From the NCBI RefSeq assembly GCF_006345805.1, contig NC_043000.1:3472001-3536000 (forward strand): a DNA stretch of 64,000 nt. The letters are read 5' to 3'. A program made the position numbers and the translations under genes. Each line of letters opens with the position of its first letter. Within the stretch, counting starts at the first letter, position 1. Under the pieces are notes generated by a model. That model worked only from the letters and a program-made list of their open reading frames with translations. It was not told the DNA's origin and searched no databases. Positions 1-64,000 of the stretch are shown here, piece after piece. The stretch is from Octopus sinensis. Taxonomy: Eukaryota.

Positions 1-533
1 TCATCATAGGTCTGTTTGATCAGGTCTGACTTGGGGTTAAACAACAACAGTAATGTAACAATAATTCTATATTAAATATAGATTTCTTCTAAAATAATTT
101 TAAGCTTGCTTGCATGCACATTTGTTAACTAAAAGACTGAAGTTTCAATTTGGGTCTCTTTAAGCTCCACTGCATTTAGAAGCACTTAACCTTACTCTTG
201 TGCGCACACATACACACACACACATACACACGCAGAGTTTGTATATCTAGTAATTTCACTAGCGAGAGTAGGCTAACGATGGTAGGTCTATGTCGGCATG
301 AATTTATGGGGAAATATAAAAAATATAACCAGGTATATTGATTGGCAAATAACAACATAACCTGAAACTTTCGTTATCTTTTCTCTTCACACACCTGTTC
401 CTTCCTCTTTATTATCATTTTTATTACCTATTTTTAGTTTGCACATATATATATATATGACCGTCCAACCCATGCTAGCATGGAGAACGGACGTTAAACG
501 ACGATGATGATATATATATATATATACATACAT

Positions 534-569
<36 letters not shown>

Positions 570-570
<1 letters not shown>

Positions 571-780
571 TCATCATCATCCTCATCAATAAATGTCCAT
601 TATCCATGCTGGCATGGGTTGAACAGTTTGACAGGAGCTGGACAGCCAGGGAGCTGTTCAGACTCTAAATTATCTGTTGTAGCATGGTTTCTATGGCTTG
701 CCCTTCCTGGTGCCAACCACTTTACAGTGTGCTGGGTGCTTTTTATGTGCCACTGATGGTCATTTTTTTTTTTTTTTGCC
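570..780 (-). mobile_element. (ATG)n-tailed retroposon (SINE-C) 3' part
   Basis: catcatc...gtccattatccatgctggcatgggttg...; a plus-strand tail fragment lies at 460-510. Confidence 0.75.
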
Positions 781-885
781 AAATAAACACATGCACTATA
801 TATTTCATCTTCACTCGTCTATTACTGTTCTTATTATTTAAATTCTAACTCATGTCCATTGTCCACAAATCTTTCATCCCCAAAA

Positions 886-886
886 T

Positions 887-929
<43 letters not shown>

Positions 930-977
930 TACATATATATTTTTATTATCTATTTTTGCTTGCACATATATATATAT

Positions 978-1029
<52 letters not shown>

Positions 1030-1047
1030 TATATAAATATATATATG
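886..1047. repeat. Compound (TA)n microsatellite
   Basis: Seen directly. Confidence 0.95.
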
Positions 1048-2639
1048 TAAATGCTACTAGTATTGCTACTGAGTCATTTAATTTGCTCTGGGCCAAATTT
1101 GCTGCTAGGTCACAGTATGATACTGAATCAATACTACAAATTGGGAAAAGATGATTTAGTATGGTGTGTGTGTGTGTGTGTGTGTACACAGAGTGTTTCA
1201 AATGAAATGGGTTTATGTGGTTGGAGTAACTTTTGAAAAAGGTCACAAAACTACTAATTGAATGTAATGTTTAATTTGCCATCTCTGTGTTACCTCAAAG
1301 ATATATTATATCCAATCAGAAACTATATGCCTAGAGAAAGGAGCTAGGGATTGACAGTCCAGTCAGTGTGTGTGTGTGTGTTGTTGTTTGAGGAAGGCTT
1401 GCCCAGACTGGTGAGGCCTATTTGGTTGATATTCAGCTTGAACTTCAGTTGGTTGGTGTTTGTAGGTAAAACATGGACATGAGGAGGTGGAGATGTACAG
1501 AAGGTTGTAATTTGAGGGAAGAAAGGATTGGGTGAAGAGTGTAAACCGGGTTAACAGAGGTTAATGCACAACAGCTACAGTGAGAGGGAGGAGAAGTGTG
1601 TGTATGAAGTGAGTTTGGTGAGGGTTGGTACACAGCTACAATGACTGTTAGTAAAAAAAATGTGTATGTGGTGTGTGTATGTGTACAAGTGTCTGAGATC
1701 AAAAAACCAAAAGTACCCAAATCTGATTCAAGAAATAAAACCATAGTTACAACATTTGATAAATAAACACAAGAATTAATAGGTAAAATAAACTACATGT
1801 TGTCTTTGGGTTTCTGATGGGAAAACTTTAAAAATTTTTTATCTCAATAAATATAGAATTCCTTTACAATTTGATGTCAGCAACTTTTCAATTTCAATCA
1901 AGCATGGTGAAAAATTTTTATTAAATCCTGGGCCCCTTTCATGTCATGATAGACTTTAGGGAGTATTTGAATACCTCGGTTAAAATATCTCTACATCAGT
2001 TGCTATTTGGTGTGGTTTGGCTAGTCTAATACAACTAGACCACAACGGTGAATTGATTCAATATCACATTATAATATACAAATTTCTACAGGTCCTACAG
2101 TCTTTATATTTGTCCTGACAACAACAAAAACAACAAAAATAAAGATTTATAAAAGATGTTTGTTGACAAAACATTTTGAGCTTTCTCTACCTATTTTCAG
2201 CTTTTTTTTTTTTTTTCTACAAACCAGATTTAACTAAATAATAAATTATCTCTGAAATATTTAGACCTCTAATCATTACACCATTGTTTCCCAGACAGCT
2301 GGGTCATACAGATGTACTGGTGAGTTTGTTCTTATAATATTTCAGATGAATATTCATAAACAATATTTCACTAGATGAATATTTATAAACAATATCTCAC
2401 TTTATATAAGTAACAAAATTTTCAGTTGTTCAGGTCACAAAATAATGCAAATGAAAACTTGTTGTGTAGATACTCCTGCTGATAATCTAATTAAGGATGT
2501 AGGCAAGAGTCAGGAGACACACAGCAAATATTTTCATCAAAGACAGAATATAATTTATTATCAGCAAAGACACATAAAAACTGTTGCTTTCATTAACAGT
2601 TTTTATTGTCAGTTACAGTTTTGTTGTAATAAAGATTTC

Positions 2640-3207
2640 TAACAATGGTGCAAGGCCAAAGAAATAATATATCAAATTATATCTATTCCAGTATTTGACT
2701 GGCACTTCTTTTTGTTTTGTTTTTTGTTTTTTTTTACCAATCCTGGAAAGATGAAAGGTGAAGTTACCTTCGACGGGATTTGAACTTCAAATGCAAGGGA
2801 GACACGACTAAATACTGCCAAAGTATTTTGTCTGTTGCCATTCTACTGATTCTTCAACCCATAGTTATAATAACAATTGGTTTCAGTGAGCAGTCCCATA
2901 GTAATTTGAAGGCTGCACCTCTGGGTCTGTAGAAACGGATGCTACCAAAATCGCCATGGGACCATTCACTGCTATAATGATAATAATTATTATCATTATT
3001 AACATAAGTACAAAACCAGACATTTGGGAAAGGGGAACAGTTAAACTGACTCCAGTATTTGACTACATTATTTATTGATTCCAGAAGGATGAAAGGCGAA
3101 GTTGGCCTCAATAAGATTTGAACTCAGAACATAACGGCAGATGAAATACCGCTAAGCATTTCGCCCGGCGTGCTAACATTTCTGCTGCTCTAGCAATTCT
3201 GCTAATC

Positions 3208-3255
<48 letters not shown>

Positions 3256-3455
3256 AATAATGATAATCCTTTCTACTATAGACACATGGCCTGAAATTTG
3301 TGGAGAGGGGACTAATCGATTACATCGACCCCAGTGCGTAACTGGTACTTAATTTATCGACCCTGGCAGAATTTGAACTCAGAACGTAGCAGCAGACAAA
3401 ATACTGCTAAGCATTTCACCCAGCATGTTAATGACACTGCCAGCTCGCCGCCTTC

Positions 3456-3496
<41 letters not shown>

Positions 3497-4225
3497 TAAT
3501 AATAATCCTTTCTTCTATAAGCATAAGGCCTGAAATTTGGGGAAGGGGTATAAGTTGATTACAGCGTTCCCAGGGCTCCACTGGTACTTATTTTACTGAC
3601 CCCAAAAGGATGAAAGGCAAAGTTGACCTCAGCAGAATTTTAATAATAATAATAATAATAATAATAATTATAATTATATATATAGATATATTTATATCGA
3701 CCCCAGTGTTCAACTGGTACTTATTTTATCAACCTCAAAGTGATGAAAGGTAACGTTGACCTCAGTGGAATTTGAATAATAATAACAATAATAATCTTTT
3801 CTACTTTTGGCACAAGGCCTGACATTTTGGGGGAGGGAACCAGTCGATTAGATCGACCCCAGTACACAACTGGTACTTAATTTATCAACCCTGAAAGGAT
3901 GAAAGGCAAAGTCAACCTCAGCAGAATTTGAACTCAGAATGTAACAACGGGTGAAATACTGCTAAGCATTTCGTCCAGCATGCTAATGATTCTGCCAGCT
4001 CGCCAGCTTAATAATAATAATAATAATAATGATAATAATAATAGTTTCGAATTTTGGCACAAGGCCAGCAATTTCAGGGGAGGGGTGCTTATTTTATCAA
4101 TCCTAGAAAGATGAAAGGCAAAGTCAGCCTCATCAGCATTTGAACTCGGAATGTCAAGAGCTGGAGAAAATGCTGCTGAGCATTTTGTCTGGTGCAGTAA
4201 AGATTCAGCAATCTCACTGCCTTGA
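2640..4225 (-). mobile_element. Head-to-tail cluster of ~7 tRNA-derived SINE-A copies with (ATT)n tails
   Basis: Minus strand reads ggcggcgagctggcag (A box) ... gagttcaaattc (B box) ... ttcatcctttcggggtcgataaattaagtaccag ... gtagaaaggattattatt. Confidence 0.9.
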
Positions 4226-5089
4226 TGATGATAATAATAATAATAATAAAACTATAATGAAGAAGAAAACAGTAAGAATGATGTGTTGGCTTGCTAAATC
4301 AATGGAATGAAAACTATAAAATATGAGATATGCCTATGAGAACAGTATTAGAATTTTGGATGAGGACCGTGGCATGAGATGCTGTACAGAATTGGATGCT
4401 GGGTCATCAACATCTAAGGCAGTTCCTAAGAAACAGCAGTTGAGACCATTTTGAAAGATACTTGAAACAACTTGTATGAGAATGATGCCATAATATTGTG
4501 AATAATCAGTGGTCGTTAATCGCAGTGATGGGTTGGGGATCAAAAAAATGAAATATTAACAATGAAAAAATGATATGTGAGATGAGTGGAGGAAAGCTGT
4601 AGAATAAGTATGTGGATGTATTCTGTTGGTCGTCGTCTCTAAGAGGGTTGTTTGGGTGGTGTTGGCAATAATCTGAGATCAAAGCTGTCAGCTTCAGTCA
4701 AGAAATCAATAGGATAGAGTGAAGGTTACAGAGAAATGAGGCCATTATAGGGAGCTATGGAACTGTGTTTTAAAGGAAGCCCTAAAAACAGTTTTCCATG
4801 AAGCTAAAAATTTAAAGGCAGACACACGACAGCTAAGCCCCGTTAAAGGTCCCATTGACACACCTTAACATCTGGGAACAATAATAGCTCTCAAGTGGAT
4901 AGGAAGTCCTGGTTACATATGAAAATTATATTTTATATACACACATACAGCACTCAGTTATACTTCTCACTCGCCCAGTCACCTGCATGTGTATACCTCC
5001 CTCCCTCACTTTCTTTCTCTCTCTCTCTCTCTCTCTCTCTCCTGCTTTCTCTCAAAGACACACACACACACACATTGCTGATATGATTG

Positions 5090-5095
5090 TTTATT
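5090..5095 (-). promoter_or_regulatory. Candidate polyadenylation signal (AATAAA) for AP1AR-like 3' UTR
   Basis: Minus-strand AATAAA ~630 nt past the stop, following non-repetitive U-rich UTR-like sequence. Confidence 0.35.
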
Positions 5096-5721
5096 AAGAG
5101 AGATTTATCTAGACATGGCTTTATAAACAGTTAACACTGAGAGCTATGCAGAAACACTGGAGAAATATCACATTGCTACATGCAGTAAAACAGTGTTTTG
5201 GAATTTAATTAATTTTTTTTTTTTTCCTTTAGGATTTCAAATTACTTTTATGGAATCACAGATAAGATTGGTTTTATGGGAAGCAAAGAAAATGAAAAAT
5301 AACCTTAGTACAACTGAAAAATAACTTTAAATGTAATGTTTAAAAAAAAAAGGAAACATAAAGAACAAAAAAAAACCATAACAAAAGAAAATGTTGAAAT
5401 GTAAACATTAAAGTGAGCAGTAGCAGCAGTAGTAGCAGGTCCGAGATTGGCTACAGTTATAGAGTTGCAGCCTGGACAGGTAAGTGGACCAAGAAATAGC
5501 CATAAAGATATCAGGCACATGGTAAGTGGTTCACAACACCAGCGCACTGCCTGAGCAGTGAGAAAGTCTTTCAACAGCCACTTTTTAGTAGTATGTCAAA
5601 TATCTACGGTCACTGCCAGACAGTAATAGTTCCTTAGAATTGTATTTTCGGCACCAAGGAAGGTAGCAATCCAATCCCAAAGTAAAAAATGTTTTGTCAG
5701 TAGGTAGATTGTTTGTGACTG

Positions 5722-5912
5722 TTATGTTCCTTTGCCACCTTTCCTCACCGTTAAAAGTTGTTCCCTCTCAAGAACATCGGCGCTGACGTAATCGTTGTCC
5801 CACTCGAGCTCAGCAGAGTTTGCAGGACTGGTTGGATGTAGCATTTCTTGAGCAGCTAGAGCAACGAGATTTTCTTCTGTGGCTGATCGAGGTGCTTTAT
5901 GGGGTATAATTC
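5722..5912 (-). CDS. AP1AR: AP1AR-like terminal coding exon: (G)IIPHKAPRSATEENLVALAAQEMLHPTSPANSAELEWDNDYVSADVLEREQLLTVRKGGKGT*
   Basis: ttttccag| acceptor, phase 1; TAA at 5722-5724. LEWDNDYVSAD resembles recalled gadkin LEWENDFVSAE; RSATEENL resembles RSKTEEDI. Confidence 0.9.
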
Positions 5913-6189
5913 CTGGAAAACAGAAAATAGATTGTGTAGTAACAGGAAAGAAATGATAAAAATTCTAGATTAATACACATTGAAAAGGTTGCAAGATGCA
6001 ACGAAAATTTTAGGAAAATAAAAATAAGAAAAAAGTGGAAATTTTACCGGTGAGTGTGTTACATTATAAGGCACAAAAAGAAAATGACTCTCCCCAGACA
6101 CAACAGAATATGCTTCAACACACAAACTCATATAAAGAATCTTGCAAACCAAATCCAAAGATGAAATATAAATTAACAACATTTAAATG

Positions 6190-6410
6190 CTAGTTTCAAA
6201 TTTTGGCACAAGGCCAGCAATTTCAAGGGATGGGAGTAAGTTGATTACATCAACCCCAGTGCTCAACTGGTACTTGTGTTATTGACCTCAAAAGGATGAA
6301 AGGCAAAATTGACCTCAGTGGAATTTGACCTCAGGACATAAAGATGGATGAAATGCTGCTAAGTGTCTTTGCTTGGCATGCTAGCGGTTCTGCCAGCTTG
6401 CCACCTCACA
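6190..6410 (-). mobile_element. SINE-A copy
   Basis: Matches the SINE-A consensus over its full length. Confidence 0.85.
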
Positions 6411-7324
6411 ACATTTAAATATTAAATCAAATTCAACATGGGGTGTATTACACAATCTTTTCTATAAGATATAACTAAGGTATAGAGAAATCTCGCTTCC
6501 GCAAATCTCATATAACTAAGGATTCAATTGCAAAGATTTATTTTCCTTCTTTATATGAAGCCAATTAATGTGCATTAAATTCTCTTCAGAATTTTATTAA
6601 TACTAACTTTAAATAAAATGTTAGAAAAAGGAAAAGTAGAAACACATTTTCCAAAACATTAAGACACCAAATGCTGGTTACAGCAAAACATGTAATTACA
6701 ACATTGCTATGATGATGAAGAGAAGAAGGAGGGCGAGGATAATAATAATTGCTTGTAACATAAGTACAAGGCCAGAAATTCTGGGGGAGGGGTTAGTTGA
6801 TTAAAGTGACCCTAGTGCAGGACTGATACTTTATTTTATCGACCCTGGAATTGATTAAGCAAAGATCATCTTAGCAGAATCTGAAATCTGAAATGTAAAG
6901 AAATGCTACAAGATATTTTGCTTGGCATTTTACTAATTCTGTCAATCCACCATTATTATTATTATTTCTGGTGGAGGACTACTATAGATAGTTTACAAAA
7001 ATCCTTGGTTTGGCAGTGTTTCCAAAGGGCACTACTAATAATATGATTTCTTTTATTCACCACTGGAGTATCTGATGGGGGAGACATTACAAAGATAGTT
7101 TACAATTTGTGTTGGGATTTACATAAAAAGATAAAGGAAAAAAATGGAGGGGAGAGTCAATATAAAAAGTATATATAATATACAAAGTGATGAAGCAATT
7201 TTCTTGATACAAAAGAGTCTCCAACAAGGGTCTAATCAAGGAACTTCACAGACATAGGGTCATACTGATCACCAAGGTCTTGTTTAATTGTTGTTCTCAA
7301 AACTATAGGTGCATGCTTAAAGTA

Positions 7325-8561
7325 TCAGGTCATCCCATAAGTTCTGTCCAATTTTACCTTTTTTAAGATTGAATGAAATTTAATAGTATTTTAGAATGTC
7401 TAATGGAATTAAAAATTATTTTTATACATTTGTGTACATTTAAACTAATTAAATATTATTTTAGAGAATAATAGAAGTAAAATTTCTTTGGTAAAACCCT
7501 TTCTAACATGGGAGTATCCAAAGCACATAATGCTTTATGAGTACAAAAAAGGAAACTCTGCAGCCGAAGCAACTCAAAACATACACTCAGTTTATGGGAA
7601 AGAATGCTTGAATGAAAGAACTTGCAGAAGATGGTTTGCAAAATTCAGAAATGGAGATGAAGATCAAACAGGGCGTCCAGTTGAATTTGATGATAAGCTC
7701 CTTGAGGCATTACTTGAAGAAAATCTAGCATTATTAGTTGAAGAATTGGCATTAAAGCTTAGATCAAACCATACAACTGTTCATCGTCATCTTCAACAAC
7801 TTGGAAAATGGGTGCCTCATGAATTGTCCGAAAGCACCTGCAAATCCCAAGTTGACATCTGCTCTCCATTCTTGTGAACTCATTTCATCCTTTTTCGATA
7901 GACTTGTGACTGGTGATGAAAAATGGATCTTCTATTGAAATGTTAAACGTCATAAACAGTGGTTTGGTAAAAGAGAAAAGCTCAACCACAACCGAGAAGA
8001 GAACTTCATAGAAAAAAAGGTTCTTCTCTCTATCTAGTGGGATTGCAAAGGAGTAATTCACTTTGAATTGTAACTACCTAATGCAACAATCAATGATCAA
8101 GTCTACTGACAGCAATTAGAACGTTTGAAACAATCTTGGAAGAAAAAAAGACCCACTTTAGTGAATCGATAGGAGTGATGTTTCATCAGGACAATGTGTG
8201 ACCCCACACTGCAAAGATCACATCACAGAAGATCGAAGACCTTGGTTGGGAAAAAATTCCTCATCCACCTTATTCTCCCGACCTTGTTCCTTCAGACTAC
8301 CATTTGTTTCATAGTTTACAGAATCATTTGGGGGACATAACTTTCGCAGGCCAAGAGGAGGTTGAAACTGACATTTCAGAGTTCTTTGCTTTGAAACCAA
8401 AAGAGTTTTATATTGATGGGATAAAAAAGCTTGTAAATAGATGGAAGGAAGTCATAGATAATCAGGGAAAGTACATTGATGATTAAATTTCAATGAAATA
8501 TAACATTTGATCACTTGTTTTCTTTATTCAAAATTCGGACAGAACTTATGGGAGGACCTGA
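7325..8561 (+). mobile_element. Full-length degenerate mariner (Tc1/mariner) DNA transposon
   Basis: TIRs tcaggtcatcccataagttctgtcc / ggacagaacttatgggaggacctga with TA flanks; transposase remnants (WVPHELS, TGDEKWI, PYSPDLVPSDY) broken by stops and frameshifts. Confidence 0.93.
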
Positions 8562-8589
8562 TAGTTCCATTTACCATAACCAGTTTTTC

Positions 8590-9100
8590 CAGTCATCCAC
8601 CTTTGACAAATTCACTGGGAAAGAGTACTTCATTCTCCATTCTCACTTTCCTTTCCAAGTGGAACTTGAAAAAGTTGATGAAAGCTTGAACAAAGAGGAA
8701 AATGTGAATTTTCAATCTTTCCAACCTTGTCCACCACATACCTTCTTTCACCATAGCCACCAAACAGAGGAACACTGCTTGCACCACCTTGTTAAAGGCA
8801 GGTGACCATCACAATGGACTCAGCCTGCAGCCAGATTTGTCCTAGACACAACAACAGTTATTTGACATATCTCCATAAATAGGCAATGCCCAGGCACTGT
8901 GCAAGTGCATGGCGTATGGTTTTGTTGCTCTGCATGCACTTCAAACAAACCTGTCTAGCAGCACTTCCATGTCTGTGGGGTTTATCTTGAACTGATAATG
9001 CCCCTTGGGAACAGTTACCAGGCAAAGGATTTCTGGAAATTATCCATAGTAGTCCTCCACTAGAAATCTTATGAAACAAACCAGCTTGTTCATCCTCAAC
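8590..9100 (-). mobile_element. Tx1/L1-clade LINE C-terminal fragment
   Basis: GALSVQDKPHRHG...CLKCMQSNKTIRHALAQC..IAYLWRYV resembles the L1/Tx1 CCHC knuckle. Confidence 0.6.
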
Positions 9101-9594
9101 AACAAACTAGCCAGTCTCTTTCAAACAGTATCATGTCTGTGGGGAAGGGGACAGTTGATTTTATTGATCTCAGTATTGACAGGTACTTTATCAAACTCAA
9201 AAAATGAAGGCAAAATTGACCTCAGCAGGATTCAAAATCAGAATACAACAATAATAATAATTCAAGCATGAGAATAAGCTTAGTTTAGGGAAGGTTACAA
9301 CTGATCAGATTGACCCCATTGTTCTAATTTTATTAGCTCTGTAATGGTGAGATGCAAAATTGAGTGTAGTGAACTCAGAATTTAATAGTATGTAACTAAA
9401 TATTACAAGGCATTTTTTTATCAGTGTCCTTGTGATCAGTTTGAACTGATCACAATAATACTAATATTAATAGTAATACTAATAGTAATAACAGTTTATA
9501 TAGTTGCAATGAAGACATAAGTAAAGCATTATGTAGATGAAACACAAAAACACTAATTTGTGGAAGTGTTTTATCAAGTGGAATGAAATACTGA

Positions 9595-9770
9595 TTTCAA
9601 ATTTTGGCACAAGGCCAGCAATTTTGGGGGCGGTGTTAAGTCAATTACATTGACCATAGTGCTCAACTGGTACTTATTTTATCAACCCTGAAAGGATCAA
9701 AGGCAAAGTCAATCAGAATGCAAAGATGGATGAAATGCTGCTAAGCATTTTGCCAGCTCACCACTTTAAG
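9595..9770 (-). mobile_element. SINE-A copy (further degenerate pieces at 9130-9420)
   Basis: Matches the SINE-A consensus. Confidence 0.8.
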
Positions 9771-10438
9771 TGAATTGAAATATTAATTAATAGAAATAAT
9801 AATTAATAACAATATAATTCTCATATGGTTTAAGCACATGCAGGAAAAAAATCAAGACTTCATACAGAAAAAATCAAGACTTCTCACAAATCCCAACTGT
9901 CCAGAACATACGAAAAAATTGCCTTTTCTATACTGTCAATCAAGAAACAAACCATTTAAATATTTTAAACTCACTACTTTCATAAATGAAAAAAAAATCC
10001 CCTCTCCATCCTGACTCTCCATGTCAAGTGGTACTGGAATAGTACAATGGACATTTTGCAGGAAATGAAAACACTTGACTTCAAACATTCAGCCTTGTCC
10101 TTTGTCCTACATCTCTATAACCACCAGAAGTAAAGCCATTGCTTACTTTCTTTGTTAAGAAAAATGACAGAGCAATATTTACAGGATGGCCAGTAGGTAA
10201 CTTGATTTAGCCCAAACAATGCATTGACCCCTTAGTATGTCGTACCACATCATAGATATACTTTGCTGTTTATACTATTGAACCTGTACAGCTTCCTGTG
10301 AACTGGAAGTGTTCCTTAGTTCCACTCCCAGTTTAGGATTTCCATCACCTCCATAATGCTTGACACAGTAGTCTTTAGAAAGAGTCTTCACAGCATATCA
10401 AAGTCAATGCTTAAAGTAACCTGCATATCCTTCACTAA

Positions 10439-10822
10439 TCTCTCTATATATAAAGCTGAAGTTGTCTGTGTATGGCAGCCTTCAACTAATACTATATCCT
10501 CCAAGACCCTGCAGCGCAAGTTGACCAAAATTGAGAGTATGATAGAAGAAGGCTTGCTCTTCCTTCTGTAGAAGAATAAAATTCAAATCAGACCATGTTA
10601 ACACCAAAAATTATTTACAGCAAAATGGTGAGTTTTTTCTATGAAAATCCCTATTTGTTATGATTTTTTGACTGCTGTGTCACCATTTTTCGGTGTATTT
10701 CAACAAGAAAAATGTTCACTTAAAGAGAATAACAAGCTACATAATGCAAAATTTTTACTTTTCAAAAATTCCAATTCTAAAGGATCGAAACAAACCTGAG
10801 CAACGCCGGACGATACTGCTAG
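10439..10822 (+). mobile_element. Non-autonomous Helitron
   Basis: A|TC start, CTAG|T end, subterminal hairpin-like cctgagcaacgccgga, no TSD. Confidence 0.8.
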
Positions 10823-11224
10823 TTCTTGATAAACTAATAAGAGTCATTGTCCCACTAATGGCACTGCCTGATTGATGTAGTACTGAGGGTACCAGACAAC
10901 ATTAGGTTCCCAGCCTCATTCGACACTTTATAGATGGCAGCTCTATCAAGATTATCAGCTGAGTGAAAGCTTTCTTTACAAAAGAAAGAAAAATCATTCT
11001 TTCTGATTTAGGCACAAAGCCTAACTCTTTTGAGGGAAAGAGTTAGTCAATTACATCCATCCCAGGACTAGTTTTTTTATATTTTATCATTTCCTTAGAG
11101 AAAAGTCTATGTGTGACATTGAGAGCATAAGTATTTCTGGCCTCTATCTAATGCAAGCGCAGATAATCCAGCAACTGCATCTGCAAATTCTTTGCAATAA
11201 TAATAACAATAATGATAATAATGC

Positions 11225-11415
11225 TTTCAAATTTTGGCACAAGGCCAGTAATTATGGAGGAGGGGTAAGTTGCTTACATTGACCCCAGGACTCAACCGGT
11301 AGTTATTTTATTGACCCAGAAAGGGATGAAAGACAATGTTGAACCCATTGGAATCGGACAGATGAAATGCCACCAAGCATTTTGCCTGGCATGCTTAAAA
11401 ATCCTGTCAGCTTGC
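11225..11415 (-). mobile_element. SINE-A copy
   Basis: Matches the SINE-A consensus; sits between (AAT)n tracts. Confidence 0.8.
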
Positions 11416-11448
11416 TATAATAATAATAATAATAATAATAATCATAAT

Positions 11449-11660
11449 AAAATATTCAGACAAATACATAACAAAAACACCAGGACTTACAAACACATAT
11501 AACATACAGAAAATTGCACTACTAGGCACTGCACACATCCTACGCAGAACACTTTCCATACAATAACCATCAGAGCATCACAACAAATCACAGCACATAC
11601 CCAAGGCATACAGAGCTGCGCTCGGTAGTGAAGTGAAAGCACGCTATAAAAATAAAACTA

Positions 11661-11663
<3 letters not shown>
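11449..11663 (+). mobile_element. 5'-truncated young Dong/R4-like LINE 3' end in (AAT)n
   Basis: Encodes KYSDKYITKTPGLTNTYNIQKIALLGTAHILRRTLSIQ*; (AAT)n on both sides; near-identical copy at 15142-15379. Confidence 0.85.
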
Positions 11664-11708
<45 letters not shown>

Positions 11709-12720
11709 CAATAACATCCTAAAAGTAATGCTAACAAACTATCAAGAAAGGAATGTGGCAGAAGATTACTAAACAAAGTAGACCCTATTAGTAGTGTGAT
11801 ACTGGGTTTGAATAATTTTGTTGTGAAGAATAACAATAGAAAATTGTTGACAGCTAGAGATACCCAAAAAGTAACTGAAACAGTAGGAGAATTCAAAGAG
11901 AAGAGGATGAACAACAGAACAAGCAAATGGAAAGAAATAGAATTACATGGCCAATTCATGCCACAAACTGAGAATGTTGGTAGTAAAGAACACTGGCTCT
12001 GGCTAATGGATTGGAACTAGAAACAAAAGACCAAAACGCTAATTATAACTGTTCAGGAACAAGCCATTAAAACAATTCTGATAAAGGCAAAGATTGACAA
12101 CACTCAGACAGCAAATGTAGAATTTGCAGTAAGGAAATGAAAATATTGATCACTTCTTGAATGAGTGTAGTATACTAGCACAAAATGAGTATAAATATAC
12201 GCATGACTGTGTAGGTAAAAAAGTCTAATGGAATGTTAGCTGAGTGTATGGCTTCAAAATAACACAAAAGCAGTATGAACACAAACCAAAGGCTGTGGTA
12301 GAAAATGAGAATTGCAGGATCTTGTGGAAATCACCATAAAAAGACTGACTTCTTGAAGTAAGAAGACCAGATATGATTATTTAGAAGACAAAATAAGGAA
12401 ACAGTGTAAGATCATAAATCTTGCAATTTCCAATGATAGCAGATTCAATATCATAGAAATTGAAAATAATTGAAAAATATCAGGATCTAGCTAGAGAACT
12501 GAAGAGACTGTGAAAGACTAAGACAATAATTATTCCTGTGGTAATTGGTTCACTTAGAATCCTACATAAATGACCGAAAGACTGGAATTGAGATTCACAC
12601 AGATGACCCAAAGAAATGCACCATCCTACACTCTGCAAGAATCCTAAGGAAGGCTTTTGAGATATCAGGAGACTTGTTTTTATCAAGCTTCAAGATAAAA
12701 TCCCTGCTAATTAGATCAGC
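11709..12720 (+). mobile_element. Degenerate R4/Dong-like (RLE) non-LTR retrotransposon, C-terminal part
   Basis: ELHGQF, CRIC..HLL.EC zinc knuckle, RRPDMI, KYQDLARELKRL and ILHSARILRK remnants; starts in an (AAT)n tract. Confidence 0.8.
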
Positions 12721-12725
12721 ATGTA

Positions 12726-13993
12726 CTGGGTCATCCCATAAATAATGCGGTTTTTTCAGTTGCATGAACTAAAAGTCAGACGGGGATGGGATAAACTACA
12801 TGCAACAACTTGTTATAAAAACAAGCAGTAATTTCCCCTTGTCCTTATTGTCAATGCAAGTTGTGAAGAGTGCAGTTCAATTTTAACAGTTATTTTTTCA
12901 AAGCTATAACGGAAGTGACAAAGGGGCATATTTTGCTTTATGAGTTCAATAAAGGCAACAATGCAATGGAAAGTGTGAGGAATATTAATGCAGTATATGG
13001 GGATCGGACAATAAGTGTAAGCCAGTGTCAATGGTGGTTCTAGAATCTCTGAACCAGAAACTACAGTCTAGAACATGACCCTTGTCCTGGAAGATCTGTA
13101 GAGCTCAACAAGGATGTCCTACAAACCCTAGTGGAACAAAATCCCATTGTAACTGTTGAGTAACTAGCAGAGAAGTTTGGATTTGGTCATTCAATCATTT
13201 ATCAACATCTGTGTGCCATCAGAAAAGTCAGCAAATTGGGTCAATGGGTTCCTCACAAACTTTCTGAGTCTAATCACACACAGAAAGTGAATGTGTGTCC
13301 TTCTTTGCTGTCACAGCTCTCCGATGAACCTCTTTTGGACCAAATACTGACTGGTGACAAGAAATGGATTCTCTATAAAAATGTCAAGCACCGAAGACAG
13401 TGGGTAGGGAAAAGAGAAACATCACCACCCCAGGCTAAAGAAAGTTTTCACCCACATAGGATGTTATCTGCTTGGTGGGATATGAAAGGTTTAGTCCATT
13501 TTGAACTTTTAAACCCAAACTAAATAACAAAGGAGATCTTCTTTGAGCAGCTTGAGCGGCTTAAGTCAGCGCTAGAAGAAAAACAACTATCTTTGGTTCC
13601 AAGATGAAAGATGTTCTTCCATCAGGATAATGCTCGGCCACAGCAAGGATGACATCCCAAAGGCTGGAGCAGTTTGAATGGGAAACAATGCAACACCCAC
13701 CCACCACATTCACCAGATATTGCTCCATCTGATTATCATTTATTCCGCAGTCTTCAAAATCATTTGGATGGAAAAAATATGAATTCTGTAGAGGAGATCA
13801 GAACAGTACTGGAGGAGAATATTTCATCATGGACAAGTGAATTTTGGAAGAGGGGCCTTGCAAGTCTACCAGATAGATGGAAGTACATTGTAGAAAATGA
13901 AGGAAAGGATATTTCAGATTTAAAAAGAACTTTATCTTAATTTTGAAAAATAAAAGAGGTATAAAAAGCCACATTATTTATGGGATGACCTAA
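12726..13993 (+). mobile_element. Full-length degenerate mariner transposon
   Basis: TIRs ggtcatcccataaataatg / cattatttatgggatgacc with TA flanks; WVPHKLS, TGDKKWI, HSPDIAPSDYHLFRSL fragments. Confidence 0.93.
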
Positions 13994-14001
13994 TACTAGT
14001 T

Positions 14002-14033
<32 letters not shown>

Positions 14034-15063
14034 ATAACAATAATAATAGCTAGCAGGACCTGTGAATATTTCACGGAATTAATGGTAAACCTATCTCGTT
14101 ATGTTTGAAAACTTTGTCCAAAAAACCTGAAAGCATAGCCTGTGTTGTGTCTGTATGGAAAGATAGTCACTCATCTGCTACTCATTGAAAAGTGGAATAA
14201 ATTGGAATACGGTGAATACTTAATGCACTTTATATATACACTTTATATACTTTATGCCCAATTTTATAGATTTAATACACAGACTCATATTTTTCCATTT
14301 TTCTCATAAACAAAAAAGAAATGTCCCATATATATATGATACAACTTTTAGTTAAATTGCATATATCTTCCATGTAAATGAACATGAATATTTCATGGAA
14401 TTGCAATTATGCATATACGTTAAGTGTGAGATGATATAAAAAAAACTAAGCTCAATTAAATAAAAATACACTTTTCATTATCCACTCACCACCACCACCA
14501 CCATCTCTCTCTCCTCTTTCTCCCCTCTCACCCCTCTCCCTTTCTTCAAACTCACCATCAGAACATCACCCCTCTGCTAAAATTATATTCTTAACTCTCT
14601 TCCTCTACATTCAACTAACTTTTTCAACCACGTAATAAATATTACATTCCCTCTAACTCACATCATGGATGCTTGTCTCTCTCTCTTTCTGTCTCACTTT
14701 TTACCTTATCTTTTTTTTTTCTCTCCTTTTTCTTTCTCCTAATCATGTGAAAGTGTTACAATTACATTCCCTCTACCTCACATCATGGACACTTCTCTCT
14801 TGCTCTTTCTCTCTCTCTCTCTCTCTTTTCTTTCTCCCTCTTTTCCTCTAATGACATGAAAGCATTACCGACAGGCTAAGTAACATAATGACAAGCAGAA
14901 TTATTATAAGATAAGCTTGTGAATACTTAAGGTTACAAATAGTAACCAGCTACCCACCTAAATTCACCCAGGAATAAGAATGAACCCAAGTCAAATCACC
15001 AATATAATGATAATCCTTTCTATTATAAGCACAAGCCCTGCAATTTTAGAGGAGCGGTATAGT

Positions 15064-15106
<43 letters not shown>

Positions 15107-15141
15107 TAATAATAATAATAATAATAATAATAATATTATAA

Positions 15142-15379
15142 TAAGGTGCATTAGGCATGATAAAAAAATATTCAGACAAATACATAACAAAAACACCAGG
15201 ACTTACAAACACATATAACATACAGAAAATTGCACTACTAGGCACTGCACACATCCTACGCAGAACACTTTCCATACAATAACCATCAGAGCATCACAAC
15301 AAATCACAGCACATACCCAAGGCACACAGAACTGCGCTCGGTAGTGAAGTGAAAGCACGCTATAAAAATAAAACTACTG
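15142..15379 (+). mobile_element. 5'-truncated young Dong/R4-like LINE 3' end in (AAT)n
   Basis: GALGMIKKYSDKY...LGTAHILRRTLSIQ*; flanked by (AAT)n. Confidence 0.85.
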
Positions 15380-15399
15380 AATAATAATAATAATAATAA

Positions 15400-15948
15400 A
15401 TGTCCTGATGTAGTACCAAGCAGTGGTTCTCATGACTTCTGATTTTAACTGATTGGAAGTGTTATCATGTACATGTTTTTGTCTTGGTATAAAAGATGGG
15501 CTACAGCAAATATTCTGCTCAATATCACAGATTTGCTTGACCTTAAACCAGATGAGCATGTCCCTCAGTGACTGACAATATGTTAATCTCTGATCATGAA
15601 CAGGAGTAGTGGGGGAGCATCATAGGCATGTGCTGAAAGGAATTCTTTGGGGTTTGAATAATTCACCTCTGGAAACATGGGTGTGTCATTCATCATCCTT
15701 AAACAAACCTTATTCAAGGACCTTTTGAGCAGGATGGGCTACTCAACCCGAAGAGAATTGTAACTGAGCCCCAACTGCAAGGTCATGTGCGGTTTATCTT
15801 AATATGAGATCACCATGTTGCCCACATGTAGTTGTGATGTATGTGCCCGGTGTAACTTTATCCGATGAGTAGTCATGATGGGTATATTGGGCTTCGTATA
15901 TTTGTACCCCAGTGTTACATTGATTGCATGCATTGCTCTCTCTCACTC
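15400..15948 (+). mobile_element. ~500-bp (AAT)n-tailed retroelement 3' end
   Basis: Four related copies (also 24258, 24796, 26433) with variable 5' truncation and a common 3' end (ctctctcactc in three) followed by (AAT)n. Confidence 0.75.
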
Positions 15949-16641
15949 AATAATAATAGTGATTAATGATTTGTAATATATATACAGGGCCAGAAATTTG
16001 GAGAAAGTAAGCAGTCTATTATATTGACCCCAGAGCTTGTCTGGTACCCAAATTTGATCTCAGAATCTCAAGTGGCATAACTAAATAAAATATGAATTGT
16101 GTGTGAGTGTGTATACATATCAGACATAATATAGATGAGGAGCATGAAAATATGGGACAGCTACTCGATTAAGATAGAGCACCGTAAAAATTCCAACCAC
16201 TTTCCAGTTTTCAATCCGAGTGTGATTGGGTCCTTTCCAAAGCAAGCAAAACTTACTGTGCCCACTCATCTTCCATAGATTTTATTGGAAAACTGCAGTA
16301 ATTCTCTCTACTACCTTCCGTTTCAAACAGTACTTGAATAATTTGGTCAGAGTAAAAATTGCTTCCCTCTGCTTTTTCATCCCCATCTTCCGTATGACTT
16401 ATTTTTAATAGAACCACTTAATGAACAAACATTGTCTGGTTTTGAGACACATCTTCAAAATGGATATGGCTCATAGCAAGATCCCTATTATATTTAATAG
16501 TAGCCAATAGGCATTTGTGGCCTTCATTAATCTATATAAATTGCAAGAGTGGACAATCCAACAACTTCAGCTGAAAGCTTTGAATTATTATTATTCTGAT
16601 AAACGTGAGTATATGGCCTTTTATCTAACCTTCAATTACCC

Positions 16642-16679
<38 letters not shown>

Positions 16680-16749
16680 ATTATTATTATATTATTATTA
16701 TTATTATTATTAATTATTATTAATTATAATAATAATAATAATAATAATA

Positions 16750-17730
16750 ATGGTTTTAAATTTTGGCACAAAGCCAGCAATTTCAGTGAAGGAGGTAAGG
16801 TGACCCCCAAGTATTTAATCAGTACTTATTTCATTGACCCTGAAAGGATGAAAGACAAAGTCAACCTCAGCAGAATTTGAACTCCAACATAAAACTGGAA
16901 GAAATACAGAGAAGCATTTGATCTGACATGCAAATAATCCTGATAGCTTGCTACCTTAATAAATAATAATAATAACAATCCTTTCTACTATAGGTATAAG
17001 GCCTGAAATTTAGGGGGAGGGTACTAGTCAATTACATCAACCCCCCATCCCCCACCCCATTCCACTGGTACTAAATTTATTGACCCTAAAAGGATGAAAG
17101 GCAAAGTTGACCTTGGTGGAATTTGAACTGAGAACATGAAGATGGATGAAATACCATTAAGCATTTCACTCAGCGTGCCAACAATTCTGCCAGCTCACCA
17201 CCTTAATAATAATAATAACGATCCTTTCTACTATAGGCACAAGGCCTGAAATTTGGTGGGAAGGGGACTAGTCAATTACACCAACCCCCAGTGTTTCACT
17301 GGTACTTAATTTATTGATGCCAAAAAAGATGAAAGGCAAAGTCAACCTTGGCAGCATTTGAACTCAGAATGTGAAGACGGACGAAACACCGCTACATATT
17401 TCACCCGGCTTGTTAACGATTCTGCCAGCTCACCGCCTAAATAATAATAATATAACAACAATAATAATAACAATAGTAACAACAACAACAGCAACACTAA
17501 TGATAATAATGATAATAATAAAAATGATGGAATTTAATTTAGCTATAAGAGTAGCAGTTGTTGAGGGAAGAAGTTTAGCTAAGTACATTGGTCTCTGAAC
17601 TTTATCATATCAACTCTGGAAGGATGAAAGGCAAAGTTGACCTCAACAGGATATTAATTCTCAATGTAAAGAGAAGGAATGAATTCAGCATGGTTGTTTT
17701 GTCTGATACTTTAACAATTCTGCCAGTTTA
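16750..17730 (-). mobile_element. Head-to-tail cluster of 4 SINE-A copies
   Basis: Repeated consensus units separated by (AAT)n. Confidence 0.88.
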
Positions 17731-18123
17731 ATTATAACAACAGATATGGCTGCTTTACTACCCTGAATAATATCAATTAACATCGATAAAATAACAATGG
17801 AAAGAGTTGAAAACAAATAATGAAAATGTTCAAGGATACCTGTGAGTAACTGATTATTAACTTATTAGTGGTGTTTTATTGCTTTTTCACTTGTAAATTA
17901 ATGTGTTGTAAACTTTCGTACTAATAACTAATTAGTCACCATGTGTAAACACACTATTAAATAATCACCACACAAATTCAGCCCGACTCCAAAGTGACAA
18001 AGAATACAAATGAAAACCATATCATTCAGTCCGAAATTAACAGAGGAAAGCATATTTTGGATTTGGTGCATAAGAAGCATGAAAAAGAGTAGGATGTGTA
18101 AAGTCCTACTTTGCCAGAAATGA

Positions 18124-18352
18124 TTAACCCTTTTGTTACCAACGCAACTGAAACCGGCTCTGGCTCTGAGTACAAATGTCTTGTTTTCATAAGTTTTGAA
18201 TTAAAATCTTCCACCAAACCTTAGTCACAATTTATGTTCCTAACACTAGCTTAAAGATGACTAAGTTATTTTACTAAATTCTTTGTTATATTTAAAATTA
18301 ATATAAAGAAACACTGAGCATCTCAAAATAAATACAGTAAGAGAAGGGTTAA
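18124..18352. mobile_element. piggyBac-type MITE, family 1 (TTAA-CCCTT termini)
   Basis: TTAA on both sides, CCCTT/AAGGG TIRs; inverted second copy at 51860-52088 and partial copy near 37209. Confidence 0.85.
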
Positions 18353-20351
18353 GCCAATACCTGATGACAGTTTTTGAGATAATGAGCCAGACTTTTCTCA
18401 AACCACACAAATAAAACAAAAAAAAAAAAAATAATTGTATACAAGAGGGATGCATTTGCATTCTACATAAATATTTTACAGTATTGCCACAATGTCGTCA
18501 TTTTTGCATTTGTTTTTACATGCTAGCATAAGTTGGATAAATGTTTTTGAGGCAGTGTTTTATGATTGGATGTTCTTTATGATGCCAATACTTTTAGTTT
18601 TCTCCCATCACATGCAGGGATATAGTGTGTCTATTCTAAAACAACTGGAATATACATTTATGTAAAATATCTACAAAGAAAATAACCCTGATCTAAATCT
18701 GATTTTGGATTTGAACATACTGACTGATTTAAGAAGATATCAGATACAGAAATCAAACATTTAAAAGAAAGCATGTATAGCAAGAAAAATTTTTTTAAAG
18801 ATAAAAAAAAATCAATGAAAATGCAAACAACAAAAATAAATATTAAACCTATAAATGTTGAGAAAAGCCTAGCTCAAGCCCCCAAAAATGAACAAAATAA
18901 GTACAAAATCAAACCCTAGCATATCTACAGTATACTGATCAATGAGGGTTAAACAAGAATTACACAGACAAAAATATGAAGAAAAATCAAAAGGAGAAAG
19001 ATTTAAAAATAGAAAATTCTAAACATGGAAATTTTGAAAATGACAAGAATGTAAAGGTAGAAATAGTTGAAGAATTAAAATCAATAGATCTTCCTGTAAA
19101 ATCTATACAACAGCCACAGAGACATAAAGAAAAGATGGTACTCTCTCAAAACAATTCGTATGAGGATATCTAAACCCAAGTAAACAACATAGAAAACAAA
19201 CATACAAAGAAATGTAGAAAATAAAATATCTCTCAGTCCTTAATGAAATCAACAATGGAAAGACAGGAATAGAGACAAATACTACAGAAATACAATACAA
19301 GAAAAAATTTTTTAAATGTATCTAGAATCAAAGACTGATTAAAATCTCTAAACTGCAAAGAGTCTGTTACTTTGAAAACAACAATGATTCTTTGGACAAA
19401 ACAAACAGTTTGGTTCCATCCCCAAAAGATTTTATCGAGAACAAAGTAAAACCAAACCATAAATCAATGCAGTGCCAACAGCAACAGAGGTAGAGTAATT
19501 TGGAGAAGGTATATGGACAACAAATTGATTGCCAATGGCAAGAATATGAAAAAACAATAACAAGAGTAGCACCTGAAGAAATGTGGAAAGCCATACAATA
19601 AACAACAACAACAACAGCAACAAGTAGCTCAGATATTACAAGACATGAACTGCTGGAAGGCATCAGGAAGCGATAAAGTTCCAGACTTCTGGTTGAAATA
19701 TTTAACAGACATATACACAATGAGCTGGCAAAAATATACAATGATCAATAGAAAGAGTTAGAAACAATATCAGAACGGCTGACTGAAGGTGGTGGTGGTG
19801 GTGTTGGTGATGGTGGTGGTGGTGATGGTGGTGGGGGTGATGGTGGTGGTGGTGGTGGGGAAATGGGCCCCATTCAAAGAAACAGTAGATCTAAAATACT
19901 ACATAACTTGCCTGCCTACGGTTTTCAAAGCATAAATGGCAATATCATAGAGAATAAATAATCAAATTTAACAAAAAAACAAAAGAATCTTTACTTCCAG
20001 AAGAACAAAGGGGATTAAAGGGTCCATATGATTGTAAAGATAAATTATCGATCAGTAAAACCATAACTGGGACAGTGGAAAGAGAGATGTGTGATCACGA
20101 CATGGATAGATTATCAGAAGATATTTAATAGCATTCCCCACCTGCGCATCCTGGAAAATATTAGTCATATGTGAAGTAGCACTAGTAACAAACAAGCACA
20201 TCAAACTTGTCATGAATAAATAGGAAACAATTCAGTAGATACAAGTAAAAGAGGGAATTATAGAAATATGAAACCCATCCACGTTAAAAGAGAAATAGTT
20301 CAAGAAGTCTTTCTCTCTCCACCTCCTTTTCTTTTCCGACTAGTATCAACG

Positions 20352-20764
20352 TCTTTACTCTTTTACTTGTTTCAGTCATTTGACTGCGGCCATGCTGAAG
20401 CATCGCCTTTAATTGAGCAACTCGACCCTGGAACTTATTCTTTTGTAAGCGCAGTACTTATTCTATCGGTCTCTTTTGCCGAACCGCTAAGTGACGGGGA
20501 CATAAACACACCAGCATCGGTTGTCAAGCAATGCTAGAGGGGACAAACACAGACACACAAACACACACACGCATACATATATATATATATATACATATAT
20601 ACGACGGGCTTCTTTCAGTTTCCGTCTACCAAATCCACTCACAAGGCTTTGGTCGGCCCGAGGCTATAGTAGAAGACACTTGCCCAAGGTGCCACGCAGT
20701 GGGACTGAACCCGGAACCATGTGGTTGGTAGACAGGCTACTTACCACACAGCCACTCCTGCGCC
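20352..20764 (-). mobile_element. tRNA-derived SINE-B (~410 bp, internal (TA)n(TG)n, AAAAGAGT tail)
   Basis: Minus strand: gcaggagtggctgtgtggtaag ... ggttccgggttcagtccc ... cttgggcaagtgtcttctactatagcc ... gtaaaagagtaaaga; inserted in the LINE RT domain. Confidence 0.92.
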
Positions 20765-21864
20765 TACAAACCAGATTGGACTCCAGTATAAATTCTATAG
20801 GAGGACATCCGTCATGTGAAAGACCTTGTGTTATATACAGTGCAGATGATGAAACTGACAAGAATTAATGAACTAGACAAAATACAACACACAACACATA
20901 CAATTGAAAGAAGAAATATTAAAGACACATTAGAATAATGCTTAAATCAAAGCTAATTTCCACAAATAAAGTAATAAGTATCAATTCTCTAGCTGTTCCA
21001 GTAATAACTTGTAGTTATAATGTTCTCAGCTGGAAGCCAAGTGAATTAGTAAGACTTGACAGGAAAATAAGAAATATAATGCTGCCAATACAGGAATATT
21101 ACATCAACCACAAAATACAGGGATGAGGAAATCTACTACAACTAGAAAGTTATAAACTATTTACTGTAGGATGACAAAAATATCTAGTTAAGAATAATGG
21201 AGAACAAATAGCTATAGCTACAAAACATGAACAAAGCAAAAAACTGTTTTCTGTCTTCAAGGAAACCAGCAAAGATAACAGAATATAACAGAAGACGAAG
21301 TAACATGTGATGAAAATGGAGAAGCAAAAAGCTGACTTTTAAGAAGTTAAGAGAAAAACCAAAAGAAAAAAAGAAAGAAAAAAACCTGACAATTTTATGA
21401 TAAGATATTGGCAAGAAAAGTGTCTTCATGGCCAATACCTGACTAGACTGAATTAAGCAGAAGTAAACAAAAGAAAAATTCAACATGGACTGTGAAGTGC
21501 AGGACTCAAAGTTGAGAGTGAAAGATTTTTTTTCTTTTTATTGTGACACAAGAACAAAGCCTTCCCACCTGAAATTAATAAAAACATATAATGAACCAGA
21601 ATATAAAAGTAACTGTAGAATATGTAGAGGTCATAAAGAAACAATCAATCATTGTTTTTGGCTTCCTGGTCTTAGCCAAAAGGGAATACTCAAACATACA
21701 CATGTGTGTATGCGTGTATGCATATGTGCATGAAAAGTTGCAGCCTTTATACAATGGAAATTTTGCCAGCACTAATTAATACTTGCAAGCCAATGAATCT
21801 TCTACATGTTTGTGTGACCTGCTAGAAATAGTAGCCAAATAACCCACAAATCACCTTGTAAATC

Positions 21865-22445
21865 ATCAGTTTGGAACCCTATCTTGCTCAGAACATTGAC
21901 CTCTTGGAATCTGTTCAGAGACGTGCAACCAAATGCATACCCTCCATCAGACACCTACCATACTCTGAGCGCCTTGTTTCCCTGGGCATGGATTCACTGA
22001 AGCTCCGGCATCTGGTGATGGACTTGGTAAACACCCACAAAGTTATCAACCACCTCACCAACAACAACACTGAACACCATTTGATCTCCACGTGTCCAAC
22101 ACACGTGGACATGCCTACAAAGTCAGAAAACAGCACAGCTCCCATGACTTTCGGAAACATTTTTTCACGCTCAGAGTTGCTGAAGCATGGAACAAACTGC
22201 CTGCATCAGTTGTTGACTGCCATGACACTGCAACCTTTAAGGCCCTCATGCTTTCCGAAATCCGCCGAAACTACACCTGATTGTCCCCCCTTCCATACTC
22301 ATACACATATGTGTATGTCATGACTCATGCACTGTTCCTTTCCTGACGCTTGTACATTACCCTATGTACTATACATATACTTTAGATGAGTTGTAGTGCA
22401 CCTGAGCATTGTACACAATGTTTTATTATTATTATTTATTTATTT
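21865..22445 (+). mobile_element. CR1/L2-type LINE 3' end
   Basis: LLESVQRRATKCIP...SNTRGHAYK...FFTLRVAEAWNKLPASVV; short 3' UTR with (ATT/ATTT)n tail. Confidence 0.9.
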
Positions 22446-23689
22446 AAAGTCTTAAAAGGGAAAAAAGAAACATGTTAGATACCTTTAAAAAGACAGGATG
22501 GTTACAATGGGAATGCCTCAGATAATTGGTCAGCATTACAATTTACTAGGGGGTTACACAATAACAGCCCACACAAAAAAATATGATAGAAATGTACACC
22601 ACAAAAGGTCTCAAACTGATCATACTCTGGGATAAGTCTATTCATAAAGACAAGAAGTTAAAGGAAAATTGCCAGTTATTCTCAAAAAACATCCTTTAAA
22701 TCTTTAAACTGGGATGCCAACTATAATGGCTGATAGTATATCTCAAGACAAAATGGAGAAAATGGTCAAATCTAAAAGCCTAGAGATAGAAGTAACCAGT
22801 TTGTAAGCCTTGAAAGATTAAACAATCTTTATAGGTGCCTTGATAACGATATAAAAGCATGGAAGTGTATAACCAAAGTACAACCAGGACTTACACAAAC
22901 AGATATTTCATAGAAAAACATAGCACAATTTAGGCACTGCTCATATTATGTAAAGTACTTTAGGTTCAACTAACACCTGGAACTCCATGAATGTTCCCAA
23001 CCAGTTTTGTTGGGGATGATGAATTTAAGTCCTATGGCTCTATACAGCTCCACATTCAAATGACACTTAACTCCAGTCTCACAGCTTATTTGAAATGCAA
23101 ACACCACTCAACAAAATAACACAACCAACACTGCTTATACTGTACACAATAGATGAAACAATGAAATAACACCAGAAACAACAAATTAAACCTCACAACA
23201 ATGAAAAACTTACATAGTAAAGACACTCATTTCTACATTTCCAAAGGACAAAAAAAATATTGCACACCTCAGAAACATAGCAGTGCATCAGAAGTTAGCA
23301 TAAAGCTATTGGAAATAACAACAAAAGCAGTTGCAGTAGTAGTAAAAAAAAAGCAACTTGAATGGAAGAATTGAAGAAGAATTAACAAACAAGAAAATAC
23401 CAAAAGTCAAGAAAGCTAATGTTTAAAAGTGTCTTTAACAATAAAAAATAACTACTGATTAGAAAAATGTTGGAATCAAACTTGTGTCTGGAGTATTTGT
23501 CATGCACACACGAGGCTGTTGCAAAGAGTCTTGGCAATCTTCTTGCAAGAACAGCCATAAATAATAGTTGAATATTACGCCTAAAATATCAAATACTGAC
23601 AACTCACTAGTTAATGAAGTGATAGATATACCAAGTCTGAAAAAATGATTTTATTATCATAGCTGGAAAGACTATGATAATGCTAGTTC

Positions 23690-23960
23690 AAGGCTGACCT
23701 GGGGCTAAACCAATTTACAGCAGAATGTTTCTTTAGCTCCTTTGTTTCCATGCCTTTATTGCCCATCCATCTCTTGATCATTCCTCTTATGATCTCACTG
23801 TGTTTTGCTGATAGTGTGGCTAAGGGTGGCAGCAGATATCTTCTATTTATCACACAATGGACTCTCACACCGATGCTTTTATCTTCTGTTTGACATAGAT
23901 TGCACTTTTTACCCTTGCCTATTGCCCATCTCTCAATCACTCTCCTGGGTTACCACTGTA
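23690..23960 (-). mobile_element. RLE-type LINE zinc-knuckle fragment
   Basis: KCNLCQTEDKSI...HC...RRYL...KHSEII resembles a CCHC/RH motif. Confidence 0.45.
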
Positions 23961-24196
23961 CTATGTACCTAATGTAAAACAAGATAGAAAAGATATCTTC
24001 TGTTCACTGCTTCCAATGTTACGAAGAGTCTAGGACATTTACCCCGCCGTATGGATAATAACCCACAACCCCACCTCCACCCAGGATAACAGATGAAGTT
24101 TTAAAACTTCTTAAATTTGAACTCAGAATGTAAAGACGAACAAAATGTCACTAAGCATTTTGCCCAGCATGCTAACAATTCTACCAGCTCACCACC

Positions 24197-24247
<51 letters not shown>

Positions 24248-24257
24248 TAATAATAAT

Positions 24258-24753
24258 CATCATCATGTTCATTGTTTTGTCTTGGTATAAAAGATGGGCT
24301 ACAGCAAATATTCTGCTCAATACCACAGATTTGCTTGTCAGTTGTTTGACCATAACCAGTTGAGCATGTCTCTTAGTGGCTGACCATATGTGCATCTCTG
24401 ATCACGAGCAGAAGTAGTGGGGGAGCATCATAGCCATGTGTTGAGAGGGATTCTTTGGGATTTGGATAATTCACCTCTCGAAACATGGGGGTTTCGTTCA
24501 ACATCCTTAAACAATCCTTACTCAGGGACCTTTTGAGCGGGATGGGCTACTCGACCAGAAGAAAATTCTAACAGGGCCCCACCTGCAAGGTCATGTGCTG
24601 TTTATCCTGATATGAGATCACTATGTCGCGCACATATGGTTGTGATGCATGTGCCTAGTGTACCCTTATCAGACGGGTAGTCATGATGGGTATACTGGGC
24701 TTCGTATATTTTACCCCAGTGTCACTTTGATGGCATGCACTGCTCTCTCACTC

Positions 24754-24797
<44 letters not shown>

Positions 24798-25278
24798 TGT
24801 TTTGATTTGGTATAAAAGATGGGCTACAGCAAATATTCTGCTCAATACCACAGATTTGCTTGTCAGTTGTTTGACCATAACCAGTTGAGCATGTCCCTTA
24901 GTGGCTGACCACATGTGCATCTCAGATCATGAGCAGAAGTAGTGGGGGAGCATCATAGCCATGTGTTGAGAGGGATTCTTTGGGATTTGGATAATTCACC
25001 TCTCGAAACATGGGGGTTTCGTTCAACATCCTTAAACAATCCTTACTCAGGGACCTTTTGAGCGGGATGGGCTACTCGACCAGAAGAAAATTCTAACAGG
25101 GCCCCACCTGCAAGGTCATGTGCTGTTTATCCTGATATGAGATCACTATGTCGCGCACATATGGTTGTGATGCATGTGCCTAGTGTACCCTTATCAGACG
25201 GGTAGTCATGATGGGTATACTGGGCTTCGTATATTTTACCCCAGTGTCACTTTGATGGCATGCACTGCTCTCTCACTC
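24258..25278 (+). mobile_element. Two tandem copies of the (AAT)n-tailed ~500-bp retroelement
   Basis: 24258-24753 and 24796-25278, near-identical, separated by (AAT)n. Confidence 0.85.
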
Positions 25279-25322
<44 letters not shown>

Positions 25323-25327
25323 TAATA

Positions 25328-25891
25328 ATGGTTTCAAATTTTGCCACAAGGGCAGCAGTTTTGAGGGAGGGGATGAGTTGATTACATCGACCCCAGTATT
25401 CAACTGGTGCTTATTTTATTGATCCCCAAAAGGATGAAAGGTAAAGTTGACCTCGGTGGAATTTGAACACAGAACGTAGCGACGGGCAAAATACCACTAA
25501 GCATTTCATCCAGCGTGCTAACGATTCTGCCAGCTCAATTTATTAAAGCCCTCTCCAGACATTTATATACATGAAACAACATTAGCATACAATAAGACAT
25601 GAGTTGATGGCATTGTGAGCTTTGTGCTGTAAGGGGCAAAAAACACTGAAAAGAAAAGATAATAATAATAAATATAATAATAATGATCCTTTCGACTGAA
25701 AGCAAAAGGCCTGAAATTGTGGGGGAGGTGATAAGTCAGTTACATCGACCCCACTGGTACTTAATTTAATAACTCCAAAAGGATGAAAGACAAAGTTGAC
25801 TTCAGCAGAATTTGAACTCAGAATGTAGCGATGGGTGTAATACCACTAAGCATTTTGTTCAGTGTGCTAACGATTCTGCCAGCTCGCTGCC

Positions 25892-25924
<33 letters not shown>

Positions 25925-25926
25925 TG

Positions 25927-25961
<35 letters not shown>

Positions 25962-26102
25962 AATAATATAATAATGATAATATAATAATAATAATAATGA
26001 TAATAATAATAATAATGATATAATAATAATAATAATAATGATAATAATAATAATAATAATAATATAATAATAATAATAATAATAATAATGATAATAATAA
26101 TG

Positions 26103-26136
<34 letters not shown>

Positions 26137-26144
26137 TAATAATG

Positions 26145-26193
<49 letters not shown>

Positions 26194-26430
26194 TGATGAT
26201 GATAATAATAATAATAGTTTCAAATTCTGCCACAAGGGCAGCAATTTTAGGAGAAGGGATAAGTTGATTACATCAACCCCAGTGTCCAGCTGGTACTTAT
26301 TTTATTGACTCTGAAAGGATGAAAGGCAAAGTTGACCTTGGGAGAATCTGAACCCAGAACATAGCAACAGGTGAAATACTGCTAAGCATCTTGTCCAGTG
26401 TGCTAATGATTCTGCCAGCTCGCTGCCTCA
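25328..26430 (-). mobile_element. Three SINE-A copies (25328-25540, 25685-25892, 26215-26430)
   Basis: Consensus matches, each preceded on + by (AAT)n. Confidence 0.88.
25893..26216. repeat. Long interrupted (AAT)n microsatellite
   Basis: Seen directly. Confidence 0.97.
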
Positions 26431-26432
26431 AT

Positions 26433-26922
26433 AAGCAAATCTGTGGTACTGAGCAGAATATTTGATGGGTTACAGCAAATGTTCAGCTCAATACCACAGA
26501 TCTGCTTGTCAGTTGTTTGACCAAAACTAGTTGAGCATGTTCCTTAGTGGCTGACAATATGTGCATCTCTGATTATGAGCAGAAGTAGTGGGGGAGCATC
26601 ATAGTCATGTGTTGAGAGGAATTCTTTGGGGTTTGAATAATTTGTCTATGGAAGCATGGGTGTTGCATTCATCATTCTTAAAACAAACCTTATTCAGGGA
26701 CCTTTTGAGTAGGATGGGCTACTTGACCTGAAGAAAATTCGAACTGTGTCCCACCTGCAAGGTCATGCACTATTTATTTTGATATGAGATCACCATGTCA
26801 CGCACATATGGTAGTGATGCATGTGCCTAGTGTACCCTTATCAAATGGGTAGTCGTGATGGGTATATTGGGCTTCGTGTAATTGTACTCCAGTGTCACTT
26901 TGATGACATATGCTACTCTCTC
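26433..26922 (+). mobile_element. (AAT)n-tailed ~500-bp retroelement with 5' inverted duplication
   Basis: Same family as 24258; the first 31 nt are the reverse complement of its own 5' region. Confidence 0.8.
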
Positions 26923-27565
26923 AATAATAATAATAATAATAATAATTATTATTATTATTATTATTAATTTGAGATTGGTACATGGGTGTTGAGTATCTTC
27001 CACAGCACTTACCAAGCCTTATAATTCATGGAAAGAGACCCCGAGAGACCTTTGACAACAGGTTGCTGTCTGTTCTTACAGAATTAACCAGAGCAAGTAA
27101 GATTGAGATCTCTGAGAGGTAAAATACATAATAATGATAACGAAAATTTTCATAAGTGCAATGTCTCAAATTTGTGGGGATAGAACAGTCAATTATAGCA
27201 ATTTCAATACATAACTGGTACTTTATTTTATCAAGCCCCAAAAGAATGAAAGATAAAGTTGATGTCAGTGGATTTGAACTCAGAATGCAAAGGACTATAA
27301 CTAGACAGATTTGCTTCCTTTGAGATTGGAGTAAGATATTCGGTGCTCCAAAAAGTTTGAATTGAATAGAAAAATAAAAAGGACAGTGAGAAGCAGCAGC
27401 AGCAAGGAGCTAACACATTATTATGAAAATAAACTCTGAGCATTTATACTGAGAGTGCATAAAATAGTTGTCAAAATGTAAGACATTTATTCATTTACAC
27501 ATGCCAATTAGGAATTAGAATGTCAATTAGAAGGCAACAGAGAACATAGAGACAACTGTGTGCAA

Positions 27566-27840
27566 GAGAGAGAGAGAGAGAGAGAAAGAAAGAGAGAGAG
27601 AGAACGAAAGAGAGAGAACAAAAGAGAGAGAGAACAAAAGAGAGAGAGAACAAAAGAGAGAGAGAACGAAAGAGGGAGGGGGAGGGGGAAAGGGAGAGAG
27701 GGAAAGAGAGAGAGGGGGAGGGAGAAAGGGAGAGAGGGAAAGAGAGAGAGAGGGTGAGGTAGAGAGAGCGAAAGGGAGAGAGGGAAAGAGAGAGAGAGAA
27801 AGAGAGAGACAGACAGACAGACGGACGGACAGACAGAGAT
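27566..27840. repeat. Purine-rich (GA)n compound repeat with gagagagaacaaaa subunits, ending in (GACA)n
   Basis: Seen directly. Confidence 0.95.
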
Positions 27841-29149
27841 AGTGTGGAGCAGACAGCAGACAGACGGAGAGAGAAGATATGTTAGCTGCGTTTTCAGAAC
27901 TGGTTACATGTTTCTTCAATGATTGTAAAAATTAGGTGAAGAGTGTTTTGCATGAGAACAAAATGTTTGACAATGATATTCAATAAAGGAGTGACAGAAA
28001 GTCATTTGCAGGGATTTGTGAAGGTTAAAGGTTTAGACAGATAGACACAATTGTAAAATATTCTGTGTCAGCTAATTTGCCTCTATTGATATATAGCTTG
28101 GTCGGATATAATTCTAATAGCATTTTTGCATGGCTAACAAATTCTGTAGATGTTGGACTCGTGAGAAATATCTCAATCAAGACATTTCAATAAATTAGAA
28201 AGATGTTTCAAATTTATTGTTTATCGGACCACTTTTGAATTGGCTGCTTGTTCAACTTAAGAACCTTGCTTGGTAGTAACTAGTTCCACTTAACTGTGAA
28301 GTTTGGTTGGTTTCTAAGTCTTGCATTATCTTGCCCTGTGACATGGCAGCTCCTTCACTCAGTCGAACAACTAGCTCCACCTTAAATTCAGTGTCAGAAA
28401 CTAGAAACTGATTGTTAAAACTGCCAACACAGAAGGTCAAGTTTGATGAAAGAAAAGAGAAAAGAAGGGCAAAACATTTGATGGGATCATCTGAAGAGAG
28501 AAATAAACGCAGTACTTTGGTGTTAGCAACAACAACTATTGATCATTCTTTAACACTAGCACTTCTTTCTTCAACTAAACCAAATAATTATTGCTATGCA
28601 TGTATGTCTACAGTTGTGTATGCCAGTATATAGATTTGAGTCAATGAATGTATGAGCGCTTGTGTGAGTTTAGTTGCCTCTGTTTGCATGAATATGAGCA
28701 TGTGTACAAATGTGTGCAATTGTGCATGAATACATGAGTGTATATATGTGTATAAATGGGTGAACTTGATTATGTTTATATGTATATGTAGAAGATTGTA
28801 TGTATGTATCTATCATTGTCAATACCATTTTATGTCTGCATCACCATGTTGCTGCATGGGTTGGAAAGGTCTTCTCCACTTGTTACAGTTCATTATCATT
28901 TTCTGTAGATCAAGCATCTTGAAAGGAGCTTTTGCTACTACTTCTTACTATGTCTTCTATTACAAGTTCCTTCAACTTCAATTATTTGACACCTCTTTAC
29001 CCAACAGTAATCCTCCTTATACAGCACATACCCATCCTAGTTCTTCCTTTTCTTTTGCACACTACATCTGATTCTGCTATCAACCAGTTTTTCTCTCAGT
29101 TCATTTGTGCAGCATCTTTCATACACTCTAACATTACACAACTATTGAA

Positions 29150-29480
29150 GCATTCTTACCTCATTAATATCTATCCAAGGCTTGGGCCCCATGCCATCCG
29201 CCCACAACAAAAATCGCACTCTCATCTCATAACAACAATACGGCACAATTATTTCACCTCAATTGGCCCCGCTCTCTTTAACATTACACCAAAACACATT
29301 AAAACAGAAACAGACCCTATAGGGTTCAAGAAGTCTTTGGACAGATTCCTTCAAGAAATCCCGGATAAACCTCCTACACCCGGATATGTCTCTGTAAACA
29401 ATAACTTTCTACTTGAGTGGGCCATAGTGCCCAAATTCTGACTTGAAAGACTTCACCAGGTGGTGCTATTAAGTTAGACA
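29150..29480 (+). mobile_element. LINE (CR1/Crack/Daphne-like) 3' end
   Basis: PRLGPHAIRP...NYFTSIGPALFNITPKHIK...FKKSLDRFLQEIPDKPPTPGY...LLEW C-terminal motif. Confidence 0.8.
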
Positions 29481-29620
29481 TGGCCTGGGCCAATAATGGC
29501 CGAAACCTATCAAAGTATCTTTCATATATGTCCTCTACATTCAGTTCCCCTGCTTCAGTATCATGCATCATATAGTCTGCTCTTCTCTCAGAGAGAGCCT
29601 CTGATCTTTAAAATGCAGTA

Positions 29621-30030
29621 TACTCTTTACTCTTTTACTTGTTTCAGTCATCTGACTGCGGCCATGCTGGAGCACCGCCTTTAGTCGAGCAAATCGACCC
29701 TGGGACTTATTCTTTGTAAGCCCAGTACTTATTGTATCGGTCTCTTTTGCCGAACCGCTAAGTGACGGGGACGTAAACACACCAGCATCGGTTATCAAGC
29801 AATGTTGGGGGGACAAACACAGACACACAAACATATACACACACACACTTATATATATATATACATATATACGACAGGCTTCTTTCAGTTTCCGTCTACC
29901 AAATCCACTCACAAGGCATTGGTCGGCCCGGGGCTATAGCAGAAGACACTTGCCCAAGATGCCACGCAGTGGGACTAAACCCGGAACCATGTGGTTGGTT
30001 AGCAAGCTACTTACCACACAGCCACTCCTG
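29621..30030 (-). mobile_element. SINE-B copy
   Basis: Full-length match to the 20352 copy. Confidence 0.92.
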
Positions 30031-30234
30031 TTCATTGGTTGTATATTGTAAATGTCTCAGGTTTTCCTTCTCTCCTTGATATCCATGTATATCTGATGTC
30101 CAGATTTTCCTCTAGCTACTTGATATTGTTGCTTCTCTTTTTCTTCCATCCTTTCCATACATGCCTCTCAACTTTTATACCTCTATCTACCATGCCATTC
30201 CAACACCAAATTACCTTCTGTTTGACTGGAATCA

Positions 30235-30612
30235 TGCCTCATCCACAGAGTGTAGTGGGTGCTTTTTACGTGCCACCGGCACAGAAGCAAGTCAAGGCGG
30301 CGCTGGCATTAGCCACGTTTGGATGGCGCTTTTTACGTGCCACCGGAACAGAAACCAGTCAAGGTGGCGCTGGCATCGGCCACGTTCGGATGGTGCTTTT
30401 TACGTGCCACTGGCACAGAAACCAGTCAAGGTGGCGTTGGCATCGGCCACGTTTGGATGGTGCTTTTTACGTGCCACTGGCACAGAAACCAGTCAAGGTG
30501 GCGTTGGCATCGGCCACATTCAGATGGTGCTTTTTACGTGCCACCGGCACAGAAGCCAGTCAAGGCGGCGCTGGCATCAGCCACGTTCAGATGATGCTTT
30601 TTACGTGCCACC
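30235..30612 (-). repeat. 67-bp tandem repeat (5 units plus a partial) within a SINE-C body
   Basis: acgtgcc recurs at 30268, 30335, 30402, 30469, 30536 and 30603; preceded by gagtgtagtgggtgctttt as in other SINE-C copies. Confidence 0.9.
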
Positions 30613-31152
30613 AACCAGCACATACAGAAATCCCCATTGCTTGTTGAGTTGCCTATTTTTGGTTTAAGTTTACTCATTACCACATACTCTTACACCTCAG
30701 TCCCTTTATTTATCCATTTCCCTGCCAACACGGAGTCTATTCCACCAGCTCCAATGCTGTTACCCACTCAGAAACACTTACACATGTTTTCCATGTGTAG
30801 GAAGCACCTGGATTGTGCACTGTGCAATCTATCTATATTCATGTATGCATCTGACTGGATATATACAGGTGTATCTGTATGTATAAGCATGTATGTATCT
30901 GTATATGTATATGCATTTGTATATGCACGTACAGGTGTGCACATGTGTGTATACATCTGTTGATACATACCATTTGCAGGTGTGATAAAGAATATAAATA
31001 AGAAAATCTCTGATACTTAATAAATTTAGTCATGATTTAGCCGAGAGAGTCAAAATGTAATGGAAAAAACACAAAATGTAATATTGAAAAGACGTAACAA
31101 AACTGCAACTGTTCTCCTTCATGAATAGTTCTTGTTGAACTATGCTGAAGAA

Positions 31153-31357
31153 AATAGTAATAGTAGTAATAATAATAATAATAACAATAATAACAATAAC
31201 AATAACAATAATAATATTGATAATAATAATAATAATAATAATATTGATAATAATAATAATAATAATAATAATATTGATAATAATAATAATAATAATAATA
31301 ATATTGATAATAATAATAATAATGATAATAATATTGATAATAATAATAATAATAATG

Positions 31358-31424
<67 letters not shown>

Positions 31425-31442
31425 TAATAATAATAAGAATAA
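31153..31442. repeat. (AAT)n array with periodic ATTGAT interruptions
   Basis: Seen directly. Confidence 0.97.
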
Positions 31443-32033
31443 TATATATGCTTCTCTCCTTCTCTCAAATGTCAGTATTTTGATAATTACACAGAAGCAG
31501 TGTACAGAACATGTTATGGGAGTAACAAAACGAAATGTCTGTTAGAAATAGAATTTTAGTCAGGTGCATCAACAGACAGACAGGCTTTCCAACTGGCTTG
31601 CAGTACAATACATACAAGAATTACTAATTGCATGAAGATAGCAAGGAAATAAACATAGAATGATGAATATTTCAGTGAGAACTAGGAATCCACGACTGGT
31701 AAACAAGGAAACAATAACAAAATAGTGGAATAGAAACATAAAATGAAATTGTCGTGCAAAACAATAATTAAATAAATAAGAACTGATATTAGCTTTTGAA
31801 GAGTTTAATAAAGGCCTGCTCCATGGTGGGTGGATTTTGGGCAGTGTTAGGATGTGTTAAGAAATAAAATACAAAATTACTAAACAGTGTGGTAAGGCAA
31901 GTGATATAGGTAAGTTGTGTGTGTTAAACAGATAAAAAAGCTGAACTAATGAAACAAAGCAGTAAATTGGTTTGGCTAAGCTACAATAGCAGTGGGCTTA
32001 AGCAAATGAGCAGGGACCATCTTCAGCACCAAC

Positions 32034-32135
32034 CTGCTTCATGATCCCATTCCAGATCTAAGGAAGATGCCTCAGTATGTGACCGATCTCGAGTATGTGT
32101 TGTGCTGCTACTAGTACTTTGACCATCTGCAGATG
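32034..32135 (-). CDS. AP1AR: AP1AR-like exon: (A)SADGQSTSSSTTHTRDRSHTEASSLDLEWDHEA
   Basis: aaacag| acceptor, CAG|gttggt donor; 102 nt, phase 1-1. SLDLEWDHE resembles recalled gadkin SLDLEWEDE. Confidence 0.9.
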
Positions 32136-32347
32136 CTGTTTGGAGTAAAATCCACAGTTAATAGACAAACGAGAGAAATACAAAGCGCAGAAAGAAATTA
32201 TGTTAAAGCATGCACCCATTAGCTGCACAGTATTATTCAATTGTAAACAATGTTAGTCACAGATGATGTTAATCACAGTTATCAACAAAACACTCAAAAA
32301 TACAAACCTACTTCATTCAACGCAAAGATGTCTAAAGTTGTTAATTT

Positions 32348-32639
32348 TTAACACGTTAACCGCTACTGGTTCATTGCAAACTACACACTACTGCTATATG
32401 CACCAGTGGTGGTACATTTTTGTAATTTGAGAAAATATTTTCTTCTATATTTTTTTGACATGATTTCGAGGATATTTAAATAACTTGAGTGCTAAATACT
32501 AAAGTTTAATTATAAAATAAGTTGAACAGACACTCACCTGCTTCTGTCACAGATGTCGTTACACTGAGATCAAGAGCTCGTGAAATACTTGGTGTCACCA
32601 GTAAGTTCCAGTAACAGGCTGTGGCGGTTAACGTGTTAA
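32348..32639. mobile_element. Putative piggyBac-like MITE with TTAA-CACGTTAACCGC termini
   Basis: TTAA at 32348-32351 and 32636-32639; 15-bp TIR with 14/15 match (CACGTTAACCGCTAC / CACGTTAACCGCCAC). Confidence 0.6.
32538..32618 (-). CDS. AP1AR: Candidate 81-nt cassette exon of AP1AR-like gene: (A)CYWNLLVTPSISRALDLSVTTSVTEA
   Basis: ccacag| acceptor and CAG|gtgagt donor; symmetric phase 1-1 matching flanking exons; no stop. Weak pyrimidine tract; lies inside an inverted-repeat element. Confidence 0.45.
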
Positions 32640-32745
32640 AGAATAATCAACAATCTTTTTACATCTTAACATTAAAATATTATGTTTAGGTTAATAAGAT
32701 CACATTGGTTAGTATATAAACAAATAAAGTAAAATCTATGTTGAA

Positions 32746-32967
32746 TTAATCGTTTAGCATATAAACTGGCCAGATTCAGCCCAAATATTCTGTTTTATGT
32801 TAAAACCGGTCATATTGGACCACTTGCATCTAACAGACAATGTCATTCCAAAAATAAACAATTATATCATTAAAATCTCAAACCTATGGTATAATATAAA
32901 ATTAATTTAAACAATTGAATAAACAAACATTACATTTGACAGATTAATTAGACTGCTAAAAGATTAA
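32746..32967. mobile_element. Older degenerate piggyBac-type MITE, family 2
   Basis: tttagcatataaactggcc ... ctgctaaaagattaa resembles 54752-55386. Confidence 0.65.
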
Positions 32968-33684
32968 ATAACTGTACAGTTAATTTTGCAGCAATTTTAA
33001 TTGTGTTGAATAACTGTGGTTAGTTTTACAAAAATTTCAATGATTCACTTTTTCTCTATATAATATTATTTCTAACATAAGCACAAAGCCATCAGTTTCG
33101 AAGAGGTGGGGTTATTTAATTAAATCAAGCATAGTATATGACTGGCACTTTATTTTATTAATCCAGGTGAGATAAAAGGTGAGGTTGACCTCTGCAGGAT
33201 CTGAACTCAGAATCTAAAGAGTCAGAACAAATGGTGCAAGTTATTTTGTGCTACTCCCAAATCCATTGACCTTTGACTGTAAATAATATTGAAATAGCTT
33301 CTATTGCATTAACTTAAATGTTAAGAATATCAAAGTTCCATTTTAAACTGAATAATCTTTCAAAATACAAGAAAGAAATTCATTTTATTTCCAGCTTGAA
33401 AAAAAAAACAGAAAAAAAAGTAAAATAAAAGAATACTATAACCACTACCCCTTGTTGAGGTATTGAAATGAGAGATATTAAGTTCAACCCTAAGAAAACA
33501 GGCTTCAATTAAGGTGCTATCTGAGTCTCAATTTCAGGAATATTGTTTAAATCTTAAATTTAGACCATTTCCATGACAGAACTACAATCTTAAAAGCATA
33601 TCACATGAGTGGGGCGTGGGCAGTGGATCTTCTATTGCAGCAGGATGAAGTTATATCTGCATATAGCTGTTGTCTAGCCTAGAT

Positions 33685-34020
33685 CAGGGGTTCCCAACCA
33701 TTTTTTATCTATGGACCCCTTTGATTTCTGGTGGAGTTCCATAGTCATTCAATGTTTAAAAACTAGTTTCATAGAAACTTCTTTCAAAATTCCTAGTTTG
33801 TTATTCACACATTCTCTTATGTAGGTTGAACTATGTAAAATGTTAGAGAAAGAAACCTGTTTCTTGCAAGACACACCAATTCATACATCTAACGGAAAAT
33901 TTTCTTTAGGGGCCCTTAAAACAGTATTGTTGATCCCCAATTGACTATTTTGTTGCATGAACCTCCAAAAATCTTATATGGACCCTCAGGAGTCATGTGG
34001 TCCCCAGTTGAGAATCACTG
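33685..34020. mobile_element. hAT (Charlie-like) MITE
   Basis: CAGGGGTTCCCAAC / GTTGAGAATCACTG TIRs; degenerate 8-bp TSD gcctagat/gtctaggt. Related 3' end near 38045-38090. Confidence 0.75.
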
Positions 34021-35175
34021 GTCTAGGTCAATCCTGATTAAGCAGGCCTATGATCAAAGGCATTCCATCTGTGACCAAACCACCAATTTAGGAGTATCTA
34101 AGATTACATTATTTAATGTGTCTTACTTAGGACAATGAGGTATGATCTGAAAGAGATTTGGCTGCTGTTTCTAAGATATAGAATAGCTTTGTAAAGGCTC
34201 CCTTATAGGGTTATAAGTTATGATCTTAGGAAAAGTCAGGTTTCCACCAGTTTTTGGAAAAAGACAATCTTTTACATCATCAAAATATTGATGAAGAGCA
34301 AGTGTTGTACAGTTAGGTTGTAAAGATACAGATGACTCTGAAGCTGTACGAAGAAATTATCTGTGAAAGGATTATGTTAATCCTTGTCTTGTGGGTGGGA
34401 GAACAAACAGAAAAACAGTATATATTTAAGAAGTTATGCAAAAATACATTAGTTTGTTTCAGCATCTTGACTACAGAAATGTCATACTGTCATGACATGG
34501 TGATCATAAAAAAGGTCAACTGCAGCTTGATATTGTCTCTGAAAAAGTCAATAATTGTCCAGAGATATTTTTCCCTGAAGATCAGTAGTATATTCTTCTA
34601 GATGTACTTGTCTTTGTGAAAGGAAGACTGCATGCAAGTGTTATTGTTTGAAAAGTCATTGTGTGTTTGATTGTTGATCTTTGAATGGTCAGTTAGTAAT
34701 GAGATGATGTCTATACAAAGAGGTCATACTGATGTGTAAAACAGCAGTCTGAATATAAGTGTATATAACATCATCATCATCATCATCATCATTTAACGTC
34801 CATCTTCCATGCTAGCATGGGTGGGATATATATATACATACACACACACACATATATGCGTACACACATACACATATGCATCTATGAATGTATATGTATA
34901 CAGTATGATTGATCATTAAGAAGTTCACTTTGCAACCATAAGGTGGCATCTTGGGCAAATGTCATTTTCTGAAGCCTTGGATTACCCCATACCTTGTGAG
35001 TGAAATTGGGTAGAGAGAAATTGTACAAAAACCTGTTGGATTAATTGTACCAGTAATTCAAAAGCTATAGCCTTGTTATACAGTGTGTCTTGCTGATTCT
35101 ACCAGAGTATCAACGGTGTCTGTGGAATACTCAGACACACAAGTTAATTCAGGAGCAATAATCGCTTAATACATG

Positions 35176-35207
<32 letters not shown>

Positions 35208-35211
35208 CAAA

Positions 35212-36398
35212 TATGGTCATCCCATAAATAATGTGGTTTTCTTCAATTGCATGAACTAAAAGTTGGTGGGGGGGATAAACTACCTGCATCACCTTGCTAC
35301 AAAAGCAGGTAGCAATTTTACCTTATCTTACTCTTGGTGCAAGCTTTGAAGTGTGCAGTTTGATTTTAGCAGTTATCTTTTCAAAGGAGCATATTTGGCA
35401 TATTTTGCTTTATGAGTTCAATAAAGGCAACAATGCAATGGAAAGTGTGAGGAATATTAATGCAGTATATGGGGATTGGATAATAAGTGTAAGCCAGTGT
35501 CAATGGTGGTTCCAGAAATTCTGAGCTGGTAACTACAGCCTAGAAGATGAGCCTCATTCTGGAAGATCTGTAGAGCTCAACAAGGATGTCCTACAAACCC
35601 TAGTAGAACAAAATCCCATCGTAACTGTTGAGTAACTAGCAGAGAAGTTTGGATTTGGTCATTCAACCATTCATCAACTCCTGCGTGCCATCAGAAAAGT
35701 CAGCAAATCGAGTCAAAGGGTTCCTCACAACCTCTCCGAATCTAATCACACACAGAGAGTGATTGTGTGCTCTTCTTCACGAATGAACCTGTTTTGGACT
35801 GAATAGTGACAAGAAGTAACTTCTCTAAAAAATTGTCAAGTGCTGAAGACTGGGTAGGGAAAGGAGAAACACCAGCACACCAGGCTAAAGAAGGTCTTCA
35901 CCCATTTAAGGTGTTGTCATCTGTTTGGTGGGATATGAAAGGTTTAGTCCACTTTGAACTTTTAAACCCAAACCAAACGATAACAAAGGAGATCTACTGT
36001 GAGTTGCTTGAGTGGCTTAAGTCAGTGCTAAAAGAAAACTGACCATCTTTGGTATCAAGACGAAAGGTGTTCTTCCATCAAGATAATGCTTAGCCACATA
36101 CAGCGAGGATGACATTCCAAAGGCTGGAGCAGTCAGAATGGGAAACGATGCCCCATCCATCATATTCTGCAGACATTGCCCCCATCTGATTATCATTTAT
36201 TCTACAGTCTTCAAAATCATTTGGACGGAAAAAATATGAATTCTGAAGACGAAGTCAGAATAGTACTGGAAGATACATGGAAGAGCATTGTAGAAAATGA
36301 AGGAGAGTATATTTTAGATTAAAAAAAGAACTTTGTTTATCTTAATTTTGAAAAGTAAAAGAAGTATAATAAAACCACATATTTGTGGGATGACCTAA
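35212..36398 (+). mobile_element. Degenerate mariner, same subfamily as 12726-13993
   Basis: Same TIRs and collinear sequence; WWDMKGLVHFELLNPN remnant. Confidence 0.9.
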
Positions 36399-36572
36399 TC
36401 ATCATCATTTAACGTCCGCTTTCCATGCTAGCATGGGTTGGACGATTTGACTGAGGACTGGCGAACCAGATGGCTGCACCAGGCTCCAATCTGATCAGGC
36501 AGAGTTTCTACAGCTGGATGCTCTTCCTAACACCAACCACTCCGAGAGTGTAGTGGGTGCTTTTATGTGCCA
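36399..36572 (-). mobile_element. SINE-C copy abutting a mariner TIR
   Basis: atcatcatttaacgtccgctttccatgctagcatgggttggacg... Confidence 0.88.
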
Positions 36573-36575
36573 GCG

Positions 36576-36607
<32 letters not shown>

Positions 36608-37452
36608 CATATCTTGCATGTAGAAATAGATGTACGACTGCTACTCCTAAGTTTAGAGTTCCAAATAGATTATCATAGTCTAGTCTGCTTCAGGTATTGT
36701 GGTTAAGCAACTACTATACATAGTAATATTACTAGCTATAACATACAGAGCAAACATTGAAATTAAGATAAACACAACTTTATATCATTTGTTTTTCTGT
36801 ATGTTTCGTGACTGTGGTTGTTTGGAACTTTGCACTGTTCAATGGGATGCTTAATCACAATGGATTATGGAGAACACTTTATTGCAATATGTTACAGAGA
36901 TCTGTAACAAAATGCAGAGTTTCAATCAACCACAATGATGAAACACATGTAGGAACAAATGATATAAAGTTGTGGTTATCATAATTTCTCCCATACACAC
37001 ACACATATATGCATATTAATTCTAATATTCTAGTCCATTCCTCTGTTACTCTCTAATCCACTTGGAATATTTCAGGGTCATCCTGTATCTTATGCTACAC
37101 CTTAACTAATTCCTTCATGACCATCTTTGTGGTTTCTCAACCTGCTAGAAATATCGGCCAAAAAACAGAAAAAAAACCCCAAACACACAAAAACGAGGGT
37201 ATGAGACATTAACCCTTTTGTTACCATATTTCTGCTGAAATACACTGCCTTTATTGAAATTAATTTTCAAATTCATGGAGAATTTAGTAAAAAAATTGCT
37301 ATCATTAATTTGGTATTTGAAACAAAAACACGAAATTATTAAGAAAGTTTTAATTTAGATAACTTTAAATCACCAGTTAATTTTTACCTATTTTACTTGG
37401 ATGGACTCTCATAACCATTCGATATTTAAAAAGTCCTTTTATATTTCTCTAA

Positions 37453-37958
37453 TCTATATATATAAAACTCTAGTTGTGTGAGTGTCTGTCCCCTTCGATT
37501 TAGATTCCTAACTCCTCCCACATTTTGCGGTACAGTTTAACCAAATTCGGGTATCTTATAGTCGTGATTCATATCGAGCCCGTCTGAGTATTAGCGTGCG
37601 TCTACGATGAGTCTACGATTTTAAAAATAATTTAACATAATTTTTTATTCCATTTTAATGCATAAAATGCATCGTGTGTCGATGGCGGCGGAGTTGGTGT
37701 CCATGGTCACACCTGCACCTGTTTGCTTCTCCCCCTTCCTTCCCTCGTGAAGCTGTGGGGAAGGGAGTGTAAAGAAATCAACGTCGTAATGCGTTGTGAA
37801 GGAAACCAGCGTTCTTTTAGAACAACGACTTCATGGCTTGAAGACACCAAAACAAAAATGGCTAAGAAAGCCCGAATTTATAAGGGAAGTAACTCTCTAA
37901 AAATGCTTATATAGTTATTTCCCTTACAAACCCGAGCAACGCCGGGCGATACTGCTAG
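37453..37958 (+). mobile_element. Non-autonomous Helitron
   Basis: A|TCTATATATATAAA start, hairpin cccgagcaacgccggg, CTAG|T end. Confidence 0.85.
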
Positions 37959-38239
37959 TATTATTATAAAAAAACTGTCAAAAATATTTGGTGCATTGTA
38001 GAAATATAAGCAATTTTATTGCATATAAATTTTAACAAAATTTCATATGGACCCCTAAGGGTGATACGGACCCCACTTGTGAACCACTGCTTTAAAGCAT
38101 GAAAATGTATATCATAGAACCAGGGGTAGTCTCAGAGAGGGTAACATCGAAAGTGTTAAATAATGTAGTCTTGCTTCTGATCAAAGGTCTTATTGACAAG
38201 GGTTTTAACTGGTGCTAAAATTTCTTCTTCTAATAACTA

Positions 38240-38633
38240 GGTGCAGGAGTGGCTGTGTGGTTAGTAGCTTGCTAACCAACCACATGGTTCCGGGTTCAGT
38301 CCCACTGTGTGGCACCTTGGGCAAGTGTCTTCTACTATAGCCTCAGGCCGACCAAAGCCTTGTGAGTGGATTTGGTAGACAGAAACTGAGAGAAGCCCAT
38401 TGTATGTATGTATATATATATATATGTGTGTTTGTGTGTCTGTGTTTGTCCCCCCAACATCACTTGACAACCGATGGGGGTGTGTTTACGTCCCCATAAC
38501 TTAGCGGTTTGGCAAAAGAGACCGATAGAATAAGTACTAGGCTTACAAAAATAAGTCCTGGGGTCGATTTGCTCGACTAAAGGCAGTGCTCCAGCATGGC
38601 CACAGTCAAATGACTGAAACTAGTAAAAGAGTA
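38240..38633 (+). mobile_element. SINE-B copy
   Basis: Full-length match, plus orientation. Confidence 0.92.
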
Positions 38634-41464
38634 ACTCTAAATCATCTTATTTAATCACAGGCACTAACCAATTATTGATATTAAAATTTTAAATATAATA
38701 TTAACAGATCAAACCTCACCCATCTTTATTCTTGTTTACTAAACTAAGAGCCTAACCTCAACTAACATCACAATAAGCATACATTATCAAATAGAATAGT
38801 TAAGAAACATAATGGTTGTGGTAGTGATGATGATATCAAACTATATTACACAACAGTTTTAGATTTACATTACGCTGTAAACACTAATTTATTTATTGGT
38901 TGACTTAAAATCTTTACATTAGTGTTACGAAATCATAATTAAATAATAAATGATTTTTAAAGAAGTATTTTAATAAATTCAATGAAATAAAAACCAAAAT
39001 TAAATTAACATATGTTTAGAGAGAAATTTAGCCTGAGATGTTATAAATTTATATTTCTATTATATTTATTGTTGTAGTTATTGTTGTTGCTTAGCCTGAA
39101 GTCAGTACTGATTGAGCAGATCTGCAAAGTCATTCCTATTGTGACCATCATGTTTTTTAGTTCGATATATGTACACACAATTCAAATTATCCTTTCTCTT
39201 ATAAGATGCTAGGATGAGATTTAAGGTAGATTTGGCAGCTATTTCTAGTAGATCATTCAAGGGTTTGGCAGCTCCCTCATAGACTTAACCTTTGTAGGCT
39301 TTTGAGACTGATGAGGCAGAAACAAATGAAATCCATCATAAGATTTTAGAATGATGATGCATGAAAGGAAAAAAATAAAAACTAATGATGGAATCCCTGA
39401 TGGTTGTGGTTCTGCAGATCAAAGACTCAGCTAAGTGCTTTAATGTGGAATTTTTAATGGATGAGATAGAGTATGAAAGGATGACAGAAGAAGAGACAGA
39501 GCAAGGGTACGCAGGGTTGACTTGGTTGGGTTAGTACACAGCCTGCTGCCATAAAGGAGCAGCAACCATTGTAGTTACAGCAGGAAAGACATAGGAAGAG
39601 TACAGCACAGTGGTATACAAGTGGTTCAAGTGTATTGGTGTGTGTGAAGTTTTCCTAATCGATCGGATGGTCTTCTTTCCTGGTATAGTCTAGACTGTGT
39701 GTGTACATGTGGATGCATGCTTGCATCCAACAGCTGCTCCATCCCCTAAATGTAAGCAGCAACCCAATATGTGAGCCATACTCTGATGCACTCAACATGG
39801 AATTGTAATTCTTGCTTGAGGTTTAGTTTTTAAAGGCCCACTTGATAGTTTAAATTGTTGCAGATATATGTGCAAATGTAATATGTGAGTGTAGAATGTA
39901 AGTGTGTGATGTTTCTGTTAAACCCTTGTAAGCATAAAAATGTGTGTGTGTGTGTATTTGAATATTTATTTTATTTAAATATTTCCTTATCTTCAGTCAA
40001 AGTATTTGTCAGCATTGTCATACATACATCACATCATCATCATCATCATTTAGCGTCCGTTTTCCATGCTAGCATGGGTTGGACGGTTCAACTGGGGTCT
40101 GTGAAGCTGGAAGGTTTCATCAGGCCCAGTCAGATCTGGCAGTGTTTCTATGGTTGGATGCCCTTCCTAACGCCAACCATATATATATATATGATGTATG
40201 TATGTATTTGTCAGCATTGTCATACATACATACATTTTATATATATATATATATGATGTATGTATGTATGTATGGCAATGCTGACAAATACTTTGACTGA
40301 AGATAAGGAAATATTTAAATTAAATAAATATTCAAATATTTAATGTGTTAAAGGATTTTCGGGGAACTGGAAGGAAAATATAGAGAATATATATATATAT
40401 ATGTATGTATATATATATATATTCTTTTATTTGTTTCAGTTATTATTTGACTGCGGCAATACTGGAGCACCACCTTAAGAGGTTTTAGTTTTAAGCACCA
40501 CCTGAAGGGGTTTTATGAGACCCAAGGACTTATTCTTTGTAAGCCTAGTACTTATTATATCAGTCTCTTTTGCTGAATCGCTAAGTTATGGGGACGTAAT
40601 CCAAACTTTTGTGATGCAGTCTTGACCATCTGCACAATATTAGAGCTTTCGAGATTGTTAAGTTAAAATTTGTATGACACGAGATAGTTTGAGCTGTCAG
40701 TTGTTCATGATTAGCAAAGGTAAATATAAAGCCGAGAGTTTGTTTGCTTGAGAATTGCAGTAACTTGGCCTGATTTGAGTGACAAGGGGGATGGATATCC
40801 AATCTCTGTTGCATTATGCTTTGATGCTCCTTGCTTATAGAAGATATGTATACTTACAAAAGGTTTCAAGGTTGTTTTTAGAAAGAAAGTTATTTAGCTT
40901 CAGGTTAATCCTGGTCAAACATACCTATGATAAAAAGCATTGTATCCATAACCATTATATCATGTTTAGGGGTATGGGCATCTAGGACTATATTATCTAA
41001 TGTGTGGTCTTCATTTTACAACAAAGTGAAGAGTGATTTGAGAGAGATTTGGCTGTTACTTCTAGCAGGCCAGGTAACTTGAGACTCCTTCATTGGCTTG
41101 TAGAAGCTGATTCGAGGAGGAATCATTGTCATAAAGAGAAGGAAGAATGTTGAAGCAATAAAGTAGATGATTAATGCAGATAGTGAAGGCATTATGAGAA
41201 ATGATTAAGTGTTTAGAGCAAGGTGGAAGAAAGCTATCAAATATGCAGTGATGGAGATGACTGTTTGAAAACTTTCACACAGTGGTTTATTTAGAGTGGA
41301 GTCTATAAATGAGCAGCTTTTCCAGAAAGATTTGTTTGTGTCAAAGAACAACTTTGAAAAACACTATTTAGAAAAACTGCAGCCACTAGTAAATTACAAA
41401 AACAATGAAAAATTAGTATCATTGCAAATGTATAAAGTATAAAGAAGGTAAGTCTGCCTCACTA

Positions 41465-42348
41465 TATGTGGTCTGATCAATAAGTATCTGGACTATTGCT
41501 ATAGTAATGGAGCTGAAGCACAGAGAGTGAAGCCACTCGGCACAGATTGACCTTGAGCTCTGCTGTGCATGCACACTAAGTTTTAATGTTCTAGCTCACT
41601 TCTGCTGTTTACAGCAGTTCTTGGAAGGAACATGTGTAGTGTGTGATTGTTGCACTGACCATGACAGAGAAAGATGAGCAGAGAATCTGCATCAAATTTT
41701 GCCAAAAGGTTGGCGATACCTGCTCAGAGGCCTACGCAAAGTTTTCAAAAAGTTTTCCATGTTCTCAACACAATCAAGATCTTATGCAACTGAAACCCGA
41801 ATGTACTTTTGGTCAGCTGAAAGCAGTTTTGGCACAGACTTGGCAGACATGTGTCTCATACCCAAATCTTCAGTGATAATGGACTAAACTGAACTGTAAC
41901 TTATCTGCACATCCCCTGATAGCTCACAGATGGGGATTCGATGGTTTCCCCTCACAGCTGCAATGTTTTTCTCAGTTCTGCTGGTTGCAGGTCTCCCAGG
42001 ACATTTGTCATTATCGACATTTTTTTGCCCAACTTGAAAACGTCATAACCACTCATACACTTGTGTGCAGCTCATACACTCCTCTCCATACACTTTCTGT
42101 AACTTTGCGTAGGCCTCTGAGCAGGTATCACCATGACAACTTTCTCTGTCAAGATCAATGCGATGATCACACACTACACACCTTCCTTCCAAGCACTGCT
42201 GTAAACAACAGAAGTGAGATAGAATGTTAAAACTTAGTGAGCATGCACAACAGAGTCCCAGGTCAATTTGTGCCAAGCAACTTCACTCTTGATGCTTTAG
42301 CTTCACTTCTATGGCAACAGTTCAGATACTTATTGATTAGACCTCGTA
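41465..42348. mobile_element. Tc1/mariner composite made of two 5' ends in inverted orientation
   Basis: TA-flanked TIR-like ends; the transposase start (GDTCSEAYAK) is read inward from both ends. Confidence 0.8.
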
Positions 42349-42703
42349 TACGCTGAGGACACTAATGATGATAATGGAATGGTCAATAACCTATTAACCA
42401 GTTAAAATTTAATTAAGAAAATGCATGTGTCTAGTCTTCTTGTGCTGTGTCTATCCTTCTTGAGCTACTGTTTATGTAATAAAAGTAAATGTGTTGCCAC
42501 TAAACCTTTTAATATATTTCCTAAGTAGTGAGACAATATAGTCTGGTTTCATAGAGATAGCATGAATGAGGCAATGATTTAGTTTAGAATATAATTTGAA
42601 GACAAGAAATTCTCAATGCAATTAATTTAAAGCAGTGCAATATAAGCTTCATATTTTAAGTTGTAATAATATATAAACTGATATATATATAGTTGTAGCT
42701 TAC

Positions 42704-42786
42704 CTTGACGTAACTGTGTCCTTGCTGACAGAGACCGAGCTTTCACACTAGCCAGGAACATTTCGAAATCATCTTCACCTCCGGCT
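42704..42786 (-). CDS. AP1AR: AP1AR-like exon: (V)AGGEDDFEMFLASVKARSLSARTQLRQ
   Basis: Pyrimidine tract and catttag| acceptor, AAG|gtaagc donor; 83 nt, phase 2 to 1. Resembles recalled gadkin SGPEDDFESCLRNMKSQ. Confidence 0.92.
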
Positions 42787-42874
42787 CTAAATGGAAAAAA
42801 AAATGAAAAATACAGAAAGAAATAGGAAAAGTTAGCAGTTAGTTTCAATAAGCTAGTAGATCGTCGTAGTCGTT

Positions 42875-43050
42875 GTCATCATCACTTAATGTTCATTGTC
42901 CATGCTGGTATGGGTTGGATGGTTTGACCAAGGCTGGTAAACTGAGGGGCTGCACCAGACTCCAGTCCGATTTGGCATGGTTTCTATGATTGGATGCCCT
43001 TCCTAATGCCAACCCCTCTGAGAGTGTGACGGGTGCTTTTACATGCCACT
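42875..43050 (-). mobile_element. SINE-C copy
   Basis: Consensus match. Confidence 0.8.
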
Positions 43051-43681
43051 AAGACAGACCAGTTTTATCTACTCCGTTTGGTTCTATAGTTCAATAGAGC
43101 TGTTTTAATCATAGGATCTAAAGGGATCATGTAGCTTATAAGCTATTTAGCACAATGGTTAGATGATCCAAGTAATCTATTAAGCTATAATCAGGGAATC
43201 TAAGTTAATTATGATCCTTGGAAAAGTATTACTGCGGCAGAAAAGTGACAATGTGAGAGAAACCTTTTCTCTAACATGTCTTAGAGAGATCCACTGACTA
43301 AAAGATGGGTAAAATAACGAGTGTTCTGTTTAATAATATGGTTCTTTAATACATGACAGAAGTTTACTTTAAAACAATCCTCTGATTTCTGACATAAACA
43401 CAAATCAACAAATATGGAAAGAAGTGTATAGGTGATTATGTTGTTTCCTAATACCTGAGTGGTACTTTATTTTATTGATTTCATGAGAACGAAAGACTAA
43501 GTTAACCTTGACGGAACATTAAATCAAGTCTGTTGAACTATCACTTCTGTCTATCTACTGCTTCCTTTAAGTGTTCTATGATAAAGACACAATGGGAAAG
43601 GTAGTTGATGTCGGTTAGGTACGTGCTGTGTAAGACATTTTCCTACAAACATAGAATTACAAGTTATTGAGATGCAGACAT

Positions 43682-43910
43682 TTAACCCTTTAGTGTTCAC
43701 ATTATTCTGCCAAAATTAATCCTTTTTTATCCACATTGTTTTGAACTAATCACGCATTATCTTGTAGCTATGAGATTTTGATGAGGTAGCTGTTAATTTT
43801 TAAAACGACATTGTAGGGTTGGTGTGAGAGACCAGATCTAGCCAGTTTGACCATAAAACAGGCAGAATACTTTTGGCCGGATATGGCCGGTTTAAATGCT
43901 AAAGGGTTAA
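43682..43910. mobile_element. piggyBac-type MITE, family 2 (CCCTTTAG termini)
   Basis: TTAA-CCCTTTAG ... CTAAAGGG-TTAA. Confidence 0.85.
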
Positions 43911-43957
43911 GCAACATTAAAACAACAGTTCCACATATTAAACTAAGGTATACTTAC

Positions 43958-44124
43958 ACGTCCCAGTCATTTTCGTTATCCCCTAACCAGGAACGGTCCG
44001 TGTGAGTTTTAGTAGCTTGTTGTTCCTTAGCAATACGCTGAAGCCGTACTATCCGTGCAGCCTCTCTTCTAGCTTCATAGTAAGCTTCCTCTTCCATACG
44101 CAACTCCTCCTCTTGTTTGGCAAG
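43958..44124 (-). CDS. AP1AR: AP1AR-like coiled-coil exon: LAKQEEELRMEEEAYYEARREAARIVRLQRIAKEQQATKTHTDRSWLGDNENDWD(V)
   Basis: cattag| acceptor, GT|gtaagt donor; 167 nt, phase 0 to 2, no stop. Resembles recalled gadkin LALQEEKLRLEEEALYAAQREAARAAK. Confidence 0.92.
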
Positions 44125-44568
44125 CTAATGAGACAAACAAAATTAGAATAATGATTGATTGTAGACATTATTGAACATCTAGCTTTGAATACAACTGTCT
44201 CCTCATTAGCTATAAATAATACCGATACATACCAAAATGTGTAGTAAATAGTAGATATAACATATATCATACAAGAAGTGAGCGTAAGAGACAGAAATCA
44301 TAATTAAATAAAATATTCAGTAATTAAAACAGAAATAAAAGTCTAACACTGAGAATAACAGAACAACAGATACAGAAGCCTATAATGAGTTTAACAGATG
44401 CAACATTATGTAATACCGAGTATAATCAATGTAAAAGTCTGTATTACTGAGTGTAACAAAGGTAACAGTAAATAATACTGAACATAACAAATATATATGT
44501 AACTAATAAAACAGTCAACATGTGTAATTTATATATAATGGATCATCACTAAGTTATATACAACAGAA

Positions 44569-44738
44569 AATGGTACATCTGGTGGTCCTTTACATGACAC
44601 TTCTTGTGATCCCAGTAAGCGATACATCTAGGGATCCTGTAAATGGCATATCCAGAGACCCTATAAATGGCACTTTTGGTGACCTTGTAACAAGCACATT
44701 TGGTGACCTTATAACTAGGACATCTGGTGAATTGTAGG
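44569..44738. repeat. Degenerate 24-bp minisatellite, ~7 units
   Basis: Units such as aatggcacttttggtgaccttgta and acaagcacatttggtgaccttata. Confidence 0.75.
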
Positions 44739-45399
44739 TGATATACTTACAGTATTTTCAGGTATGAATGCAATGCAGTGAGTTTTTGTGTTACTCTGCA
44801 AACTAAGGAAACTGCTAAATATACAGTGCTCATGCTGCTTATAAGAGTATCTACTCCAGCATGGTTGTGGTGGACTGAACAATAAAAATAGTGAAAAGCT
44901 CTGATACAATAAGAACTGTTGACCCCCTCAACTAGTTATCCAATACCATAGTAATTCACTTATAAAAGTAGGGAATGATTGATTACATTAACCTCCAAAT
45001 ATTACTGGTATCTATTTCACGAAATAGAATGGCATGAAACCTAGTGAACAATAGCAGGATTTTGAACTCAGGACACTAAAATATCAAACTAAATTAAATA
45101 AAGTGACCAATCACAAAACAAATATCGCCATCGTCAGTGATGTTTCAGAGAAGTATGGTCAATTAAATCAACCCCACTATTTTACTAGTACTTCTTTTTA
45201 AGATCTTTGGTTAGGATGAAATGGAAAGTTGACCTTGGCAGAATTTGGACAAAGGTCAGTAAGATATCAAATTAGATAAAATAAAACAACTAAACCATAA
45301 AGAAATATTGTAGACAGAAGTTTAAGTTTGATTGAGTTGATCTAAGATCAAAAACTTTCCAGCCTAATTCATTCAATTTTAAATATAATAATAATAATG

Positions 45400-45619
45400 A
45401 AATTATTGTATACAGTGCTCAGGTGCACCACAATTGTCAAAAGTGCGTATAAAGCATATGCAGTAATGTGCAAATGTCTGGGAAGTGAACAGTGTATGAG
45501 TCAGATACATGTTTGCGTGTGTATGGAGGAGAGAATATCAGGTGTAGTGTTGGCGAATCTCAGGAAGCATGGAAGTTTTGAAGGATGCAGTGCTCCGACA
45601 ACTAACAACTGATGCTGGC
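45400..45619 (-). mobile_element. CR1/L2-type LINE 3' end, reverse orientation
   Basis: Reverse complement matches ASVVSC..TASFKTSMLPEIRQHYT* and the same 3' UTR as the 21865 copy. Confidence 0.85.
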
Positions 45620-45989
45620 AAAAGATATCATGTACATATATTACCTAATGTAATCTTGTGGAGGCAAGTAGTTTAGTGCTTAGAGTGTTAGACTCATGAT
45701 TGTAAAATGGTGGTTTCAAATCCTCAACCTGGTGACATGGTCTTGAGTAAAACACTCCATTTTCCATTGCTCCAGTTCAATCAGCTGGCAAAAATGAGTA
45801 ATCCTGCAATGGGTTGGCATCCCATTCAGGAGAGAATGTATGTGCCATAGAAACCAAGAAACTAGATCTAGATGTCTTGGGAATGATCTTTATCTTAATG
45901 TAGTCTCAGTTCCTGGACTAGCTCTGTAGAGCACCAACCAGATGGTAGCACATGGCTGCATGTGCAGTGAGAGCTAGCAGTGCCCTTCA

Positions 45990-46803
45990 TGAGGCAGTGT
46001 GCTGAGTGATATCACTGTGTTTACTTCACAAATTGTGAAATTTGTGTTTTCCTGATCACGTGTATGCTGTAGTCTGTGATTTTGTAATGGATAGGAAGAA
46101 AGGGCAAACGTGAAATTTTGAATTAAACTTGGGAAGTCTGCTACAGAGACTTTGAGCATGCTCCAGCAGGCTTATGGCAATGAAGCAATGGGTTGTACGC
46201 AATGTTTCAAATGGCATGAGTACTTTAAAAGTGGAAGAACATTCCTGGAAGACAATGAGTGATCTGAAAGATCTGCCATGTGCGTCACCACTGGAAATGT
46301 AGTATTGTGCATCAAGAATTCATCCCCCAAGGCCAGACTGTCAATTGAGAGTTCTACTGTAATGTTTGGAAGTGTTTGAAAAAAGACATTTGTTGAAAGT
46401 GACCAAATCTGTGGAGTGCAAAAAATTGGATTTTTCATGATGATAATGCACCTTGTCACCAAACTCTCCTCACTCGCCAAAAACAACATGATATCACTTC
46501 TGCGCCCACCCCTATTCACCGGATTTAGCCCCTGCAGATTTCTATCTCTTCCCCAAGATGAAAATGCAGCCTAGAGGTCACTGTTTTAACAGTGTTGCCG
46601 AGCTCCAGAGCAAATTGCAGAGGGTCCTCAACTCACTTACGGAAGACAACTTCCTGGCCAGATTCTTAAAGTGGTAGGAACACTGGGACCAAAATTTTGC
46701 TGCACAAAGTAACTATTTCAAAGAGTAGGTTAAAATTTAGGTAAATAAGCTATTTTCTTTTTATTAAACTAACTAGTCCAGGAACCTTTTGATACCACCT
46801 CAT
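45990..46803 (+). mobile_element. Internally deleted mariner fragment (different subfamily)
   Basis: HTH (KLGKSATETLSMLQQAYG), HQEFIPQGQTVN, HDDNAPCH and PYSPDLAPADF remnants; 3' TIR-like end. Confidence 0.85.
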
Positions 46804-47945
46804 AATATCTTCAAAATGATAAGATATGATCTAAGGAAAATTTGGCTGTTATTTCTAGTTGGTCACACAACCACATAGAGATACACTTACTTGAAGTTTG
46901 TTGCTGCTGTTTAGGCTAAGGTCAGCCTGAACAGACCCATAATCAGAAGCATTTCAGACATGACTATCCAGTCTGTCCTATGTGTGTTGAATCTAGAACA
47001 ACATAATACAACATGCTCTTTTCTAAGACAGTGGAGTGTGATTTAAGGGGATGTAGTTGCTATTTCTAACTGGTAAGCAATGATGTATATAGAGACTCCT
47101 TCAGTGGTTTGCATTTGAATTTTGTTTTAAAGAATGGTAGAAAGAAGTAAGCAAAAAATGTGGGGAAGAGGAGCTGGGAATAAAATATCAGTTTAATCAT
47201 GCTTCAGTAATAAATCATATGAACAGAAGAATAGTTTATGTAGAGAGATAAATATACTAACAAAAAAAAAAAATTACAAATCAAAATGAAGCAACAGACA
47301 AAACTGAGTTAATTTTCAAACTATTGACTTCCCCAATTGAAATTGTAGTTCCATTGTCAGATGAGAAGATGTGTCGGGTTTTTTTGGGCTTTTTTTTCTT
47401 TTTTTTTTTCTTTTTTTTTTTGTAATGTTGAGTTTCACATGAAAGTTTTAATACTAATTGAAACACAATGTGGAGGACAGGAGGAGTTGGTCAGAGTAAG
47501 GCGGGGATGTTTACAGCAGAAGGGTTGGTAGGTGAATTGAGGTGGATTCGAGTTAGATCAATGATGTGTGAAGAAAAGGAATCTTTAAAAGAGTGTTAAC
47601 AACAATAGACATTAAAATGAGAGTAAAAGCTAATAGCAGAAGAGTGAACAACATGTTAATGGAGTGAACAATGTGTTGGAAGAATGGCAGACGATAATTA
47701 TTGATTCATAGCCCAAGGTCAAGGGGAAAAGTTTATTACTGAATCTACCTGACACTATATCTATAGAATATGGTTGAGATATTTTCTAAATTGGAATGTG
47801 TGCATGTGTGTGTGCGTGTGTCTATGTGTGTAAATGTATGTGTGCATAACTCCTATTCAATATATGTAAAGAACGGATGAGTTGAACATGCATCCAAGAG
47901 TTAGAGCATAAGATTTTGAATCATACATGCATGCAATAATAGGGG

Positions 47946-47963
47946 GGAGAGAGAGAGAGAGAG

Positions 47964-48017
<54 letters not shown>
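47946..48017. repeat. (GA)n microsatellite
   Basis: Seen directly. Confidence 0.95.
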
Positions 48018-48019
<2 letters not shown>

Positions 48020-48310
48020 TGAAAAGAGAATTCAGAACATGCCATATATAGATAGTAATTACAAAGATTTTAGTGCAGGAGCAGGTGAGTAATAGGCCAG
48101 ACATGAGCAGAGAATAGTCAATGGCTGGGTGGGCCAGGTTAGAGATGATATAGAGTTGGCTAGTTCAGGAGAAGTAGTGATAGTAGTAGTAGATGAAAGA
48201 AGAAACAGTACATTTGTGGTCTGAACGTGGTAGTGAGTAAATCTTTACCAATCAGCCGGATGACTCATTTGTGGATGCAGTCTAGGTTTGAGTGTGCAGA
48301 AAACAATACC

Positions 48311-48535
48311 TATTTCTTTACTACCCACAAGGGGCTAAACACAGAGAGGACAAACAAGGATAGACAAACGGATTAAGCTGATTATATTGACCCCAGTGCG
48401 TAACTGGTACTTATTTAATCGACCCCGAAAGGATGAAAGGCAAAGTCGACCTCGGCGGAATTTGAACTCAGAATGTAGCGGCAGACGAAATACTGCTAAG
48501 CATTTCGCCTGACGCGCTAATGTTTCTGCCAGCTC
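48311..48535 (-). mobile_element. Young SINE with SINE-A head, a different 3' tail and a 17-bp TSD
   Basis: gtgcagaaaacaatacc directly repeated at 48294-48310 and 48536-48552. Confidence 0.9.
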
Positions 48536-49230
48536 GTGCAGAAAACAATACCGTCACAGAAATGTGAACAGTATTCCAGTATGGTCCTTACTTGAACCAA
48601 GCAGATGGTTAGCAATTGATCTGAGTTGAAATGATTTCTGAAAAGGAGTTTTAGTAATATTATATAAGTCATCATAGAGGCACATGGCTTAGTGGTTAGG
48701 GTGTTGTGTTCGTGGTCATAAGAGTGTTGTTTCAGTTCTTGGATCGGGCAATGTATTGTGTCCTTGACTGGACTAATGTGAAATGAAAGGTTCTTGAGCA
48801 GAACCCTTCATTTCACATTAGTCCAGTCCACTCAGCTGGAAAAAATGAGTTATCCTGTGATGGACCAGTGTCCCATGCAGTGGAGAATATAGACGCACCA
48901 CAGAAACTGGGAAACCAGCCTTATGAGCCAATGGTTCAGGAAGGATCTGTGATTCTTTTCATATATGTCATCATGAAAAATCATGAGATGCTGTGAGGTC
49001 TGGCATCTGTAGTGACTTTGAAGGTTTTGTTGAGTGTCATTCATGACTAGAGAGGCTGCATGGTACAACACACGTTTCACATGTGTAGTGAGTGTATGCT
49101 TATGTTGTTGAAAGAGACAAGACTGCTTTGTCCTTATTGATGTTTCTAAGATTACTGTTCATAAACAATGCACACTTAAAACCTTCCAAATCCCTACAGA
49201 GGCCAAACCTCACAATGTCTGAAGATTCCA

Positions 49231-49598
49231 TATTCTTTTATTTGTTTCAGTCATTTGACTGCAGCCATGCTGGAGCATTACCTTTAGTTGAAGAAATTGA
49301 CCCCAGGACTTATTCTTTGTAAGCCTGGTACTTATCCTATCGGTCTCTTTTGCTGAACTACTAAGTTACAGGGATGTAAACACACCAACAGTGGTTGTCA
49401 AGCAATGGTGAGGAACATACACAGACACACAAACACATACATATATACAATGGGTTTCTTTCAGTTTCCGTCTAACAAAAGCTTTGGTTGGCCCAAAGGT
49501 ATAGTAGAAGACACTTGCCCAAAGTTCCATGCAGTGGAACTGAACCTAGAACCATGTGGTTGGTAAGCAAGCTACTTATCACACAGCCATCCTGCACC
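49231..49598 (-). mobile_element. SINE-B copy
   Basis: Near full-length match. Confidence 0.88.
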
Positions 49599-49600
49599 TA

Positions 49601-49945
49601 TGGTTAAGTTGATTACATCAACCCCAGTACTCAACTGGTACTTAATTTATCGATCCTGAAAGGATGAAAGGCAAAAAAAAAAATTCCACCTGACCCATGC
49701 AAGCATGGGCAAGTGGACATTAAATGATGATGATGATGGTGATGGTGATGATGATGACGATGATGGTGATGATGGTGATGGTGATGATGATGATGATGAT
49801 GATGGTGATGATGATGGTGATGATGATGATGATGATGATGATAGCATTTGCAACTGACAAATCATGCTTCACTCATTGGTGGAATTTGAACTCAGAACAT
49901 AGCAACAGGTAAAATGATGCCAAGTATTTTGCCTGGCGTGCTGCC
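49601..49945 (-). mobile_element. SINE-A copy interrupted by a 202-bp insertion
   Basis: Consensus resumes at ggtggaatttgaactcag after the insertion at 49676-49877. Confidence 0.8.
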
Positions 49946-51859
49946 TTATATTATATATGTTGACATATATAATATTGTTAAAACTATATCTCAACCACTA
50001 AGTTCATGAAGTCAGTGCAAGTTGTGTGTGGAAGACACCTTTGTGCAGAAGTCTAAGGAAGAGTGATGGTGGTAATTTATACACAGGAGTATGTGTTGTT
50101 TGAAGTGACATCAAGGTTTGTTAATTTACAGAGGAAAAGTAGGGGTGGGGTAATGCAGTGAGAAAAAGCACTGGCAGCACACAGAACAAAGAAGCAGTTC
50201 AAGGAAACATTTAAACTCGACATAAATGATGGATGGAACCCATAGGCAGATTAGCTTAGCTATGAGACTCTTATTCCAATCAGACACAGTTTACTGATGT
50301 CAAGTTTGATAATGTTTTTGTTGACTTTCCTAAATGAGTATGTATGAACAAGTCTCCAGTGTATCTATCTCTGTGGAAACAGAGGACAGACACTGGTGGT
50401 CATTGAGGTGGGAGAATGATTCAAATTCATGATGGAGGAGATAATTGTTTTGTTACCACTGAGGTGGAAGTAAGAGTAAATGATCAGTAAATAGCAGAAT
50501 TAGAGAAGTTGCTTTCTTGAGAATGGGATAAACTGTACTTCCAAAGAAGGTAGAGGAGAAAGATTGGAAAATATGACAATGATAAAAGCTAGCTCTGGAG
50601 TTCACAATTCCTTGAATGAATAACTGCTTATGGACAGGGTATTAATCAAATAAGTACCAGAAATATACTGATCTTGATGCAATTAATAAGGAACACAAGA
50701 AGGGGGAAAATCATTATGATATTAAAGGGATGTAAACTGTGATGAAAATGACCATGTTGGTAGTGATGCTGGTGGAAAATAATAGCAACTCTTTTGCCTG
50801 CCAATGAGTGATCCTCCATCAGTTTCAATAACGAGTATTCACCTGTGGGATCAACTTAGTCTCTGATTTGTTAAATAAATGTTTATGTGAGTGGTTGAAT
50901 ATTCCACAGACATGTGTAATGTAATTCTCAAGCCAAATCAACATGATACAATAAGTGACAAATTTGGACCATTGAAGAACTGGTACAATGCATCTGATGG
51001 ACTTTTATCTACCTAATTTCATTCACAAAGTTTGAGTTGACCTCAGGTTGTAGTAAAGATACTTGCTCAAGATGCCAGGCAGAAGGATAAAACCTGACTT
51101 TAGGTTGTGGTAAAGAGACTTGCTCAAGATGCCAGGCAGAAGGATAAAACCTGGGAATAAATGATTGCAAAAGCAAATATCTCATTCATTCAGCAACGCC
51201 TGCCAATAGACAGAAGTCATTTATAGTAATGGTATGGAATAGAAAATAGAAATAGAGAGGACACCTATAACAGATGACACAGCAGATGTGGAGAGAGATG
51301 ATGAAATGCTGGTACTGATAATTGTGATGATGACAATGATTATATGAGTTTTAGTTGGAGTTACTTTACAAACATCTTATATTTTGATATATAATCAACA
51401 CACACACACACACACACACACACAGATTCTAAGTAATCAATATATTTCCTACAAGCTGTCTCAAGATACTTCACATTGTAACAAATGTATTATTATATGT
51501 TCTAGAATATTCTTGAGATTGTATTCATCGCAGTAGGTTCCATTTTAATGAGTTAAGTAGATGTAGATAAAAATATCTGATCATCTTGAGTCAATAGAAT
51601 TTCAGAAGACTTTGCAGTATTTCTGAAGAACTTTCTATAGAAAAAAGTTGTTTTTTCAAAGAGACAAGAATTTTCTTAAAACATCAATACTATCATACAT
51701 CATTAAACTAACTGGAGAACATCTATTCCTTAAATCACACTCTACCATTTAAAAAAATGAAAGGTAACATTGAATAGTATAGTCTGAGAAAATAAGATGA
51801 AGTTGTCATGACTGGAATACATTTGATCATCGGTCTGCCCTACTGGGGCTAATCTGAGG

Positions 51860-52088
51860 TTAACCCTTTTGTTACTGTATCTATTTTGAGATGCTCTGTG
51901 TTTCTTTCAATTACTTTAAATATAACGAAGAATTTAGTCAAATAACTTAGTTATCATTAAGCTTAGTTTTAGGAACATAAATTGTGACTAAGGTTTGGTA
52001 GAAGATTTTAATTCAAAACTTATGAAAACAAGACATTTGTACTCAGAGCCAGAGCCAGTTTCAGCTGGTTTGGTAACGAAAGGGTTAA
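51860..52088. mobile_element. piggyBac-type MITE, family 1
   Basis: TTAA-CCCTTTTGTTAC ... GTAACGAAAGGG-TTAA; reverse complement of 18124-18352. Confidence 0.85.
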
Positions 52089-52134
52089 ACCACAACAACA
52101 AATTACATACTAAGAAATTATCAAAGAGACATTT

Positions 52135-52513
52135 TAGAATCTATTTATCCATGTTCAGAAATGTGCAACCAGATGAATACCCACCATCAGGCATCTACCA
52201 TACTCTGAACATTTTGCTTCCCTGGGCATTAAAGCTCTGACAACTGGCAGTTGACATGGTAGACACTGGTAAGATTATCTACCATCTTCCCAACAACAAC
52301 TTTGGGCACCTTTTTGAATTCCATATGTCTAACACTCATGGACATGCTTATAAAATCAAAAAACAACACAGTATTCATAACTTTCGGAAGCATTTTTCCA
52401 TGCTCAGAATTGCTGAACCATGGGACAAACTACCTGCATCAGTTGTTAGCTGTCAAGACACTACATCCTTCAAAACTTCCATTCTTCCTGAAATTTGCCA
52501 ACAGTACACCTGA
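52135..52513 (+). mobile_element. CR1/L2-type LINE 3' fragment
   Basis: SNTHGHAYKIKKQH...FSMLRIAEPWDKLPASVV. Confidence 0.85.
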
Positions 52514-54751
52514 TGCCCCACTATGTGGTCTTGGGTTCAGTCCTACTGCACAGCATCTTGGGTAACTGTCTTCTTCTATAGCCTTAGGCTGACCAAAGCC
52601 TTGTGAATGGACTTGGTAGATGGAAACTGAAAGAAGCCTACTGTACGTGTGTGTTTGTGCACATATATGTATGTATGTGTCCATGTATGTTTGCACATAC
52701 CCTTATCTACACATCTCATGATGGGTGTAAAAAGTCATCAGAATCATGCAAGAAATAATCTCGATTCCCAGATTTCTGTGCAAAAAACATCTAGCTATGA
52801 GAAAATAATATCTTGCTTGGAAATAAGCGAAAGTTGGTAACAGGCAAGAGGGGTATTCGGTTGTAGGAAATCTAGCTCAAAAAATTCCACCTGCCTCATG
52901 CAAGCATGGGAAAGTGGACATTAAATGATGATGATGATGATGATGGTGATGGTGATGATGATGGTGATGGTGATGATGATGATGATAGCATTTGCAACTG
53001 ACAAATCATGCTTCACTCATTTCCATTCATGGCCCACAGATCTTTCACATTTAATATTCATGTTTCAATAACATGTAATATATTTCTTACAGACAGAGAG
53101 GAAGGTGGGTGGGGGGGCCTTTGTTGTTAACTGCTTCTTGAACTTTGCTACCCACTTCTTTGCTCGAGCTACGGTACTTTCACTACAGCCACGCCAGTCC
53201 ATTACATAGATCATCTAGGTTACAGAAACTATCAACGGTATTTAATGGTGCAGAAATTTATCTAAATTTGTAAACTATACTAAATTTAATGAGCTATCTA
53301 AGCAGCTCATAGACTTCGTTTCATACAATTTATATAATATATTCAAATGTATCTGTTTATTTGACAATGTCTTTACATCCGGACAGAATATCTTTCAGAT
53401 CTTAACTTGTAATAAAGTGTATCAAAACACCAAGTCTTCAGTAATACGATGATGCTAATAATAAAAGCGAATTCAAATAAACACGACAATTATGCATTGT
53501 TCTTGTTACTTAGTCTGCAGGTTATTCTTAGTCAAGCAGACATATGATCAAATGCATTCCAGCCATGACCATCCTGTTTACATTTTTCATGCATAGTGTG
53601 TCTAGAATTACATTATTCAATACATTCTTTTTTGTTTTGAAGATGGTAAGGTGTGATATGTAGATTTGGCTGCTCTTTCTCACAGGACTGGTGACCACAT
53701 AGTGGGTTTTATCGTTGGCTCAAATTTATGATGTATACAAAGTGCTGGCATATTATCTAGCAAAGATTATCTCAAAGCTAATTTATTCTAATCAGTGGAC
53801 TCCAAAACAAATCAATAAGTGGTTATATATTTTTGATAGAACTATATACTTTGGTACATTTTTCTCTTGGTTTAATCCCTACCATGGAACTATTTCATGA
53901 TCAAAAACATCACGAAATTTCAGGAATCTCATCTTCACTTCATTCTGGTGCCTTGAACATAATTTCTTTAAATGTATCACCATATCTGTTTTGATATTCC
54001 CCAACAGGGAAATTAAGATCATTGCACATACTAATGCTCCTCTGTGTAGTAAGTGTGTTACAAGTAGCTTTTAAAAGGCCTCCTTTGGTAATACTACATG
54101 TGTAATGTATGCATACAAGCATTACATGTGTGTGTATGTGTGGGTGTACCATGCTGGTCAAAGAGCAGTATAAAATATGAATCTTTTGAATTAAGTCATT
54201 ATATCATTGTAGGTATATATGCCAACGTGTCTCCTTTCTCATACTGTCATATTTACCTGTGAAAAGTTAAAATGTCTATATCTTAATAAGTTCTTAAAGG
54301 GTTGAACATAATGTAGATATTATCTTTGAGGGGCTGACACTTAGCTAAACTAAATAAAGGAGTGGTGAAATCCTATTGTTCCATAGCAAGTATTTTATAG
54401 AAGCAAACCTAATTTTGCCTACCTCTACTACACATCTGTCCTCTAGGACAAGCAGATTAAAGAAAAATACATTTCAGAAACCATCACCCCAAAAAGAAAT
54501 TAATTAAAACATTGTAAAACTTTAATAAATATTTGATGCTGATTAATATTTAATTTTCAAATTCATTAAGCATTTACAAAAATATTCAAAACTATATTTA
54601 TAAATCATAACTTTGTTAAAATAATGTAATTAAAATATTATAGAAACTTATTAAAATAATACAACAAGTATAAAAATAAAATAATCAAGATGGAGAAGTA
54701 AAAAAAAGTGTTATGGGAAATGGTTTTATTAGTAACAACAAATAAGGTCAT

Positions 54752-55083
54752 TTAATCCTTTAGCATTTAAACTGGCCATATCCAGCCCAAATATTCTAAC
54801 ATTTTTTCTGCTCAAACTGTCACGATCTGGCCCATTTCACCTACGCTACAGTGTCATTCTAAAAATAAGTAACCACATCATCAAAATCTCAAAATTACAA
54901 GATAATGCATGGAGCGCAGGAGTGGCTGTGTGGTAAGTAGCTTGCTTCCCAACCACATGGTTCTGGGTTCATTCCCACTGCGTGGCACCTTGGGCAAGTG
55001 TCTTCTACTATAGCCTCGAGCTGACCAAAGCCTTGTGAGTGGATTTGGTAGATGGAAACTGAAAGAAGCCCGTCGTATATATG

Positions 55084-55114
<31 letters not shown>

Positions 55115-55386
55115 ATATGTTTGTGTGTCTGTGTTTGTCCCTTGACAACCGATGCTGGTGTGTTTACGTCCCTGTAATTTAGCGGTTTGGCAAAAGAGAC
55201 CGATAGAATAAGTATTAGGCTTATAAAAAATAAGTCCTAGGGTCGATTTGCTCAACTAAAGGCGGTGCTCCAGCATGGCCACAGTCAAAATGACTGAAAC
55301 AAGTAAAAGAGTAAAAGATTGATCCAAAACAAAGTTAATAAATTAACATTACATTTGATACAGCAATCTGAATGCTAAAGGGTTAA
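54752..55386. mobile_element. piggyBac-type MITE, family 2, interrupted by a SINE (~54911-55318)
   Basis: Halves match the reverse complement of 43682-43910; TTAA ends. Confidence 0.8.
54911..55318 (+). mobile_element. SINE-B copy nested in a MITE
   Basis: Full-length match. Confidence 0.92.
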
Positions 55387-57399
55387 TGAATATTCATTTG
55401 AGGAGGAAAGGAAAACATGATATGGGACTTAGTTTGAAAAAGTTGTGTGAAATTGGTAGTTAATGTTTAGTCTGGATTGCTGTGAGCTTAGAGTTAGTGG
55501 AAAGATAGTGAAGAAGGAAGATATCAGAGAGTGGAAGAATTGAACAGTGTTTGCAGGACCAGGTGCAGCAAATGAAAGTCAAACATGCATGAGATATGTA
55601 TTTAAGTGGATGCAATAGAGGTTGGGTCAGTTGAAAGGAGCAACAGTTTGTGTAGTAAGGTTAATAGAAGAGGAAAGACAACTGAATGATGTAATAGGTA
55701 TTGGTATTAACAGTGCGTGATAAGAAACGATGTGACAGAATTGACCTCTATCATGATAGAAGCTATCAGAGAAAATATCACAACAATGCTTCAACAATAA
55801 ATCAGTCATGCTGCATAAGCATATGAATTCTAACAGAGATTAGAATAATATATGATCTCTTCTCACATTCAATAACCATGAAGGATAGTAGTTTAAAATG
55901 ATGTTTTGGAAGCAAATTGTGAAGGAAAAAACAAAAACATCATGTAGACGACAGAATATGGCAAGGACTGGATTAGAAATAGAAAAAGTTTATACAGAAA
56001 TCATAAGATTGATGGGGATGGAAGACAAATCTTTAAAGATCAACCAGGTTATTAGATAATGTTCCCAACCGTTATTGAGTAGAATGTAAGAGAGAGAATT
56101 AGTCTATATTAAAATGAAATTATAACATTTCACTAATGAAGAAGAATGAAATGAAATTGTTATGCTGTAATCTAACATTATTATAAGATTCCATCTCAAC
56201 TAAAAAAAACTCTTTTGCAGATAGAATTGAACTCATTGCTACAGCTCCATGATGTCAGAGATTACACTATATGTTAAGCTATATAAGCCAAATTTATAAG
56301 AAATGTAAGAAATGTGATAAGAAAAAAAACATGCCATTAAAGATTGGCAAATATTTACTAAATGTCTGGTGACTATACTAAAATATTTTGTGACAGTTCA
56401 ATGGCTTTGACTAAATTCAAAATCAAACCAAGAGTAAACTGTTCCAGAACAGAGCAAAGCAATGATGGTAAATATCAGCTAAATTATTGTTGTTATTCTG
56501 TAAAACATTAACAAAAACAAGAGATTTAAAAAACAAAAAAAATAAGATGTTTGAACAGCTAATGTTAGATAACGAAGAGAAAGGAACCTGTTTTGGAATC
56601 AATTCAGGCAACGAAGTTAGAATGAATATAAGGACCGTTAGTTCAACTTAGTGATTCAATACTTAACTACAGAAATGGTTAACAGCCAACAAATCTAATA
56701 GAGAAGCAGACTTTACCAAAATACTTAACAAGAATCACCGAAATTATTAACAATAACAAGTAACATATAACTTTCGGGCCAGTAATTCACTCATGTAACA
56801 TCTGCTGCACCACAAATAACACAAGCAAAAGAGGTTCTATGCAGTTACTAGAGCAGTTCAATAGACTTAACAAATCTCTGACAAGTTCTTTTAACCATGT
56901 TTTTTAATATAATATTACACCAGGACAACACACAATGAAGACAGGAATAGCAACAAATAAAATGTTGATTGAAAGCTTCAGACAACCTTAACCCTCCATG
57001 CCAAACATCTGCTCAAAGACTTGACCAACACCGTTATCAACCACCAACAGCATGTGTCACTCTTACCTGCTAGAAATAGCAGCCACAGCTCTTCTAAACA
57101 CATCTTACTGTCTTTAAAAAAAAGAAGTGCAGTGAGTAATGTAGTCTAGGGTTGAATACAATAGACCACAAGTTCACTTGATCATGGCCAGTTTGGGAAT
57201 ATATATAGCAACACTTCAAATGGGAATGATTTCATGTTTTCCAAACAAAATATCATCCATGTATTAAAAGCAAAAATCAATGGGAAATTGCATATAATCA
57301 TAAGTTTTCTTGATAGCAGAACATTGATACCACATAACCTTTCCATAGAAACATTCAGACTCCCCTATCTTACATAGCTCTTATTATCTATTCCGATGT

Positions 57400-58260
57400 T
57401 CATACCATCATGACCTACTTCTAGAATACCAATCACTATTATCACATGTAGACATCCTATCATACACCTCTCTACTAACTACCACACCTACTATCATTAT
57501 ATGTCCATACCACCATCACCTCTCATTAATATGACTACTATCACCTTACCTTTACTCTGGCTACCATCCATTACCAGCACATAATTCTTTCTACTATAGC
57601 TCAAGGCCTGAAATTTTGGGGAGGGGATAGTCAATTACATCAACCCCAGTGCTCAACTGGTACCTAATTTATTGACTGTGAAAGGAAGAAAGGCAAAGTC
57701 GACCTTAGCAGAATTTGAACTCAGGACGCAAGGACAGATTAAATGCCGCTAAGCATTTTGCCTGATGTACTAACGATTCTACTAACTTGCCATCTTAAAC
57801 CAGCACATAATAATACCTTCAATCATCTGCAGCTACTGTAGCTATCATCACCTAACTCTGTTGGAGCTACCATCTGCTACCATCACATGTCCATACTACC
57901 ATCACCTCCTGCTGCTGCATGAATCGTTCACAACCATCACATATCAATTCCATTATTGCTTACTCCTATGTAGCTACCATCCACTACCATCTCTACCACC
58001 ATCACCCCCAACTACTGTGGCAACCATTCATTTTACTACTATCATGTCCATACCACTATCTTTTACCACAATGCTAGCCACCATTTACTACCATCACATA
58101 TCCATAGCATTGCCATCTTACCTCTACAGTAGCTACTTTCCACCACCAGTACATATCCATAGGATAACCACCTACCTTTACTGTAATTACCATCACATGA
58201 TCGCCCCGCCCCCATCAACAATCACATGACTCTATCTCAACCATCACACGCTTATAGCTA
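57400..58260. repeat. Degenerate ACC/ACT-rich low-complexity region interrupted by a SINE-A
   Basis: Many accacc/actacc motifs; no coherent unit. Confidence 0.6.
57590..57800 (-). mobile_element. SINE-A copy
   Basis: Consensus match. Confidence 0.85.
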
Positions 58261-59539
58261 TGATGCACTACAGCCTACTGCAACTCAGATAATTTACTTT
58301 TTCTCAAGTTAGTCTACCATTCAGATTCTCCATGTATATCTAATGTAATCCTGTGCTCTGAACATAAGGGGAAAAACTGCAATCATTCATTTTACTTGAA
58401 TAGACTAGATATTAAGAAGCAGCCAAGCTAGAAAGATCAAGAATATGAGGGTCTTTCAAAAGAGTTCTGTTGGCTGATTATTAAGTTTCTTGATCCTCTG
58501 ACTGTGACTTAACACAGAGGCAGCATCACTGACTCACTGTCCAATCAATTTGTTTGGTGCATTACATAAAATCAGATTACCATCAAAATTAACAACAGTG
58601 AACTAACAATCCAAAGATAAAAAGTGCTTCATTCAGATATGTTCAGCCATGAATAGCTTTGCTTTATCTGAACTAGAATTTAATTCTGGTAAATGCTTAG
58701 CATCAACTACCAGCATTGTTCATTGTATTGATACAGTGCAGTAGAATTTCAGCTGCATTGATAGTCTACCTGGATTATCACTGAATCTTTTTAGCTGTCC
58801 TATCAGGAAAATTGATCAGAGACACATCATTGCAGTGCAGCTACAGGGTGAACGTCCTGACTGCAAATATTTAATTCAACTTTGTATCTTTCAATTCAAA
58901 CAATCACATCTACGCATTACTTCTTTTATTTTTTTTTCCAGTGAGAAAGAGACACAAATACACAGGAAAGAGACATAACACAGAGTCTGTGTCTGAAACA
59001 AATTAAATAGCTATATTTATACGCTGGAATCTTGTCACTTGCTTTAAAATTAGCTTCGTGATTACAAAGTGAGAAAGAAGAGCATCAGAAATGAGTATGT
59101 AACACATCATAAAATAAAAATTTAAATATTCAGGGTTAAATCTACCCCAGTTCAACTAAAAAAAAGACACACGTGCACAGAGAGAGAGAGAGAGAGAGAA
59201 AGAGACAGACAGACAGAGAGAGGGAGAGAGAGACAGACAGACAAACAGGGTAGAGAGAGAAAGAGAGAGAGAGATTTCAATTACAAGCGTATTATTTTTG
59301 CTGCTACTTTTAAGAAAATTGGGTTATTTCCTGGAAGATGAATGTAGTCAGTAGCTGAAAGTTTTAAATTTATTTATGATCCAAAGCAATTGCTTTTCTT
59401 TTCTATATAAATATTTCTTTTATTTAATGTTAAGGCAAGCTATCTTTTAATATGCAATTTCTACTAGAGAAGCAAAAGATGAGAAAGTTATAACTAAAAG
59501 TTTATTCCTTCATACATTATTTATATATCTTATATTCAT

Positions 59540-59750
59540 TTCTACTCTAGGCACAAGGCCTGAAATTTGGGGGGAGTGGGGCCAGTCGATTAGATCGACC
59601 CCACTATGCAACTGGTACTTAATTTATCAACCCCAAAAGGATGAAAGGCAAAGTCAACCTTGGCCGAATTTGAACTCAGAACTTAAAGACAGATGAAATA
59701 CCGCTAAGCATTTTGCCCGGCGTGCTAAAGTTTCTACCAGCTCGCCACCT
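59540..59750 (-). mobile_element. SINE-A copy
   Basis: Consensus match, low divergence. Confidence 0.88.
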
Positions 59751-59794
59751 TGATTCTGGATATAACTACTAGTCTCTATGGGTCACCAAACTTT

Positions 59795-59834
<40 letters not shown>

Positions 59835-60235
59835 CATATATAATATTCATATTTGAATATATAAATATATCTTATATTAATCACAAGTTAAAATGACCAG
59901 TTAATTATACCAATTATAAGTTTTGCTATATACAAGAAATTACCTTAATGAATTTTAATGACTAAAATACTTATCAGTATCACTTCCTATATTACTCATA
60001 TATTACTAGTAAATAAAAGCCATGATTGTGTGTGTGCGTATCTATATGTATGTAAAACTACCTTACAGAAAGAAAGCACTCAATACATTTGTAGAGTAAC
60101 AATTTATTGTGAATATTGGGAAAAACAAGTCAATACCTCACTGTGACTAACAGTTTTATTTTGAGCGGGAATGCTTGAGTATTCTCACTCTGTATTCTGG
60201 ATATAACTACTAGTCCCCATGGATTACCAAATTTT

Positions 60236-60293
<58 letters not shown>

Positions 60294-60573
60294 TATTTGA
60301 AAATATAAATATATATTCTACAGGAAACAAAAGAATTTTTGAATGCAGAATAGCTGTGAAAATAGCTTAGGGGATTGGGTAAATACCCTTAAGAAGATGG
60401 AAAAAGTGGACAGCAAGCTGCTACAGAGAATCAAACCCTGTACATTACAAATTCCAGCAGAACCAGCCACTTTTTCCATCTTCTAAGGGTATTTTACCCT
60501 ATCTTCTAAGCTGCTTTCACAGCTATTCCTTTATTTTCTATAGAATACCAACTCATTTGGCACATCTAATTTT

Positions 60574-60604
<31 letters not shown>

Positions 60605-60743
60605 CTTACACACAAACAAATACATATAAGGTTAGTAATATTAAAATGAAGGCAAGATAATAAAAAAAGAAGCAGAAAGCATAAAACCCACCACCATAAG
60701 CACCAGAACAGCCTGGTGAAGTAAAAACACACCAAAACATTAC

Positions 60744-60840
60744 CTGTGCTTCAATCTCAGCATCAATATTTTTTTGCTCGTGAACAAGAGCCCTATAGTG
60801 TTTCTCAGATAAAAGCTGTTTCTCAAAGTCAGTCAGGGGC
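60744..60840 (-). CDS. AP1AR: AP-1 complex-associated regulatory protein (gadkin)-like, most 5' exon found in window: (R)PLTDFEKQLLSEKHYRALVHEQKNIDAEIEAQ
   Basis: tatag| acceptor and CAG|gtaatg donor; 97 nt, phase 2 to 0. Resembles recalled vertebrate gadkin RPLTEEEIVDLRERHYDSIAEKQKDLDKKIQKE. Confidence 0.88.
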
Positions 60841-61889
60841 CTATACATAGACAGGTTGGATAAATAAAACACCAAAAACATAAACAATGCACAATAAAAG
60901 CATAATATAAACAAAAACAAAAAAATATACACATTGAAAGAATCTAATGAAGTATACATGTTTACTACTTGTAATATAAATAAAGATTCACTACATGTGC
61001 TGAAGACAGAGAAGCATACACAATAGCAGTGTTGGACTGATACTATAATTTTTTTTTTTTTTTTTTTTTGCCTTTCATGATCTGCCAATAATTCTGGTTA
61101 AATATTGTAATTCACTAAATACAGACTGGAGTAATGCTGGGTCTTCACCCAGGAACAGTGAATCGTTTCAATGATACATTATGCAATAGGTATAAAATGC
61201 TACTAGATAGCAACAAGATGTTTACATATTATACTTGAAACAGTTTACAAACAAACCAAAACGGAAAAAAAAATTTAAACTATATAAATAAGTTCATTCT
61301 TAGATTCAATAGAAATAATTCCATTCTTCAGAGAATAGTTATAATTGTCATTTTCAAAGGTACAAAGTCGCAAATTTTATTATTTTTTTTTTACATCTAT
61401 TAATATTCAAAAGGAATAATGATGAAGAATAACATAATGATGATGATGATGATGCTCACGTAATTATAACTTCAAAAATATTACCGAAATTTTAAAGCAT
61501 ATTTTTAATGAAAATAAATTTATTAAAAGTTCAAAGCTTTTTCTAAACTGAGAATCCCGAAAGAGTAAGTGTATTCCAAATGTTCTCTTTAATCAGTTCT
61601 TTTATTTACTATTACCGGAGATAATATATATATTAGATCAACAACGATCGATGATGGAATTGTTGGTCTGCATCAAAGTCTCAGCAACTTAAGTAGTTAT
61701 TATTTCAACAAGAATTTGATTGCTTTTTATCTATCAGTTTGCAAAGTGCTTTTAGATAATCCTCAACGAAGGTCTACAGACAATTACAACTGATATTGAG
61801 TCGGAAGTGTTGCAGTTATAATGTGCATATAATGCACGTGTACATAACCTGCTAGAAGTAAATATTCAGTTTGTACTGCTGAATGCATG

Positions 61890-62300
61890 GTGCATGTGTG
61901 ACTGAGTGGTAAAAAGTTTGCTTCTCAACCACATGTTTCCTGGTTCAATTCCACTGTATGACACCTTGACAACTCTCTTCTTCTATAGCCCTGGGTCAAC
62001 CAGAGCCTTGTGTGTGGAGTCGGTAGATGGAAAATTAAAGACACCCATTTTGTGTGTGTGTGTGTGAATATATCTTTACATGTGGGTCTTTATGTTTGTG
62101 TTTGTCCCCTGCCACCACTGGGTGACTGGTGTTGGTTTGTTTATATCCCTGTAACTTAGTGGTTTGACAAGAGAAACCAACAGAATAAGTAACAGGCTTA
62201 AAAAAAACAACTAAATACTGGGGTCAATTAGTTCAACTAAACCCTTTAAGATGGTGCCCCAGTATGACCCACAGTCCAATGACTGAAACAAATGATAAAA
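61890..62300 (+). mobile_element. Older diverged SINE-B copy
   Basis: Collinear with SINE-B but with many substitutions. Confidence 0.8.
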
Positions 62301-62845
62301 GAAGACTGTTTTACTTTGTTATTCGTTCAATGTTTTGGTGCCCTGGATTGCAACCATACTGGGAGGATTTTTGGTGGGGACACTCACTGCCTGCAAAGGT
62401 TTCATGTGGTCACATTTTAGGCTGGTCCTTATTTCATATTATTTACAATAGATGGATAGGGGTCCTCATCTTGTTTGTTGTTACCACAACATTTCTGCTG
62501 ATGTACCTCTCCAGTATGCTGGATGCTGTTTCATGTGCCACTGGCACAGGTGCTTCTTAAGTGGCACCAGCATCATAATTGCCAATGAGTGTCACTGTCT
62601 TATAAGTGGTGTCCTTTGTTTCCAATCTTCCGTGAAAACATGTCTAGCCATGGGGAAATATTACTTTACATGGAAACCAGTGAGGTTTGATGACAGGAAA
62701 GGATTACAACGTAAAATTTGACAGTAAAATATATGCTTCAATGAATTTTGCTTCACACATGAGTATAAAAAGGTGGATGTCTAAAACAAATACTGTGTGC
62801 ACATGTGTGCGTGTGTGTGTGCATGTACATATATTTTTGTAACAT

Positions 62846-63146
62846 AAAAACACCATCCGAGCGTGGTCATCTGCCAGCCTCGTCTGGCACCTGTGTCGGT
62901 GGCACATAAAAAACACCATCCGAGCATGGCCATTCGCCAGCCTCGTCTGGCACCTGTGTCGGTCGCACATAAAATCACCCACTACACTCTCGGAGTGGTT
63001 GGCGTTAGGAAGGGCATCCAGCTGTAGAAACACTGCCAGATCTGACTGGCCTGGTGCAGCCTTCGGGCTCCCCAGACCCCAGTTGAACCGTCCAACCCAT
63101 GCTAGCATGGAAAGCGGACGTTAAATGATGATGATGATGATGATGA
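62846..63146 (+). mobile_element. SINE-C copy with two 63-bp internal units and (ATG)n tail
   Basis: Units start at 62851 and 62914; ends catgctagcatggaaagcggacgttaaatgatgatg. Confidence 0.9.
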
Positions 63147-63312
63147 ATGGTTCTGCACATTTGTATCTTATCAAATTCAACTCTTTTGCTTGCTCAACTT
63201 CTGAAGCTAGAGTAGAAGACACTTGCTTAAGGTGCCATTGAATGGAAGCAAACCTAGAACCATGTGGTTGCAAAGTGAACTTTTTTTACCATAGCCTGAT
63301 TTATACTTTTAA

Positions 63313-63345
<33 letters not shown>

Positions 63346-64000
63346 GAGACAAATAGATTATATCACTGATACAGATAAAGTACATACACAGCCACACACA
63401 TACAGTAGCAAAATGAAATGTTGAAAACAAAGATTTCTATTATCTCAAAACCACTTCATAGTTTCTTCTCTTTATAAACTGTTGGCCATCAAACACTATT
63501 GGCCATTGTTGAGATTTGTTTTATCTGTAACATCTTTACAATGTTAAACAGAAAAACAATGTGTTTAAGTGTGCACATACTCTGTAATGTCTCCATTTTA
63601 ATCAACTGCAGTTGTAATTTATTTCCTTAAATAATCTCAAATCACTGCTAAAGTAGACAAATATGTATGTGCCATGGCCTAACAAGAAATATTACACCAT
63701 TCCTCCTTATATCTTATGTCACAACTAATTAAGCTTAATTAAGAAGCTAGCATGCATATTAGAATGCTGCCAAAGTGCTTCAGAAGTAATTAAAACATTG
63801 CTTTTGTTCAATTGAATTAGGTCAACCTTAATCCAAAAGGTCCTTCTTTTTTACAGACAGTAAAATGGGAATTGAATGAAGTTTAGTTGTTATTTCTAGC
63901 AGGTTGAATTACAGTGTAGAGCTTCTCTCAGGTAAAGTACATTATTATGAGAAGACAACTAAAAGAAGAAATGCCAATTATATATTTTAAGATGTGAAAT

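What the first reader, a model, noticed from the sequence alone, without database searches (positions are those of the whole stretch)
32348..32639. In-frame cassette exon inside a TTAA-flanked inverted-repeat element whose repeat covers its own 3' splice site
Seen: TTAA+CACGTTAACCGCTAC ... GTGGCGGTTAACGTG+TTAA (284 bp between the TTAAs). On the gene strand it contains an 81-nt phase 1-1 stop-free segment (32618-32538) with a CAG|GTGAGT donor. The acceptor CAG overlaps the end of one arm, and TTTAAC (overlapping the TTAA) puts a branch-point-like A at -18. In pre-mRNA the arms would form a ~20-bp stem over the branch point and acceptor region, with one A:C mismatch. Established: TTAA TSDs typify piggyBac, A:C mismatches in dsRNA are favoured ADAR sites, and coleoid cephalopods edit heavily. 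Inference: either exonisation of a piggyBac MITE or an ancestral exon under RNA-structure/editing-controlled splicing. The peptide LVTPSISRALDL faintly echoes recalled vertebrate gadkin VLTPNTESSCDL at the equivalent position.
Basis: partly seen in the sequence, partly recalled or inferred. Interest (0 to 1): 0.8.

Follow-up and report, generated by a model that had tools for sequence, protein, structure and literature searches.

The report
Octopus-specific exon inside an RNA hairpin
A small optional exon of the octopus gadkin (AP1AR) gene, seen only in Octopus and already in public gene models, lies inside a ~345-base inverted repeat predicted to fold over its own splice acceptor; this is a known way of making and tuning new exons, and its transposon origin and any RNA-editing control remain unproven.

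Summary
The window is the Octopus sinensis AP1AR (gadkin) gene on the minus strand. The sequence observation holds. The 81-nt segment 32618-32538 is a real, frame-preserving cassette exon. It is present in RefSeq isoforms X1, X3, X5 and X6 of O. sinensis and O. bimaculoides and absent from X4 and X7.

The exon is missing from about 60 other lophotrochozoan AP1AR models. It is also missing from the Sepia pharaonis genomic locus, where the neighbouring exon 5 is 100% conserved. It is therefore a lineage-specific new exon, not an ancestral one, and the vertebrate "gadkin echo" is not supported.

The inverted repeat is real and stronger than described. It continues about 23 nt beyond both TTAAs (arms 32324-32366 and 32621-32667). 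About 40 bp pair, with a duplex energy of -47 kcal/mol and pairing probabilities near 1. The stem buries the candidate branch point and the weak pyrimidine tract, stops 2 nt before the AG, and loops out the exon.

Because the repeat runs through the TTAAs, they cannot be read as a target-site duplication. A piggyBac MITE is possible but unproven. Copy number and orthologous introns could not be obtained.

Best reading: a young exon born in an inverted-repeat (probably transposon-derived) segment, kept alternative by a splice-site-masking stem. Editing control is speculative.

The parts
32538..32618 (-). 81-nt cassette exon, phase 1-1. It encodes (A)CYWNLLVTPSISRALDLSVTTSVTEA.
   Evidence: The translation is identical to the insertion in O. 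sinensis isoform X1/XP_029635602.1 (P0006) and in X3, X5 and X6. In O. bimaculoides X1, X2, X3, X5 and X6 it differs by 2 aa.
32619..32640 (-). 3' splice-site region: AG at 32620-32619, a weak pyrimidine tract, and the branch-point-like UUAAC with its A at 32636 (-18). All except the AG lies inside the stem.
   Evidence: Sequence. Only 3 U and 9 of 17 pyrimidines at -20..-4, against 10-12 U for constitutive exons e3, e4 and e6. Pairing probabilities are 0.94-1.0 for 32624-32640.
32532..32540 (-). Consensus 5' splice site CAG|GTGAGT
32621..32667 (-). Upstream (RNA 5') arm of the inverted repeat. The core 15-mer is 32621-32635, the TTAA is 32636-32639, and the degenerate outer part is 32640-32667.
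   Evidence: the repeat finder I1, BLAST self-hit 81% over 47 nt, outer-part test 0/500 shuffles, pair probabilities.
32324..32366 (-). Downstream (RNA 3') arm. It begins 172 nt 3' of the donor. The core 15-mer is 32352-32366, the TTAA is 32348-32351, and the outer part is 32324-32347.
32364..32364 (-). The A of the single A:C mismatch in the core stem, opposite C at 32623. Its RNA context is 5'-UAG-3', and it is the third nucleotide from the inner end of the helix.
   Evidence: The core duplex is -25.1 kcal/mol as is and -31.7 if the A is read as G/I.
42704..42786 (-). AP1AR exon e4 (…GGEDDFEMFLASVKARSLSARTQLRQ). It ends in phase 1 and is the upstream partner of the cassette.
32034..32135 (-). 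AP1AR exon e5 (102 nt, phase 1-1; SADGQ…SSLDLEWDHEA). It is an ancient exon that is itself alternative, and it starts 402 nt downstream of the cassette.
   Evidence: It is 100% aa and 82% nt identical in Sepia.
5722..5912 (-). AP1AR last coding exon e6 (to the stop codon)
43958..44124 (-). AP1AR exon e3
60744..60840 (-). AP1AR exon e2. Exon 1 (MGNC…) lies beyond the window.

Best explanation
This is a real, publicly annotated alternative exon of Octopus AP1AR (gadkin). It arose in the octopod lineage after the split from cuttlefish and squid and before the O. sinensis / O. bimaculoides split.

The exon, its acceptor and its consensus donor all lie inside a ~345-bp segment (32324-32667). That segment is bounded by 43-47-nt imperfect inverted repeats.

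The most likely history (inferred) is that an inverted-repeat element landed in the 10.6-kb phase-1 intron between e4 and e5. It was probably a decayed MITE-like DNA transposon of unresolved superfamily. By chance it carried an open 81-nt frame between an AG and a strong GT.

The most likely mechanism (inferred from thermodynamics and from what is known of long-range pre-mRNA structure) works as follows. Once the downstream arm is transcribed, about 270 nt after the acceptor, the two arms form a ~40-bp duplex. The duplex buries the candidate branch point and the already weak pyrimidine tract, ends 2 nt before the AG, and loops out the exon. The stem therefore opposes exon definition and keeps the exon alternative. 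Inclusion then depends on recognition of the strong donor and the acceptor before the stem closes, or on the stem being opened.

A duplex of this length is also a plausible ADAR substrate. Whether it is edited, and whether editing alters splicing, is unknown.
For: Shown:
- Gene identity is 100% to O. sinensis AP1AR X4.
- The cassette is present or absent in all four combinations with e5 across RefSeq isoforms of two Octopus species. It is also in the independent 2015 O. bimaculoides model A0A0L8HEW3.
- The 27-aa insertion occurs only in Octopus among 77 AP1AR proteins.
- The Sepia locus L004 retains e3, e4, e5 and e6 but has no cassette-like ORF and no arm sequence.
- The Pfam profile treats the cassette as an insertion.
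- The inverted repeat is confirmed and extends beyond the TTAAs.
- The 351-nt fold gives -96.1 kcal/mol, z = -5.2, with the long-range stem in both the MFE and the centroid structure.
- Duplex energy is -47.3 kcal/mol, with pair probabilities near 1.0 in a 1-kb context.
- The stem is stronger than at 600 of 600 random intronic positions and than at e3, e4 and e5, which give -15 to -20.
- The cassette has the poorest pyrimidine tract of the six exons and a consensus donor.

From the literature:
- Looped-out exons have lower inclusion, more so for more stable structures. Stable pairings avoid branch points, obstruct splice sites and are enriched in A-to-I sites (PMC8052449).
- DNA transposons, including piggyBac and many MITE families, are present in O. 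vulgaris, and some are recently active (PMC13282606).
Against: - No second copy of the segment was found. There is none in the 64-kb window, and no peptide from any of its six frames appears in any other protein of a 5.8-billion-protein collection or of 1.84 billion representatives.
- No target-site duplication is recognisable at the outer ends of the repeat. A transposon origin therefore rests on form only.
- The octopus genomes themselves could not be searched, so copy number is unknown.
- No orthologous intron could be fetched, so there is no covariation evidence for the stem.
- No expression data were available here, so the inclusion level, its tissue pattern and the direction of the stem's effect are not shown.
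- Other complex inverted repeats are common in these introns, with at least four more in the window. A repeat as such is not special here.
Confidence: 0.6

Rival explanations
1. One reading: a 284-bp piggyBac-type MITE (32352-32635) with 15-bp terminal inverted repeats and a TTAA target-site duplication was exonised.
For: - TTAA lies on both sides, the arms are 15 bp, and the element is small.
- The first six bases, CACGTT, fit the loose piggyBac terminal motif C[C/A/T][C/A/T][T/G/A][T/A/G][T/G/A]. The arm length fits the 12-19 bp range (PMC5381638).
- piggyBac is present in O. vulgaris with 36 families and 15.6 Mb, including 474 recently active insertions in 6 of those families.
- The inner 19-20 bp are better matched (1 mismatch) than the outer 23 (4 mismatches plus indels). 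That would fit a younger element nested in an older palindrome.
Against: - TTAA is palindromic, so it extends any inverted repeat and cannot be told from a duplication.
- The repeat continues significantly beyond it. The "empty site" would then have to be a 54-nt palindrome centred exactly on the insertion point.
- The terminal motif is loose, with about a 6% chance for a random hexamer (my calculation).
- A TA-duplicating Tc1/mariner reading fits the same bases, and that superfamily is about 8 times more abundant (119 Mb against 15.6 Mb).
- No other copy was found.
Confidence: 0.2
2. The inverted repeat is a functionally neutral leftover. The exon is alternative simply because its pyrimidine tract is weak, and the stem does not form or does not matter in vivo.
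For: - The acceptor is weak on its own.
- Complex inverted repeats are frequent in these introns.
- The exon is included often enough to appear in four of seven RefSeq isoforms in two species despite the stem.
- Splicing is co-transcriptional, and the downstream arm appears about 270 nt after the acceptor.
Against: - The predicted duplex is very stable (-47 kcal/mol, probabilities near 1).
- It covers exactly the branch-point and pyrimidine-tract region. In human data such structures lower the inclusion of looped-out exons in proportion to their stability (PMC8052449).
Confidence: 0.3
3. An ancestral AP1AR exon, homologous to the vertebrate gadkin segment, kept under structure or editing control.
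For: Only a faint resemblance, recalled from memory (TP…DL). Alternative exons can be missing from single-isoform annotations.
Against: - It is absent from every non-Octopus model, including RefSeq species with several RNA-seq-based isoforms, and from a hemichordate.
- It is absent from the Sepia genomic intron, although e5 next to it is 100% conserved.
- Adding it lowers the Pfam AP1AR score.
- A tblastn of the remembered human segment finds only the LDLEW motif of e5.
- It changes at 2 of 27 aa between the two Octopus species, against 3 of 258 for the rest of the protein.
Confidence: 0.03
4. Non-transposon origin: a local inverted duplication, or complementarity that evolved in place around a de novo exon.
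For: - There is no recognisable duplication at the outer ends.
- No other copy was found.
- The best-matched part of the repeat is the inner part next to the splice site, as selection on a stem would predict.
Against: - The inner-versus-outer difference is not statistically compelling: 1 of 20 mismatches against 4 of 23 plus indels.
- The segment sits among transposon copies.
- Paired 40-50-nt arms around a few hundred AT-rich bases are the ordinary form of a MITE.
Confidence: 0.2
5. The cassette is a diverged tandem duplicate of exon e5. Both are phase 1-1, both end in GAAGCAG|GT, and both contain LDL.
For: A shared GAAGCAG|GT donor context and an [A/S]LDL motif.
Against: Local alignment of the two exons with flanks is not better than shuffles: score 19 against 15.4 +/- 2.2, with 44 of 500 shuffles as good. 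Only the donor aligns.
Confidence: 0.04

Closest known systems
Alu exonisation in primates, in particular the NARF Alu exon whose inclusion depends on an inverted Alu partner and on A-to-I editing (Lev-Maor et al. 2007, PMC1852406)
   Same: A lineage-specific, in-frame alternative exon lies inside repeat-derived sequence. An intramolecular duplex with an inverted partner overlaps the exon's 3' splice-site region, and that duplex is the kind ADAR acts on.
   Different: - In NARF the duplex is formed by two separate ~300-nt retroelements, and editing is needed to create the AG and to remove a stop codon.
- Here the AG and the open frame are already encoded in the genome.
- The arms here are 43-47 nt and belong to one small segment.
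- Neither repeat-family membership nor editing has been shown.
[quoted passage not shown] 2021, PMC8052449; Drosophila, Raker et al. 2009, PMC2724269)
   Same: Intronic complementary boxes a few hundred nt apart bracket a cassette exon. One box overlaps the branch-point and acceptor region. The predicted energy lies in the most stable class.
   Different: Those cases are defined by conservation and compensatory substitutions or by mutational tests. Here there is only single-sequence thermodynamics, and the exon and repeat appear young.
piggyBac-derived MITEs (for example human MER85/MER75; my own knowledge) and the piggyBac superfamily definition of Bouallegue et al. 2017 (PMC5381638)
   Same: Small size, no transposase, TTAA next to ~15-bp inverted termini that start with C and fit the loose terminal motif.
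   Different: The inverted repeat runs through and beyond the TTAAs. Multi-copy status is unknown. No matching autonomous element has been identified.
Exon-intron duplexes that direct site-specific ADAR editing and couple it to splicing (GluA2 R/G site, ADAR2 self-editing that creates a 3' splice site; my own knowledge; review PMC9105294)
   Same: A duplex at an exon-intron boundary. It carries an A:C mismatch in a UAG context, the kind ADAR prefers.
   Different: - The mismatched A here is intronic, 174 nt downstream of the donor.
- It sits 3 nt from the helix end, a position ADARs tend to spare.
- No editing data exist for this locus.

Membership tests
Cassette (skipped) exon | AG…GT boundaries and length divisible by 3, so the reading frame is kept | tested here: met
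   ccacAG|…CAG|GTGAGT, 81 nt, phase 1-1.
Cassette (skipped) exon | Both inclusion and skipping forms exist in transcripts | tested here: met
   RefSeq isoforms with the cassette (X1, X3, X5, X6) and without it (X4, X7) in O. sinensis and O. bimaculoides, plus UniProt A0A0L8HEW3. This is annotation-level evidence. Reads were not inspected.
piggyBac-type MITE | TTAA target-site duplication immediately outside the terminal inverted repeats | tested here: inconclusive
   TTAA is present on both sides. It is palindromic, though, and lies inside a longer inverted repeat.
piggyBac-type MITE | Terminal inverted repeats of 12-19 bp that begin C[C/A/T][C/A/T][T/G/A][T/A/G][T/G/A] (PMC5381638) | tested here: met
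   15 bp, CACGTT…. The motif is loose.
piggyBac-type MITE | Inverted repeat ends at the duplication, so flanks are unrelated host sequence | tested here: not met
   The flanks outside the TTAAs are themselves inverted repeats: 19 of 23 matches with one indel, 0 of 500 shuffles.
piggyBac-type MITE (or any MITE) | Many dispersed copies in the genome | not testable with these tools
   There is no second copy in the window and none in metagenome contigs. No octopus genome is searchable here.
Splicing-regulatory long-range RNA structure | Stable complementarity that overlaps splice signals | tested here: met
   -47.3 kcal/mol, pairing probabilities near 1, z = -5.2, stronger than 600 of 600 random sites. 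It covers positions -3 to -49 of the acceptor.
Splicing-regulatory long-range RNA structure | Compensatory substitutions or conservation across species | not testable with these tools
   Orthologous loci are too long to fetch or not on record. Sepia lacks the whole segment.
Splicing-regulatory long-range RNA structure | Mutational or probing evidence that the stem changes inclusion | not testable with these tools
   This needs an experiment.
ADAR substrate | Duplex of 20-30 bp or more containing adenosines in a favourable context | tested here: met
   About 40 bp pair, with an A:C mismatch in a UAG context. This is in silico only.
ADAR substrate | A-to-G differences between RNA and DNA | not testable with these tools
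   No reads were available. A literature search for AP1AR plus cephalopod returned nothing.
Ancestral AP1AR exon | Homologous segment at the same position in other phyla or classes | tested here: not met

The most novel reading that the evidence does not exclude
The ~40-bp stem is a working switch. Octopus ADAR binding or editing, and/or temperature-dependent melting, opens or locks the duplex that hides the branch point and acceptor. Inclusion of an octopus-only 27-aa segment would then be tuned by the editing machinery or by the environment. That segment is inserted just before, or (when e5 is skipped) in place of, the first tryptophan-acidic kinesin-binding motif of gadkin. This would be a cephalopod example of editing or RNA structure governing splicing of a newly born exon.
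Probability: 0.1. Interest if true: 0.65.

Novelty: new member of a known kind. Interest (0 to 1): 0.35.

Why it matters
The case links three topics of interest in cephalopod biology: transposon-rich giant introns, exceptionally active ADAR editing, and proteome diversification.

If the stem controls inclusion, the locus is a compact, mutable model of about 350 bp. It could be used to ask how dsRNA structure and editing interact with splicing in an animal that edits heavily.

It would also show a new exon being born with its own built-in repressor.

The protein context is not trivial either. The cassette sits directly before e5, and isoform X5 carries it without e5. That neighbouring alternative exon carries LDLEWDHE, one of gadkin's two tryptophan-acidic motifs. 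By my own knowledge of vertebrate gadkin, such motifs bind kinesin light chain.

As it stands, the finding is one more instance of known phenomena: an exon inside repeat-like sequence, and a looped-out alternative exon. The exon is already in RefSeq.

Tried and rejected
1. A first protein search with only the three-exon peptide returned Lingula and two short Logan ORFs but missed the identical Octopus proteins. The word index is insensitive for short queries. The full-length query solved this.

2. Fetching the orthologous introns failed.
- O. bimaculoides X2: not on record.
- O. bimaculoides X1: gene range of 250 kb is too long.
- Argonauta: 191 kb is too long.
- The 2015 O. bimaculoides models: not on record.
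- A 55-aa window ORF spanning the downstream arm: not on record.
- Only Sepia could be fetched.

3. Copy-number proxies all came back empty, apart from matches to the locus itself or to its own AP1AR isoforms.
- Self-BLAST of the window.
- The two-arm and single-arm patterns against JGI metagenome contigs.
- The cassette ORF against 1.84 billion representative proteins.
- A six-frame pseudo-protein of 32300-32700 against 5.8 billion proteins, which hit only the Octopus AP1AR cassette isoforms.
- None of these collections is expected to hold octopus intergenic DNA, so the negatives are weak.

4. Exon duplication from e5, and a possible degenerate third copy at about 32340-32300, are not significant.

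5. Rfam found no family anywhere in the window at gathering thresholds.

6. A target-site duplication at the outer ends of the long repeat: none is visible.

7. Literature.
- No paper mentions AP1AR together with cephalopods.
- The paper id that I recalled for the 2017 cephalopod editing study is not held.

8. circRNA or hairpin small-RNA readings were considered and set aside. The stem would occlude the very acceptor needed for back-splicing, an 81-nt circle is very small, and there are no data either way.

Full report
**What the locus is.** The window (35.6% G+C) carries exons 2-6 of the AP1AR (gadkin, AP-1 complex-associated regulatory protein) gene on the minus strand.
- A protein assembled from the window's exons is 100% identical to Octopus sinensis AP1AR isoform X4 (P0004).
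- The Pfam AP1AR domain is hit at 103 bits.
- Exon coordinates, from tblastn, transcripts and splice sites, are:
  - e2: 60840-60744
  - e3: 44124-43958
  - e4: 42786-42704
  - candidate cassette: 32618-32538
  - e5: 32135-32034
  - e6: 5912-5722 (to the stop codon)
- Exon 1 (MGNC…) lies outside the window.

**The observation.**
- TTAA lies at 32348-32351 and 32636-32639.
- The 15-nt arms differ at one position. On the RNA strand this is an A:C mismatch (A at 32364, C at 32623).
- The 81-nt stop-free segment is phase 1-1 and has a ccacAG| acceptor and a CAG|GTGAGT donor.
- The C of the CAG is the last base of the upstream arm.
- A UUAAC motif puts an A at -18 (32636).
- The 15-mer with up to two mismatches occurs only at these two sites in 64 kb, against 0.02 expected.

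**The exon is real and already annotated.** O. sinensis isoform X1 (XP_029635602.1, 285 aa) equals X4 (258 aa) plus exactly the 27 residues ACYWNLLVTPSISRALDLSVTTSVTEA that I translate from 32618-32538.
- X5 carries the cassette but skips e5, and X3 and X6 also carry it.
- O. bimaculoides has the same set (X1, X2, X3, X5, X6 with the cassette; X7 with neither exon), with two amino-acid changes in the cassette.
- The independent 2015 O. bimaculoides model A0A0L8HEW3 also contains it.
- All four combinations of cassette and e5 exist, so they are two independent cassette exons.
- This is annotation-level evidence; I could not inspect reads.

**The exon is lineage-specific.** In a MAFFT alignment of 77 AP1AR proteins, the 27-residue insertion is present only in the two Octopus species.
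- The alignment covers cephalopods, gastropods, bivalves, annelids, a nemertean, a brachiopod and a hemichordate.
- The RefSeq species with several isoforms, the decapodiform transcripts, the Sepia model and the single Argonauta model go straight from …RQ to the e5 sequence, or skip e5.
- I fetched the Sepia (Acanthosepion) pharaonis genomic locus (L004).
- There, e3, e4, e5 and e6 are found. e5 is 35 of 35 identical in protein and 82% identical in DNA, down to the same weak GTTGGT donor.
- The 7.7-kb e4-e5 intron of Sepia holds no cassette-like reading frame, and neither arm sequence occurs anywhere in the 35 kb.
- Adding the cassette lowers the Pfam AP1AR score from 103.1 to 98.9 bits over the same profile positions, so the family profile treats it as an insertion.
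- The "ancestral exon" alternative and the gadkin echo are therefore not supported.
- The exon arose after octopods split from decapodiforms and before the two Octopus species split.
- It changes faster than the rest of the protein: 2 of 27 residues against 3 of 258.

**The inverted repeat is longer than described.** The sequences outside the two TTAAs are themselves inverted repeats.
- AAGATGTCTAAAG-TTGTTAATT aligns with AAGATGTAAAAAGATTGTTGATT, scoring 24 against 12.6 +/- 2.1 in shuffles, with 0 of 500 as good.
- This matches the 47-nt, 81% BLAST self-hit.
- The arms are thus 32324-32366 and 32621-32667.
- No direct repeat is visible at these outer ends.

**What that does to the piggyBac reading.** TTAA is its own reverse complement, so a TTAA in one arm is necessarily mirrored in the other. 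Each arm in fact contains two.
- It cannot be read as a target-site duplication when the repeat runs through it.
- To keep the piggyBac reading, one must suppose insertion exactly at the centre of a pre-existing 54-nt palindrome.
- The termini do fit the published, loose piggyBac definition: TTAA, 12-19-bp arms, and C[C/A/T][C/A/T][T/G/A][T/A/G][T/G/A] (PMC5381638).
- piggyBac is present in the sister species O. vulgaris, with 36 families (15.6 Mb); six of these families carry 474 recently active insertions.
- Tc1/mariner elements have a TA duplication that would fit the same bases, and they are about eight times more abundant (PMC13282606).
- No second copy turned up in any search open to me. 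None of those searches covers octopus non-coding DNA, so copy number remains the key unknown.
- The segment sits among other repeats: 32738-32969 and 33043-33237 have copies elsewhere in the window.
- Four other complex inverted repeats lie in the same window.

**The predicted RNA structure.** The 351 nt of pre-mRNA fold to -96.1 kcal/mol, against -67.8 +/- 5.4 for shuffles (z = -5.2). The arm-arm stem appears in both the MFE and the centroid structure.
- The arms alone give a -47.3 kcal/mol duplex of about 40 base pairs.
- In a 1,050-nt context, nearly all of those pairs have probability 0.9-1.0.
- The stem covers positions -3 to -49 of the acceptor. This includes the candidate branch-point A (-18) and the whole pyrimidine tract.
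- The AG, the exon, the donor and 171 nt of downstream intron sit in the 254-nt loop.
- The same calculation at 600 random intronic positions gives -22.2 +/- 6.2, with none as low. The real exons e3, e4 and e5 give -15 to -20.
- The cassette also has the weakest pyrimidine tract of the six exons (3 U in 17, against 10-12 for e3, e4 and e6), but a perfect donor.

**How it most likely works.** In human genes, exons looped out by stable complementary regions have lower inclusion, more so the more stable the pairing.
- Such pairings avoid branch points, obstruct splice sites they cover, and are enriched in A-to-I sites (PMC8052449).
- By analogy (inferred, not shown), the stem here should oppose recognition of the cassette's acceptor once the downstream arm has been transcribed, about 270 nt after the acceptor.
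- Inclusion then depends on a kinetic window, or on proteins that open or hold the duplex.
- The duplex is long enough for ADAR.
- Its one mismatch is an A opposite C in a UAG context, which is the preferred configuration (my knowledge). Reading that A as G strengthens the core from -25.1 to -31.7 kcal/mol.
- Against this, the A lies three nucleotides from the inner helix end, where ADARs edit poorly (my knowledge). It is intronic, and there are no editing data for this locus.
- Editing control is therefore a hypothesis, not a finding.

**Comparison with what is known.**
- The nearest precedent is Alu exonisation, especially the NARF Alu exon, whose use depends on pairing with an inverted Alu and on editing (PMC1852406).
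- The general class is long-range intronic pairings that loop out exons or mask splice signals (PMC8052449, PMC2724269).
- This case differs in several ways. It is in a cephalopod, and both arms belong to one small segment. The splice sites and the frame are genomically encoded, and neither repeat-family membership nor editing has been shown.
- I file it as a new member of a known kind. The exon itself is already in public annotation. The relation between the exon and the hairpin does not seem to have been described.

**Verdict.**
- Observation: confirmed.
- Interpretation: partly supported.
- The exon is real and young.
- The hairpin is real, stronger than reported, and positioned to repress the exon's own acceptor.
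- "piggyBac MITE" is one unproven possibility among several.
- "Ancestral exon" is rejected.
- Editing control is untested.
- Interest is moderate.

Noticed in passing
window 32034-32135 (minus); L004 13114-13218: Exon e5 (SADGQ…SSLDLEWDHEA) carries one of the two tryptophan-acidic LEW[DE] motifs of the protein. It is itself an ancient alternative exon. e4>e6 forms lacking it occur in Octopus X7, decapodiform transcripts, Gigantopelta X2, Owenia and Lingula. Its protein sequence is 35 of 35 identical between Octopus and Sepia, with the same weak GTTGGT donor.
   Followed up: partly
L001 and L002 (Logan RNA-seq contigs SRR25158151, SRR8281688): Transcripts of a related (decapodiform-like) cephalopod join exon 1 directly to e3. 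They skip the 97-nt e2, which shifts the frame, and they also skip e5. The called ORF therefore starts at an internal Met.
   Followed up: partly
proteins P0047, P0048, P0056 (Logan transcripts, taxon unknown): Another lophotrochozoan lineage has a different short insertion (for example SLHLDEGVDPDD) at the same e4/e5 junction. This phase-1 intron therefore seems to have gained small cassette exons more than once.
   Followed up: no
window 41463-41676 / 42137-42350; 39955-40040 / 40253-40338; 36759-36834 / 36913-36988; 60348-60409 / 60467-60528: Four other complex inverted-repeat pairs with arms of 62-214 nt at 82-92% identity. The first lies about 350 nt downstream of exon e4. They are likely inverted transposon copies or MITEs and potential dsRNA in the same pre-mRNA.
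   Followed up: no
window 7488-7877 and 13236-13523 (plus); 21871-22323 and 28932-29441 (plus): ORF fragments that look like mariner-type transposase (HTH and catalytic parts) and like the C-terminal tails of LINE reverse transcriptases, inside the 26-kb e5-e6 intron. They were judged by eye from the translations only.
   Followed up: no
window 30258-30612: A 67-nt G+C-rich tandem repeat, 5.3 copies at 92% identity. AAT/TAA and AG microsatellites lie at 25279-25329, 25893-26216, 27565-27821 and 31153-31444.
   Followed up: no
window 33043-33237 and 32738-32969: Just upstream of the hairpin (in gene orientation) lie a short interspersed repeat with at least 12 diverged copies in the window and a second repeat with copies at 43680-43917 and 54752-54893.
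   Followed up: partly
window 32301-32314 (minus strand GAAGTAG|GTTTGT): A donor-like site just 3' of the downstream arm resembles the e5 donor region (ATGAAGCAGGTTGGT). The similarity is borderline: 23 of 500 shuffles are as good.
   Followed up: yes
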